Of a stretch of DNA of 64,000 bases, positions 1 to 64,000 are shown piece after piece (positions within the stretch are counted from its first letter, which is position 1; every line of letters starts with the position of its first letter). The stretch is from Octopus sinensis (Eukaryota). The position numbers were made by a program, and so were the translations under genes. The DNA lies in assembly GCF_006345805.1 (NCBI RefSeq), contig NC_043001.1, forward strand, positions 63,612,001 through 63,676,000. Reading direction: 5' to 3'. The notes under the pieces are model-generated. The model saw only the letters and a list, made by a program, of their open reading frames with translations. It made no database searches and was not told the origin of the DNA.

Positions 1-1523
1 AACAAAGCCACCACCCCTCGACAGACAAAAGCAGGAATTCTCCCGTTTTGCTGCCAGTTGCAGTAGACGTTTGCCAAGAGGCCCGCAAACAAGTCTGGCA
101 TTGAAAAGTAAAGCTCGTAGGGCAGACCATCCAAACCCGGCGATCTACCTCTCGTGCAACTCTTCATCGCTTCTCCCACTTCCCAGGCAGATATCGGTCC
201 TTCGCAGCACTCTGCCTCGCTGTCCGAGAGTTGCGGTAGGCCGTCCAGGTACACACCAAAGTCTGCACCGTTGTCCGTTCCACCGCTCGTCCCAAACAGT
301 TGAGCAAAGTGCCGCTGAAGCACCGTACACATCTGCTTCGGTTCGGTAACCTCGCGCCCGTTCTGGTCCACCAAAGACCGAATGGTTGCTTTATTGCCTC
401 GCTTCGCCTCCGCCACGCGGGCCCATCGAGCGGCTCTAGTCCCTTCCCCGCTTAGCGAACGTGCCTCAGCTCTGACAACGCAGCCTTCGTGTTTGGCGTC
501 GAAGTGTTGGTCGAGGGCCAACCTTGCCGCCAACACGTCGGTCGCGATGCCAGTCTCAAGAGCCTCGTCTAGTTTCTTAACTAAATCCCGCTCTCTCTTC
601 CTACGTTCAATAGCTAGAGTCTTACTATACCTAATCGACTCTACTTTAATTGCTCTCTTGAGGGCAAACCACCAGTTGTTGTTGATGATTGCCCCCGTGA
701 GCGCCCGTTTAACTAGTAAACTAATCCGGTCTCTGTAAGCTTTGCACGCCGTTAACGACGCGTTCAGCTTCCAGTAGCCGGGTCCCTGTCTATGTAGCCT
801 ATCTAAGTCGACCGTACAGATCACTAATTTGTGGTCCGTATATTCGACTAGGTGGAATTGTGGACACCCTACGCTGTCCTTATCCGCTGGCCTACAAAAC
901 ACTCTATCTAAGTACGATCTAGACGACCCGATGCGATTGGTCCAAGTCCACATTGGCACATTCGGGTTGTCTAGTCGAAACCTGTCGGACAGCTGAAAGC
1001 GGCCGAGTAGGTTGGCGAGGCTCTTGCACCCTCCCCCTCTCCTATCAGACGCTCCCCTGCCCACCCGATCGAAACGTTCGTCTAAGACAGCGTTCCAATC
1101 CCCAACTAGCACTAGAGTGCTTGACGTTCCCAGGAAAACTTCCAGACGTTTGAAATAATCCGACTGCCCTGCTCCTGTCGGAGCGTAGGCAGCCAGCAGT
1201 CTGAAAGCACCGCCGTCACTACCGTCCACGTCGAGGACCACCAACTTACCTTCCGGATCCAAGAAGACTGTCCTTATTTTCAAGTCCAGGCCCTTCCGAA
1301 ACAACACCGCAGTACCACCACCGCCCGCTCCCGGCCGATACGGAGATAGAAATATCTCGTATCCGCCGAAAAGGGCTGCGAGTTCCTGCGGGTCGGAGAG
1401 CCTGGTTTCACTGATGGCTGCTACATCCACATCATGAAACCTCAGGTCGTTTAACAGGTGACCCTGTTTCCAAGGTGACCCGAGGCCTCTCACATTCAAG
1501 CAACCGATTCTAAGATTTGCCAT
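1..1523 (-). CDS. Tx1-A copy 1 ORF2, N-terminal part (APE endonuclease and start of RT)
   Basis: ATG at 1523. Motifs GCLNVRG, SETR, GDWN, GYWKLN and SPGLDGLPYE are present. The frame at the window edge (PAFVCRGVVAL) matches the frame of the ATG, and it lacks the small deletions seen in copy 2. Not every codon was checked for stops. Confidence 0.8.
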   Translation of the reverse strand, partial: MANLRIGCLNVRGLGSPWKQGHLLNDLRFHDVDVAAISETRLSDPQELAALFGGYEIFLSPYRPGAGGGGTAVLFRKGLDLKIRTVFLDPEGKLVVLDVDGSDGGAFRLLAAYAPTGAGQSDYFKRLEVFLGTSSTLVLVGDWNAVLDERFDRVGRGASDRRGGGCKSLANLLGRFQLSDRFRLDNPNVPMWTWTNRIGSSRSYLDRVFCRPADKDSVGCPQFHLVEYTDHKLVICTVDLDRLHRQGPGYWKLNASLTACKAYRDRISLLVKRALTGAIINNNWWFALKRAIKVESIRYSKTLAIERRKRERDLVKKLDEALETGIATDVLAARLALDQHFDAKHEGCVVRAEARSLSGEGTRAARWARVAEAKRGNKATIRSLVDQNGREVTEPKQMCTVLQRHFAQLFGTSGGTDNGADFGVYLDGLPQLSDSEAECCEGPISAWEVGEAMKSCTRGRSPGLDGLPYELYFSMPDLFAGLLANVYCNWQQNGRIPAFVCRGVVAL

Positions 1524-1563
1524 GCTTCAAAAGTAAGGAAAAAAAAAGGAGAAGAAAAAGGCT

Positions 1564-2905
1564 CTACTTACTGTTGTTGGTGGTGGGGGTGGCTCCCTTG
1601 TGCTTTTGCACGGGTGCTTCCAAAATATTTTTATACAGTTTCTTAGAGAAACTTTTCCCGAACGATCCCACATCGTTAGGGAGTATTTGTTTAATTTCGT
1701 TGTATGTTTTTGTGTTTATTTTTATTGTGAGAATGTGTGCTGGTGGTGTGTTGTGTCTTGGTATAACAAAATCTGTTATACTTGTACTGGTTGTGTTTTT
1801 CAAATACTCAACCAGTTCCTGGTTTCTTGTATTTATTGATGTAAGTGCGTCTGTGTGTGTTTGAGTGTTTGGCAGTGGCAGTAGTGGTGTCGAAAGTGTT
1901 GTTGTTGTTTGTTGTTGTGAATGTGTGTTGTCGTTGTTGTTGTTGTTGATGTTTGGAAACACTATTTGTTCGTGCTTCCCCTGTGTGTCTTTTTGTTTTC
2001 TCCTCCTTTTCTTTTTTGGAGGCACCGTGTTCCACTCTCCTTTGTCGGAATCAGTGCTCGCACAATCCGAGCACTCTTCATCCGGCAAAGGAATAGTTGA
2101 GGGGTCTGCTTCAGCAGCAGGACGAAAAGTTGTTGGTTCCGCCGGTATCGGTGGTGCCGCTGCTCCTGTTGCTGTTGATGGTGCTGCTGTCGACCTTCTA
2201 GGTACTGGTGTTGGTGTTGGTTTGGTGGTTGTTGCTGTTGGAGGTAGTGTTGTTCGTCTTGGTGCTGGTGATGGTGTTGGTGGTGTGGCAGCCTTTGGTG
2301 TTTCGTGTTGTTTCTGTTGTTTCTGTTGTTGTTGTTGTTGTTGTTGCTGCCTCTTGCTGTATGCCTCCATTCTCTTTTTTTGAATGGGGCAGTCCCTCTT
2401 CAAGTGGCTTTCGCTGCTGCAGAGGAAACATTTTGGCTTTCGCCCCTCTACAGCAACGTTTAGCCTAGTGCTGTCCGGCAAACTAACGAAATCTGGGACC
2501 TTGCTGATATTTTCTTGCTGAATCTGAGCAAGAAGCAGCACTCCCATCCCCAACCAGTTTTTCTCCCTGACTCTCCTGACATCCAGAATGGTGGTAGTGT
2601 CCTCTATGTCATAGAGGACAGCTGCCACCAGCCATGACATATCGAGTTCAGGTGGTACGAGGTCAATTTTTATTTTTGTCACTCTTCTTCCGAGGTGGGT
2701 TGGAACGAGTAACAAACTCTGTTTGCAAGGGCGAAATGGCGTGCGCTCTTGCTTGCTCCTCTGTTGGGAAGCGAACCTCCACGGTTCCGAAACGCTTCCC
2801 CTTGGTTACGTAGCTCTTTTGGGCCCAAATGGGCTTTAGAGCTATCTCTAACTGTTGGGGTGTGGCGTTTGTCATTCTTTTGTATTTTCTGTCGAAAACC
2901 TTGTA
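1564..2905 (-). pseudogene. Tx1-A copy 1 ORF1 (zinc knuckle CFLCSSESHLKRDC, polyQ, Pro/Thr-rich, basic tract), 5'-truncated with one frameshift
   Basis: ORFs 1564..2715 and 2663..2932 join across a frameshift near 2718 and align to ORF1 of copy 2. Confidence 0.85.
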
Positions 2906-2908
2906 TGT

Positions 2909-3253
2909 AATAATAGCACTCAGAGAGCGCAAACATCCGGCAAGGCAACACCAACGATTAACCAGAGATGCTTTTTAGATCTCACAAACGAGAATATTTA
3001 AAAATGAACACGACCGCTCTCAGAAATTAAGTAAAGAAACAGGAAAAATAATTCAGAATCCTTGTCTGCTACCGGTTCGATCCCAAAATCTAATCAGTTC
3101 GTGCTGGTCACGAGGCCAAACATCCCTGAAAATTTCATTCCAATCCATCTAACGGTTCTTGAGATACCGCGTTCTCGGACAGACAGACAGACAGACAGAC
3201 AAACAAACACGACTGAAAACAATACCCCCGCCTTCGCTAATGCGGAGGTAATA
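2909..3253 (-). mobile_element. Non-autonomous Helentron-type element (HINE/DINE-1-like)
   Basis: Minus-strand 5' end TATTACCTCCGC..GCGGGGGTA forms a palindrome, followed by a (TGTC)n core. The 3' end has a sub-terminal IR CTTGCCGGATGT and a stem-loop GCGCTC-TCT-GAGTGC before an A/T-rich end, which is the HINE layout. Confidence 0.65.
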
Positions 3254-3254
3254 A

Positions 3255-3438
3255 TGCCACAAGGGCAGCTTGGGAGAAGGGATTGTGTCGATTACATCGA
3301 CCCCAGTGTGTAACTGGTACTTATTTAATCCACCCCGAAAGGATAAAAGACAAAGTCGATATCGGCAAAATTTTAACTCAGAACGTAGCGGCTAAGCATT
3401 TCACCCGGCGTGTTAACCATCCTGCCAGCTCGCCGCCT
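3255..3438 (-). mobile_element. tRNA-derived SINE (dominant family of this window), degenerate copy
   Basis: Head GGCGGCGAGCTGGCAG and body ATCCTTTCGGGGT..AAGTACCAG..CTGGGGTCGATGTAATCGAC are shared with the copies at 20209-20629 and 40708-40929. Confidence 0.85.
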
Positions 3439-3443
3439 TAATA

Positions 3444-3517
<74 letters not shown>

Positions 3518-3788
3518 TCTTTTTATTGGCCACAAGAGTTGACACACATGATTAGAAAACATAAAGGGACAAAACAGGACGAAAGGTTACAAAAGGTTTT
3601 GTCCGTTTGTGAAAAAATCGAGTAAAAAGGCTGTTTAACAAAGAAAATATAACGACGAAAAACTCCCAATAGGGGGAAGCGTTACGGAAAAAGAACAGGT
3701 CTCACGTGGAAAAACCCATAAAAGCCACGGGAGCCTGGTCAAAAGGGGGGTAGAGAGCCCCTTTCTCTTTTTATAATACCTTTTTCAA

Positions 3789-6700
3789 TTACAGGCGAAA
3801 CCTCAGAATTGGTCCATTTACACTGGCCATTCTTGCACAATTCACCCACCTTTCAGAAAACTTGCTATCAGACAGCACTCTCCTCTCTAACCTCATCTTC
3901 CTTTTCAAGTGAAACTTGAAAAAGTTGATGAGGCCTTGACCAAAGTGGAAAGTGTCTGACTTTAGCCCTTTCAAACGGGTTCACCATACAACTTCTTTCG
4001 CCACAGCCACTAGGCACAGGAAAACGGCCTCGCCCTCCTTGTTAAAGAAGGTCGGCGGGGCAATCTTCACTATGGATTCAGCTGATAGCCGGATCCGTCC
4101 TATACGTGACAGTAGCTGTTCGACATAAACCCATAGTTCAGCAATACTCGGGCACTGGACGAGAGCGTGCAGAACGGTTTCGTCGTCCTGGCAACACCTC
4201 GGGCAGGCCCGGCTGACGGCACTTCCGTGCCGATAGAGTTTATCCCGAACAGGCAGAGCCCCTCGGTAGCACTGCCAGGCGAGCGACCTCTGGAAATTAT
4301 CCATTGGCCCCGGCCCGAAAGTCCTTCCAAACAGACCGCTCAGTTCGTTATCAACACCTAGAGTTTCCCCGAGAACGTCGTCGCATTTTTCCTCCACTAA
4401 ACCTCTATAGAACGCTAGAGTGGAACTAAACCGATCGCATTGCCCGCCTCGTGGAGGGCTGAGAGAGCTTGACGGCACTCGAGGTGCCAAGCGCCCTTTC
4501 TCGGTCTACGTTTGATCCAGGTCTGCAGCTGTGTCAAAGAGACGAGCTGAGGAAAGTCGCGTCTGACAAAAGACTGTCACACCTGTTCACCGTCTAGGAA
4601 GCGCTTGAGATGTCGCAGCCTGAGCGCATGTCTGCGCATCAGTAACCACGGCATGCCAAGGCCTCCGTTCAGCGGTCGTTGACAGCAGATGGATCGCCTG
4701 ACCAGTGGCACCTGACCCTTCCACAAAAAGTCGAAGAGCAGGCGTACCAGCTTGGCCAACCAGCGGTCGGGACAAGGGACGACGCTCAAGCGGTAATAGA
4801 TGACGGATGCGATGTAAGCATTCGCCACCTCCGCTCGACCTTTCAGGGACAGCTTCCTCTCGGCCCATTTCTGGGTGAGACGTGCCCCTCTGCTCGTCAC
4901 TTCTTCCCAATTTTTATCCACCTGGAGGTCCGGACCGAACCAGACCCCGAGCAGTTTGACGGGTCCGTCTGTCCAGCGCCCTACGACGCTGTTGGACGGC
5001 ATGGACTTGCCTCTCCAGGTGCCCAGTTGCAATTCCACAGACTTTTCCTCGTTAATCTTTGCCCCTGTCACCGCTTCGTACTCGTTTAGTATCTCGCCAA
5101 TCAGGTCAATGTGCCTGTGGCTCGACACCATCACGGTGACGTCGTCGGCATAGGCAGACACGCTGTTTCCGTCTCCTAGATCGCGCGGGATACCCCTCAA
5201 AGCTTCCAACTTGCGCAGTAATGGCTCCAGATTCAATATGTACAAGAGGGAGGAGAGAGGGTATCCTTGGCGGACAGAACGCGAGATGTCGAACGGTTCC
5301 GAAAGGTGACCGTTTACCCGTATCACCGAGCAGATGTTGTTGTATAAAGCAGCTATCCACCCGCGGAAGACTGGACCGAAGCCAGCTGCCTTGAGAACAG
5401 CTGCCAGGTACCGATGGTCGACCCTATCGAAGGCTTTACTCTGATCTAAATTTATCAAAGCCCCACCCGCGCCAGCATCGTTACCCACCCTCTCTATGAT
5501 GTAGCGCATGAGATGGAGGTTGTCGTGTATCGACCTGGTCGGCACGGTGCATGTCTGCGTCTTGCCAACCAGCTTGTCCACGATAAGCGCCAATCTCTCG
5601 GCTAGCACCTTGGCCAAAATCTTCAATTCTGCAATGAGCAGGGTGATGGGCTGAAAATTCCCTATAATGTCCCCCTTGTTTGGGTCCTTTTTTAGCAAAG
5701 CCACCACCCCTCGACAGACAAAAGCAGGAATTCTCCCGTTTTGCTGCCAGTTGCAGTAGACGTTTGCCAAGAGGCCCGCAAACAAGTCTGGCATTGAAGT
5801 GTAAAGCTCGTAGGGCAGACCATCCAAACCCGGCGATCTACATCTCGTGCAACTCTTCATTGCTTCCTCCACTTCCCAGGCAGATATCGGTCCTTCGCAG
5901 CACTCTGCCTCGCTGTCCGAGAGTTGCGGTAGACTGTCCAGGTACACACCGAAGTCTGTACCGCTGTCCGTTCCACCGCTCGTCCCAAACAGTTGAGCAA
6001 AGTGCCGCTGAAACACCGCACACATCTGCTTTGGTTCGGTAACCTCGCGCCCGTTCTGGTTCACCAAAGACCAAATGGTTGCTTTGTTGCCTCCGCCACG
6101 CGGGCCCATCGAGCGGCTCTAGTCCCTTCTCCGCTTAGCGAACGTGCCTTAGCTCTGACAACGCAGCCTTCGTGTTTGGTGTCAAAGTGTTGGTCGAGGG
6201 CCAGCCTTGCCGCCAACACGTCGGTCGCGATGCCAGTCTCAAGAGCCTTGTCTAGTTTCTTAACTAAATCCTGCTCTCTCTTCCTACGTTCAATAGCTAG
6301 AGTCTTACTATACCTAATCGACTCTACTCTAATTGCTCTCTTGAGGGCAAACAACCAGTTGTTGATGATTGCCCCCGTGAGCGCCCGTTTAACTAATAAA
6401 CTAATCCGGTCTCTGTAGGCTTTGCATGCCGTTAACGACGCGTTCAGCTTCCAGTAGCCGGGTCCCTGTCTATGTAGCCTATCTAAGTCGACCGTACAGA
6501 TCACGAATTTGTGGTCCGTGTAGTCGATTAGGTGGAATTGTGGGCACCCTATGCTGTCCTTATCCGCTGGCCTACAAAACACTCTAAGTACGATCTAGAC
6601 GACCCGATGCGATTGGTCCAAGTCCACATTGGCACATTCGGGTTGTCTAGTCGAAACCTGTCGGACACCTGAAAGCGCCCGAGTAGGTTGGCGAGGCTCT

Positions 6701-7179
6701 TGCACCCCCCTCTCCTATCAGATGCTCCCCTGCCCAACCGATCGAAACGTTCGTCTAAGACAGCGTTCCAATCCCCAACTAGCACTAGAGTGTATGATGT
6801 TCCCAGGAAAACTTCCAGACGTTTGAAATAATCCGACTGCCCTGCTCCTGTCGGAGCGTAGGCAGCCAGCAGTCTGAAAGCACCGCCGTCACTACCGTCA
6901 CTTACCTTCCGGATCCAAGAAGACTGTCCTTATTTTCAAGTCCAGGCCCTTCCGAAACAACACCGCAGTACCACCACCGCCCGCTCCCGGCCGGCATGGA
7001 GATAGAAAGATTTCGTATCCGCCGAAAAGGGCCACGAGTTCCTGCGGGTCGGAGAGCCTGGTTTCACTAATGGCTGCTACACCCACATCATGAAACCTCA
7101 GGTCGTTTAACAGGTGACCCTGTTTCCAAGGTGACCCGAGGCTTCTCACATTCAAGCAACCGATTCTAAGTTTTGCCAT
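3789..7179 (-). pseudogene. Tx1-A copy 2 ORF2 (APE endonuclease, RT, CCHC zinc finger), frameshifted
   Basis: Fragments 6898..7179, 6549..6785, 6061..6582, 4577..6109, 3981..4490 and 3789..3974. Motifs LDQSKAFDRVDH, QGYPLS, AYADDV and CPRC..ETVLHALVQCP. Small deletions relative to copy 1 at about 6085, 6585 and 6900. Confidence 0.92.
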
Positions 7180-7217
7180 GTTTCAAAGGTGACAAAAAAG
7201 AAAAGTAGAAAAAGGCT

Positions 7218-8999
7218 CTACTTAGTGTTGTTGGTTGTGGTGGTGGCTCCCTTGTGCTTTTGCACGGGTGTTTCTACAATATTTTTATAAAGTTTCTTTG
7301 AGAAACTTCTCCCTAGCGATCCGACATCGTTAGGGAATATCTGTTTTATGTTACTGTATATTTTTTGGTTAATTTTGATGGTGAGAATGTGTGCTGGTGG
7401 TGTGTTGTGTGTAGGTATTATGAAATCTGTAATGTTTGTACTTGTGTTGTCTTTTATATATGAAACGAGTTTTTCATTTTTTGTCTTTATGGCTGTAATC
7501 GTGTCTGTGTGTGTTGGTGTGTGTGGCAGTGGCAGTAGTGGTGTCGAAAGTGTTGTTGTTTGTTGTTGTGAGTGTGTTGTTGTTGATGTTGGGAAGCACT
7601 ATTTGTTCGTGCTTCCCCTGTGTGTCTTTTTTCTTCTTCCTCTTCTTCTTCGGAGGCACAGTGTGCCATTCACCTTCCTCGGTATCTGTGCTCGCACAAT
7701 CCGAGCTGTCCTGATCCGGAAAGGGGATGGCTGTCGGGTCCGCTTCAGCAGCAGGGCGAAAAATTGTTGGTTCTGCTGGTAGCGGTGGTGTTGCTGTATC
7801 TGTTGGTGATGGTGACGGTGTCGGTGATTCTTCTTCGTCCTTTTTTTGTTGTTGCTTTTCTTGGTGCTGGGGTTGGTGTTGGTTTGGTGGTTGTTGGAGG
7901 TGGTGTCGTTCGTCGTGGTGGTGGTGATGGTGTTGGTGGTGTGGCAGCCTTTGGTGTTTCTTGCTGTTGTTGTTTCTGTTGTTGTTGTTGTTGTTGTTGC
8001 TGCTGCTGCCTCTTGCCGTCTGCCTCCATTCTTTTTTTGTAAATGGGGCAGTCCCTTTTTAGGTGGCTTTCGCTGCTGCAGATGTAACATTTTGGCTTTC
8101 GCCCTCCACGGCAACGTGAAGCCTGGTGCCGTCCGGCAAATTTACCGAGTCAGGTATGGCATTAATGTTTTCCTGCTGGATTTGTACCAGCAGTTGAACT
8201 CCCGTATCTGACCAGTTTTTTCCTTCACTCTTCGTATATCTAGAATAGTGGCAGTGTCCTCTATGTCATAGAGGACAGCCGCCACCAGCCATGATATATT
8301 TAGTTCGGGGGGTACTATGTCGATTTTTACTTTTTCGACCCTCCGCCCGAGGTATGTTAGAACAAGAAACAAATTTTCATTTTGCAAGGGCGAAATGGCA
8401 TGCGCCCTAGCATCCTCCTCTGTTGGGAAGCGAACCTCCACGGTTCCGAAACGCTTCCCTCTGGTGACATAGCTCTTTTTGCCCCATATGGGCTTCAGAG
8501 CTATTTCCAATTGTTGGGGTATTGCGTTGATTAGTCTTTTGTTTTTCTTGTCGAAAACCTTGTAAAATATTGTCTTCTTGTTTGTGTCATGTATGAGTTG
8601 TTGAGGTGTATTGAGGAAAACACTGTTTCCCTCTTTTCTCAACAACTCCTTTGCGCTTTTTATTTGGTCCATCGTAACTTTTACTTCCTCCGAGTTTTCT
8701 TTTGCAGCGGAGGCGAAATTGCTACGATGGCTTGTTGTGTTGTTGCTGGTGGTGGTGTCGGTGTGGCTGCTGGTCATTTTCTTTCCTTCTTTCTCCGGTA
8801 CTGGAGCACTGGTGGAGGGAAGAGAAGGAAAATCTTCGTTGACGTCAAAGGTGACGCCATCGTTGTCGCTTTTCTTTGCAACGCTCTTTCTTCCGTCCTT
8901 CTCCAGTACTGGAGCACTGGTGGAGGGAAGAGAAGGAAAATCTTTGATGACGTCAAAGGTGACACCATCGTTGTCACTTTTCTTTGGAACGTTTTGCAT
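7218..8999 (-). pseudogene. Tx1-A copy 2 ORF1, frameshifted
   Basis: 8142..8999 plus downstream fragments align with copy 1 ORF1 (LKPIW, GTVEVRFPTEE, WLVAAVLYDIED, knuckle, polyQ, QGKHEQIV). Confidence 0.85.
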
Positions 9000-9315
9000 G
9001 CCGGAACGTTGGGCGGTTCGGAGCCGTTAACGAAATTTTTTCGTGTAGTGGGGGTGAAACTTGAATAAGAGAACAGCCAGTTCTCTTCGAAGTCATATTT
9101 AAAATTGTAAGTGAAAATGTATGCAAAATCAAATTTTAAAACGCAATTTTACCTCCAATGGGGTAAAATTTTGCCGAGCCAACTAGCTCTGCTAGAAGTT
9201 AGTTGGCTTGGCCACACAAATGTCGAAAAATACAAAAACTTTTAGAGAAATTTCCAATCAAATTGGCACAAAACTCACGGAGCTGCTACACACACACGTC
9301 CGTCCTCTCGAGAAG

Positions 9316-9316
<1 letters not shown>

Positions 9317-9401
<85 letters not shown>

Positions 9402-9405
9402 TAAT
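9317..9405. repeat. (AAT)n microsatellite abutting the Tx1-A 5' end
   Basis: Direct reading. Confidence 0.95.
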
Positions 9406-9541
9406 GATAAATATTATTATGTGTATATTTATCTGCTATTTTTGAGTCGAATAACATCTATTCGTTTTGTATATCTGCTGTACAAAGAGAAGGCAGTAGA
9501 GACAGACCCAAATTGATTTTTAAATATTATGATGTGTGTGT

Positions 9542-9617
<76 letters not shown>

Positions 9618-9877
9618 GAGACTACTACTACAAATATAACTTCTTTTACATGACTTCAAATTTCATGTTAAATAGTGCACTCTTCAGACAGAAATTCAAG
9701 AAAGCATTATCACGTTCACCTGAATTGTGGCTAATTTAGCATGAAACCTGTCAGAATGGAAAATCATATTTATTTACTATAAACATACATACGCACACAT
9801 ATTTGTAAATATATATATGTATGTCTACACGTATATGCATGCACATAAGCTAATTGCTTTATATTTACTATTTTCAG

Positions 9878-9928
9878 TGTCATTATACAACAAGGGCTAC
9901 GAGAAGCCGAGTGAAGAGGAAATTTCAA
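9878..9928 (+). CDS. Candidate host-gene exon (51 nt, phase 1-1): xSLYNKGYEKPSEEEIS, linker before the Ig domain
   Basis: Acceptor CTATTTTCAG with upstream branch-like GCTAAT, and donor GTATGT. Stop-free, in unique sequence, and phase-compatible with exon 43702 (gives EEEIS-M-VRRIARG). Confidence 0.55.
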
Positions 9929-10229
9929 GTATGTGGTAGTTTTAAATAAAATTCTTCATCTCTATCTTGGAACTATTTAAGTAAAACTATTTGATTAACA
10001 CTAATTAATACTACTTAGGCGAGAATATAGCTTTCCACACAGCAGCATTTTTTCATAGCTATGTTTGGTTACATTGAAAAGATATGTGTGTACGCATGTA
10101 GAAGTTTGTGTGCTTGTGTTTGTCTGTGTGTAAAAGGGAGAGTGAGAGAGCGTGAGAGAGAAAATTTACTCAATAAGTGAAGTAAAGTTTATTTAGTCAT
10201 TCAGAGTTTTTGAATAACTCCGAGTTGAG

Positions 10230-10385
10230 GATCAGCTTGTGCAGTTGTGTTATTTAGAAGTTCGCTTCTCAATCATGTTTTTTAGGTCAATCCCAATGAG
10301 TCACACTTTGGGCAAAGGTCATCAGCCTCTGATCAACCAATACCGCGCGAGAGGAATTTGATGGATGGAAACTGTGAAACAGAGT
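10230..10385 (+). mobile_element. Degenerate CORE-type tRNA SINE fragment
   Basis: CACACTTTGGGCAA..GATGGAAACTG resembles the copy at 51077-51431. Confidence 0.45.
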
Positions 10386-10439
10386 AGAAAATTGGATGGA
10401 TGGATGGATGGATAAAAGAAAATTTCTTAAAAACTTGAT

Positions 10440-10890
10440 TAATATCAATAGCTTTCTGAGAGTTTCACATTCTTTCTTTAAATGATCCTTATACACGAAA
10501 GCATGCACATTTCACGCTGGTGTGAGATCGCACCAGCGTGCCCATGTGGGTAAGGCATACATGAACTATGAGAATTTTCATCCGGATGACCAGTTTCTGT
10601 CAAAAACCTGCAGGTCACTTGAAGGATTGAAGAGGCACTTGGACATTCATATAAACAAACGGAAAGTGGAGTCAATGCTGAAGTGAGATATTGCTGCAGT
10701 ATATGTAATCAGCTCTTCATACAACTTTCAGTGCCCAAAAGTCATTTGAGATCTCACGCGAGCAAAGAGCAATTATAGGTACAACAAGAAGTCGAGCTCT
10801 GCAAGTAGCATACAACCACTATGTATGTATGTATGTATGTATGTATGTATGTATGTATGTATGTATGTATGCATGTATGTTTGTATGTAA
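10440..10890 (+). mobile_element. Decayed RTE-like LINE 3' end with C2H2 fingers and a (TGTA)n tail
   Basis: Translates to (D)QF(L)SKTCRSLEGLKRHLDIH and CSICNQLFIQLSVPKSHLRSH (C-x2-C-x12-H-x3-H spacing), then a stop, a short UTR and (ATGT)n. Same layout as 44357-44828. Confidence 0.55.
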
Positions 10891-11721
10891 TTATATTCTG
10901 GGTATGGCTTCCGATAGTTTTAAATACTCCCTATTACTTTCACTATGAGTAAACCAAAAATTGCTCGATTGGACACCAGTTGCCTGCGATTTTCACAAAT
11001 CGACATATAAAATGAACATATCACTGCATCATCCTTCAGGAGCCTTAAGATGCCTGTGGACATTGCTTATATTTCTGCACTCAGATATAGACATATCTAC
11101 AGTTAATTAATATAGCTTATATACAGTGTCAGCAAAATGAGTTTTATAGAATATCGGATTTTTCTGTTGGTTCTCCTCGTATCCAAAGAAGAAATTGTTT
11201 TACCTGACACATTTAGTTTCATATACAAGAAAGTAATTTCTCGTCATCCTTTTTAACTTTACCATTTCCTTGTTACTCCATATTTCCACTACCCCTCTTG
11301 TTTCTTGTTCTCAGACATCAACAATCTACTCTTCTACACTGACTGGCAGGATTGGACAAGATGTAGTGTATGCGGTTCTGTTGGAGAACGTCAGAGATAC
11401 GGTAAAACTATTTATTATCGCTAAGAACGCAGAGAATCACCCAATTGTCCATTCAATTCTAATTTTCTTATAGATTTTCTCCAGATGTTGATAACATCCC
11501 AAAGCCTTCATTTAATTCTTGTAAACCACACATCGCTTGCTTTAGATAAAGGATTCTATCATAACTATTCCTGCCAAGTTTCTATGGCTTAATGTAAAAA
11601 GTTTAATATTACACATTTCAAATAACTTTTAATATAATATTTTGTTTACTCGAAGAAAAATCAGCGAAAAATTTCGCACCATTATGAAATCGGCTAAAGA
11701 GAACATTTCAATAAATAATTT

Positions 11722-12015
11722 TTCTACTATGGGTACAGGGACTGAAATTGGGCGGTGAGCGGGTTAGTCGACTACATCGACCCCAAAAGTAGTAGTAGTA
11801 GTAGTAGTAGTTTCAAATTTTGGCAAAAGGCTAGCAATTCTGGTAGTAAGTCAATTACATAGACCCCAGTGCTTAACTGGTACTTATTTTATCGACCACG
11901 AAAGGATGACAGGCAAATGCGACCACAGTGGAATTTGAACTCAAAACGCAAAGACAGACGAAATGCTGCTAAGCATTTTGCCCGGTATGCTAACAATTCT
12001 GCCAGCGCGCCGCCT
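11722..12015 (-). mobile_element. Two tRNA-SINE pieces (3' fragment plus near-complete copy) separated by (AGT)n
   Basis: GTCGACTACATCGACCCC and GACCCCAGT..ACTGGTACTTATTTTATCGACC..GAAAGGATGA..GCCAGCGCGCCGCC match the dominant SINE. Confidence 0.75.
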
Positions 12016-12190
12016 AACATCCAAATACCAATCTCAAAAAAAAAAAAAAGGGGGACAGTTAGGATTTTAAGATTGGTACTTGGCTGTTGAATGTCTCCCA
12101 CGATAATTAACAACTAAGCTTATAATGTCCGGAAAGACCCCTGACAGCAGGATGCAAACAAGATCGAGCACTCTGAGAAGTAAGACTATA
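12016..12190 (+). mobile_element. Short 3'-terminal fragment of an R4/Dong-like LINE
   Basis: Encodes GTVRILRLVLGC* (compare GTAHILRRTL* in family A), then about 100 nt of UTR and (AAT)n. Confidence 0.5.
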
Positions 12191-12192
12191 TA

Positions 12193-12288
<96 letters not shown>

Positions 12289-12320
12289 TAATAATAATAA
12301 TAATATAATAATAATAATAA

Positions 12321-15097
12321 TTGCTACTGAGCAACAAAAAGAAAGCAAAAATACTCCGCAAATATAACATCACAGAAAAAGATTTACCTGAGATAAAAGA
12401 AAAGCTGAAGCATGATATCCTTGCTAAAGCACAAAGGGTCCGCCGGTACGAGAAACGCCAGTGCTTCTTTGAACAAAACAAAAAGTTCAACTCCAACCCA
12501 AAAAGTTCTACCAAGAACTTGGCAAAAATAAAAATAAAATAGAAATCACTGCAGTATCAACGGCAGAAGAAGTGGAAGAATTCTGGAGAGAAATATGGTC
12601 GGCGAACGAACAAACAAAAAAAAAGAAGTATCAAAACAACAAACTCAGCATCTGAGCAACTTTGGACCCCCATAACAACTGAAGAGGTCACCCAGGCACT
12701 GCAAAGACTAAGCAACTGGAAGGCACCTGGGCATAACAAGATCCCCAACTTCTGGTTGAAATATCTAACAGGAATGCACAAAAAGCTGGCTGAAAACTTT
12801 AACAGCATGCTAGCAGAGCCAGAGACAATGCCTGAATGGCTCACGAAGGGGAAAACCATCTTAATTCCCAAATCAAATGAGACAGCAAAACCAGAAAACT
12901 ACAGACCAATAACCTGTCTCCCTACAATATACAAGGCACTTACTGCAGTGATATCGCAAAGGCTGAACAAGCACCTGGACGAAAACAACCTGTTTCCAGA
13001 AGACCAGAAAGAATGCCGCAAAGGCTCATATGGCTGTAAAGATCAACTAATGATTAATAAAGCCATAACTGAAGACAGCCACAGAAAGAAGAAAGGCCTC
13101 AGTATGGCCTGGATGGATTACAAAAAGGTGTTTGATAGCATCCCCCACACATGGATCCTCGAAACACTAGCCATTAACAAAGTAGCACCAACACATATAA
13201 AATTCATAGGGCACTCTATGAATAAATGGCAAACCGTGCTACAGCGCCAAAAAAAAGAGGGACTCATGAAAACCAAAGTCATCCCCATCAGAAGAGGAAT
13301 ATTCCAGGGAGACACTCTCTCTCCACTCCTTTTCTGCTTGGCACTGTCACCTCTATCTGATATGCTAAATAGAACTGGATGCGGATATAAATGTTACGGC
13401 AAAACGATCTGCCACCTTTTATATATGGATGACCTAAAACTATACGCTGCAAATGACAAACAGCTGGAAACACTATTAAAGACAGTTCATGGATTTACCA
13501 AAGAAATAGAAATGAAATTTGGATTAGAAAAATGCGCCAAGGTAACCATGAAAAGAGGAAAACTAGTTAAGAGTAGTAACATCACACTAGATAAACCAAT
13601 GAAATAAAAGAATTAGACCAAAGCCAAACTTACAAATACGTAGGAATCCATGAACTAGATAAGACACAACACACACACATGAATGAGAAAATATAAAAAG
13701 AATATTATAGACGAGTTAGATCAATACTAAAAACAGAGCTCAATGCTAAAAACAAGATAATAGGTATTAACACTTTAGCTGTCCCAGTTATAAGTTACAG
13801 CTACAATATCCTTAACTGGACACGAAATGAACTGACCAAAATAGATAGGAAAACAAGAAAAATAATGACAGGATCTAGGATGCATCACCCAAAATCTGAC
13901 ATAGAAAGACTATATATACAACGTATAGAAGGTGGTAGAGGCCTTATACAGCTGGAAAACTACTATAAAATAACCACCATAGGACTGCAAAAATATCTAC
14001 TTCAGAAGGAAGGAAAACTGATACAAATAGCGGCAAAACACGAGCAAAACAAAAAACTGTTCTCAGTATTTAAGGAAGCTGACAAATACAAACAAGAAAT
14101 CATACCACCTAATAAATATGAAGAAGAAGAAGAAGAAGAAAATGAAGAAACAACAAAAGCTATAAAACAAATGAAATCCAAACTAAAAATAGAACAGCAA
14201 CGAACCATGATAAAACGATGGCAAGAAAAGCCCCTTCATGGTAAATACTGGACTAAACTAAACGCAAAAGAAATAGACAAAGAAAAATCCCAGCAATGGT
14301 TGAGAAGCTCAGGACTCAAAGCAGAGACAGAGGGATTTTTAATTGCAGCACAAGACTAAAGCCTCCCCACCAGAAATTACCAAAAACATGTAATGAAAAG
14401 AAATATAACAAGTAACTGCAGAATATGAGATGGACAAGAAACAATAAATCATATTATCTCTAGCTGCCCAGTCCTAGCTAAGAAGGAATATATTCACAGA
14501 CATGACAGAGTTGGAACCTACATACACTGGAAGCTATGCCAACATTATGGAATAACAACAGAAAAAAGATGGTATAGGCACACACCAGAAAAGGTCACAG
14601 AAAACGAGAAAGCAACCATACTCTGGGATATGCCGATACACACAGATAGAGAAATTAAGGCCAACAGACCAGATATAGTTGTCAGAGATCATGAAGAAAA
14701 AAAATACTTTCTAATTGATGTATCAATACCGGCAGATGACAACGTGTCTCTAACAGAAATGGAGAAACTTTCAAAATACAAAGACCTGGAAATAGAGGTA
14801 ACCAGAATGTGGAATCTAAAAGCAGAAACAATTCCTGTCATAGTAGGTGCCATAGGCATGATAAAAAAATATTCATGATAAAAAATATTCAGACAAATAC
14901 ATAACAAAAACACTAGGACTTACAAACACATATAACATACAGAATATTGCACTACTAGGCACTGCACACATCCTACGCAGAACACTTTCCATACAATAAC
15001 CATCAGAGCATCACAACAAATCACAGCACATACCTAAGGCACACAGAGCTGCGCTCGGTAGTGAAGTGAAAGCACGCTATAAAACTAAAACTACTGA
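12321..15097 (+). mobile_element. R4/Dong-like RLE LINE, family A, copy 1 (5'-truncated, frameshifted)
   Basis: RT motifs ENYRPITCL, GIFQGDTLSPLLF and HLLYMDDLKLY; zinc-knuckle region; RHD; endonuclease RPDIVV..LIDVSIP..EKLSKY. 3' UTR ends AAAACTACTGA. The 5' flank is (AAT)n. Confidence 0.93.
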
Positions 15098-15148
<51 letters not shown>

Positions 15149-15293
15149 GTGATGATGGTGATGATGGTGATGATGGTGGTGATGGTGGTGATGGTGGTGA
15201 TGGTGGTGATGGTGGTGATGGTGGTGATGATGGTGATGATGGTGATGATGGTGATGATGATGATGATGATGATGAAGATGATGGTGATGATGG

Positions 15294-15346
<53 letters not shown>

Positions 15347-15372
15347 TGATGATGATGATGATGATGATGATG

Positions 15373-15405
<33 letters not shown>

Positions 15406-15465
15406 TATTATTATTATTACTATTACTATTACTATTACTATTACTATTACTATTACTACTATTAC

Positions 15466-15529
<64 letters not shown>

Positions 15530-15535
15530 AATTAA
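15098..15535. repeat. Compound microsatellite (GAT/GGT)n then (TAT/TAC)n
   Basis: Direct reading; this explains the poly-M and poly-Y ORFs. Confidence 0.95.
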
Positions 15536-15539
15536 TAAT

Positions 15540-17855
15540 TCGCACAGGAATGCGAAGCCCCATTGTTGATCTCGCCAACCTTCACATATTTATGATCATC
15601 AGAGTTCAACAGAGTGGAAGACCAGATTTCACCCGATCGTATGCAACGTACTCGCAAACGCAAGTTGTCTGTTGATATGAACAAAAAGGAAATTAAGTGT
15701 CATGAACAAGCCTTGCTAGACAAGAACAATGGCAAATGTAAAGCTATCAGGAAAAGATCATTAGAACTTTGGAACCAGCTGGGTATGTTCCAGATTACTG
15801 AAAATGGGCTCCTGAATCAGATATGAATAATTTCGGAATTGAGGCTTTCTTAATAAGGCCCAGATTCAGACAATCAGGAAAAGACTCCGTATTGGTGATA
15901 ATCTCGCGGAGGATGGTGTAGGTGAAGATCAGCGAATGCATAGGCAAGGTGAAACCCTGCCAATCAATATAATGTGGAGAACCCTACATTACGTGAGGAA
16001 ATGGCTGAGTAACAGAGAAACCTCAGGATAAAACTCGAGGATATAATGGTCACAAGAAGAGAAATCAAGCCGGTGAATTTGAGAAGCTTCAACCATAATG
16101 TGAAACACGCGATCCAAAAGGTTGATGAGATTCTGAAATATATTCTAGCAAAAGATATAACAGAAACAAGGGACTTGATCAGATCCGCTTCAATTTTAGT
16201 AAGTGAACTAATAGAAAAGAAAGAGAGAAAAGTAGACGGACAGAAGGAACCATGGTGGAAGCGGAGAATTGAAGGCGATATTAAAACCTTGCATAAAGAT
16301 CTGAGTCGCAAAGAAGAATAGTCCAAGGGGCAAGGGAAAAATGCTAAAAAAAAAAAGGTGCAAGGGCATATCTTGACGCAGAATACCAAATAGAAAAGAA
16401 AGGGTTCAAAACCGTTTTCGAAGCAACGTGTACAGGAAAAACATTAAAGGTTCAACGCAACACTGATTGCATATCGCAGTTTCAGCAAAACAGGTTATTC
16501 TCAAATAACCAGAGGCAGTTTTTTAAGAGCTTAGGAGGAGCTACAGAAGATAACATACCTCCTGAAGCAGAGGAAACCCGCGAATTTTGGAATAACATCT
16601 GGGGGCAAGAAGTTTAATACAACCGATGCTGAGTGGATTCATTCCGCGAGATCCGAACTCCATCGCCCGGAGTCTCAACGACAGGACCATGTACGCATAA
16701 CAACGGAAGATGTAGCTGCACAAGTATCAAAACTGCCAAACTGGCAATTACCTACCTATTGCTTAACTTAACGTCTTATGGAAAGTGTTAACAGGCATCC
16801 TCGCAGGAAAAATAAATATGTTCCTTGCGGAAAACAATCTACTTCCACTAGAACAAAAGGGATGCCGAAAAGGATCCAAGGGCATCAAGGACCACCTTGT
16901 GATATACAAGGTTGTAATGAAGAACTGCAGACGGTACCAAAAAAACCTTGTGCATGACCTGGATAGACTTTAAAAAGGTTTACGACATGCGTCGTAACGC
17001 TCGGCAGGTGTGGAATAGCTGAGAACATGCGTGCACTGATTAAGACCAGCATGCCTAGCTGGAAAACATGTCTTTTCTGTAGCAACCAGTACTTAACCGA
17101 GATAAAAATCAAAAGAGGTATCCTTTTTATTCGTTATAGCCTTGATCTCATTTTCTTTATTCCTACGCAAAGTCAACGTGCACTATGAGCTAAGAAAGAA
17201 TGGACCTCGTCTCAACCACCTTCTGTTCGTGGATGATTTAAAGCAGAACCTGAAATTGAGAGGCTGGCAGAACTGCAGCAATGATATAGGGACAGAATCC
17301 GGTATCTCGAAGTGTGCGATGCTCGCTTTAAAACGAGGGTAAAAGATCGGATTGTAGGGACATAGAATTGTCAAACAGAGAGCGAATGGAAGGTCCGGAT
17401 GATGATGCGTACAACTACCTTGGGATCATGGAGCTGGACAATATTTGCATAGAGAAATATAAGACAAAATCATCACTACATATTTGAAGCGTCTCAGACT
17501 TCTCTTGAAATCAAAACCTCATCTCAAGGAACAAATGGGCTGCTGCTGTAGTCCGCTATAGTACACCCATCTTGAAAAAATCATGAGCGGAAATTAACCA
17601 ACTCGATCACTCTACCCGACATTGCATGGTACCCTCAACCCTAAGGCGAACGTACACAGGCTCTACATGAAAAGATGTAAAGGTTGACGTGGGCTGATTA
17701 GCGTACGGGAGTGCATCAACAGTGAAAGAAGAAACACGGTAAAATATTTGGTAAATAGCAAACAAGACATGCTACAGTATGCTGCTAATGCAGAAGGATT
17801 TAAACAAAAATGGACTTGAGAGTGCTAATCAATTCCGATCACGAAAAGCCAACTA
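15540..17855 (+). mobile_element. R4/Dong-like RLE LINE, family B, heavily decayed
   Basis: Fragments KEPWWKRRIE, LPLEQKGCRKGSKGIKDHL and LNHLLFVDDLK, with many stops and deletions. Confidence 0.8.
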
Positions 17856-17859
17856 CAAA

Positions 17860-18510
17860 GAAAAGAAGAAACAATAAACCATATAGTCTCTAGCTGCCCA
17901 GTCCTGCCTAAGAAGAAATATATTCGTAGACACGACAGAGTTGGGATCTATGTACACTGGAAGTTATGCCAACACTATGGAATGACAACAGAAAAAGATG
18001 GTGTAGGCACATAACAGAAAAGGTCACAGAAACTGAAACAGCAACCATAATCTTGGATATGACAATACACACAGATAGAGAAATGAAGGCCAATAGGCCA
18101 GATGTAGTTGTCAGAAATCATCAAGAAAAATGCGCTCTAATCGATGTATCAATACAAACAGATGACAACGTTTCTCTAAAAGAAACAGAGAATCTTTCAA
18201 AATACAAAGACCTGGAAATAATGGTAACTCGAATGTGGAGTCTAAAAACAGAAACAATTCCTATCATAGTAGGCGCGTTAGGTATGATAAAGAAAATATT
18301 CAGACAAATACATAACAAAAACACCAGGACTAACAAGTATATATAATATACAGAAAATAGCACTACTAGGTACCGCAAACATTGTACGTAAAACACTTTC
18401 AATACAGTAAAAATAAGAGCATCACAACAAATCACAGCACATAACCCAAAGCACACAGAGCTGCGCTCGGTAGTGCAGTGAAAGCACGTGATAAAAGTAA
18501 GACTACTGAA
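17860..18510 (+). mobile_element. R4/Dong-like family A 3' fragment (copy 2)
   Basis: RHD, RPDVVV..LIDVSI and PIIVGALG. 3' UTR closely similar to 15000-15097, followed by an (AAT)n tail. Confidence 0.9.
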
Positions 18511-18548
18511 TAATAATAATAATGATAATAATAATGATAATAATAATA

Positions 18549-19070
18549 GGCTTCTGATCTTAACTGATTGGAAGTGTTATCATGTACATTGTTTTGTCTT
18601 GGTATAAAAGATGGGCTACAGCAAATATTCTGCTCAATACCACAGATTTGCTTGTCAGTTGTTTGACCGTAACCAGTTGAGCATGTCCCTTAGTGGCTAA
18701 CGATATGTGCATCTCTGATCACGAGCAGAAGTAGTGGGGGAGCATCATAGCCATGTGTTGAGAGGGATTCTTTGGGGTTTGAATAATTCACCTCTGGAAA
18801 CATGGGTGGTTCTTTCAACATCCTTAAACAACCCTTATTCAGGGACCTTTTGAGCGGGATGGGCTACTCAACCTGAAGAAAATTCTAACTGGGCCCCACC
18901 TGCAAGGTCATGCGTTGTTTATCTTGATATGAGATCACCATGCCGCGCACATATGGTTGTGATGCATGTGCCTGGTGTACCCTTATCAAACGGGTAGTCA
19001 TGATGGGTATATTGGGCTTCGTATATTTTACCCCAGTGTCACTTTGATGGCATGAACTGCTCTCTCACTC

Positions 19071-19071
<1 letters not shown>
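18549..19071 (+). mobile_element. Unclassified non-coding retroposon-like repeat X, copy 1
   Basis: About 520 bp, near-identical to 62250-62777. Ends CTCACTC(AAT)n and is embedded in (AAT)n. Confidence 0.8.
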
Positions 19072-19104
<33 letters not shown>

Positions 19105-19106
<2 letters not shown>

Positions 19107-19252
19107 CCTTTCTACTATAGGCACAAGGCCTGAAATTTATGGGGAGGGTTAAGTTGATTACATCGACCTCAGTACTCAACTGGTACTTAATTTATCGGCC
19201 ACGAAAGTATGAAAGGCAAAGTCGACTTCGGCGGAATTTTAACTCAGAACGT
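19105..19252 (-). mobile_element. tRNA-SINE 3' portion with the type-II tail
   Basis: Body as in the dominant SINE; the sense tail is AAATTTCAGGCCTTGTGCCTATAGTAGAAAGGG(TTA)n. Confidence 0.8.
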
Positions 19253-19254
19253 TA

Positions 19255-21291
19255 TGTTGCTTCATAACGTCCAGAAAAATGGATACTTTTTAACAAATAC
19301 CGCTTAGATGTTGTGGATTCAGAGTATATAGGGATTTATAGGAACGAATTTTTCCGAGGGGTTGGAGAGAGGAGTTTCAGGAAATTCACACGATCCGACT
19401 TTTTTCCTTCATAACTTTCAGGAAAATGGATGTCTTTCATGAAATTTTATACAAATACCTTTCAAACAGCATAGATTACTATTATAAAGTAATTTGTGGG
19501 TAAAATTTTTCCGAGGAGGAGAGGAGGAGAGGATCAGGAAGACTAAGCAACTTGGAACTCATTTTTTCTCATTTTTTATTTCACTACAGCCTTCGAAATG
19601 ATGAAAAAAAAGTTACGAAAATTTTTGAAATTCCTCACCATCCCACTCCGGACTGATTTTGGCCAATTTTTTAAACTTAAAAACTATGGGAGGAACGTTT
19701 TCGATAAAAAAAAAAAAAAATTCTAAGTATTTTCAGAAGAATATGTGTACGATTCAAGTGAGATTTGGCTGTTGCTTCTAGCACATCCCAAACTACCCTC
19801 CGTTTTCACTCTCACATGCATTGATGCTTTCTCGATATTTTTCTCCATTAAAACAATTTTATGGAATGATGATGCCGAAGTAACACACGCGTGGTCCGTT
19901 GATGGAATATAAGCAACAACAACAAAAAATTATAATTTTAATTTTTACCCCTATCTCAATCAAGCGAAGCCGTGTGTGGGTGTAAGAAAAAACATTTTCT
20001 CACAGAAAAGTATGTTATAAAAATGAATTATCGTTTACATATCACTATGGATAAATGCCAGCAGTGACCTTCTAAGGCTCTCCAATATTTTAATTTATAA
20101 ACAGAAGCAATCGGGAGCAGGGTGTGGGGTTGCAAAAAAAATCATAATTTTTCAATTTTTTCTATAGTATATAAATGTATTTATGGTGAGAAAAACATCA
20201 ATACATTCTTATTTTTTTATTGCCCACAAGGGGCTAAACATAGAGGGGACAAACAAGGACAGACAAAGGGATTAAGTCGATTACATCGACCCCAGTGCGT
20301 AAGTGGTACTTATTTAATCGACCCCGAAAGGATGAAAGGCAAAGTCGACCTCGGCGGAATTTGAACTCAGAACGTAGCGGCAGACGAAATACCTATTTCT
20401 TTACTGCCCACAAGGGGCTACACACAGAGGGGACAAACAAGGACAGAAAAAGGGATTAAGTCGATTATATCGACTCCAGTGCATAACTGGTACTTATTTA
20501 ATCGACCCCGAAAGGATGAAAGGCAAAGTCGACCTCGGCGGAATTTGAACTCAGAACGTAACGGCAGACGAAATACCGCTAAGCATTTCACCTGGCGCGC
20601 TAACGTTTCTGCCAGATCGCCGCCTTCTCAACATCAATACATTCGAGAGTGAAAAAGAAACGAGGAGGATTGTCTCGGGATGTGCTAGAAACAACTGCCA
20701 AATCTCCCTTTTTCCTCTAAAAATATTAATAATCTTTTTACCGAAAAGGTTCCTCCCATTGTTTTGAAGTGCAAAAAAATTGGCCAAAATTGGTCCAGAG
20801 TGGGATGATGAAAAGGGGGAGGTTATACAAAAACATTTTTGAAACTTTTTTTCATGAAAGATTTTCCTTGCCCACATCCCTTCCAAGGCTGTGGTTTAAA
20901 AAAAGTGGGGAAATCCCCAATTTGTTTGGTCTTCCTGATCCGAAACTCCGTTTATCGAAACTCCTCTCCCCACCCCTTCGGAAAAAAATTTCCCCCACAA
21001 ATTCCTTTATAATCGTAATCTATGCAGTTTGAAAGGTATTTATATAAAAATTTCATCCGACTTTTCTCCCTCATAACTTTCAGAAAAATGGATCTTTTAA
21101 GATCCATTTTCCTGAAAGTTATGAGGGTGAAAAGTCGGATCCTGTGAATTTTCCAAAACTCTCCTCCCTACCCCCTCGAAAAACATTCTTACCCATAAAT
21201 CTCTATATACTCTGAATCCACATCATCTAAGCGGTATTTGTTGAAAATTTTGTTAAATTGCATCCATTTTTCTAGAAGTTATGAAGCAACA
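19255..21291. mobile_element. Foldback-like element with long diverged inverted arms
   Basis: TGTTGCTTCATAAC..GAAAAATGGAT (19255) pairs with ATCCATTTTTC..GTTATGAAGCAACA (21291). Further complementary blocks include 19760-19790 versus 20677-20706, continuing inward to about 19950/20120. Confidence 0.7.
20209..20629 (-). mobile_element. Dimeric tRNA-SINE with a 15-bp TSD
   Basis: TSD AACATCAATACATTC at 20194-20208 and 20630-20644. A full monomer is followed by a monomer lacking about the first 50 nt. Confidence 0.9.
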
Positions 21292-21725
21292 AAGTCGGGG
21301 GTGGGCGTTTAATATCTGTAGTTATGCCAGTTTTGTTAGTGTGCTTGCTTGCGTGCGTGCTTGTCTGTAATTTAATACAGTCAAACCGGCGCATAATGGG
21401 AAAATACTCTGAAAGTAAGGTACGCCTAAATGTGAATATAAACAGAATAAAACAAGTTTCGCTTAAAGCGGACCACGGATTCCCGAAATAGGCAGTTTTT
21501 TTTTTGGTACCTTCATAAATAGCCAAACCGGTACATAATGGGAAATTACTCCGAAAGTATCATAACCCTGAAATGGGAAAATTGTTTCCATTAATTTTAT
21601 GCTTACGTTATATAACAATACCTTTTGCATTATTGTAGATGTGTGCAATGTTGAAATCAGCTTCAATATTTTATAACCTGAACCGTCATTGACCGAACGG
21701 GTCACGAGTAGTCTAGTATATATAT

Positions 21726-21799
<74 letters not shown>

Positions 21800-21800
<1 letters not shown>

Positions 21801-22660
21801 TAATGTAGATGGCTTATTAACAATTAAAACCTAAAGGCAAATGAATAAACGTCACTTTATTGACGTTTTATTTTTTATACATATATTATTGCGGCGTAAC
21901 GTACATCTTTGTTCTCTTATGTATGTAAGCATTCCACTATTGTACGACTTCTCTATACTTCACTAGTCTCTGTCTTTCTCTTTTCTTGCCTCTGATTCTT
22001 TGGTCTCCTCTTCCCCCACTCTCTCACATTTCTCTGTCTTTCTCACTTTGCACCTCACTGATTCTGTCGCCAAGCCAATCCTTGGCACGCTCTCTTTCTT
22101 CCCTCCTCTTTAATTCCTTCTTTCTCTCTCTTCTCAACCCCTTTGGTGACTTTGTCCCTCTTTTTCTCTCTCTCTTTGATTCCTTTGCCCCCTTTTTTCT
22201 CTCTCTTCTCCTCTCACGTGACCGCCGGTCAACTAGCTTCTGACCACCGCCACGACAACATCGTTCTCTTCGTCTGCCGCAAAGGCATTTTTTTCCACAT
22301 ACGCCAGCTAATTTTTTTCCAAATACACCAGTTAAGCTAAGTTGAACACTCTCAAGTCGTAAGACACCCGCTGCTTTTGTCCTGTTATTACTATTATTGT
22401 TTTTTGTATTTATATTCGTGTGGCATCGTCCGTTTTTCTGTCCTTGTTTCGTATACATTCGATCCTTTTTCCAAGAAATCTAATGCTCGTAGCTTAGTTT
22501 TTCCTTGGGGCTGGCCGGATCGGAGCGATCTCAAGATTAATCAGCCGAAATTGCGAGGATGATCCGGTTCTTGACTAAAGATTAGAGGCTTCGAATGACC
22601 CGTCCGTTTTTTGTGTCGTCTCTTTGAGTGTTTTGCGTTCTTGTCCCATTTTGTATTTTT
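21800..22660. repeat. Unclassified probable interspersed repeat between two (TA)n arrays
   Basis: Bounded by (TA)n at 21717-21798 and 22660-22806, with CT-rich tracts and a repeated CGTCCGTTTTT. No coding motif or second copy is visible. Confidence 0.3.
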
Positions 22661-22669
22661 ATATATATT

Positions 22670-22709
<40 letters not shown>

Positions 22710-22712
22710 CAT

Positions 22713-22808
<96 letters not shown>

Positions 22809-24569
22809 GTGGCCTACAGGTGCGCGTTAAAAGTAGCTCTATCAACCTTAACCATTCCCGTCACAGCTACCCGCCTTTTGAGACATTCAATGGATGAGAG
22901 TACATCTTTCTCCACTTCATCTTTTATAAGTGAATTTAGACAAGTTGGTGCAGGTTAGACCGAAGATGACGATGTGTGTCTTAATCTTTTCAGTCTCGTA
23001 CACAATCAGTTTGTCATAACCACTGGATAGGGAAAAACTATAGCCACCCAGGCTTAAATAAAGCTGGACGGGTGGTAGAGTAATCTTACGATAGCCTGAT
23101 CCGTCCAATATGCGACGTCAGTTGGACATAATTCTACGAGACAGCAATGTTCAGATGGTTCTCGGGCAGATTCCTGCATCTTGGACATTCCCGTCCAACA
23201 GCATTTTTGAGCATGTAGAGTTTATCTTGAGCTACTGTAGAGTAGTGCCCCTCGGTAGCACAGCAAACTTAGGGGTTTCTGGAAGTTCTCCAGAATAGAC
23301 ATATTATCTTTATGACAAAAACGACTGCCCTCTCCCGGTTTTGTTGTTCGCTCTACAGGTGTACGCTGAGTGGCAGACCAGTTCAGTCAGGCCTTACTTG
23401 CCACTTTTACTTAGATGTTGGAAAATTTACTGGTGAGCAGTACCTTCTTCTCTATCCTTATCGTTGTCTCTACCTGGTACATGAAGAAATCGATGAACGT
23501 TTGACCGAAGAGAAAAATGTCTGTTATAATTTCTTTTAATATTGTCCACTATACAAATCCATTCTCTATAGTCACTAGGTAGAAGAAAACTGTTTGTCAA
23601 TCATAGCCAGAGGAAGACAGAGGAACGATCCCTGCGATATGATCGGCTTATAACTAAATCTGTCCTAGATGTTATGGTAGCTGTTTGACACAACTGTACA
23701 AATCACCAACTAAACTGTTTTGTCGCTCGTTAAGGCCTGGCTGACGAACTTCTGTGTCTGTAGAATTTATCTCAAATCAGCTATACCTCAGCCCAGTAGC
23801 ACTATAAGGCCTGGGATTTCTGGAAATACACTGTTTAACCTCGTCGACGTCTAGGTTTTCCCCTAGAATGTGTAATAACAATGCTTTCTCACATCGACAC
23901 AGCACAAATGTTAGTGGATAGAGATAATATAGGTTTTTGCAATCATTTTCATACGTTTGTCATTCAATTTGATAATCGGCTGATTCAAAGTCGCGAAAAA
24001 AATTAGCGCCATCAAGTTGGTCATTCAAATTTGTTTTTCGATCATTCAATTTCGCACTTCGGTGAAAGAATTTAGCATTTACACCATTCAAATTAAAATA
24101 CCCGTCCAGTGCATTCAAATTAGTAGAAATGCGTTTCAGAGCAATCTGTTTAACACTTCGTACAATCAAATTAGCACGATAGCTGTTTTCATTTTATCTC
24201 ATGATCATTATCATAATCATGTGTTTTCATCCATTGTTTATGCTTTAAGCACTCTATTATGTCGATCTCTTTTCTATGTATTCTTTTATTTTTGCATAGG
24301 TACATGTATTTATTGTGAAAGACTTCATGGAATTGCATTCCAGCCTTTTCATTCTTTTTGAAGAAACACACAATTACAACAACTGCTCCTTTTCTTTGAT
24401 TTTGGATACTTGATGGTGTGATTTTTGTTTTCTTTGTATGTCTTGTTGGGAAAAGTGTATATTTCTTTGATTTTGCATTTTTCTTTCATCAAGGAAAGAA
24501 TGCAATGTACACGAAGATATTGATTTACAGTCTTTATTGATAAGGCGAGTTCGTTTGAGAGGATTTAGC

Positions 24570-25610
24570 TGTCTATTTCCTGGCGGTCGAGGCATCTCAA
24601 GAAGTAGGTCTGGATGTATCTATACCAACGAACAAACTTTTCTGGAGTGATAGCGTCGATGTTACGCCTTGCAACCTGTTGTATGACATGTGCTCGCCAT
24701 TTTTCCATGGTCATGCCAGTTTCTTCTGCAGCTGCCTGGTCACCAACCCTTTACTGCAACTCAGCTCGAGTGGGATTCGGCTTGACAGCCGCCTTAAAGG
24801 CAGAATGCGCCATTTCCGTACAATTAAGAAACGGCGAGTAGGGGGACAGGAGTTTCAAACTTCGTGTATCGACGTCACAACGAGTGGCTGTGCGTTGTCG
24901 TAGATCAAGTAGATGGAGTTATCCGCTAGGAACATGGTACATGCTCGAGCTGTCTCCGCAATTCCTCGAAAGAGTTTCATGTAACATATCATTCGCAATG
25001 AACTGGTGAACCAGGCCGATTTCTCGCGACTCCGCGAAAGTGACGTTGCAGTTTTTCCAACGATGACAGTTCACAACTCGGCAAACAGGAACGCCTCGAG
25101 GAGCTCATCCAAAAGACCGCCTGGTCCAAAAGTTGTACCCACATTCATCAATGAATACGCAATGGCCGACGACTCTCTCTTCCATGAACCTGTGCGCGTA
25201 ATCATAACGCTTTTCCAGAGTTCTTGGGGCATTTCTTGCATCTCAGATGTTTTCAGCCAACTTTATAGTTATTAACATCCCAACTAGAGCCGGTGAGATT
25301 GCAGACACGGAAACAGGCGGCTTTCTGGGCAATGCTACCTCTAAGTCCCACTTCATCTGTTGAAGGGTTGCGAGTGGGTTGGCATCAATACTCACCTGAA
25401 GCCTGGCTCGCATTTCCTTGTCAACCTTAACATGGTGGGCTCCTCCTATGGGCAACCTGTGACGCCACCCAGCCCATAGGCAGGTCACTACTTTGGATTG
25501 GGTAGTACTCCTTTTAATGCCAAGTGTGTCTGCCAGATACAGGTAGTTTGATGTCCCTCGAAGGCGTCAACTAGCCTTGCCCTACCTTCATGGCTCCATG
25601 ATGACCGACA
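24570..25610 (-). pseudogene. Decayed DDE transposase
   Basis: HTH-like RARLVDAFEG..LGIKRSTT and NPLATLQQM; catalytic motifs CVFIDECGYN, IYDNAQP and LSPYSPFLNCTE. A deletion between the second D and the E prevents DD34E/DD37E typing. Confidence 0.8.
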
Positions 25611-25639
25611 GGTTACGGATGTTGCAATGAAAAAACTTT

Positions 25640-28600
25640 GTTTTTTTATTATCCATACGGAATAACAAAGAGAGGACAGCACACTGTGACTGGGATCGTA
25701 CACATATGATAATAAAAATTTACAATTACAATGGAATCGAATGAGACACAAGAACATTTTACATTCAAAAATTATACAATGAGGTATTAAAACAGGAAAC
25801 TTCAACCCCACGAGCCCTGTTTCTCTACCGACACCTTGGTAACCTTTCTGACGTATTCACGCAGAGCCTTTCATTCCCAAGATGCGTGCCACACGCATCC
25901 ATCGTTTATTGAACATACTCTCTGACAGGCAGCTCCTTTTGAGGCGAAAGGTGAAAACATTCACCAGCGCGCGGCCGGAGACAAAGCTGCCCGTCACAAT
26001 GCCATTCATTCTCGACTTCCATATCACCTCTCTCGCAATTGTTACTACTACGAAAAAACAATTCTTACCTTCTTCCATGAGGAACTCACGTGGGTCAATT
26101 TTTAGGATTGACTCAGACGATAGCTGTACTCTTCTCACATCTGACAACAGGTGTTCTGCATAAACCCACACTTCTGACACTCTCGGACACTGCACAATAA
26201 CGTGCAGGACAAGTTCCACGTCCCGCTTGCATCTTGGACAGACCGACGGCTCAAGGTGGCCGTGTCTGGTGAGCTTATCCCGAACTGGTAAGGCTCCTCT
26301 GTAACACTGCCAGGCCAAAGACTTTTGGAAGTTATCCAGTATCTTTGTCTTGAATATCCTTCGGAACAGGCTGTCTTACTGATTATCATCAAGACCCAGA
26401 TTCCTAGCAACTTAACCGGGCCCCTCCGTCCAGCGTCCCACGACACTATTCGAAGGCATCGACTTGCCCGTCCAGGTGCCGAGTTGCAATCCGACCGACT
26501 TTTCCCGGTAAATTTTTGCTCCTGTCACTGTCTCGTAAACCTTAATAGTTTCGCCTACTTTCTGTAGGTGTTCCATCTTGGTCACGATGATAGTGATGTT
26601 ATCCGCGTACGCTGTAACTGATCTTCCACCTTCTGGTTTCGTCGGGATGCCACTCAAATTTCGCAGTAATGGCGGACACCCTTGGCGAACCGATCGTTTG
26701 ATGCAGAACGGCTTCGAGAAAAATCACTTCACCCGAACTATCGAGTCGATATTGTCGTACATCTGTATGATCCACCCGAGGAAACCAATACCTATTCCGA
26801 ACCGCGCGAGCACGTAAAACAAGTAACGATAGTCTACCCTATCAAATGCTTTAGCTTGATCTAAATGGACCAGTGCCCCACCTTTGCCAGAATTATTACC
26901 ATACCCTTCTACAGTGTAGCGTATTAGATGAAGATTATCCTGGATGTTTCTGCCAGGTACCGCACAGGTTTATGCCTCCCCATCAGGCCATCCGCGACTC
27001 CCGTCAATCTTTTTGCTAATATCTTGGCCAAAATCTTCACCTCTGCGTTCAGCAGAGTGATGGGCCTAAAATTATCTATATTATCCTCCTTGTTCGGGTC
27101 CTTCCTGACCAGCGTCACTACTCCCCGGCGCATAACTCTGAGAATTAACTCATTCTGTTGCCAGTACGTACCCGTCTGGCATACTTTTATATAGCTCGTA
27201 CGTTAGACCATCGAGTCCCGGCGCCTTACCACCGCCGCAGTCCGCTATGGCACCAATCACTTCCTCTGGTGTAATCGACCCTTCACAGCGCTCTACATCC
27301 CACTCCGAGAGGCGCGGCAGCCCAACGAGGAAGTCCGTAAAGTCCGTCCTACTATCCGGTCCATCGCACCCCTCGAAAAGCTGGGCGAAGTGCTCCTGAA
27401 AGGCCCGACACATCTCCTCGGGTTCGTTTATCACTGATTTCATAATTCTTCAAAGATCGAATTATGAAATCATTTCCATGTTGAGGTTCCACAACACGTG
27501 CCCATCCAGCGGCCTTGATTCCCTCGCTCCCCATTGCACGAAATCTAGCTCTGACGATACACCCCATGTGTTTGGCTCCTGTACTCCTTAATCGTCAAAA
27601 GGGACTTATTGAGTTTCCAGTAGCTGGAACCCTTACTACATAGCTTATCTAGGTACAGTTTACAAGTGACCTTGTGGTCACTGTGACTGACCATGTGCTA
27701 TTGTGGACACGTAACTATACCTTTGTCTAGTTTTCTAATAAAAATACTATCTATGTAAGACCTCGAAGACCCGTCGCTATTTGACCATGTCCACAATGGA
27801 ACGGCCGGGAATTCTAGTTTGTAGAGATCTACTAGCTGAAAGCAACTTAGATGCTGGAAGCCACTGTTAGGTTTCCTATCAGAATTTGAGCCAACACTAT
27901 CCACGCGTACATCGAGAATAGTGTTAAAGTTTCCTAACACAGCTAAAGAACGTAATGTGCCTAGAAATTTCTCCAGCTCTCGGTAATAATCAGTCTGACT
28001 CGAATTAGGTGCATAAACCGGGACCAGCCTGATTTCCTTACCATAACTGAACGCCAAGTCTAAGACGATCAGATCTAAATGGACCAGTGCCCCATTGGAT
28101 CAGAAAAAATTAACTTTTTCTCTGAAACTCGGTTTCTTTTAAGTAGGACCAACACCCCACCTCCGCCATCGGCCGGCCTGGAGAAATGAATACCTCGTAG
28201 TCTTTCAGGAGCGTGAGCAGACCTTTTGTCCTTTTAACCAAGTTTCAGTAGCAACAATAACATCTAAACATTGTTGCTGACGTCATTTAGGAAATGTTTC
28301 CAGCTCGACGTCAAGCCACGCACATTTAAATAACCTACGCGAACAGCCATAAAGACTTACCTTTTTAGTCGGTGTCTTGAGGCGTGGAGAATCCGCCTCT
28401 TCTCTTTCCGGGGCTCGTAGCGTCGGAGTGATGAGGCCCTCATACATTTCTAGGTTAAAGTCCAACCTGGGAGGGCCAACATCTTTACGAAAGTCATTAG
28501 CAAAAATGCTAATAAGTTTTCCGATTTGTTTTGAAAAATTCAATCCCTTCCTTCTAACTCTCTGCTTCCTCAATTTTTTCTGCAGAGACAATTGCTAGAC

Positions 28601-29886
28601 GGTTCACTAGATCTCTATTCGAGATTCGAACCGCCATGTAGCAACTGTCTTCTTTTTTCTTTTCAGGCTTTCTCGGCTTCTTAATCTGCCTCGTCTCTGT
28701 TTATTCTTTGTCTTTTTTAGGGGAGGGTGGCTTAATTTTTCTCTTGTTCTGCACGAGAGCCCATCCCTACCCTATTTTTCTTTCTGGCATTGGTGTTCTT
28801 CTACTGGTATTGGTGTTTTCTGCTCCGGCGTCGCTGGTTCAATTTCTACCATCTCCGTCTCTTCTTTCTTCTTTTCAGCCTCTTTGAGCTTACAATCTAC
28901 CCTGAAGTGGCCCTTCTTGCCACACTGGTGAATTTCTAATGTCACCACCGGACGGATCTCACCAGCCTCGAAGGTCTCAATAATTTCTTCCAGTGTGGTC
29001 TGTTCGGCTTGAATTATAAATACACATACTCTGCCCATGCCAATTTCTTGGTTCCATCACGGCAGCTTCCAGGACTGATATTTTATCTTCCAATCCCATC
29101 GTCACTGCCGCGACGAGCCACTCTGTGTCCACCTCAGGGGAAATATTGTTGATTGTAATCTTTGACGTCCTTCTACCCATATATATAGGTAGAAGTACCA
29201 CCTCTTCCGTTCCACTAAATGGAGTCGAGCTTCTTCCTCTGTCTCCATCCGCACCTCCACCGTCGCGTACCTTCTACCTCTTGCTAGGTACTTTATCTTA
29301 TGCCAAAAAGGCTTTAGACACTTCTCAATCTCTGCCTCTAACATCTAATCCTCTTATTTTTTACCTTGTAAAACCATAATATAAATATTATGGTTTTTTC
29401 TCTATATCTCCGTGAATACTTTTTGGAGGGGGCCGCTGTAATTCCGTGCCCCTGCCTTGTCAACATTTGTTTGTGTTCTTCCACATTAGCCAAATTAATC
29501 TTTCTAACTTTAGCACCTGCCACGATGACAAAGTCTAAGTTTTTTCTTTCTTTTTCTCTTCTTTCTCTTTCGACATTAAACTTGGTGTATCAATGTTTTC
29601 CTTGTAGTAGCCGACATTGGTCTCATTCTCTCCTCGTCTGAATCTAGTATAATTTTCTTTACACAATTCTTTTCAATCTCCTCCTCACTCAAGCAGCTCC
29701 TCTCCTCAACCCTCTGCTTTTTTCTGCACGCCATATTATAGGCTTTCCCGCGCGGGGAAAACAATAATTGTTTAACAAACAATTAACAATACTATCAACA
29801 GTTCAAGAAAAACCAAACAATTCAACAATCAACAAAAACGCTCACCTCCAAATAAACTGCCAAGTAAGTACAGACCAAAGAACACA
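25640..29886 (-). mobile_element. Tx1/L1-clade LINE, family B, decayed, with an approximately 21-bp TSD
   Basis: ORF1 fragments homologous to family A (LKPFW, ATVEVR, MGRR, WLVAAV, HQCGKKGHFRVDC). ORF2 fragments VYAPN, APGLDGL, NFRPITLLN, AYADNI and WQCYRGALPVRDKL. TSD ATGTTGCARTG(G)AAAAAACTTT at 25619-25639 and 29887-29908; AATAAA plus an A tail. Confidence 0.9.
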
Positions 29887-30516
29887 ATGTTGCAGTGGAA
29901 AAAACTTTCGTGGACAGGAGAGTCACGTAACTTATTTCTTCCTTGTAACTATAACAACATAATAAAATTTGCACGACAAAATATGTCATTTAAATTTGCC
30001 ATTTTTAACATTCACTTCTTAGAATGTGAGTAAAAAGGCACATGTAAAATTTGTTCTAAATTGAATAACTTATTCCGAACTCGAATGCTCGAAAAGGCGC
30101 TACCTCACATTCGGTAGCATTGAATGCTCTCCGCGGGTATTTTAATTTGAATTATGAAAATGCTAAATTCTTTGACTGAAGTGCGTAATTGAATGATCGA
30201 AAAACGAATTTGAATGACTAACTTCATGGCGCTAATTTTTTTCGCGACTTTGAATCAGCCGATTATCAAATTGAATGATAAACGAATGAAAATGACTGCA
30301 AAAACCTATATTTATAATGATTCCATCTAATTCCAGTACATAACTAGTACTTATTTTCCAGAACCCGGGATAAATGAAAAGCAAAATTAATCTGGGAGGA
30401 GGAGGGGGATGAAAAGGAGGGAAAGAGGCGGAGGAAGAGGAGGGAAATAAGATGAGGGGGGATGAGGATAATGATAACGATGAGGATTATTATTATTATT
30501 GTTGTTGTTGTTGTTA

Positions 30517-31370
30517 TTACAGACGTCACACAGTTTACAATATTGTTAAGTTGTTGGCTGAAGATATTGTGTCTACTGGGGGTCTGTACTGTTTGTCAAG
30601 TCACAACAAGGACCTCAGACACACACTACTTTACGCAATATGCGTGCAGTTCCAAGTAATGCCGACTTTTGCAATACATGCAGATTGTAGGGTATCTCTA
30701 AGGTTTTCAGATGTTTTTTTCAGATTGGGTGGTATTGAACCCAATGCTCCGATGACATTAGAGATAACTTATATGTTCGACTCTCGTAGCTGCCACATCT
30801 TAGCGATCTCAGTTCTTAAGTTTCCATATTTATTAGCTTTTTCTTTTTCTTTCATGATAACATATTGATCTCCTGGCACTGCTACGTGATTATTGGGCAG
30901 TCTTGTTTGTCTCTCTTAAAGGTTACTATATCCAGTCTTTGGTGCTCTAACATTTCGGAAATCAAAATCCAAAAGGATTTTTACCTTCCCCTTTTCGTCC
31001 ATTACCTTTTCCGGTGTATGTTGGTACCGAGCACCCGTTACCTCATATCCATATTTTCGGCATAGTAGCCAGTGGAGGTTTTGGGTTCCTTTGTCGTGTC
31101 TACTTTTGTACTCTTTCTACGCAAGACTTTCACAAGCACTAGCAAAGTGAATCACACTTTCGACCCTCTTCCCACACATTCTGTAGTGGTCCGATGCACT
31201 TGTATCACATATATTCTTTTTCACTGAGTTGGTATTCAATGCCTGGTCCTGGACCGCATGATTAGGCTTTCAAGTATTCTCTATTAGGTCACCTTTGTTG
31301 AGCCATCTCCATGATGCTTCCTGGTCTTTTAATTTGCAGGTTTCACAGTGGAACTGACCATCTAATTCCA
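30517..31370 (-). mobile_element. Old R4/Dong-like LINE 3' remnant
   Basis: The minus strand reads IGALGSIP..LQKSALLGTARILRKVV near 30620-30755, with degraded endonuclease and knuckle sequence upstream and a microsatellite tail. Confidence 0.6.
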
Positions 31371-31460
31371 TGCAGAGTTATTATCCTCCATCTCCTCCTC
31401 CACCTCCTCCACCACCACTCCTCCTCCTCCTCCTCCTCCTCCTCATCATCATCATCATCA

Positions 31461-31538
<78 letters not shown>

Positions 31539-31542
<4 letters not shown>

Positions 31543-33234
31543 TAGTTTTATTTTTATAGCGTGCTTTCACTTCACTACCGAGCACAGCTCTGTGTGCCTT
31601 GGGTATGTGCTGTGATTTGTTGTGATGCTCTAATGGTTATTGTATGGAAAGTGTTCTGCGTAGGATGTGTGCAGTGCCTAGTAGTGCAATTTTCTGTATG
31701 TTATATGTGTTTGTTATATGTGTATGTTATATGTGTATGTTATGTATTTGTCTGAATATTTTTTTATCATGCCTAATGCACCTACTATGATAGGAATTGT
31801 TTCTGTTTTCAGATTCCACATTCTAGTTACCTCTATTTCCAGGTCTTTGTATTTTGAGAGTTTCTCCATTTCTTTTAGAGGCACGTTGTCATCTGCCGGT
31901 ATTGATACATCAATTAGAAAGCATTTTTTTTCTTCGTGATCTCTGACAACTATATCTGGTCTGTTGGCCTTAATTTCTCTATCTGTGTGTATCGGCATAT
32001 CCCAGAGTATGGTTGCTTTCTCGTTTTCTGTGACCTTTTCTGGCGTGTGCCTATACCATCTTTTTTCTGTTGTTATTCCATAATGTTGGCAGAGCTTCCA
32101 ATGTATGTAGGTTCCAACTCTGTCATGTCTGTGAATATATTCCTTCTTAGCCAAGACTGGGCAGCTAGAGTTAATATGATTTATTGTTTCTTGTCCATCT
32201 CCACATATTCTGCAGTTACTTGTAATATTTCTTTTCATTACATGTTTTTGGTAATTTCTGGTGGGGAGGCTTTGGTCTTGTGCTGCAATTAAAAATCCCT
32301 CTGTCTCTGCTTTGAGTCCTGAGCTTCTCAACCATTGCTGGGATTTTTCTTTGTCTATTTCTTTTGCGTTTAGTTTAGTGCAGTATTTACCATGAAGGGG
32401 CTTTTCTTGCCATCGTTTTATCATGGTTCGTTGCTGTTCTATTTTTAGTTTGGATTTCATTTGTTTTATAGCTTTTGTTGTTTCTTCATCTTCTTCTTCT
32501 TCTTCATGTTTATTAGGTGGTATGATTTCTTGTTTGTATTTGTCAGCTTCCTTAAATACTGAGAACAGTTTTTTGTTTTGCTCGTGTTTTGCCGCCATCT
32601 GGATCAGTTTTCCTTCCTTCTGAAGTAGATATTTTTGCAGTCCTATGGTGGTTATTTTATAGTAGTTTTCCAGCTGTATAAGGCCTCTACCACCTTCTAT
32701 ACGTTGTATATATAGTCTTTCTATGTCAGATTTTGGGTGATGCATCCTAGATCCTGTCATTATTTTTCTTGTTTTCCTATCTATTTTGGTCAGTTCATTT
32801 CGTGTCCAGTTAAGGATATTGTAGCTGTAACTTATAACTGGGATAGCTAAAGTGTTGATACCTATTATCTTGTTTTTAGCATTGAGCTCTGTGTTTAGTA
32901 TTGATCTAACTCGTCTATAATATTCTTTTTTTATTTTCTCTTTCATTTGTGTGTGTTGTGTCTTATCTAGTTCATGGATTCCTAAGTATTTGTAAGTTTG
33001 GCTTTGGTCTAATTCTTTTATTTCATTGGTTTTATCTAGTGTGATGTTGTTACTCTTAACTAGTTTTCCTCTTTTCATGGTTACTTTGGCGCATTTTTCT
33101 AATCCAAATTTCATATCTATTTCTTTGGTAAATCCATGAACTGTCTTTAATAGTGTTTCCAGCTGTTTGTCATTTGCAGCGTATAGTTTTAGGGCATCCA
33201 TATATAAAAGGTGGCTGATCGTTTTGCCGTAACA

Positions 33235-33237
<3 letters not shown>
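31539..33237 (-). mobile_element. R4/Dong-like family A 3' half (copy 3), long open frame, YMDD mutated to YMDA
   Basis: ORF 31714..33483, whose real part starts at KCYGKT. Motifs CRICGDGQETINHINSSCP, RHD and RPDIVV..LIDVSIP. Flanked by (TAT)n on both sides; near-identical to 13387-15097 in the opposite orientation. Confidence 0.95.
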
Positions 33238-33318
<81 letters not shown>

Positions 33319-33321
33319 TAT

Positions 33322-33480
33322 CGTTAGCACACCGGGCGAAATACTTAGCGGTGTTTCGTCTGTCTTTACGTTCTTTATCGACGCTTCGGGGTCAGTTGCG
33401 TACTGGGGACGATCAAACCGACTGGCCCCTCCCCACCAAATTTCAGGCCTTGTGCCTATAGTAGAAAGGATTATTATTAT
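33322..33480 (+). mobile_element. Internally deleted tRNA-SINE with the type-II tail
   Basis: CGTTAGCACACCGGGCGAAAT..CTGGGG..AAATTTCAGGCCTTGTGCCTATAGTAGAAAGGATTATTATT. Confidence 0.8.
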
Positions 33481-36400
33481 CACTTTTGTTTGAAGCCTTT
33501 CAATATGATGCCTGGCCTATTTGCATCTATCTTTCTGTCAGTTTGAATGGTGAAGTTCCAGAGGAGTGAGATGTGATCATTTTCAAGCACTGGAGGTGGT
33601 TTGTGTTCCCACCAATTTTTATCATGGGGCAAGTCCAGGCATTTGCAAATTACCCAGTGAATATATTGTGCAGCTCTATCATGCCTGTTGAGATACTCTG
33701 TAGGCGCAAAAAGACTGCGCTTGGAGACAACATGATCAATGGTTTCATTTTGTTGTTGACATACACGACATGTTGGGCTACTGCCGTTCTTTAATATGTT
33801 GGCCTGGTAGTTCCTAGTAGGTAGGCATTGATCTTGAGCTGCTATGATAAACCCTTCTGTTTCAAATTTTAAGCCAGCGGCCATTAGCTATTGATGGGTC
33901 AGGGCTTTGTCAACATCGACATTATTCGCTCTCTTTGGGTATTTGCCATTGAGGTTTTTCTTACCATTTATCATTCAGAATATCTAAGGCAGCAGTTTTG
34001 GCACGGGTTTTCATGCGCTTAGCTTTTTCTGTGCTTGTTTCTTGTATGTCTAATTCCGGAATTTGTTGTATTCGGAATTCACTTAGATATTCCTTTGCCT
34101 ATTTTGTTACTCAGTATGATGCTTTCTTGTTTTCATGTTTTGAGATAAGTTTTAACATCCAGTCCTCAAAGTTTTTCAGGTAGGTGTCTAGGCCAATTGT
34201 GGCAATCTTCATTGTTATTGCAAGTTGTAAAAATCCACGGCCTCCCTCTTTTCTTGGCAGATAAAATCGTTCTATATCTGCCTTATCAACATTGTCAACA
34301 GTTTTTGTATTTTTCTGTCAAGATTACATATTTCAGTAATTGACCAGTTAACGATATTGAAACTGTAAGTCACGACTGGTATGGCTAAAGCATTGATCGC
34401 TTCGATCCTGTTTCTCGCATTCAGCTCTGTCTTGAGTATTGCTCTTACTCTGCGATAACATTCTCTCCTGATCCTTTCCTTCATCACTGAATCCTTATTC
34501 CGTCCCCTTCAATTACCCCTAGGTACTCCTGGGTCCAACTCTTTTATGACATGCTGCTGGTCAAGGTTAACGTTAGATGTTTTTGTCATTTTTCCTTTGA
34601 TAAAGGTAGCTTTTGCACATTTATCGAGGCCAAATTGCATCCTGATGTAATCACTAAATTGTTTAACAATCGCTAGTAAGCTCTTGAGTTGTTGGTCAAT
34701 TTTTGCAAAGAGCTTTAAATCATCCATGTAAATGAGATGATTTATATTGTTATCAAACATTTTATATCGAACTGTGCATCATTGAGAAATTTTGAGAGAG
34801 GTATTAAGGCTAAACAAAAGAGAAGTGGTGATAGTGAGTCACCCTGGAAAATGCTACATGAAATTTTTACATCGCCAGCATTTAGAGATTCATTGTCACT
34901 GTTCAAAGTTAGTGTGGTTCTCCATGATCTCATACTTACAGAAAAAGTTTCGCAGAGCTGGCGCTATTTTATACATTTCCAGACATTTCTTAATCCAGCT
35001 ATGTGGTAGGCTATCAAAAGCCTTTTTATAGTCTATCCAGGCTATTGACAAGGTTTTGTGTCGTTTGTGACAATCTTCTAAGATTATCTTATTGATGAGT
35101 AACTGATCTGTACAACCATAGGATCCACGTTTACATCCTTTTTGCTCATTAGGGAATATGCTGCTTTCTATTAAAAATCTATAGGTATATTCAGTCAGGA
35201 CAGATGTTTGCGTTTTATACATAGTTGTTAAGCAGATTATGGGTCTATAGTTTTTTGGTTCATTTGTTTCTTCACTTTTTGGAAGCAGGAATGTTAAACC
35301 ATTGACTAGCCAAGAAGGCATCCTACTAGGGTGTTGCAAAACATCGTTGTAAGGTTATGTTAGCAGTTCATGTCTCCCTGGGAAGGCATTCAACCTGAAG
35401 TTAGGAATTTTATTCTTTCCTAGAGACTTCCATTTGCTTGACATCCTGAGAGCAGATCTTATATCTTCTACCTTGACACTCTCCCACTTTTGCTCCTCTA
35501 AGGAGTCCAAGTCTGTAGATATTCTATCAGTCCAGGGAGCCTTTTGGTTGTGTGTTTTTTCTTCTGCCCAAATTTTATTCCAAAATCCCTTCACTTCTTC
35601 TTTTGATGGTACAGACTTTACAGTAACTGGTGTTTTCCCTATCTCCCTGTAAAAATTGTTGGGGTTATTTTGAACATGTTGTTGTCTTTGAAGAATCTAA
35701 CATGCTTTTCATACCTCGCTACGAGGGCAGATTTAGCACATACCTTTTGCTTGATGGTTTCTATGGTGGCATCAATGTCAAGTCTGGTTTTCATATTATA
35801 TTTTTTCTTTAGTTTTGGGGGTTTTGTAGGTTTGGTAGTCTTGTCAAACTTAAGACTTTTTAAACATTCTATGTCAGACCGAAGTAGCTTTATTTGGTGT
35901 TGGATACGCTCTTGCCAAGAAGGCTTTTTGTGGGAATGTTGCCATTTTTTAATCTTTTCACTACATAGTATCGTTGAGATTTTCGCGGATGCATAGTACA
36001 GGTGGTTGAGATCTGTGATATCAAAATCATTAGCTGAAATGATATCCTTAAGTGCAAGGCGGATTTTGCCAATTATTTTCAGGTTTTGGTTAGAATTGCG
36101 GATTTTTGGGAGAGTATCGTGTTCATCCATACTGGTTTCTTTAATTTTCAGCCATTCAATCATGATTTGATTTTTTAGCTTATGTAGTTCTGTAGGGTCA
36201 ATATTTGTGTGACTTTCTTTATCTATTTGATTTTCGTCCGTCTTAGTGTTTATGATTGGTTCAGGGAGTATTTCACTTTGCCTATCAATTACATTAACTC
36301 TTTCAGTCATTACTGCGTTTTTATCAGCTCTGGGCTGGTCTATAATTATTTCCTCTGTATTATCTTCTTTAGCTGCAGCTTCGTTCTTTTTATCCTTTAC

Positions 36401-37497
36401 TGCTTGTTTAATTTGTTTAATTTGGTCAATCTCTACTTCAGTCAGTATGTTTTTTTTCATAATGTTTCTTTTGACGTTGGCAAGTTTGTTACTGTCTATG
36501 TAGGGTCTTACTTCAGAGTGTTTCTGTCTCCAGTTTAAATAGATTTGTACAGTATTAGATTTATCTGTGGAGAAATATATGGCATGGTAGAAGGCCGTAA
36601 GAACTTCTTTATTATCTTCCCTAGACCATTTTTCATTCTTTTTCTTTTGGTTATTTGATGACGGGCATGGATGGCCATCTGTTGGAATATTCCGGTTGTG
36701 AGGTACGTCCAGCTCCTGTATGTCGGGAAGATTTGAGTTGGTTTTACAACACGAATCTGGTTCAGCATTCGAGTATGTGGTCTTTTGTAACCCGATCGCT
36801 GACCATTACGGTTTGTAATTTGTTTTGTTAACTGTGAGACATGACGAGCTTCGACGCTAACATTAGGAGACGGATCTGTCTGTTTAGGGTTAGTTTTTTG
36901 CGACAACACCGTCTCCGTGTCCTCTGCATGTAAACATCGCTCGTAGCGTAGCTTCTTCAGGCTAACTGATCTGTATTTGTCTGTATTTTTTTGTTGATAG
37001 ATTTATCTCCGAACATAGTTTCTTTTTGTAGTGTTTTTAAACTTATGAAGAAAAAACATTTTGATTTTGTTTTTGCTTCGTTTGTGACACGTGCTTTCAT
37101 GTGCGTGAGTGTGTGTCCAGTAAATTTCATGTAGTTGTGTAAACATTAGGATGTATGTGTAGTCCTATGGTTATCAAAATGTATATATGATTGTGTAGAC
37201 AATCGAGTGTATGCGTAATTACTCAATTTATGTACTCACTATTTTGGTCCGTTTCTATTTTATAATTTGTAAACTTTCCGGTTTTGATATCGCGTGTGTG
37301 TTTCGCACATGTTTCATTGAGACACCGCGCGTTGGAGAAACTGTGCTTTGTATGGCAGTAAAATTTCGTTTTTTTTTTTTTAGTATTTTCGTTAAAAGCC
37401 GCTTCCTTCAAGTCTTCCTCAGGTTTCTTTATCTAGTTCCATCGATGTTATTGGATTAGATTTGTTTTTGAATGGGGAGCCCGGTTTAGTACATCCA
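33481..37497 (-). mobile_element. R4/Dong-like RLE LINE, family C (3' end missing, decayed)
   Basis: N-terminal KWSRED Myb-like start, KPSWQERI, NYRPIICL, WIDYKKAFDSLPH, IFQGDSLSPLLF, IYMDDLKLF, CRVC..HVV, RHD and NRPG. Assigning 36950-37497 as the 5' UTR is tentative; it ends at (TAT)n. Confidence 0.88.
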
Positions 37498-37549
<52 letters not shown>

Positions 37550-38258
37550 GGAGTACGTATGGTGTCTAAACTCAATCATCATGTGGCTAGTAAACCCTGG
37601 TTTCTTGACAAAGTACTCAGCACCTATACCCAGGGAGTACCGTGCCGTTCTACACTCCTGCGTGAAGTGAAAAATATTACTGCAAAACCAGATGAGATTG
37701 AAGTGGAATTGTGTGATACGACCTGTCACCGGCGCTGGATTTACTCTGGTAAGGCTGTACATTGTTGTCTGATAAGGAAGAGTTGTAGTAGACTCGGTGT
37801 TTAAGATCTGGATGGTAGGCCCAATACCTCGCACCTGATAAAGAATAATGGGGTTTTCATGCAAGTCTCTGGCGGAAAAGTATCTTCACATTTACTACTT
37901 GCATTCCATCCGATTCACACTAGGTAAATCTCCTAAAAAATATTCTTTTCCAACTCACCAGGTTCACTACCACGGATCACACTTGTCAGGTGCGAATGCT
38001 CTTCGATCACTCAAAACCATCATGGCGAAATAAATGCTTTTCAGAAGCAATACGAAAAGGCGATGGATTCGTGGTAGCGGATAACGTTCTTTTTCTTTCT
38101 TTTTTACTTGTAATTGATGACGGACGAACGTAAGTGCTAAGTTCAATTACCGCTAAGGCCGACTTTGCCTTCCGATAAAATAAACATATTTATTCATCCG
38201 AGCTTGGAATTTTTAAAAGCTCCGTATTCTCAGTTATTCATTTTTATTTATTATATTT

Positions 38259-38309
<51 letters not shown>

Positions 38310-38419
38310 TTATTTGATAAAAGTTTGATTCAGCTCCATGCATCTTAAAGTGTGCTGAGTGTCACCATCTTTCTTTTGTTCACTCATATATATATATTTA
38401 TGTGTATGTGTATTTATGT

Positions 38420-41400
38420 CTGTCATTATTCAGTTTCATTTCAAGATTTCCTGCCAATAGAGAAAGGGTCAGTTTCTAACCTAGATTCAAGGCTCCTTCA
38501 TTGGAATTTCAACATCAACAACAGGATATTTTCGATTGTACATATGAATATGTGTAGATTTGTATGTTTTGCTTTATCTATGTATTCTCATGCATATAGT
38601 TGCATATCTAGACATGCTCATATATATTTAAATGATAAACTACTGAAAAGTTATACAGATTTTTACAGTTCCAGTGATGGATTGGATCTGTAGTCTTCAA
38701 ATTAGCTTTCTCCTTTCTGAATTTGAGAAGCCTAATTTCTCAAGATTGATATTTAGGCAGTGTATTACATATAAACTAGAACTTGTAATCTGGACAGAGT
38801 AACGGCAGATTTATCAATAGTTCAGCGTAGGTATTCTCTTTTTCACTGATCTTCAGCTTTATGTTACCATCTGCTGAGCTGCTAATTTTCACAACAGTGT
38901 ACAGTTTCTCTTCGCTATCCCAAATCATTATACCAGGTATTGAGGTCTTCACTGATGTATTCTACCAGTACTCCTTTTCATCATGTGTGGCCATGGGTTC
39001 TACCATACTGTGGGTTCTTATTTCTTTGTCCTCGGGGTTATCCTTCCGACGGATTTCATTTTAGAGAGTCCTAGGTAGAACAGCATATCTCATCGATAGA
39101 TAATACCGTGATGACATTTCTGGACAACTGCTTATGATGTGGGTGATATCTTCGGTGTTAACTCCACAAAGAATGCATCGGTTGTCACATTTTACTGCTT
39201 TTCCTGCATCTCTATCCCTTTTGGGCATCAGGTACTTGGTTGATATTTCCTGTTCCTGGATTGCAAACGCATACTCTTCAAAGTGGGATGTAGTAATACG
39301 GTTATTGGTCCATGATAAACTGCTTTGATGATTAATGTTACTATCATCTCGGAGCTTTCTACTAACATATCCAGGTATAGTCTTCTGCTCATATAGGCTC
39401 ATCCTTTCATCTGGTGATACGTTGTAGTAGAGTCGTGCGACATTTTTGGGCATGTACTCTAGGTTATCAGACAAAGAATGTTGCTCAAAGAGTTGCCTTC
39501 CAAGTCTTATGATGTTATCAGCCTCTTGTATGCAAACTTGGTCAAGGGATGCACTTCGATACTTGGTGGTTAAAAGAGGTTGCCGAAGGGATATGATACG
39601 ACATTCAAAGGCATTTTGGATCGATGTTAAGCCTCAGCCGCCTTGTTTTCGTTTTATGTAGAGGCGGTCTACGTCACTGTTTATGTGGAAATTACGTGTG
39701 TTTGTTAGTATTTTTCGTGTTTTCACATCAATAGCTCGAATCTCATCAAGCGTCCAATCAAGTAGCCCAAATGTTGGTATGAGTACTGGCACTACAAACA
39801 CATTGTGAGCCACTGTTTTATTGAATGCAGAGAGTTTTGAGGTCCAAATTTTCTTTATTCGGCTGTAATATTCTGTAGTGACACGTGTTTTGTTACAAGT
39901 GCCATTATAAGATATGTTTCCATCCAACCCTAGATGCCTGTAACATTCCTCGTCAGATATAAGGGAAACAATCAAATCATTGATGGAGATGTTACTAGTC
40001 TGGCTTATAGTTTTACTCCTTTTCACAACCATATAACAACATTTTTCCTGACCAAACAAACTCCAACCCTACATCCTTTGAGAATTTTGTAACTAGGTCA
40101 AGGCTCTTTTTCATCTCATGCATATTCTTCCCATAAAGTTTCAAGTCATCCACAAAGAAACAGTGGATACCGCGATACCGCACGCTTAGGTTCATTCTTT
40201 CGATTTCGGGCACGGTAGGGCGGCGGAGCAACGGGCGACCGGCGCAGGCCTGGCGCAGACCTGGCGCAGGCCTGCCGCTACCTCGTGCTAGCCGCAGTTG
40301 TCATCTTTCGGGATTTTACGGGACGGACCACGTCGCCGTATCGACCGCGTATATCTCGTGAACGCCTTCCGGCACAGAGACGCTGTGCCCTTGGAATATA
40401 CCTTTGCGATACTGTATTCTATCAGTGATGTCACTCTTTGTGCTTAGTTTCAAGATGGTGGCCCGCAATAAAGTCAGGTCAGTTATGGCTTTGACTATGC
40501 TCACTGGAACTTCAGCAAATTCAATGGATTCTAGCATCCATAAGTAGGGAACAGAGTCAAAGGCTTTCTTGTAGTCTAGCCACACTGAAACTAAGTTCCT
40601 CCTATGCTCTCGCACCTCTGACATCACAGTTTTGTTGATTAACAGTTGCTTGGCACATCCCCAAACTCCCTTCTTCCCAGCTACTTGTTAGATGATGTTA
40701 TTGGTTTAAGGCAGCGAGCTGGCAGAAACGTTAGCACGCCGGACGAAATGCTTAACCGTATTTCGTCTGCCGCTACGTTCTAAGTTCAAATTCTGCCGAG
40801 GTCGACTTAGCCTTTTATCCTTTCGGGGTCGATTAAATAAGTACCAGTTATGCACTGGGGTCGATGTAATCGACTTAATTCCTTGTTTGTCCCCTCTATA
40901 TTTAGCCCCCTGTGGGCAATAAAGAAATAGATGTTATTGGTTTTACAATGAAGTAAGAGGTTTAAACATACTGTATATATCATATACATTAAGTTTTGGC
41001 ATGCAATTGACCGGTAGTTTTTTGCCATGTGGGTGGTTCTGCATTTGGGGATCAATTTTGTCTCTGCCAGAGCTAACCAGTGTGGTATGCTACTGCTCTC
41101 AATGTGAGCTTGCTGGTACATATTGATAAGATATGGTCGGTAGAAGGTTAGCTTCTTGTACCAATATCCGACAATCAAGTCTCTTCCAGGTGCTTTTACA
41201 TCCTGAAGTTTCTGGATCACAGTTGCAATAGTTTCACCGTCGATGTTGTATGTCTTGGGTGTAACGCAGGAGAAATAACTTCTTCGGATTTCTTCCAGCC
41301 ACAGAGCATCTAGGTTAAACTCCTTCTCTTCACTCCAGATTGTCTTCCAGTAGGAATCTATGAGTTCTCATGAAAGAGCTTCTGTGATGTTCACTGCTCC

Positions 41401-42745
41401 TCCTCTCATGTCTCTACATACGGCTGCCTGGTTCCGGTTAAAGTTTTTGTTTATTGTTCTTCTCTCAGTTATTCTCTTCTGATGTCGAAATTTTTCACCG
41501 ACAACTCCTGCTTGAGGGTAATCAGTTTGCAAGTGTGTTCTCTTTTTGCTGTCTCCAAACATCATTTCTATCACTTTTACTTTCTATTGGTGAGACGTAT
41601 AGTGATTTGCTTGTTTGCACGCAATGAGCATCATCACATGGCTGATGGTCTTCCGTAAACCAGTTATCTTTTTCTCTGTCTTCAAAACCCATGATTGTAC
41701 TTTCTTTGTATGTTTGGTTTTGTTTACTCTTTGAATGTCATTCATGTACTGCTTTGCAGTAGTAGCCAGAGTATATAGACAGGCGTTAATCTGCCAGAAT
41801 GTGGGTTCATCACACTGCTGTAAATATTCATCACTAATTTCGTTAACAGCTTTTAATACCGTATCTGGTGTTTTTTTTTACTTACTTTGGTAGAGAATAC
41901 TCTCTCCTCGAGAGAGTACTTCAAAGCCAAAGTTAATTTTTCTCGGAAAATTTCAGTAAGGGGACATTTCACTGATATATGATCCTGACTACCACTACTA
42001 TTACAATAATCGTTGCGGTTGTGCCTGCTATTTACCATAGTCGTAGTAGGTGAACAATGGTCAGTTACTTGAGCCAGTAATGTAACTTGGCTGGCAGGCA
42101 CTACGGAATCTGTTGGAATGTTGCTAGCCGCGAAACCTCATAGTGGTCTTACATCATTCACGTTCTCGTTTTTGTTTATGGGGCTGGGAAGAAGGTTAAG
42201 TTTTGATTTTTTAATAAAGTTACAATCACTAACCTTCTCCCTATGTTCTACAATTGTTGCTTGTTGGCGTAGTTGCTTCGCAGTAAAATGATTTAATTCT
42301 GGATGCAGTTCGTCCCAATATGATTTCAATTAATTCATATAGCCAACAGCAGGGTTTTGTTTCGCTTTTTCGTAGCAGTTAAAAAGCTAAGTATTCAATT
42401 CATAACTCCAAGAGAAATGAGTTTTTAATTAGGGTTTCTTCTATAACTAAGCTAGAAAGAATTTGTCAACCTGTTGTGCTGTTTATTTTTCGTTCTGTTC
42501 CTCGGCTGTGTTGTTGTTGATGTCGTGTCCAGCCATATTGCTTGTAGTAACTCTCTACATGCTAAATTCAAGTTTCAGTCGATAATCCTTGCAATCATGT
42601 ATAAAAGGCTCCCTCAGTTAGTTCATCTGAAGATTAACCAATTATTTAACAAGACTGATAGTTGTGGCTCCAAAGTTGGAGATAGTATTAATCGTATTTC
42701 CGATAAATATTTTCCCACGCCAAATACGCGACTTGTCGCTTCGAG
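38420..42745 (-). mobile_element. RLE LINE (R4-like), family D, near full length, decayed
   Basis: WDELHPE..LRQQA, KAPGRD, NYRSIACQN, WLDYKKAFDSVP, GIFQG, FVDDLKLY, AIQEQEI, CILC..HIISSCP and a C-terminus GTVKIC. The 3' UTR ends at a (CATA/CA) tract. Confidence 0.85.
40708..40929 (+). mobile_element. Full-length tRNA-derived SINE (type-I tail) with a 14-bp TSD, nested in LINE D
   Basis: A-box-like TGGCAGAAACGTTAG and B box GTTCAAATTC. The central block GCCTTTTATCCTTTCGGGGTCGATTAAATAAGTACCAG resembles, from memory, a Meta/MESC-type SINE domain. TSD GATGTTATTGGTTT at 40694-40707 and 40930-40943. Confidence 0.92.
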
Positions 42746-42833
42746 TTCGTGTGTATGTATTTATATATGTTTGTATGTATGTATGTATGTATGTATGTAT
42801 GTATGTATGTATGTATGTATGTATGTATGTATA

Positions 42834-42870
<37 letters not shown>

Positions 42871-42892
42871 GTGTGTGTGTATGTATGTATGT

Positions 42893-43361
42893 CTCTTTTA
42901 TATTTAATCAATTTAAGTTCTTTCTCTGAAGAAGGAGCTTGTTTCTAACAAAGATACAAAGCTCCAGCTTAGGAATGTAGATACCGAAAACAATGTCACA
43001 TTCTCAACCTGAGAAAACCCCTGCATAATTTTACTGTTCCACTTACAGATTTGTTTGTAATGTGCGAATCAGCTGGTTGATTTCTGATTTTTGAAAATTC
43101 AACCTGATCCAGACTGACATTTGAGCAGTTACTTACAGTACCAAGTACTCTAATTATTATTGGTGTAAATGTAAATTTATAATCTGAATATAAAAGCTGG
43201 AGGTTTCGAAGTAGTTGTCCATAGTTATCATCTTTCACTTTGAATTTCAATATCAGCAGGATGTGACGGTAACATACTCTGTGACGGTACATACTTTTGT
43301 CTGTCCCAAGCAACAATATCCAGCCTGTTATGCCTACACTTGAGAGATCCTTTGATGGGAA
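42893..43361 (-). mobile_element. Family-D-like RLE LINE 3' fragment inside (ATGT)n
   Basis: KDDNYGQLLRNLQLLYSDYKF..PIII..GTVKLCRGFL, with a UTR hairpin GGAGCT..AGCTCC. (ATGT)n lies on both sides. Confidence 0.75.
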
Positions 43362-43701
43362 TGTATGTATGTATGTATGTATGTATGTATGTATGTATGT
43401 ATGTATGTATGTATGTATGTATGTATGTATGTATGTATGTATATACCTAAAATGAAATTATTAACTATTATAGTTCGATGTCATTAACAATGATGTTTCA
43501 ATGTTTTAGACGACAATACTCAGAAAGCTAAAATTACAAATGAAAAATGGCGTGAAATTAGCGGTGAAGGTAAATACAAAGGTCGGTATTTCAAGAATTT
43601 ATAAATGTCTATAGAATATTTCTGTGAAGTCATTTAGCCTCTATTGGTTTGCCTCGTAGCATCAAAGGCTAATAATTGATTTTATATTCAACTTATTCCA
43701 G

Positions 43702-43759
43702 TGGTGAGACGAATTGCGAGAGGAGCTGTTGGAGAAATGATCAAGATGGATTGTCCAGG
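43702..43759 (+). CDS. FAM187A: Host-gene exon (58 nt, phase 1-2): VRRIARGAVGEMIKMDCPG, start of an Ig domain
   Basis: TTATTCCAG acceptor and GTATGT donor. Supplies the B-strand Cys and splices in frame to 50126. The symbol rests on remembered similarity only. Confidence 0.75.
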
Positions 43760-44133
43760 GTATGTACACCACTTAGAAGGACTCACATCTTTTCATTTCT
43801 ATTAAATACATGAAGAAAATAGCAATAATATTTATAAAATTAGATATTTTAGGGTATATTGAGGACAGAGTTTTCATGTAATGGACATGACCTTTCTATA
43901 TAGTATAGGGTAATTATTCATAAAATCTTGACACTGAGTTACACCGCATAATCCTCTACTTCGGGTGCAAAACTTTTATTTATCCAAACTTCAATATTTC
44001 GTATAATTTTGTTTTGCGGATCTGTAACACCATTCTACTTATGTGTGTGTATATATATATATATATGTATGTATGTATGTATGTATATACCTAAAATGAA
44101 ATTATTAACTATTATAGTTATATATATATATGC

Positions 44134-44175
<42 letters not shown>

Positions 44176-44356
44176 GAGCAGAGAGAGATTTGCTTGTTTA
44201 TTTTTACGAATTTGTCACAAATAGAGAGTCCCGTTCCTAGGAGAGAAACAAGACTCTTTCATATGAATTTAGACATCAATCAGGGTTAGTTTTGTATGTA
44301 TGTATGTATGTATGTATGTATGTATGTATGTATTTATGTATGCATGTATGTATGTA

Positions 44357-44828
44357 GGCCACGTTTGAGAAATCTCGAGTTGCACATGAGAAAGTAAGGA
44401 GGGATGTCAGGAATGGCATCGCTGTAACACTTCCAGAAGGGAAGGGTCTTCCTTTGATTCTGATATGCAATGTCTGTGCAAGACCCTGCCTCAGTAAAGC
44501 TGGACTCATGAGTCATCTTCGTAGTCATAAAACGAGACAGATGAGTGACAACCTGGCCACTGGTGGTGGCGTAACACACCATACTAATCATATCTGTCGG
44601 GTATGTGGAAGAGAATATAATTCAGCTGGAGGGCTTAAACGACATGCAAAGGTACATGAAGCCCAGTTACAACTACAGACGGCTATTACCAGTAAAGGTT
44701 TTAGTTGCCAATTTTGTACAAGACATTTTACATTTTTAGCTGGGCTAAAAAGTCACATTCGATCACAGCACCAGTAACAGTTAAGCTTCGTGCAATGGCC
44801 ATACTCGATAACGAGGGGGCAGCCATAA
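44357..44828 (+). mobile_element. RTE-like LINE 3' fragment encoding three C2H2 zinc fingers
   Basis: Open frame 44358-44777: ATFEKSRVAHEKVRRDVR..CNVCARPCLSKAGLMSHLRSH..CRVC..HAKVH..CQFC..HIRSQH. A 50-nt UTR with stem-loop CTCG-ATAA-CGAG follows, then a (TGTA)n tail. No splice sites or TGEKP linkers. Confidence 0.7.
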
Positions 44829-45099
44829 TGTATGTATGTATGTATGTATGTATGTATGTATGTATGTATGTATGTATGTATGTATGTATGTATGTATGTA
44901 TGTATGTATGCATGCATATATGTATGTATGTATCTATGTGTGTGTATGTATGTATGTATGTATGTATGTATGTATGTATGTATGTATGTATGTATGTATG
45001 CATGCATGCATGCATGTATGTTATGTATGTATGCATTTATGTACACAGATATGCATAAATATATATACATATTTTTGTTTACTCGCAGACGTGGATGCA

Positions 45100-45420
45100 A
45101 GTAAAGAAGTCATTGCATATGTGGATTTTATTACGCTAAACTTCTTGAATGTTTTACATATTTTGACACTACTTTTGATAGTTTGTAGCTATAGTCTTTC
45201 TGATTTTGTGAAACCCAGTTTCTCAAGCTAGGTACTGAGGCAGTTCGTTATGTAACCAACTACTCTAGTATTATCAGTAGAAATCTTGTTTTGGCCTGGA
45301 CGGAGACCAGTAGAATTCTCAGCAGTTCTGCGTAAATGTTCTTTTTTGCACAGATCTTCAGCATTATATTTATATCTGCAGATATCGAAAATAAATTTGC
45401 GGCAGTAAATGCTATTGACA
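45100..45420 (-). mobile_element. Old family-D-like LINE 3' remnant
   Basis: SADINIMLKICAKKNIYAELLR aligns with SADGNIKLKISEKENTYAELL at about 38820-38880. It lies next to (ATGT)n at 44828-45060. Confidence 0.55.
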
Positions 45421-47773
45421 ATATATGGAAATGAAAAATAACTTTACAAACCCTATACGAGATCATAAATAAACACATATCTGGAAAAAATGTCAAAGAT
45501 TTTCTTTGTGAATATCAACTGCATCTAAGATTTTAAAGGATAACCAAATATATTTGTGAATGTATTAGGCTTTCAGTATTATTCCTCACATTGAAAAGCA
45601 TTTGTCTACACGGATAACTTAGCAAATAAAACGATTAAATATGCCAATTACGCAAGTTGTCGCCTGTACTAAAGCCTTATCTATTTTTAAGAAGCTTAAA
45701 GACAAGAACGAAAACACGGCTATGAGGTAACATTTACTGCAAGCTCGTTGGTGGCAAAATGTAAAACTACAGCTGAAACTAACCGTTGATGTTAAATCAA
45801 TAAAATTTATTTTATTCAAAGAAATAAATCCAAGGGCACTTAAAGGTCTTGTATATACTTCAAGACATGTAGAAAATAAAAGAAAATGATTGAACATTCG
45901 TTTCACATTATTTTGAACTTGGATTTTTAAAAATATTGTTCATGTTATACATCGTGTAGAATGTAGATTAACACCAGCAATCTGTACATCATTACCATCT
46001 AAATGTTAGATTAATGTTTGTGCTATCAGATATACGTTACTTTGACGACTAATAGACCATAGTGCTTAGTATCATTTAAAGAATATTATCTTTGGCACAC
46101 ATTTGATCTATACATAAATGCTATTGATAAAGTGATGGGCGGTTACGATACTGAAAGGATTTCGGGAATCCTTCAAAAGAGCATGGAACAAATTACCGAA
46201 AAAAATATTGGAGAGTTTGAGAATAAACTCTGTCCTCTTTAATTTATCAACAATTTTAGAGGATTTGAAGAAACATTAGAGATTGTTCTAAATAAAACAG
46301 AACTGATCGTTGATGTCATTAATACCCAATTGTACATTAATATTTCTACGAATGACATAAAGTGTCTGTTTCAGTCACGAAGCCAATGTGACACAAATGA
46401 AGACTTCAAAGAAATGAAAAGACATATGGAAACTAAAGAAAATCTAACAATCGAAACTTTATTCTTTTATTCTTCTAAGGGCGCGAAAATCATTTAAGAT
46501 TTAAGAAATCTAAGGGCGCGAAAATCATTGAAAATTTTCGTGCCCTTCAGAATTTCGAACGAATTTGAAAAGGTGATTCAGACCTACATAAATTACAGAT
46601 TTGCTATCGTGAAATTTATAAGGAAAAAGCTGTCATGGAAGTTAGACAAATACAAGCTACATGAAGCCAAACGAAACGGTAAAACAATATTGAGAGGGGG
46701 AAAATGTTTGTGCCATTTGATTGTTTATTATTTATAAACGTGTATAGTATACGTAAAAAGTGACAAGGTATATTTCTTTCACATTTTAGTAATTCTTAAT
46801 TTCATTTCTAATTCAAGTTTTACTCCATAATTTTTTTCGTTTCATTTTGTCATTTTACTGTTATTCTTATTTTTTTCTACCTCCAGACTTGCTCGTGTTT
46901 CTTCTTGAGTTGTAGTTTTGTTGCAGTTTTTTATCACTTCTCTCCAGTTCACATTAATCAGGGATTTCTTCCAATAATAATCTTCGTTTTAGTTTTGAAT
47001 TCGAAGTCGATCAGTTTCTTTATTATTAATAACTTCATCGTCTGCTTCACTTGCAAATTACCTTTTCTGTATTTGAAAAATCGGCGCTTTTGCTTCCTTA
47101 CTCTTACGCTCTCATTCCTTCACTCTCTACTCATTCACTTCGTTATTTCTTCTCTCTATTTATCTATCAACGTACTCAGATATATGTATATACACACATA
47201 TAAACACACACATATACATATAGTTCCCTCTCTTATTTCTCCCAATCAGAAATTGCGGTGTCTTCTCTTCATTTTTCAACGTATCTCTTTTCTCTACTTT
47301 TCAATATCATGTACAAAATTCCTTCTCGCTTTCTATCGTTTACATTCTTTCTATCATTTGCTCACTCTCAATAATTCTGTTATTTTATCCCGTCGCCTCT
47401 TTATTTCCACTTCTCAAGTATACGAATATCCAGCTCTATCTTTCTTTTCTCCATTTCTCCTTTTTTTTTATAAAAAACACTTTATTACGTATTCTATCTT
47501 CTGCTCTCCTTCTCCCTTTAATCCTTCCCTACATTTCAGTGTCTATTCCAGGTAAGAAGGAAAAAACGGATATAGTAAGAAAGCCACCAAATAACTGCGT
47601 AGAGTGGCATACTAACACTTCCCAACTTCCAAGTCTTGCGGCAGACCACTTCAGAACGAGATCTCCGCGCAGAAACAGGGTTACTGCTTGCAACTATAAA
47701 TTGAAGGGAGTGGTGGTGGTCCTGATCACAGAGGAAAGTGATCGCAGAGTGTAAGCAACGAAAGGTAGACAAA

Positions 47774-47808
<35 letters not shown>

Positions 47809-48089
47809 CGTGTGATTTAAATAAGACGAAAAAAAAATTTAGCACATTTCTAATTACCAGTTACAATTGTTTCAGTACTTCGTTTTCAAAAATTTCATGT
47901 GAAAAGTTACGTAAGCTTTGGGATATTTTTCTTTTACATTATAGTAGCACTTCATCGGCCTTGCATTATAAAGTGCTCTCTTACATACACGGTGATTAAG
48001 CGCTGTATGTTGGGAGGAGACACTAAGTAAAACTAAGTATAATAAATGAAATAGAGGACAACACAACACCTTGATGACTGTAACGCTAA

Positions 48090-49169
<1,080 letters not shown>

Positions 49170-49594
49170 TTTCAATACAAAAGTGAGCTAAGAAAAATAA
49201 CTCAGACTGGCCAATGGCATGAATTTTCACAACAAAATAAATAATGGTATACTAAATACAAGATAAATTCTTAATTTGTTGAAACGTCTAGTGCTATTTA
49301 CAGTTGACTCAGAATGAAAAGGGGAAATAATCACTAGCACTAAGAATTCTCGGGATTTGAGATGCATTAATGAAAAAATCAATTTTATATTTCTAGATTC
49401 AAGAGGATAGCAGCACGTGCATGTTAAAGGCACACAGTTGTCAAATCTTGACTCCAATTTTATCTAAGACGTAAACATGTACAAAAACAAACAAAAAAAG
49501 ATGGGAGAATATTTATGGTTTAGGGTAATTTGCATAATCTATCTGTCTCACTATAACCTTTTCCTCATCACCTCCTCCAATGCCTCCTCCCCTC

Positions 49595-49985
49595 TTAAAA
49601 GTTTTTACCTTGCAAGTAGTTGGTGACCCTATCAGTGCAGGTACCACTTAAAAGCACCCAATTCACACTGTAAAGTGGTTGAAGTTCGGAAGGGCATCCA
49701 ATTGTAAAAACCTTGTCAAAACTGACATCGCCTGTGCTTGTGCCACGTTAAAAGCACTATTCACCTCGCCTGTACTTGTGCCACATACAAAGTCCACTCT
49801 GTTGAGTGGTTGGTGTTAGGAAGGGCATCCAGCTATAAAAATCTTGCCAAGACAGTCATAGAATTCTGGTGCAGGTTTCGGCCTGGCCGGTCTTTGAGGT
49901 ACCGTCCCACCCATGCTAGCATGGAACACGGACGTAAAATGATAGTGATGATGGTGATGATGATGATGATGATGGTGATGATGAC
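49595..49985 (+). mobile_element. RTE-related (Ceph-domain-like) SINE 3' portion with an internal duplication
   Basis: Two copies of GTGGTTG..GGAAGGGCATCCA..TAAAAA, then a terminus CCCATGCTAGCATGGAACACGGACGTAAAATGA and a (GAT)n tail. Confidence 0.6.
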
Positions 49986-50015
49986 GATATACATGCATAT
50001 GTGTGTGTATGTGTG

Positions 50016-50073
<58 letters not shown>

Positions 50074-50125
50074 CAACTACATTATCTCTCCTTATTGCTG
50101 TCACTTTTATATTTATCCTTTCTAG

Positions 50126-50322
50126 GACCAACCTAAACAGTTTGGTTTGGTGGAAGAATGGTACTAAAACCTTAAACTACATGGGATTCGCTAATTCAAC
50201 AGATACACGAGTACAGGTGAAACCAAATGGTAACTTGATTATAAACGCTATAGAACAAAGCGACCAGGGCATATATTCCTGCTGGCTTCATGGAAAGCTT
50301 AGAGCCGTCTATAAATTTATTG
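50126..50322 (+). CDS. FAM187A: Host-gene exon (197 nt, phase 2-1): rest of the Ig domain, TNLNSLVWWKNG..GNLIINAIEQSDQGIYSCWLHGKLRAVYKFI
   Basis: Polypyrimidine tract plus TCTAG acceptor and GTACGT donor. Contains the Ig C-strand Trp and D-x-G-x-Y-x-C. The CPG..V-x-W..GIYxCW-x-x-G pattern matches my recollection of FAM187A Ig2. Confidence 0.85.
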
Positions 50323-50590
50323 GTACGTCTTACCAGCTCTGGCCCCTATTTTCTCTTGCAATATTCCTTTGGGAATTTTTTTTTCTATAAATATCTTATA
50401 ATACTGAAATTTTGTCTGCTTTGGTTCTCATAATAACCTGTTTTTAAATATGGTGGTGTTGAAGTTGTGCTTTTACGACATCCAGATTTCAAATATTTTG
50501 TTTTATGGGGATTTACTCATTAAGAGACCAAATATCTGAGAGGACATATTGAAAGCTTGTAATAAAACTATACTTTATGTCTGTTTTCAG

Positions 50591-50617
50591 TGCGACCACC
50601 GATGGAACAGACAAGAG
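50591..50617 (+). CDS. Host-gene microexon (27 nt, phase 1-1): VRPPMEQTR
   Basis: CTGTTTTCAG acceptor and G|GTAAGT consensus donor, in frame with the previous exon. Confidence 0.7.
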
Positions 50618-50923
50618 GTAAGTCATTTTCAAAAGAGACGCATTATCTTCGATAGTGCGAATGTAAGAACTGGATCTGTACTTCATGGGAAGAATTACTC
50701 GTTTTATTGACTGTTATATATGTCAGCCATGTTTTGCCGGATTTCTCTTTATTATATCTGCAGTACATTATAATCTGGCGAGTGACGACGTCGGTAACTG
50801 AGTGTCAATAGACAACAAGACGATGTAGTTAGCGAATGAGAGTTATTAAATAAATAACAAGAGTAATAGATAATGAGAGAGGGGGAGATGGAAAGAAAGA
50901 GAGAAGGAAAGATAGATAGATAC

Positions 50924-50961
<38 letters not shown>

Positions 50962-51076
50962 TGTGTGTGATTATGACGTCTGTTTCCATTTTATGGTATT
51001 TATTATGTTTGTCTTTCACCACTTTGTGCTACACTAGGAATGTAACTTAGGAAATGAATATACATGTATAGATACT

Positions 51077-51431
51077 TACCAACCAGATGGTCCCGCGTTC
51101 AGTCTCACTGCGTGACACTTTGGGCAAGTGTCTTCTACAATAGTTTCGGGACGACCAAAGCCTTGTGAGTGGATTTGGTAGACGGAAACTAAAAGAAGAC
51201 CGTCGTATATATGTATGTGTTGTGTATGTTTGTGTGTCTGTGTTTGTCCCCCAACATCGCTTGACAACCGATGCTGGTGTGTTTACGTCCCCGTCACTTA
51301 GCGGTTCGGCAAAAGAGACCGATAGAATAAGTACTAGGCTTACAAAGAATAAGTTCTGGGGTCGATTTCTTCGACTAAAGGCGGTGCTCCAGCATGGCCG
51401 CAGTCAAATGACTGAAACAAGTAAAAGAGTA
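51077..51431 (+). mobile_element. CORE-type tRNA SINE (octopus OR-like), 5'-clipped
   Basis: B-box-like GTTCAGTCTC, CORE-like ACTTTGGGCAAGTGTCTT, an internal (TG/TA) tract and a tail GACTGAAACAAGTAAAAGAG. Confidence 0.65.
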
Positions 51432-51480
51432 GAGAGTATGCAAATACATCTATCTATCTATTTATCTGTCTGCCTCTCTC

Positions 51481-51519
<39 letters not shown>

Positions 51520-52900
51520 ATCTATATCTATCTATCTATACATACATACACACATACACACACACACACTCACACACACACACACACATAGATATGATCC
51601 GTAGAAGGCTGAAATTTCGAAGCAGCTGCCAATCTTTTCCTTCGCAAATAAACAACCAATACTAGAGTCTTTGAATGAATACTTCCCTTCATATATCTTT
51701 TCTTCTTTCGTTACTATGATTGTAGGCATTTAGCATTATCCGTTATCTCACGAAATCTCATGGCACACACTCACCTATAAAATGGTAGATATCACCCATC
51801 ATTCAAACTCCACTTAAATAAATGCAAATATGCTCGCACGAAACACAACACCCATGGTACTGGGGTGCTGATTTCTATTGGAAGAAATTATTTACTAATA
51901 GCGTGTTGAGGCTTCATCTTTTAAGTTTGTCATTAACGTGTGTATGTGACCGTACAGACACACACACACACACACACACATACTCACGCGCGCATACACA
52001 CACACACAACTTGGATAGATTTCACCCATCATTGGATAGATTTCACTCATCATTGACTCTGACAGTGTCTAACTCCTGACGAAGTTTCCGTCATCCAAAA
52101 TCAAGCAGACTTACATTCAAAGACCCATCTTTGTATATTTATAAATACATTGTTCAATGTGTCCTTATTTTAAGACGGTAAGATAGGGTTTGAGATTATT
52201 TCGCTGTTATTTCTTGCAGATTGAGCTGTGGTTGATGTAAATGGTAAAGTCTAGTCACTGTTGCTGCGAACCAGAGTAGCACCAGATTCCTTTGATGTCT
52301 ACTTCCTTAGAATGATGGCGTTTCTATGGCAACAGCAGACTTGCACAGATAACATTTGCGGTGGCGTTCTTTAGATATATCATCATCAAGCAGTGTTTCA
52401 CCTGCCATGTGCCTATAAATAGGAACTGCTCACGTTTTGGGGGCGGCATTATAACGTGGCGTGGGGTGGTATTATAACGTTATTTTCAGTAAACTGTTGC
52501 CAACATCTTTGGTGGTGGTGGTGGTGGTGGTAAAGAGGTGAAGGAATAGGAGAAAGAAGTGGTGCAGGGGAATCATGATGATGATAATGATGCTGTTGCT
52601 GCTGCTGCTGATGATGATGCAGTGACTTTGATGACGTTACCACCACTTGCTGTTAGTAGCTGATAGTGACGGTCATGGTAGTGTTGATAGAGGTGGTTGT
52701 GACGGTGTTGACGGTGTCGTTAGTGTCGGTATGTTGGTAGTGGTGGTGATGACGGTGTCGATGGCGCTGATGGTATCCATACTGATGGTGTTGTTGTTGG
52801 TGGTGGTGGTGGAGCAGCGGGATGCAGGGTTGATGTAGTATTGGCATGGGTGATGGTGATATTGTTGTTAATGACTGTCTTGGTAGTAGTTGCAATAAAC

Positions 52901-52939
<39 letters not shown>

Positions 52940-52961
52940 TAGTAGTAGTAGTAGTAGTAGT

Positions 52962-52993
<32 letters not shown>

Positions 52994-53000
52994 TAGTAGT

Positions 53001-53057
<57 letters not shown>

Positions 53058-53101
53058 TGCAGTAGCAGCAGCAGCAGCAGCAGAAGCAGTAGTAGTAGTA
53101 A

Positions 53102-53137
<36 letters not shown>

Positions 53138-53153
53138 CAGCAGTAGTAGTAGT

Positions 53154-53212
<59 letters not shown>
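52901..53212. repeat. (AGT/AGC)n compound microsatellite
   Basis: Direct reading. Confidence 0.95.
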
Positions 53213-53214
<2 letters not shown>

Positions 53215-53721
53215 TGTGATGATGATGGAGGTGGTGGTTGTTACTGCTACGGTTGCTAACGAAACCGTCTAAGACGCTGTTAACGTCGAAATTGTTTTAT
53301 TCTTCCGCCGTCTTCTTATCTCTACTTCCGGCAAATTCTCCTGTCATCGCGTTGCTACTGCTGCTTGCTACTGTTGTCCCAGTTGGGGTTGTTAAACTCA
53401 TTCATGCTAGCGTTGCCGTTGCCACCACCACCTATTGACGCTCATGCCGTTTAAGCTACTGCCTCTTCTTTTTCGTCTTCTCCTTCTCCGCCTTCTTCCC
53501 CTCCTCCTCACTCTCCTCTTCCTTCTCCTCCTCAGTTTTCTTTTAACTATTACTACTACTGCTGCTGCCGTTGCTGCCGCAAAACCAGCTAACGAGGTTC
53601 CCCACCCCGTCTCACCTTACGCTTCCGAACTTCCGCCATGTTACGCGGTCAGCCAAACTGCTAGAAATAGCAGCTAACCACCTTCAAATCAATACATACC
53701 GAAGTATTAGATAACAGTTCT

Positions 53722-54961
53722 GGGATCTTTTCTATTTTGAGGCCAGTTTTTTCAAATTTTTTCCTACTGAACCAAACAATTTGAAACTTCGTATACTGGT
53801 AGAATGTGTCAAAAGTAAACTTAATTGTAAACCAGAATGAAAACGGAATTGTAACTTCTAAGTTTAACGTTGTTTAATAATTAGAATTTTAACCAATGAT
53901 ATTCCGTCATTCGGCTTTATTTTATTTACTCCGTCTCGACCACCAATTTCGTGACGTATTTAACATCTTAAATGTAAACAAGTCAGCCACCTTCTAATAA
54001 CAATATTTAAAACTAGTTAATAAGCCACATGTATTAAATTGAAAATGTTTCCATTCTGTATGTCTGCATGTATGTGTGTGTGTATGTATGTGTAAGTATG
54101 TGTGTGTGTGTATGTATGTGTGTGTGTGTATGTATGTATAGCCGATTCATCGTAATCGTAATTACGATGAATTGGCCATACATACATAGATACATACACA
54201 CACACACATACATGCAGACATACATATACACATACACCGAGTAAAAAATTTCAGTTATCTCTCTCTTTCACACATTACTCTCTCTGTCTCTTCACACACA
54301 CTAACAGAAGCACTTCACTTGCACAACATACTGTCTCCCACACCCCATCAAACACACACACACACACACTAACAGAAGCACTTCACTTACACAACATACT
54401 GTCTCCCACACCCCATCAAACACACACACACACACACACATGTACATCAATGCTTCCCCTAGACGGTAACTTCAAAGACAAATTTCCCTCGTCATAAAAT
54501 CGCTTCCTCTTAGTCTCTTTCGCTCTCATTACTTATGTAAAAAAATAAAAGTTTTTTACGGAAATCGACGGAAAACTTGTGCTACGACAAGCGAAACTTC
54601 GCCGAAATTTAATATTAAAAAAGCAAAGAGCTGGCAGAAACGTTAGCACGCCGGGCGAAATGCGTAGCCGTATTTCGTCTGCCGTGTTTGTTTACAGTTT
54701 TCCGAACGTTAGTACGTCACAAAAGCGCTTTCTACGTCACACTAATAGAATGCAGTCAAGTTTTACACATGAAAACAAACAATCTGATTGGTTAAAATTC
54801 GCAGTTTTAATCTACGATTAAAGTCATAAAATAGATTTTTCTCAAATAAACTAGTTCCAACCTGTGTCTTGTTTTGCTAGACTCTATCAGCATACGAAGT
54901 TTCAGATTATTTAGTTAAGTAGAAAGATCTGTGGTCCTGGCTTCAGAATAGAAAAGATCCC
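53722..54961. mobile_element. Non-autonomous DNA transposon (MITE-like, 1240 bp) with GGG..CCC ends and a 6-bp TSD
   Basis: TIR GGGATCTTTTCTATTYTGARGCCAG. TSD AGTTCT at 53716-53721 and 54962-54967. Patchy inverted similarity extends about 260 bp. Contains a SINE head (54627-54684) and an approximately 68-bp tandem duplication (54293-54440). Confidence 0.85.
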
Positions 54962-56664
54962 AGTTCTGATATAGGAAAGGTGTGATGGTCATGGTTAGGT
55001 CTGCTGGATCAAGGATGACCTATATAGTGTTAAACTACAACGGTAACAACGGAACAGCTACCATCACTATCACTAACACTACTACAATCACCACCACCAC
55101 CACCAACATCGTCACACACACACACACATTTACGCGCGTGCGCACATAACCGATACTACGACTGCCTCCATCCGCAGCTGTTGACTAGCTCCTCCCTATC
55201 CTGTCAATCAAAGCTGCTCCTCCCACACCAACGTCGATTCCAATATCACCACGCCTACTAATACCGTCACCTTCACCACCGTAAAATTCCGTCTCCTCTC
55301 CCTTCCCTACGTTATTCACCGCCAGAAATAGTTATCTTCTCCATCACCATCGCCACCGTCGCCTTATGTGACGTCATAACTGTCGGGAATTCCGCCTACC
55401 TCCCCACCTCCCAGACCCTTCCCTCCCATCCACAACGTCATTAGTACAAGCGTGCTACAGGAGGGGTAGGAGAGCGTAGAAACTGTATCAGGTTACGTTA
55501 ACCGACGTTCACGTGCAACACCACAGCTGAAACGTTAGAAACACCGCTTCCCCTCCTTCCTCTTCCACCCACTTCCTCGTTCATTCACCGTTTCTCTCTC
55601 TCTCCCTTCTCTCTCACACACACACATACACTCAGATGCAATCAGCGTGTCAGCCGACTATTTAGTTCTAAGCCGCCATCATCACCTCCGCCGCCACTAT
55701 GTTTTATAACTTCAATCAGACGGTGGCACCATCTTGCTTTCATTTTTAGCGGGAAAATTGACGTTACAACTGAATGAGATGTTTTGACCCTCTTCAGCAT
55801 ACGTACTCACACACACACCTATATGTTACACTCAGATTACATATACACACACACACATACATACATACAGACATATACATATATATAACGCACACGTTAT
55901 ACATAACCTGAGTATATAGATACATACAAGTACATCCATATCTATCTATCTAATCTGTGTTTGTGCGCGAGCATGTGTATGAATATATATCTAAACAGAT
56001 CCAGACACGCGCGCGCAAACACACACACAAATACATGCACACACTCATTGATACATAATCATATGCATATGTATATTCAGACTACTATAATTAACTATAA
56101 TTATATTGCGACTTAACTTCCACACTTCTCATCACTAATTACCTCTAATTGTCAGTAGTATATGCAATCAAGTCAATGGATAGAGTTAGTAATGTATTAT
56201 TTCAGGTCAACCGTTCATTATATCAGACAGCTAGAACAATTTCAGTTGTTGTTATTGTTGTTGTTGCTGTTGTTGTTGTTGTTGTTGTTGTCGTCGTCGT
56301 CGTCGTTGTTGTTGTTGTTGTTGTTGTTGTTGCTGCTGCTGCTTAATATTTCTTTAGTCCTCACCTGAAATATTCTCACCAAATGTGTTCTAGTTTTGTT
56401 CTTTTTGTATTTACTTTTTATGCACAGTATATCTAGGACTGCACCTTTCAAAATATCCTTCCTTTCGTTTTGAAGATAGTAGGATAAAAAAGTAGAGGAA
56501 ATATAGTTCGTTTCTATTCATTTATTTGTTGTGGTTCTAGTTTATCACCATGTCGATTATCAGATAGTAGACTTTAAAGACTTGAAATAAAATATATTCT
56601 TCTTGCGAAATTGGCAATTCCATGAAATGTCGATTTATTGCCGTGTTCATGTTAGATTTCGATC

Positions 56665-56790
56665 AGAATAATCAGGAAAGTATTAGATAGCTGAAAAGAA
56701 CCGATAGTGTGGTACCGTGGGCTGCAGGTAGCAAGCCCGCTACGCATGCAAAACTCTAGGAGTTCCAACAAAACCTATGATAAAAAGAAA
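56665..56790 (+). mobile_element. Very short 3' terminus of another R4/Dong-like LINE
   Basis: Encodes RIIRKVLDS*, then about 95 nt of UTR and (AAT)n. Confidence 0.5.
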
Positions 56791-56809
56791 TAATAATAAT
56801 AACAACAAC

Positions 56810-56847
<38 letters not shown>

Positions 56848-56854
56848 TAACACC

Positions 56855-56910
<56 letters not shown>

Positions 56911-56944
56911 ACTGTTGCCTTCTCCTTCCTCTAAATAATAATAA

Positions 56945-59900
56945 TAATACACTGTTGCCATGACTACAAGGAGTGACCACAGGCCGGCTACGGCTGCTAT
57001 AATGGTACGATTATAATTGTAACGGCAATGATGGCCGTCTCCCCGCGAGCCACTCAGAGCTCAAAAATGATAACATTATCGTAGCACCAAAATGTTTTTG
57101 GAAACTAAAAGGAAAACTAAATCAGTATACCAAATCGCTTGTCCTATGGTTAATCTGGAAGCGCGTCCCCCAGGGAAGAGCCAGCCTGGGATCGAAAAGT
57201 CATCAACTGGCACAAACTCTTCTCCGAATACGGACATGGATGGCCACTTGAACGGGAAATTCCCCAACTCGAGCCCTCCAAGTTCACCACCGCAACCACC
57301 ACAGAAAGAAAAATATAAGCGGAACAAATGGACCCGAGAAGAGTATAAAGAAGTAATATACGCTTATTACTATGCATTAGGTAGGCCATCTCAAGAGAGA
57401 CACACCGCAAACTCTTACAGTATATGGAGAACACGGAATCAAGACAGTAGACCCTATTTGGACGAGAACAAATTGGCAAATGTGAGGAGGGATATCCTTA
57501 GAAATAACAGACTCACAGACAGTGAAATAAGCACGATCAAGCACGCAACGGAACATGACATAAATATAAGACACAAAGGAAATGAAGAATCAGATGAACA
57601 GAATAGCCCGCCACGAGGCTTAATTGAAAGACTGCCATCTGACCAAAGCACGCAAAGGCCTGAAGATACAAGAAATTCTATTGAACCTGTTTTAGATAGT
57701 CAGGAAAATGATAAAACAACAGTAACTGAAGATCTCGCATTTGCTGAAGAACACAGAGAGTCTATGGCAAAAATGAGTCAGAAAATCCTGAATACGCTTG
57801 AAATTGTAAGACATACAAGTATGAATGATAGAGAACCACTTCATAAACTCTCAAATACAAACCAAAATAAAAAACAAATCCAAATTGGCAACTATGTAAC
57901 AAATGAAATAATACAAGAATTAAAACCTGATTTTACTGAGTTAAATGAAATTATTTACGCTTCTGCTCGGGCAATTGAAACCAGCTGTATGCCCCCGAAA
58001 AAACAAAGAAAACCAAACCTGGGAAGAAATCAAACCTGGAGAAGTAAAATTGAAAAAGAGATTGAATTTATGAGAGGGGAAATATCAATATTAAATGAAC
58101 TAGTATGTGGAAATGATGTAAGATCCAGATCAGGAAGAAAGATGAAGAGAAAATTTGGATCCTCACCAAGAGAAGAACTGATATCAATAAAAGAAACGCT
58201 GAAACAAGCAAAATCTCAAAGAATACGAAGATTTGAGAAGAGAAACAAGTTTTACAAGCAAAATAAGCTGTTCACATCCAATGCCAAAAAATTCTACAGA
58301 GAAATAGGGAAGGAGAAAGTAACCGTTAAAGACCTCCCTCCCATGGAAGAAGTTCAAAACTTTTGGAAAAGGATTTGGAGTGACGAGGAGACGTACAACA
58401 TAAATGCAGATTGGATTATACAAACAGAAGGATCCTACCAAAATTTACAACAACAAACATGGGAAGACATCACAATACCAGACCTAAGAAAAGCACTCAC
58501 GAAGACCCATAATTGGAAATCCCCCGGTAAAGATAGGGTGCCGAATTCCTGGCTCTCATCGCTCCCATGCGCACACGGTAAGCTAGTTCAACTGCTCAAT
58601 GGAATTATGAGAGACCCAAAGAAAACACCTGAATGGTTAGCAAGTGGTATTACTTACCTACTCCCAAAGAATAACGAAACCAAACTTCCAAAAAAACTAT
58701 CAGCCTATAACATGTTTATCCACCACGTTTAAAATCCTAGCATCTAACCTGGCGAAGAAACCATATGCATTCATGGAGAAGAACGATATTTTCCCCATTG
58801 AACAAAAAGGGTGCCGCCGAGGCTCTTACGGATGCAAAGATCAACTGCTAATTAATCGTATGATCCTTGAGAACTGTCACAACAAGCGCAGAAATCTCAG
58901 CTCCGCGTGGATTGACTATAAAAAGGCCTTCGACAGTATACCGCATTCATGGATCTTGAAATCGCTGGACATCTTCAAAATTTCCCCTGTGATTTCAAGC
59001 TTCCTGAAGCATAATATGTCGTTGTGGAATACGAATCTCCAATTATACCACTCTAATGGAGTACTTGCCTCAGAGAATATAAACATCAACTGTGGCATTT
59101 TCAAGGTGACTCACTTTCACTTCTAATATTCTGCATAGCCCTAATACCCCTTACAAGTGAATTAAACAGAACAGGGTATGGGTATAAAATTGTCAATAAA
59201 AAAATAAGCCATCTATTTTATATGGATGACTTAAAACTCTATGGTAAAGACGATAATGAACTTGAAGGCCTATTGCGCACTGTGAAAGCATTCAATGATG
59301 ACATCGGGATGGAGTTTGGGCTTGAGAAGTGTGCCAAGGCCACTTTCCAGAAAGGGAAAGTGAAGACCACAAATTCAGTCGTGTTAGATGTTGACACAGT
59401 CATAAGAGAGCTTGAGAAAGAACAAACCTACAAATATTTAGGGATAAATGAAGGCTCTGGTATTCAGCATGCAAGCATGAAAGAGTAGATCAGGAAGGAA
59501 TATTATAGGAGTGTACGAGCAGTCCTGAAATCTGAACTAAATGCACGTAACAAGGTGTTAGCTATACATTCCTTAGCAGTTCCAGTTGTTACTTATTGCT
59601 GAGTGAAGTAAAGAAAATAGATAGGAAAATACGCAAGCTGCTGAATTGTAATAGGATGCACCACCCAAAGGCAGACGTAGATCGCCTTTACCTCCCCAGA
59701 GCCTAAGGAGGTCGAGGCCTGATCCAATTTGAACTAGCTTACAAAACAACCCCAATTGGACTGGCCAAATATCTTGAAATAACGAATGACTGGATGCTAA
59801 AGCTCGTGGAAAATCACGAGAGACGAAAGAAGCTTCATTCTATCATAAAGGAAAGCAAAAAAATTGCTATTGATCTCGTGCAGGATACCTAAACTGAACA

Positions 59901-60608
59901 ACCCGAGGGAAGTACGGCAACTATTGTTGCAAAGAAGGTGAAAATAATGGCAACGAAAAAAGCGCACGAGCAATTGGCTGATAGGTAGGAGGAGAAACCT
60001 CTGCACGGCAAATATGTGGCCCGTAGCAAACAAGCTGATGTTGACCAGAAGCAAACCCATCAGTGGCTACAGAGCTCAGTGCTAAAAGCAGAGAGCGAAG
60101 GTTTCATCCTGACTGCTCAAGATCAAAGCCTATTAACCCGGAACTACCAGGCCAATGTGATGAAAAATGGAGCAGACCCAAAATGCCGATTCTGCAATGA
60201 CATGATTGAAACAGTGGACCACCTAATCTCTGGATGTAAAGTCTTAGCACCAGTGGAGTATAAATTAAGACATGACAGAGTTGGCCAATATCTACACTGG
60301 CTAATAAGTCGGCATTACAATATCAAAACTGCCGACAAGAGGTATAATCACCACCCTGAAGCTGTAACTGAAGGAGAAAATGTAACGATTCTGTGGGACT
60401 TTCCAGTACATACAGACCGAACCATCAAAGCCAATAAACTGGATATTGTTGTGAAAGACCAAAACAATAAAGTTTGCTTATTGATCGACATGAGCATCCC
60501 CTGTGATCATAATATCTCGGCGAAAGAACTTGACAAGCTCAGAAAATATAAAGACCTGCTCATTGAAATTGAGAAAATGTGTCATCTCAAGGCGGTTACA
60601 ATACCAGT
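56945..60608 (+). mobile_element. R4/Dong-like RLE LINE, family E (5' end probably complete, last codons and 3' UTR missing)
   Basis: Single broken ORF from 57092: KWTREEYKEV (Myb-like), WKSPGKD, EQKGCRRGSYGCKDQLLIN, FYMDDLKLY, CRFC..HLISGC, RHD, LDIVV..LIDMSIP. The 5' flank is (AAT)n. Confidence 0.93.
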
Positions 60609-60872
60609 TTGAATTCAGAACGTAGCGACAGATGAAATGCCTATTTCTTTACTACCCTCAAGAGGCTAAACCCATAGAAGACAAACAAGGACAGACAAAC
60701 GGATTAAGTCGATTATATCGACCCCAGTGCGTAACTGGTAGTTATTTAATCGACCCCGAAAGGATGAAGGGCAAAGTCGACCACGGTGGAATTTGAACTC
60801 AGAACGTAGCGACAGATGAAATACCGCTAAACATCACGCCCGGAGTGCTAACGATTCTGCCAGCTCACCACT
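60609..60872 (-). mobile_element. tRNA-SINE dimer, distal monomer truncated
   Basis: Same internal junction (GAAAT(A/G)CCTATTTCTTTACT) as in 20209-20629. Confidence 0.85.
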
Positions 60873-60873
60873 T

Positions 60874-60934
<61 letters not shown>

Positions 60935-60935
<1 letters not shown>

Positions 60936-62000
60936 CCACCAAAGAAATAAACATGAAATTTGCCTTAGAAAAATGTATCAAAACAACCTTGAAAAGAGGA
61001 AAACTAGTTAAGAGTAACAATATCACACTAGATAAAGCAAATGAAATAAGAGAATTAGACCAAAGCTAAACATACAAATACTTAGAAATCAATGAACTAA
61101 ATACGACACAACATACACATATGAAAGATAAGATAAGAAAGGAATACTATATGCGAGTTTGATTAATACTGAAAACAGAGCTCAATGCGAAAAACAAGAT
61201 AATAGGTATCAACACTCTAGCCGTCCGAGTTAGAAGTTACAGCTACAATATTCTTAACTGGAATCTAAATGAACTAATCAAAATAGAGAGGAAAACAAGA
61301 AAAATAATGAGAGGCTTTAGGATGCACCACCCAAAATCTGACATAGAAAGATTATATAAACAGCGTATCGAAGGTGGTAGAGGCCTTATACAGCTAGAAA
61401 ACTATTACAAAATAACCACCGCCGGACTAACGAAATATCTACTTCAGAAACAAGGAAAACTAATATAAATAGCCACAAAACACGAACAAAACAAAAATAT
61501 TTTGAAGTCTTTAAGGAAGCTGACAAATACAAAAAAGAAGTCATAGTACCTAACAACTATGAAGAGAGAGAAGAAACAGCAAAAGCTGTAAAATACTGAA
61601 ATCCAAACTAAAACTGGAACAGCAACGGATCATGATAGAACAATGGCAAGAAAAGCCCCTACATGGCAAATATTGGGTTAAAGAAATAGACAAAGCAAAA
61701 TCCCAACAATGGCTGAGAAGCTCGGGGTTCAAAGTAGAGACTAAAGGATTTTTAATTGCAGCACAAGATCAAAGCCTCTCCACCAAAAATCACCAAAATC
61801 ACGTAATGAAAAGAAATACAAGTAACTGCAGAATATGTGGTGATGGAGAAGAAACAATAAGCTATATTGTCTCTAGCTGCCCAGTCTTGGCTAAGAAGGA
61901 ATATATTCACAGACACGACAGAGTTGGGACCTATATACACTGGACGTTATGCCAACACTAAGGAATAACAACAGAAAAAAGATGGTATAGGCATACGCCA
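60935..62000 (+). mobile_element. R4/Dong-like family A internal fragment (copy 4, more diverged)
   Basis: MKFALEKC, MHHPKSDIERLY, WQEKPLHGKY, CRICGDGEET and RHD; collinear with 13495-14585. Confidence 0.9.
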
Positions 62001-62071
62001 TTGCTAAGAATTTTGTCTGGTGCGCTAACAATTCTGTCAGCTCGAATAATAATAATAATATAATAATAATA

Positions 62072-62125
<54 letters not shown>

Positions 62126-62162
62126 TAATAATAATAATAATAATAATATATAATAATAATAA

Positions 62163-62249
<87 letters not shown>

Positions 62250-62250
<1 letters not shown>

Positions 62251-62777
62251 TGGAAAGTGTTATCGTGTACATTGGAAGTGTTATCATGATTGGAAGTGTT
62301 ATCATGTACATGTTTTGTCTTGGTATAAAAGATGGGCTACAGCAAATATTCTGCTCAATACCACAGATTTGCTTGTCAGTTGTTTGACCATAACCAGTTG
62401 AGCTGACGATATGTGCATCTCTGATCATGAGCAGAAGTAGTGGGGGAGCATCATAGCCATGTGTTGAGAAGGATTCTTTGGGGTTTGAATAATTCACCTC
62501 TGGAAACATGGGTGTTTCGTTCAACGTCCTTAAACAACCCTTATTCAGGGACCTTTTGAGCGGGATGGGTTACTCAATCTGAAGAAAATTCTAACTGGGC
62601 TCCACCTGCAAGGTCATGTGCTGTTTATCTTGATATGAGATCACTATGTCGCGCACATATGGTTGTGATGCATGTGCCTGGTGTACCCTTATCAGACGGG
62701 TGGTCATGATGGGTATACTGGGCTTCGTATATTTTACCCCAGTGTCACTTTGATGGCATGCTCTGCTCGCTCACTCA
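62250..62777 (+). mobile_element. Repeat X, copy 2
   Basis: Near-identical to 18567-19071, with (AAT)n on both sides. Confidence 0.8.
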
Positions 62778-62798
62778 ATAATAATAATAATAATAATA

Positions 62799-62874
<76 letters not shown>

Positions 62875-64000
62875 AAGAAGAAGAAGAAGAAGAAGAAGAA
62901 GAAGAAGAAGAAGAAGAAGAAGAAGAAGAAGAAGAAGAAGAAAAAGACCAACAATAACCACAAAGAAATGTGTTTAAAAAATTATCTTATTCCTGTTGAA
63001 ATTTAAATCTCTAGCTGTGTATCATCCCTTATGAGGTACGTTTGTGTGTGGGATGGGGGGAAATACTTGCGTGGCATAACAATGTATAACAAAATATTTA
63101 TAGCAAAATAAAAATATTGTCAGAAGCAAGCTAAAAATGTTTAAAATAAGAAATACAAGAAAAAAAATAAAACCCTGAAGTATGTATGGATTATCGTGAG
63201 TGCGGTGAGGTAAAATAGATGTCACATTCACTGGGAAATATTGCTCAGTCACCCCATCAGTTGCTATTGTTATAGCAACGTCAAGTAACGTTGCTCTGTT
63301 CTAGAATCAGATTTGGAAAACATGTTCTTGTGGTGTTTTGTAAGAGTATCTGTTGATAGATAAATCTCTGACTGCTTACTAACTATTTTCTTAAACACAC
63401 CCTGCTGTTGTTGTACAGCAAGAGCTGCTACCTGGCACTCTAACTGCTGGAAAGTGCAACCATATTTTCCTCAAATTATACTTTTCCATCATGAAAAGAA
63501 AGTACACATTAGAAAATATAATATCCAGGATAGTTGCGGTTGAAATGTCTTTGATCATAAGTCTATTCAATGACGGCTGATCTGGAGCTAAGCAACAGCA
63601 ATATATCATTGGTAGTGTTATTATTTTTGTTGTTGTTAAGTCCCATGGGATGAGTTTTATCCGACAGATCTTTGACATGTTGTGGAGTTCATGATGTGAC
63701 ATGTGGAATTCATGGAGTGACTAATCGTGTAGTTTCAGTGATGAAAATGAACGTAATTCATTTGTAAGTAGGAAACAATGTAACTTCACCGAAACATCCC
63801 CGCCAAACTAGACATCTACCAATTATCCGAGTGTTTTTTTGTGGGGGGAGGGCTAGATTTTTGTTGTAACTGGAGGGAACAACTCTGCCCATGGCTCCAC
63901 AGGCTTTCCTAGATCAGTGAGATCGATGTCATTAATGTACCACTTAAACCTTTGTGAACGAAGGGCTGACGTTCTTGGAAATGAAGTGATTAGTGATAAG

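Follow-up and report, generated by a model that had tools for sequence, protein, structure and literature searches.

A lineage of R4/Dong-like RLE LINEs, here called D, is tied to (ACAT)n at both ends and on one strand in the Octopus sinensis genome, while the Dong-type family A stays with (AAT)n. An earlier note on this DNA had proposed such a separate lineage. The families D1 and D2 lie in (ACAT)n in a single orientation, probably because the encoded protein bound ACAT repeats that were already there through a predicted Myb-like domain and then carried out target-primed reverse transcription (TPRT). Since D copies carry ACAT in one orientation and intact relatives border (ACTT)n, the lineage likely aims at four-letter repeats.

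The window, the whole stretch of 64,000 nucleotides that was analysed, contains three D insertions, D1, D2 and D3, rather than the four pieces previously counted, two of which are joined as D3 by a paralogous locus, L332. D1 (38425..42745, minus strand) is a decayed full-length single-ORF element with many stops and a longest frame of 190 aa. Its reading as a minus-strand RLE LINE was borne out by the motifs DYKKAFD (40576), FVDD (40156), CCHC (39177) and GTVKIC (38672), and its layout runs from a predicted Myb-like N-terminus through RT, CCHC and a PD-(D/E)xK-type endonuclease to the 3' UTR, which in other copies carries an internal ACAT tract. The predicted Myb/SANT-like three-helix domain was placed at 42216..42419 (minus strand) by tblastn with residues 14-81 of the intact relative L234 and by alignment, the structure model being that of the L234 domain; the predicted helix 3 reads KQLRQQA in the window copy. 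D1 has received two later inserts. One is a short interspersed repeat, presumably SINE-like (40708..40930, minus strand), which matches several other copies in the window and is missing from other D1 copies; the other is a GC-rich segment in the RT region (40166..40372), where other full-length copies show a gap (query 2379-2585). A degenerate ACAT-like run (38399..38424, minus strand) was read at the 3' junction.

The (ACAT)n tract at 42752..42892 (minus strand) is at once the 5' flank of D1 and the 3' flank of D2, and the two are stacked insertions within one microsatellite. D2 (42905..43360, minus strand) is a 5'-truncated copy of a sister family, with GTVKLC at 43040, and a perfect (ACAT)20 was read at its 5' junction (43361..43442, minus strand); the earlier description of a truncated relative with the repeat on both sides was correct. 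This junction coincides with an ACAT present at the same position in other D2 copies, a case of microhomology. D3 (45044..45420, minus strand) is an older 5'-truncated piece of the lineage comprising the endonuclease end and the proximal UTR, and comparison with L332 identified its distal 3' UTR at 44190..44292 (minus strand). Because L332, a 91-94% paralogue of the locus, has no RTE fragment and preserves the UTR order, 45420-45044 and 44292-44190 represent one copy split by an RTE fragment. It follows that the (ATGT)n tracts on the 5' (44293..44356, plus strand) and 3' (44828..45043, plus strand) sides of that fragment are together the internal UTR tract of D3 and the landing site of the RTE element; the paralogous empty site in L332 contains the tract, and the longest ACAT-type tract of the locus is this one, within D3's own UTR. 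The fragment (44357..44826, plus strand, opposite to D3) is the 3' end of a young, 5'-truncated APE-type LINE with C2H2 fingers. Its family has a frame of 1022 aa with Exo_endo_phos and RVT_1 and a TAA 3' tail, and we take it to belong to the RTE clade from its architecture rather than from a tree with named references.

Several features first ascribed to all D pieces held for D1 and D2 only. The shared UTR motif GGAGC..GTTAGAAAC was present at 38496 (D1) and 42965 (D2) and absent elsewhere in the window, including 44190-44290 and 45100-45420, and the C-terminus GTVKIC/GTVKLC is replaced in the D3 piece at 45100-45420 by SSVKICKTF. Likewise, D1 and D2 adjoin ACAT, the 3' flank of D1 being merely degenerate, but the true 3' end of D3 adjoins (CT)n and its 5' boundary is without ACAT, which was found at one of three D3-type starts. 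The (AAT)n noted at other RLE ends was confirmed at 12324, 18509, 31540, 33237 and 37500, as was (GAT)n at 15098, and one exception was added, (TAG)n upstream of 60938.

The exact 31-mer at the D1 3' end occurred 807 times in the genome (391 plus, 416 minus; control 0). The first 90 of 100 listed places were sampled, all on two contigs and tilted toward well-preserved 3' ends. Five were dropped (a duplicate, a place with an N gap, a full-length copy and two mis-chained ones). Setting aside 20 further copies truncated 3' of the internal tract left 65 for the 5' count. In that count sense ACAT was scored when at least two units lay within 30 bp upstream. It was found upstream of 43 of the 65 truncated copies and antisense ACAT upstream of one. 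Among 8041 background 30-bp windows, 172 contained the repeat in sense and 177 in antisense orientation, about 2% per strand. Sense ACAT was present at 20 of 27 full-length 5' ends (antisense 0/27) and on the D1 3' side at 57/89 (antisense 3/89), a fraction based on 89 copies out of the 807 ends. D2 gave 14/26 sense and 1/26 antisense at 5' ends, 12/29 and 1/29 at 3' ends, and ACAT at seven of the eight D2-type full-length starts that were located; AAT was seen at 0/65 D1 and 0/26 D2 5' junctions. Both families thus have the target repeat on both sides, 5'-truncated copies included. A LINE has been regarded as target-specific when more than 20% of flanks share the target (PMC4494074), a share exceeded on both sides of D1 and of D2. 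The earlier note would have abandoned its proposal had enrichment been missing among D copies or had the repeat been nothing but a tail of the element's own making; neither was observed.

The ACAT signal falls off with distance from the D1 junction, and repeats 20-40 bp away are more frequent upstream (33 of 65) than downstream (15 of 65; p=0.003). Specificity, although evident genome-wide, is relaxed at 3' ends, where eight (AC)n and two (ACAG)n starts were seen among 89. Two perfect units were absent upstream of 22/65 truncated copies and from the first 16 bp of 38/89 3' ends, which is assumed to reflect decay or relaxed specificity. All scored D copies are decayed, with median pairwise identities of 88.7% (D1) and 84.0% (D2), and no intact copy was present among the scored matches of three protein searches of the genome (at least 150, 83 and 61 listed; one search used a stricter prefilter). 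Flank joining over 1.48 Mb gave microsatellite matches only and no empty site for D in unique DNA.

Family A served as a control. Its young copy in the window (31540..33237, minus strand) has (AAT)n on both sides, and the family showed (AAT)n at 8/10 5' ends and 30/30 3' ends, with no ACAT. The D1 terminus resembles that of family A, a likeness absent from D2 and from the ACTT elements. The RTE family has the same repeat as D on the opposite strand (ATGT), again in a two-sided pattern. Several abundant LINE families of this genome thus differ in the kind of microsatellite they occupy and in its strand. The partition of microsatellites among LINE lineages is not exclusive, since the younger RTE family shares the ACAT niche on the other strand.

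D elements have the single ORF, RT, CCHC knuckle and C-terminal PD..D/E endonuclease of RLE-type non-LTR elements. Genome copies carry the motif HNRPDI..EISCP, and the lineage profile matches R2 structures from the RT to the C-terminus. With a single ORF, an RLE and no Exo_endo_phos match, the lineage is not a Waldo-type APE element with a separate ORF1. An N-terminal CxxC..H..H was absent from L234 and from genome D1 and D2 copies, with no Pfam zinc finger there. In RT trees, D grouped apart, its long stem supported by an SH-aLRT of 100, and was nested among RTs including family A and insect homologues; these trees carry SH-aLRT support only, have long outgroups and include no named Dong, R4, Rex6, HERO or NeSL sequence. 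D is far nearer to family A (31% identity over 1062 columns) than to R2 (phmmer, 103 bits with an intact D relative). Judged by sequence, D is probably a distinct R4/Dong-like clade. Assignment to Dong in the narrow sense was rejected, as the lineage lacks the (TAA)n target and AAT is absent at D1 and D2 5' junctions. Among the papers that literature searches listed, none described an RLE element with ACAT or ACTT as its target; Repbase, Fell 2025 or paper supplements may already record it.

Intact relatives of 1150-1200 aa were recovered from marine samples. They border (ACTT)n at six ends, at five of seven loci and at both ends in L234, so ACAT is not a fixed target of the lineage. Two assemblies, which may represent a single host, supplied the ACTT loci, at roughly one contig for each family. 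These elements occur in marine metagenomes and in two coded organisms, and no RNA data set is recorded among their sources. An intact D relative ORF (1148 aa) matched RVT_1 and, weakly, zf-RVT. Contigs aligned to L234 added one loose ACTT end and no other junction, and a search of genome contigs and viral contigs yielded no further flanked relatives. Matches in a protein atlas were RT clusters with taxa mostly unrecorded.

The N-terminal model of L234 is a three-helix bundle (pLDDT 80.5). Myb/SANT folds were among its top structural matches (Zeste, Z 5.7, rmsd 2.6 over 65 residues; TRF1, Z 5.1), below the trust level of the tool; Foldseek at E<=0.001 and Pfam gave no match for this domain. With phmmer, the D N-terminus matched Dong-type N-termini weakly (E 3e-4 and 6e-4). 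An N-terminal SYRRNRxY arm and the helix-3 motif set D apart from Dong and R4/Dong elements. The helix-3 motif is LRQQ..F in ACAT families and LRD[QH]..[RS] in ACTT elements, a comparison of one pair of clades; the homologues P0058, P0061 and P0144 are likewise of the LRQQ..F type. A young Argonauta hians family, whose members GAB1597890.1, GAB1602388.1, GAB1598957.1 and GAB1605922.1 are 94-99% alike, has LNEQ..R, compared with LRDQ..R of the ACTT type. Speculatively, the predicted helix-3 difference could act as a specificity switch between ACAT and ACTT.

By analogy with R2 and Dong, the D protein would bind existing ACAT upstream of the cut via helix 3 of the predicted Myb-like domain. The ATGT strand would be nicked, the RNA copied at the nick by TPRT, and the short 3' repeat could be made by duplicating the target or by a short tail on the RNA. 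R2Bm needs the upstream DNA to which ZnF/Myb binds and can do without the downstream DNA (PMC10499050).

A different and rather improbable account holds that the RNA is the guide, a read-through (ACAU)n tail pairing with the ATGT strand that was nicked in loose cutting and thereby selecting the places where priming works, while the protein is barely sequence-selective. Pairing between tail and target has been proposed for RTE, R1 and R2Ol (PMC6007223), the first 20 bp downstream of D1 are rich in ACAT (41/65) before it drops to 18/65, as a short tail would leave, and the step between ACTT and ACAT, a single base, would come easily. A tail would pair at the nick alone, however, and the repeat reaches farther upstream than downstream; the 3' junctions of loci L143 and L159 begin with (AC)n or (ACAG)n though their 5' side is ACAT; and the helix-3 motif varies with the target. 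Protein targeting and RNA guidance may also act together.

That the elements made the repeat themselves, by a self-made tail, template jumps or later expansion of a seed, with no preference for existing microsatellites, is very unlikely. D1 and D3 do carry internal 3' UTR (ACAT)n, the D2 junction in the window lies at an internal ACAT microhomology, and the age of the copies implied by their identities leaves time for tract growth. Yet D1 truncation points are scattered across the 3' 2.7 kb, and a 3' tail cannot explain sense ACAT upstream of them. Template jumps predict another D 3' end upstream, and one was found within 400 bp in only 4 of the 43 ACAT-flanked truncated D1 copies. At locus L094 a full-length D1 is nested within a second D1 copy, in the tract internal to that copy's UTR; the larger part of the tract lies on the 5' side of the insert, and here the host copy had the tract beforehand. 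Family A, which is young, and the RTE family are two-sided as well. Passive accumulation, that is, random insertion followed by survival in microsatellite-rich regions, as suggested for Drosophila Waldo-A/B (PMC3812793), could draw on the common ACAT background. The 43-to-1 strand bias and the family-specific repeats (AAT in family A, ATGT in RTE, ACAT in D) rule it out in practice, the decay of the signal with distance also speaks against it, and we give it next to no credence.

Protein targeting of four-letter repeats remains our preferred reading, and a broader one is conceivable, if doubtful: an unnamed, widespread R4/Dong sub-clade may specialise in tetranucleotides and be re-aimed by one or two helix-3 residues in its one Myb-like domain (LRQQ..F for ACAT, LRDQ..R for ACTT, LNEQ..R in Argonauta hians), the niche of the dead ACAT families having later been occupied by the young RTE family on the opposite strand. 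If true, nature would provide a code by which retrotransposons choose their targets, and intact enzymes would be available for it. RLE elements are under development as gene-insertion tools, and it is not yet understood how site-specific LINEs move from one target to another. Because the relatives' targets lie one base apart, the candidate domain is minimal and intact ORFs exist, the roles of the Myb helix, the endonuclease and the RNA tail are directly testable. What is probably new is the ACAT/ACTT target; the principle that LINEs target microsatellites is unchanged.

Among known systems, R2Bm offers the parallel for the proposed mechanism, with TPRT and with helix 3 of Myb occupying the major groove on the upstream side of the nick (PMC10499050); R2 differs in targeting rDNA and in carrying zinc fingers at its N-terminus. 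Waldo (WaldoAg1, WaldoAg2 and WaldoFs1) shares the repeat class, ACAY, but is an unrelated, convergent R1-clade element with an APE-type endonuclease (PMC3812793). The crocodilian Tx1 families with (TTCC)n/(TTTC)n, together with Kibi (TC)n and Koshi (TTC)n, likewise include tetranucleotide specificities and changes of the repeat unit inside one lineage, but are APE-type members of the Tx1 clade (PMC4494074). Togen, with (TG)n, and some HERO families are, like D, RLE LINEs with a non-TAA microsatellite specificity; Togen differs in its dinucleotide target and its position near NeSL/HERO in PMC4640811; our tree includes neither HERO nor Togen. A likeness in architecture links D to Dong and R4/Dong elements, which target (TAA)n in the case of Dong and for which a Myb/SANT-like domain at the N-terminus was reported earlier (PMC7998251, PMC3812793). 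D shares with them a single ORF with RT and RLE, the lack of an N-terminal zinc finger and a two-sided microsatellite, may share the Myb/SANT-like domain, and differs from Dong in that its target is a tetranucleotide, ACAT in D and ACTT in its relatives.

In the window (G000:C5:63612001-63676000, from an assembly of 2.72 Gb), six-frame motifs bore out the full-length minus-strand RLE LINE, D1, at 38425-42745, and placed a second minus-strand copy, D2, at 42905-43360, with a second C-terminus at 43040. D2 carries (ACAT)n on both flanks, and the tract adjoining it at 42752-42892 doubles as the 5' flank of D1. An older minus-strand copy, D3, was recognised through its paralogue L332, which aligns with the surrounding DNA at 91-94% identity. 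In L332 the D3 UTR is collinear and is not interrupted by the plus-strand fragment that the window has at 44357-44826; 45100-45420 and 44190-44290 are therefore parts of one interrupted copy and not the separate pieces described in the earlier note. The window thus holds three D insertions, two with ACAT at true ends. The claim that D pieces adjoin ATGT-type tracts held for both sides of D2 and the 5' flank of D1, but not for the true 3' end of D3, which adjoins (CT)n, or the 3' flank of the window D1, which is merely degenerate ACAT-like sequence. The GGAGC.. UTR motif, thought common to all D pieces, was found in the window at 38496 and 42965 only. Other RLE ends adjoin (AAT)n with one (GAT)n exception, as had been proposed, and with one further exception: a piece of family A, the Dong-type control, at 60880-60938 has (TAG)n upstream instead.

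Several other features of the window were recorded. The stretch 44144-46900 is a segmental paralogue of L332/L424 (G000:C9:20.78 Mb; 91-94%) in which later inserts differ; the paralogue has an insert of about 370 bp with inverted ends in its D3 UTR, matching window 54218-54574. An 80-bp local duplication (43396-43475 and 44040-44119; 92.5%) ends in an ACAT tract, and the (ACAT)n tract at 10820-10889 has no adjoining RLE element by tblastn. A 2.9-kb duplication (3-2905 and 5696-8564; 87%) lies beside an RT-bearing ORF at 4577-6118, which we take to be Tx1-like. The last 20 bases of D1 (38425-38445) resemble those of family A (31540-31560), AATAAAACT..GAATAAT, despite distant proteins; these terminal bases were not found in D2 or ACTT elements.

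A D1 probe, a 31-mer ending before the tail, gave 807 genome matches, of which the first 90 of 100 listed places, all on contigs C1 and C2, were sampled; 5' junctions were located against repeat-masked full-length copies. L148 (duplicate), L162 (N gap), L151 (full-length), and L164 and L182 (mis-chained) were dropped, and a further 20, whose truncation points lie 3' of the internal UTR tract, were set aside, leaving 65. Among these copies from the first 90 listed, two or more sense ACAT units lay within 30 bp upstream of the truncated 5' junction in 43/65 and antisense units in 1/65, compared with 172/8041 and 177/8041 background windows, and the signal fell off with distance. The predicted flank enrichment and strand bias were thereby confirmed, and the strand-specific tetranucleotide preference of the D lineage, an R4/Dong-like sub-clade, is real. 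Counting against the ACAT reading, 22 of the 65 truncated copies in this sample of the first 90 lack the upstream repeat. Downstream flanks in the same 90 showed sense ACAT in 57/89 and antisense in 3/89, the first bases being ACAT in 51/89, mixed variants in 13, (AC)n in 8, (ACAG)n in 2 and other sequence in 15. Sense ACAT was also present at 20/27 full-length D1 5' ends (29 non-self loci minus two duplicates; antisense 0), 14/26 D2 5' junctions (antisense 1) and 12/29 D2 3' ends (antisense 1). ACAT was found at 7 of 8 located D2-type full-length starts (9 tried), four of these starts being linked to D2 3' ends, and at 1/3 D3-type starts.

We consider it likely that D proteins direct recognition of pre-existing repeats: the protein would recognise a repeat already present at the target, and TPRT would follow. 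The main rival, that pairing of the RNA tail selects the site (described in the available part of PMC6007223), may also contribute. A self-made tail cannot account for ACAT upstream of D1 truncation points spread over 2.7 kb. L094, a full-length D1, is inserted within the internal UTR tract of another D1, so that tract is older than the insertion. Template jumping is disfavoured, the D 3' end it would place upstream being present in 4/43. Flank joining over 1.48 Mb found no empty site for a D insertion in unique DNA. The repeat that D1 targets also occurs in its own 3' UTR, where D1 copies or pieces of UTR are found nested or repeated (L094, L150, L151, L197).

Recognition of existing repeats by the D protein would involve the conserved domain of about 75 residues with which the ORF begins. 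It is modelled as a three-helix bundle whose best structural matches, including Zeste, GT-1, Sap1 and TRF1, are weak (Z 5.1-5.7); Foldseek and Pfam searches of the domain added nothing to a Myb-like assignment. ACAT is longer upstream than downstream of D1 (median score 17 vs 10, p=0.006), and repeats 20-40 bp from the junction occur upstream in 33/65 and downstream in 15/65 (p=0.003; first 90 of 100 listed). This upstream bias fits R2Bm, in which, according to the portion of PMC10499050 available, Myb helix 3 occupies the major groove on the upstream side of the nick, and no downstream DNA is needed. A Myb/SANT-like N-terminus proposed to direct insertion is reported for R4/Dong in part of PMC7998251.

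Two control families were compared. Family A had AAT at 8/10 5' junctions and 30/30 3' ends, sets that include the window copy and one pair sharing a junction, and showed no ACAT. The other family, represented in the window by the plus-strand fragment at 44357-44826, encodes APE and RT domains, an architecture from which we presume it to be RTE-type. On its own sense strand this family has ATGT at 15/21 5' junctions and 26/30 3' ends, and thus uses the D repeat from the opposite strand; the empty paralogous site of one copy already contains the tract. The family (L258-L287, L426) is young, one copy having a 1022-aa open frame. Median pairwise identity among best-scoring copies was 88.7% for D1, 84.0% for D2, 97.5% for RTE and 99.8% for A, and no D match scored in three protein searches was intact, all being broken or partial.

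D homologues at 39-45% identity led to more than 100 further homologues and seven marine metagenome loci, three with open frames of 1153-1202 aa. (ACTT)n adjoins six ends in 5/7 marine loci, drawn from two assemblies and possibly one host; both ends of L234 carry it, and the flanks of L235 and L237 have none. L231-L236 come from a marine eukaryote and make up four or more families of intact D-lineage elements flanked by (ACTT)n, and the 3' tract of L233 changes gradually from ACTT through ACTG to ACGG. Over 1062 aligned columns L234 shares 31% identity with family A; its similarity to R2 is far lower. The D lineage had an SH-aLRT of 100 in both RT-region trees (41/70 rows; a clade of 20/145 rows), which include no named reference. 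Outgroups were long branches. Genome D1 and D2 were sisters (98 and 95); a separate clade (99) in the 145-row tree held the (AAT)n families. The three 5'-end types of the O. sinensis genome all have KQLRQQA[ST]F as helix 3, the LRQQ type having been predicted for D2 in advance, and the helix is K[KN]LRD[QH]..[RS] in L231, L234, L235 and L236; as the O. sinensis families are one clade, this counts as a single contrast. A young D-lineage family in Argonauta hians (P0370, P0541-P0543; members 94-99% alike) has a third type, KHLNEQAKR. ACTT is a second target in relatives, and the helix-3 difference is a testable candidate for the switch.

Abundant octopus LINEs include Dong-R4 and RTE, as stated in the available parts of PMC13282606, PMC10294476 and PMC9115989. 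Our literature search turned up no RLE element described as targeting ACAT or ACTT; Repbase and supplements lay outside its scope, so an earlier record is possible, and the portions available of PMC7650587, PMC5035012, PMC13586686 and PMC13580325 make no mention of one. In the excerpts available, Dong targets (TAA)n and Waldo ACAY (PMC3812793), Togen and some HERO families lie at (TG)n and at microsatellites, respectively (PMC4640811), and Tx1 families lie at (TTCC)n/(TTTC)n (PMC4494074). Beside these known microsatellite-targeting LINEs, the D lineage places a tetranucleotide preference in an R4/Dong-like sub-clade, and the RTE-type family, in (ATGT)n at both ends, is a finding in its own right as a microsatellite-targeting RTE.
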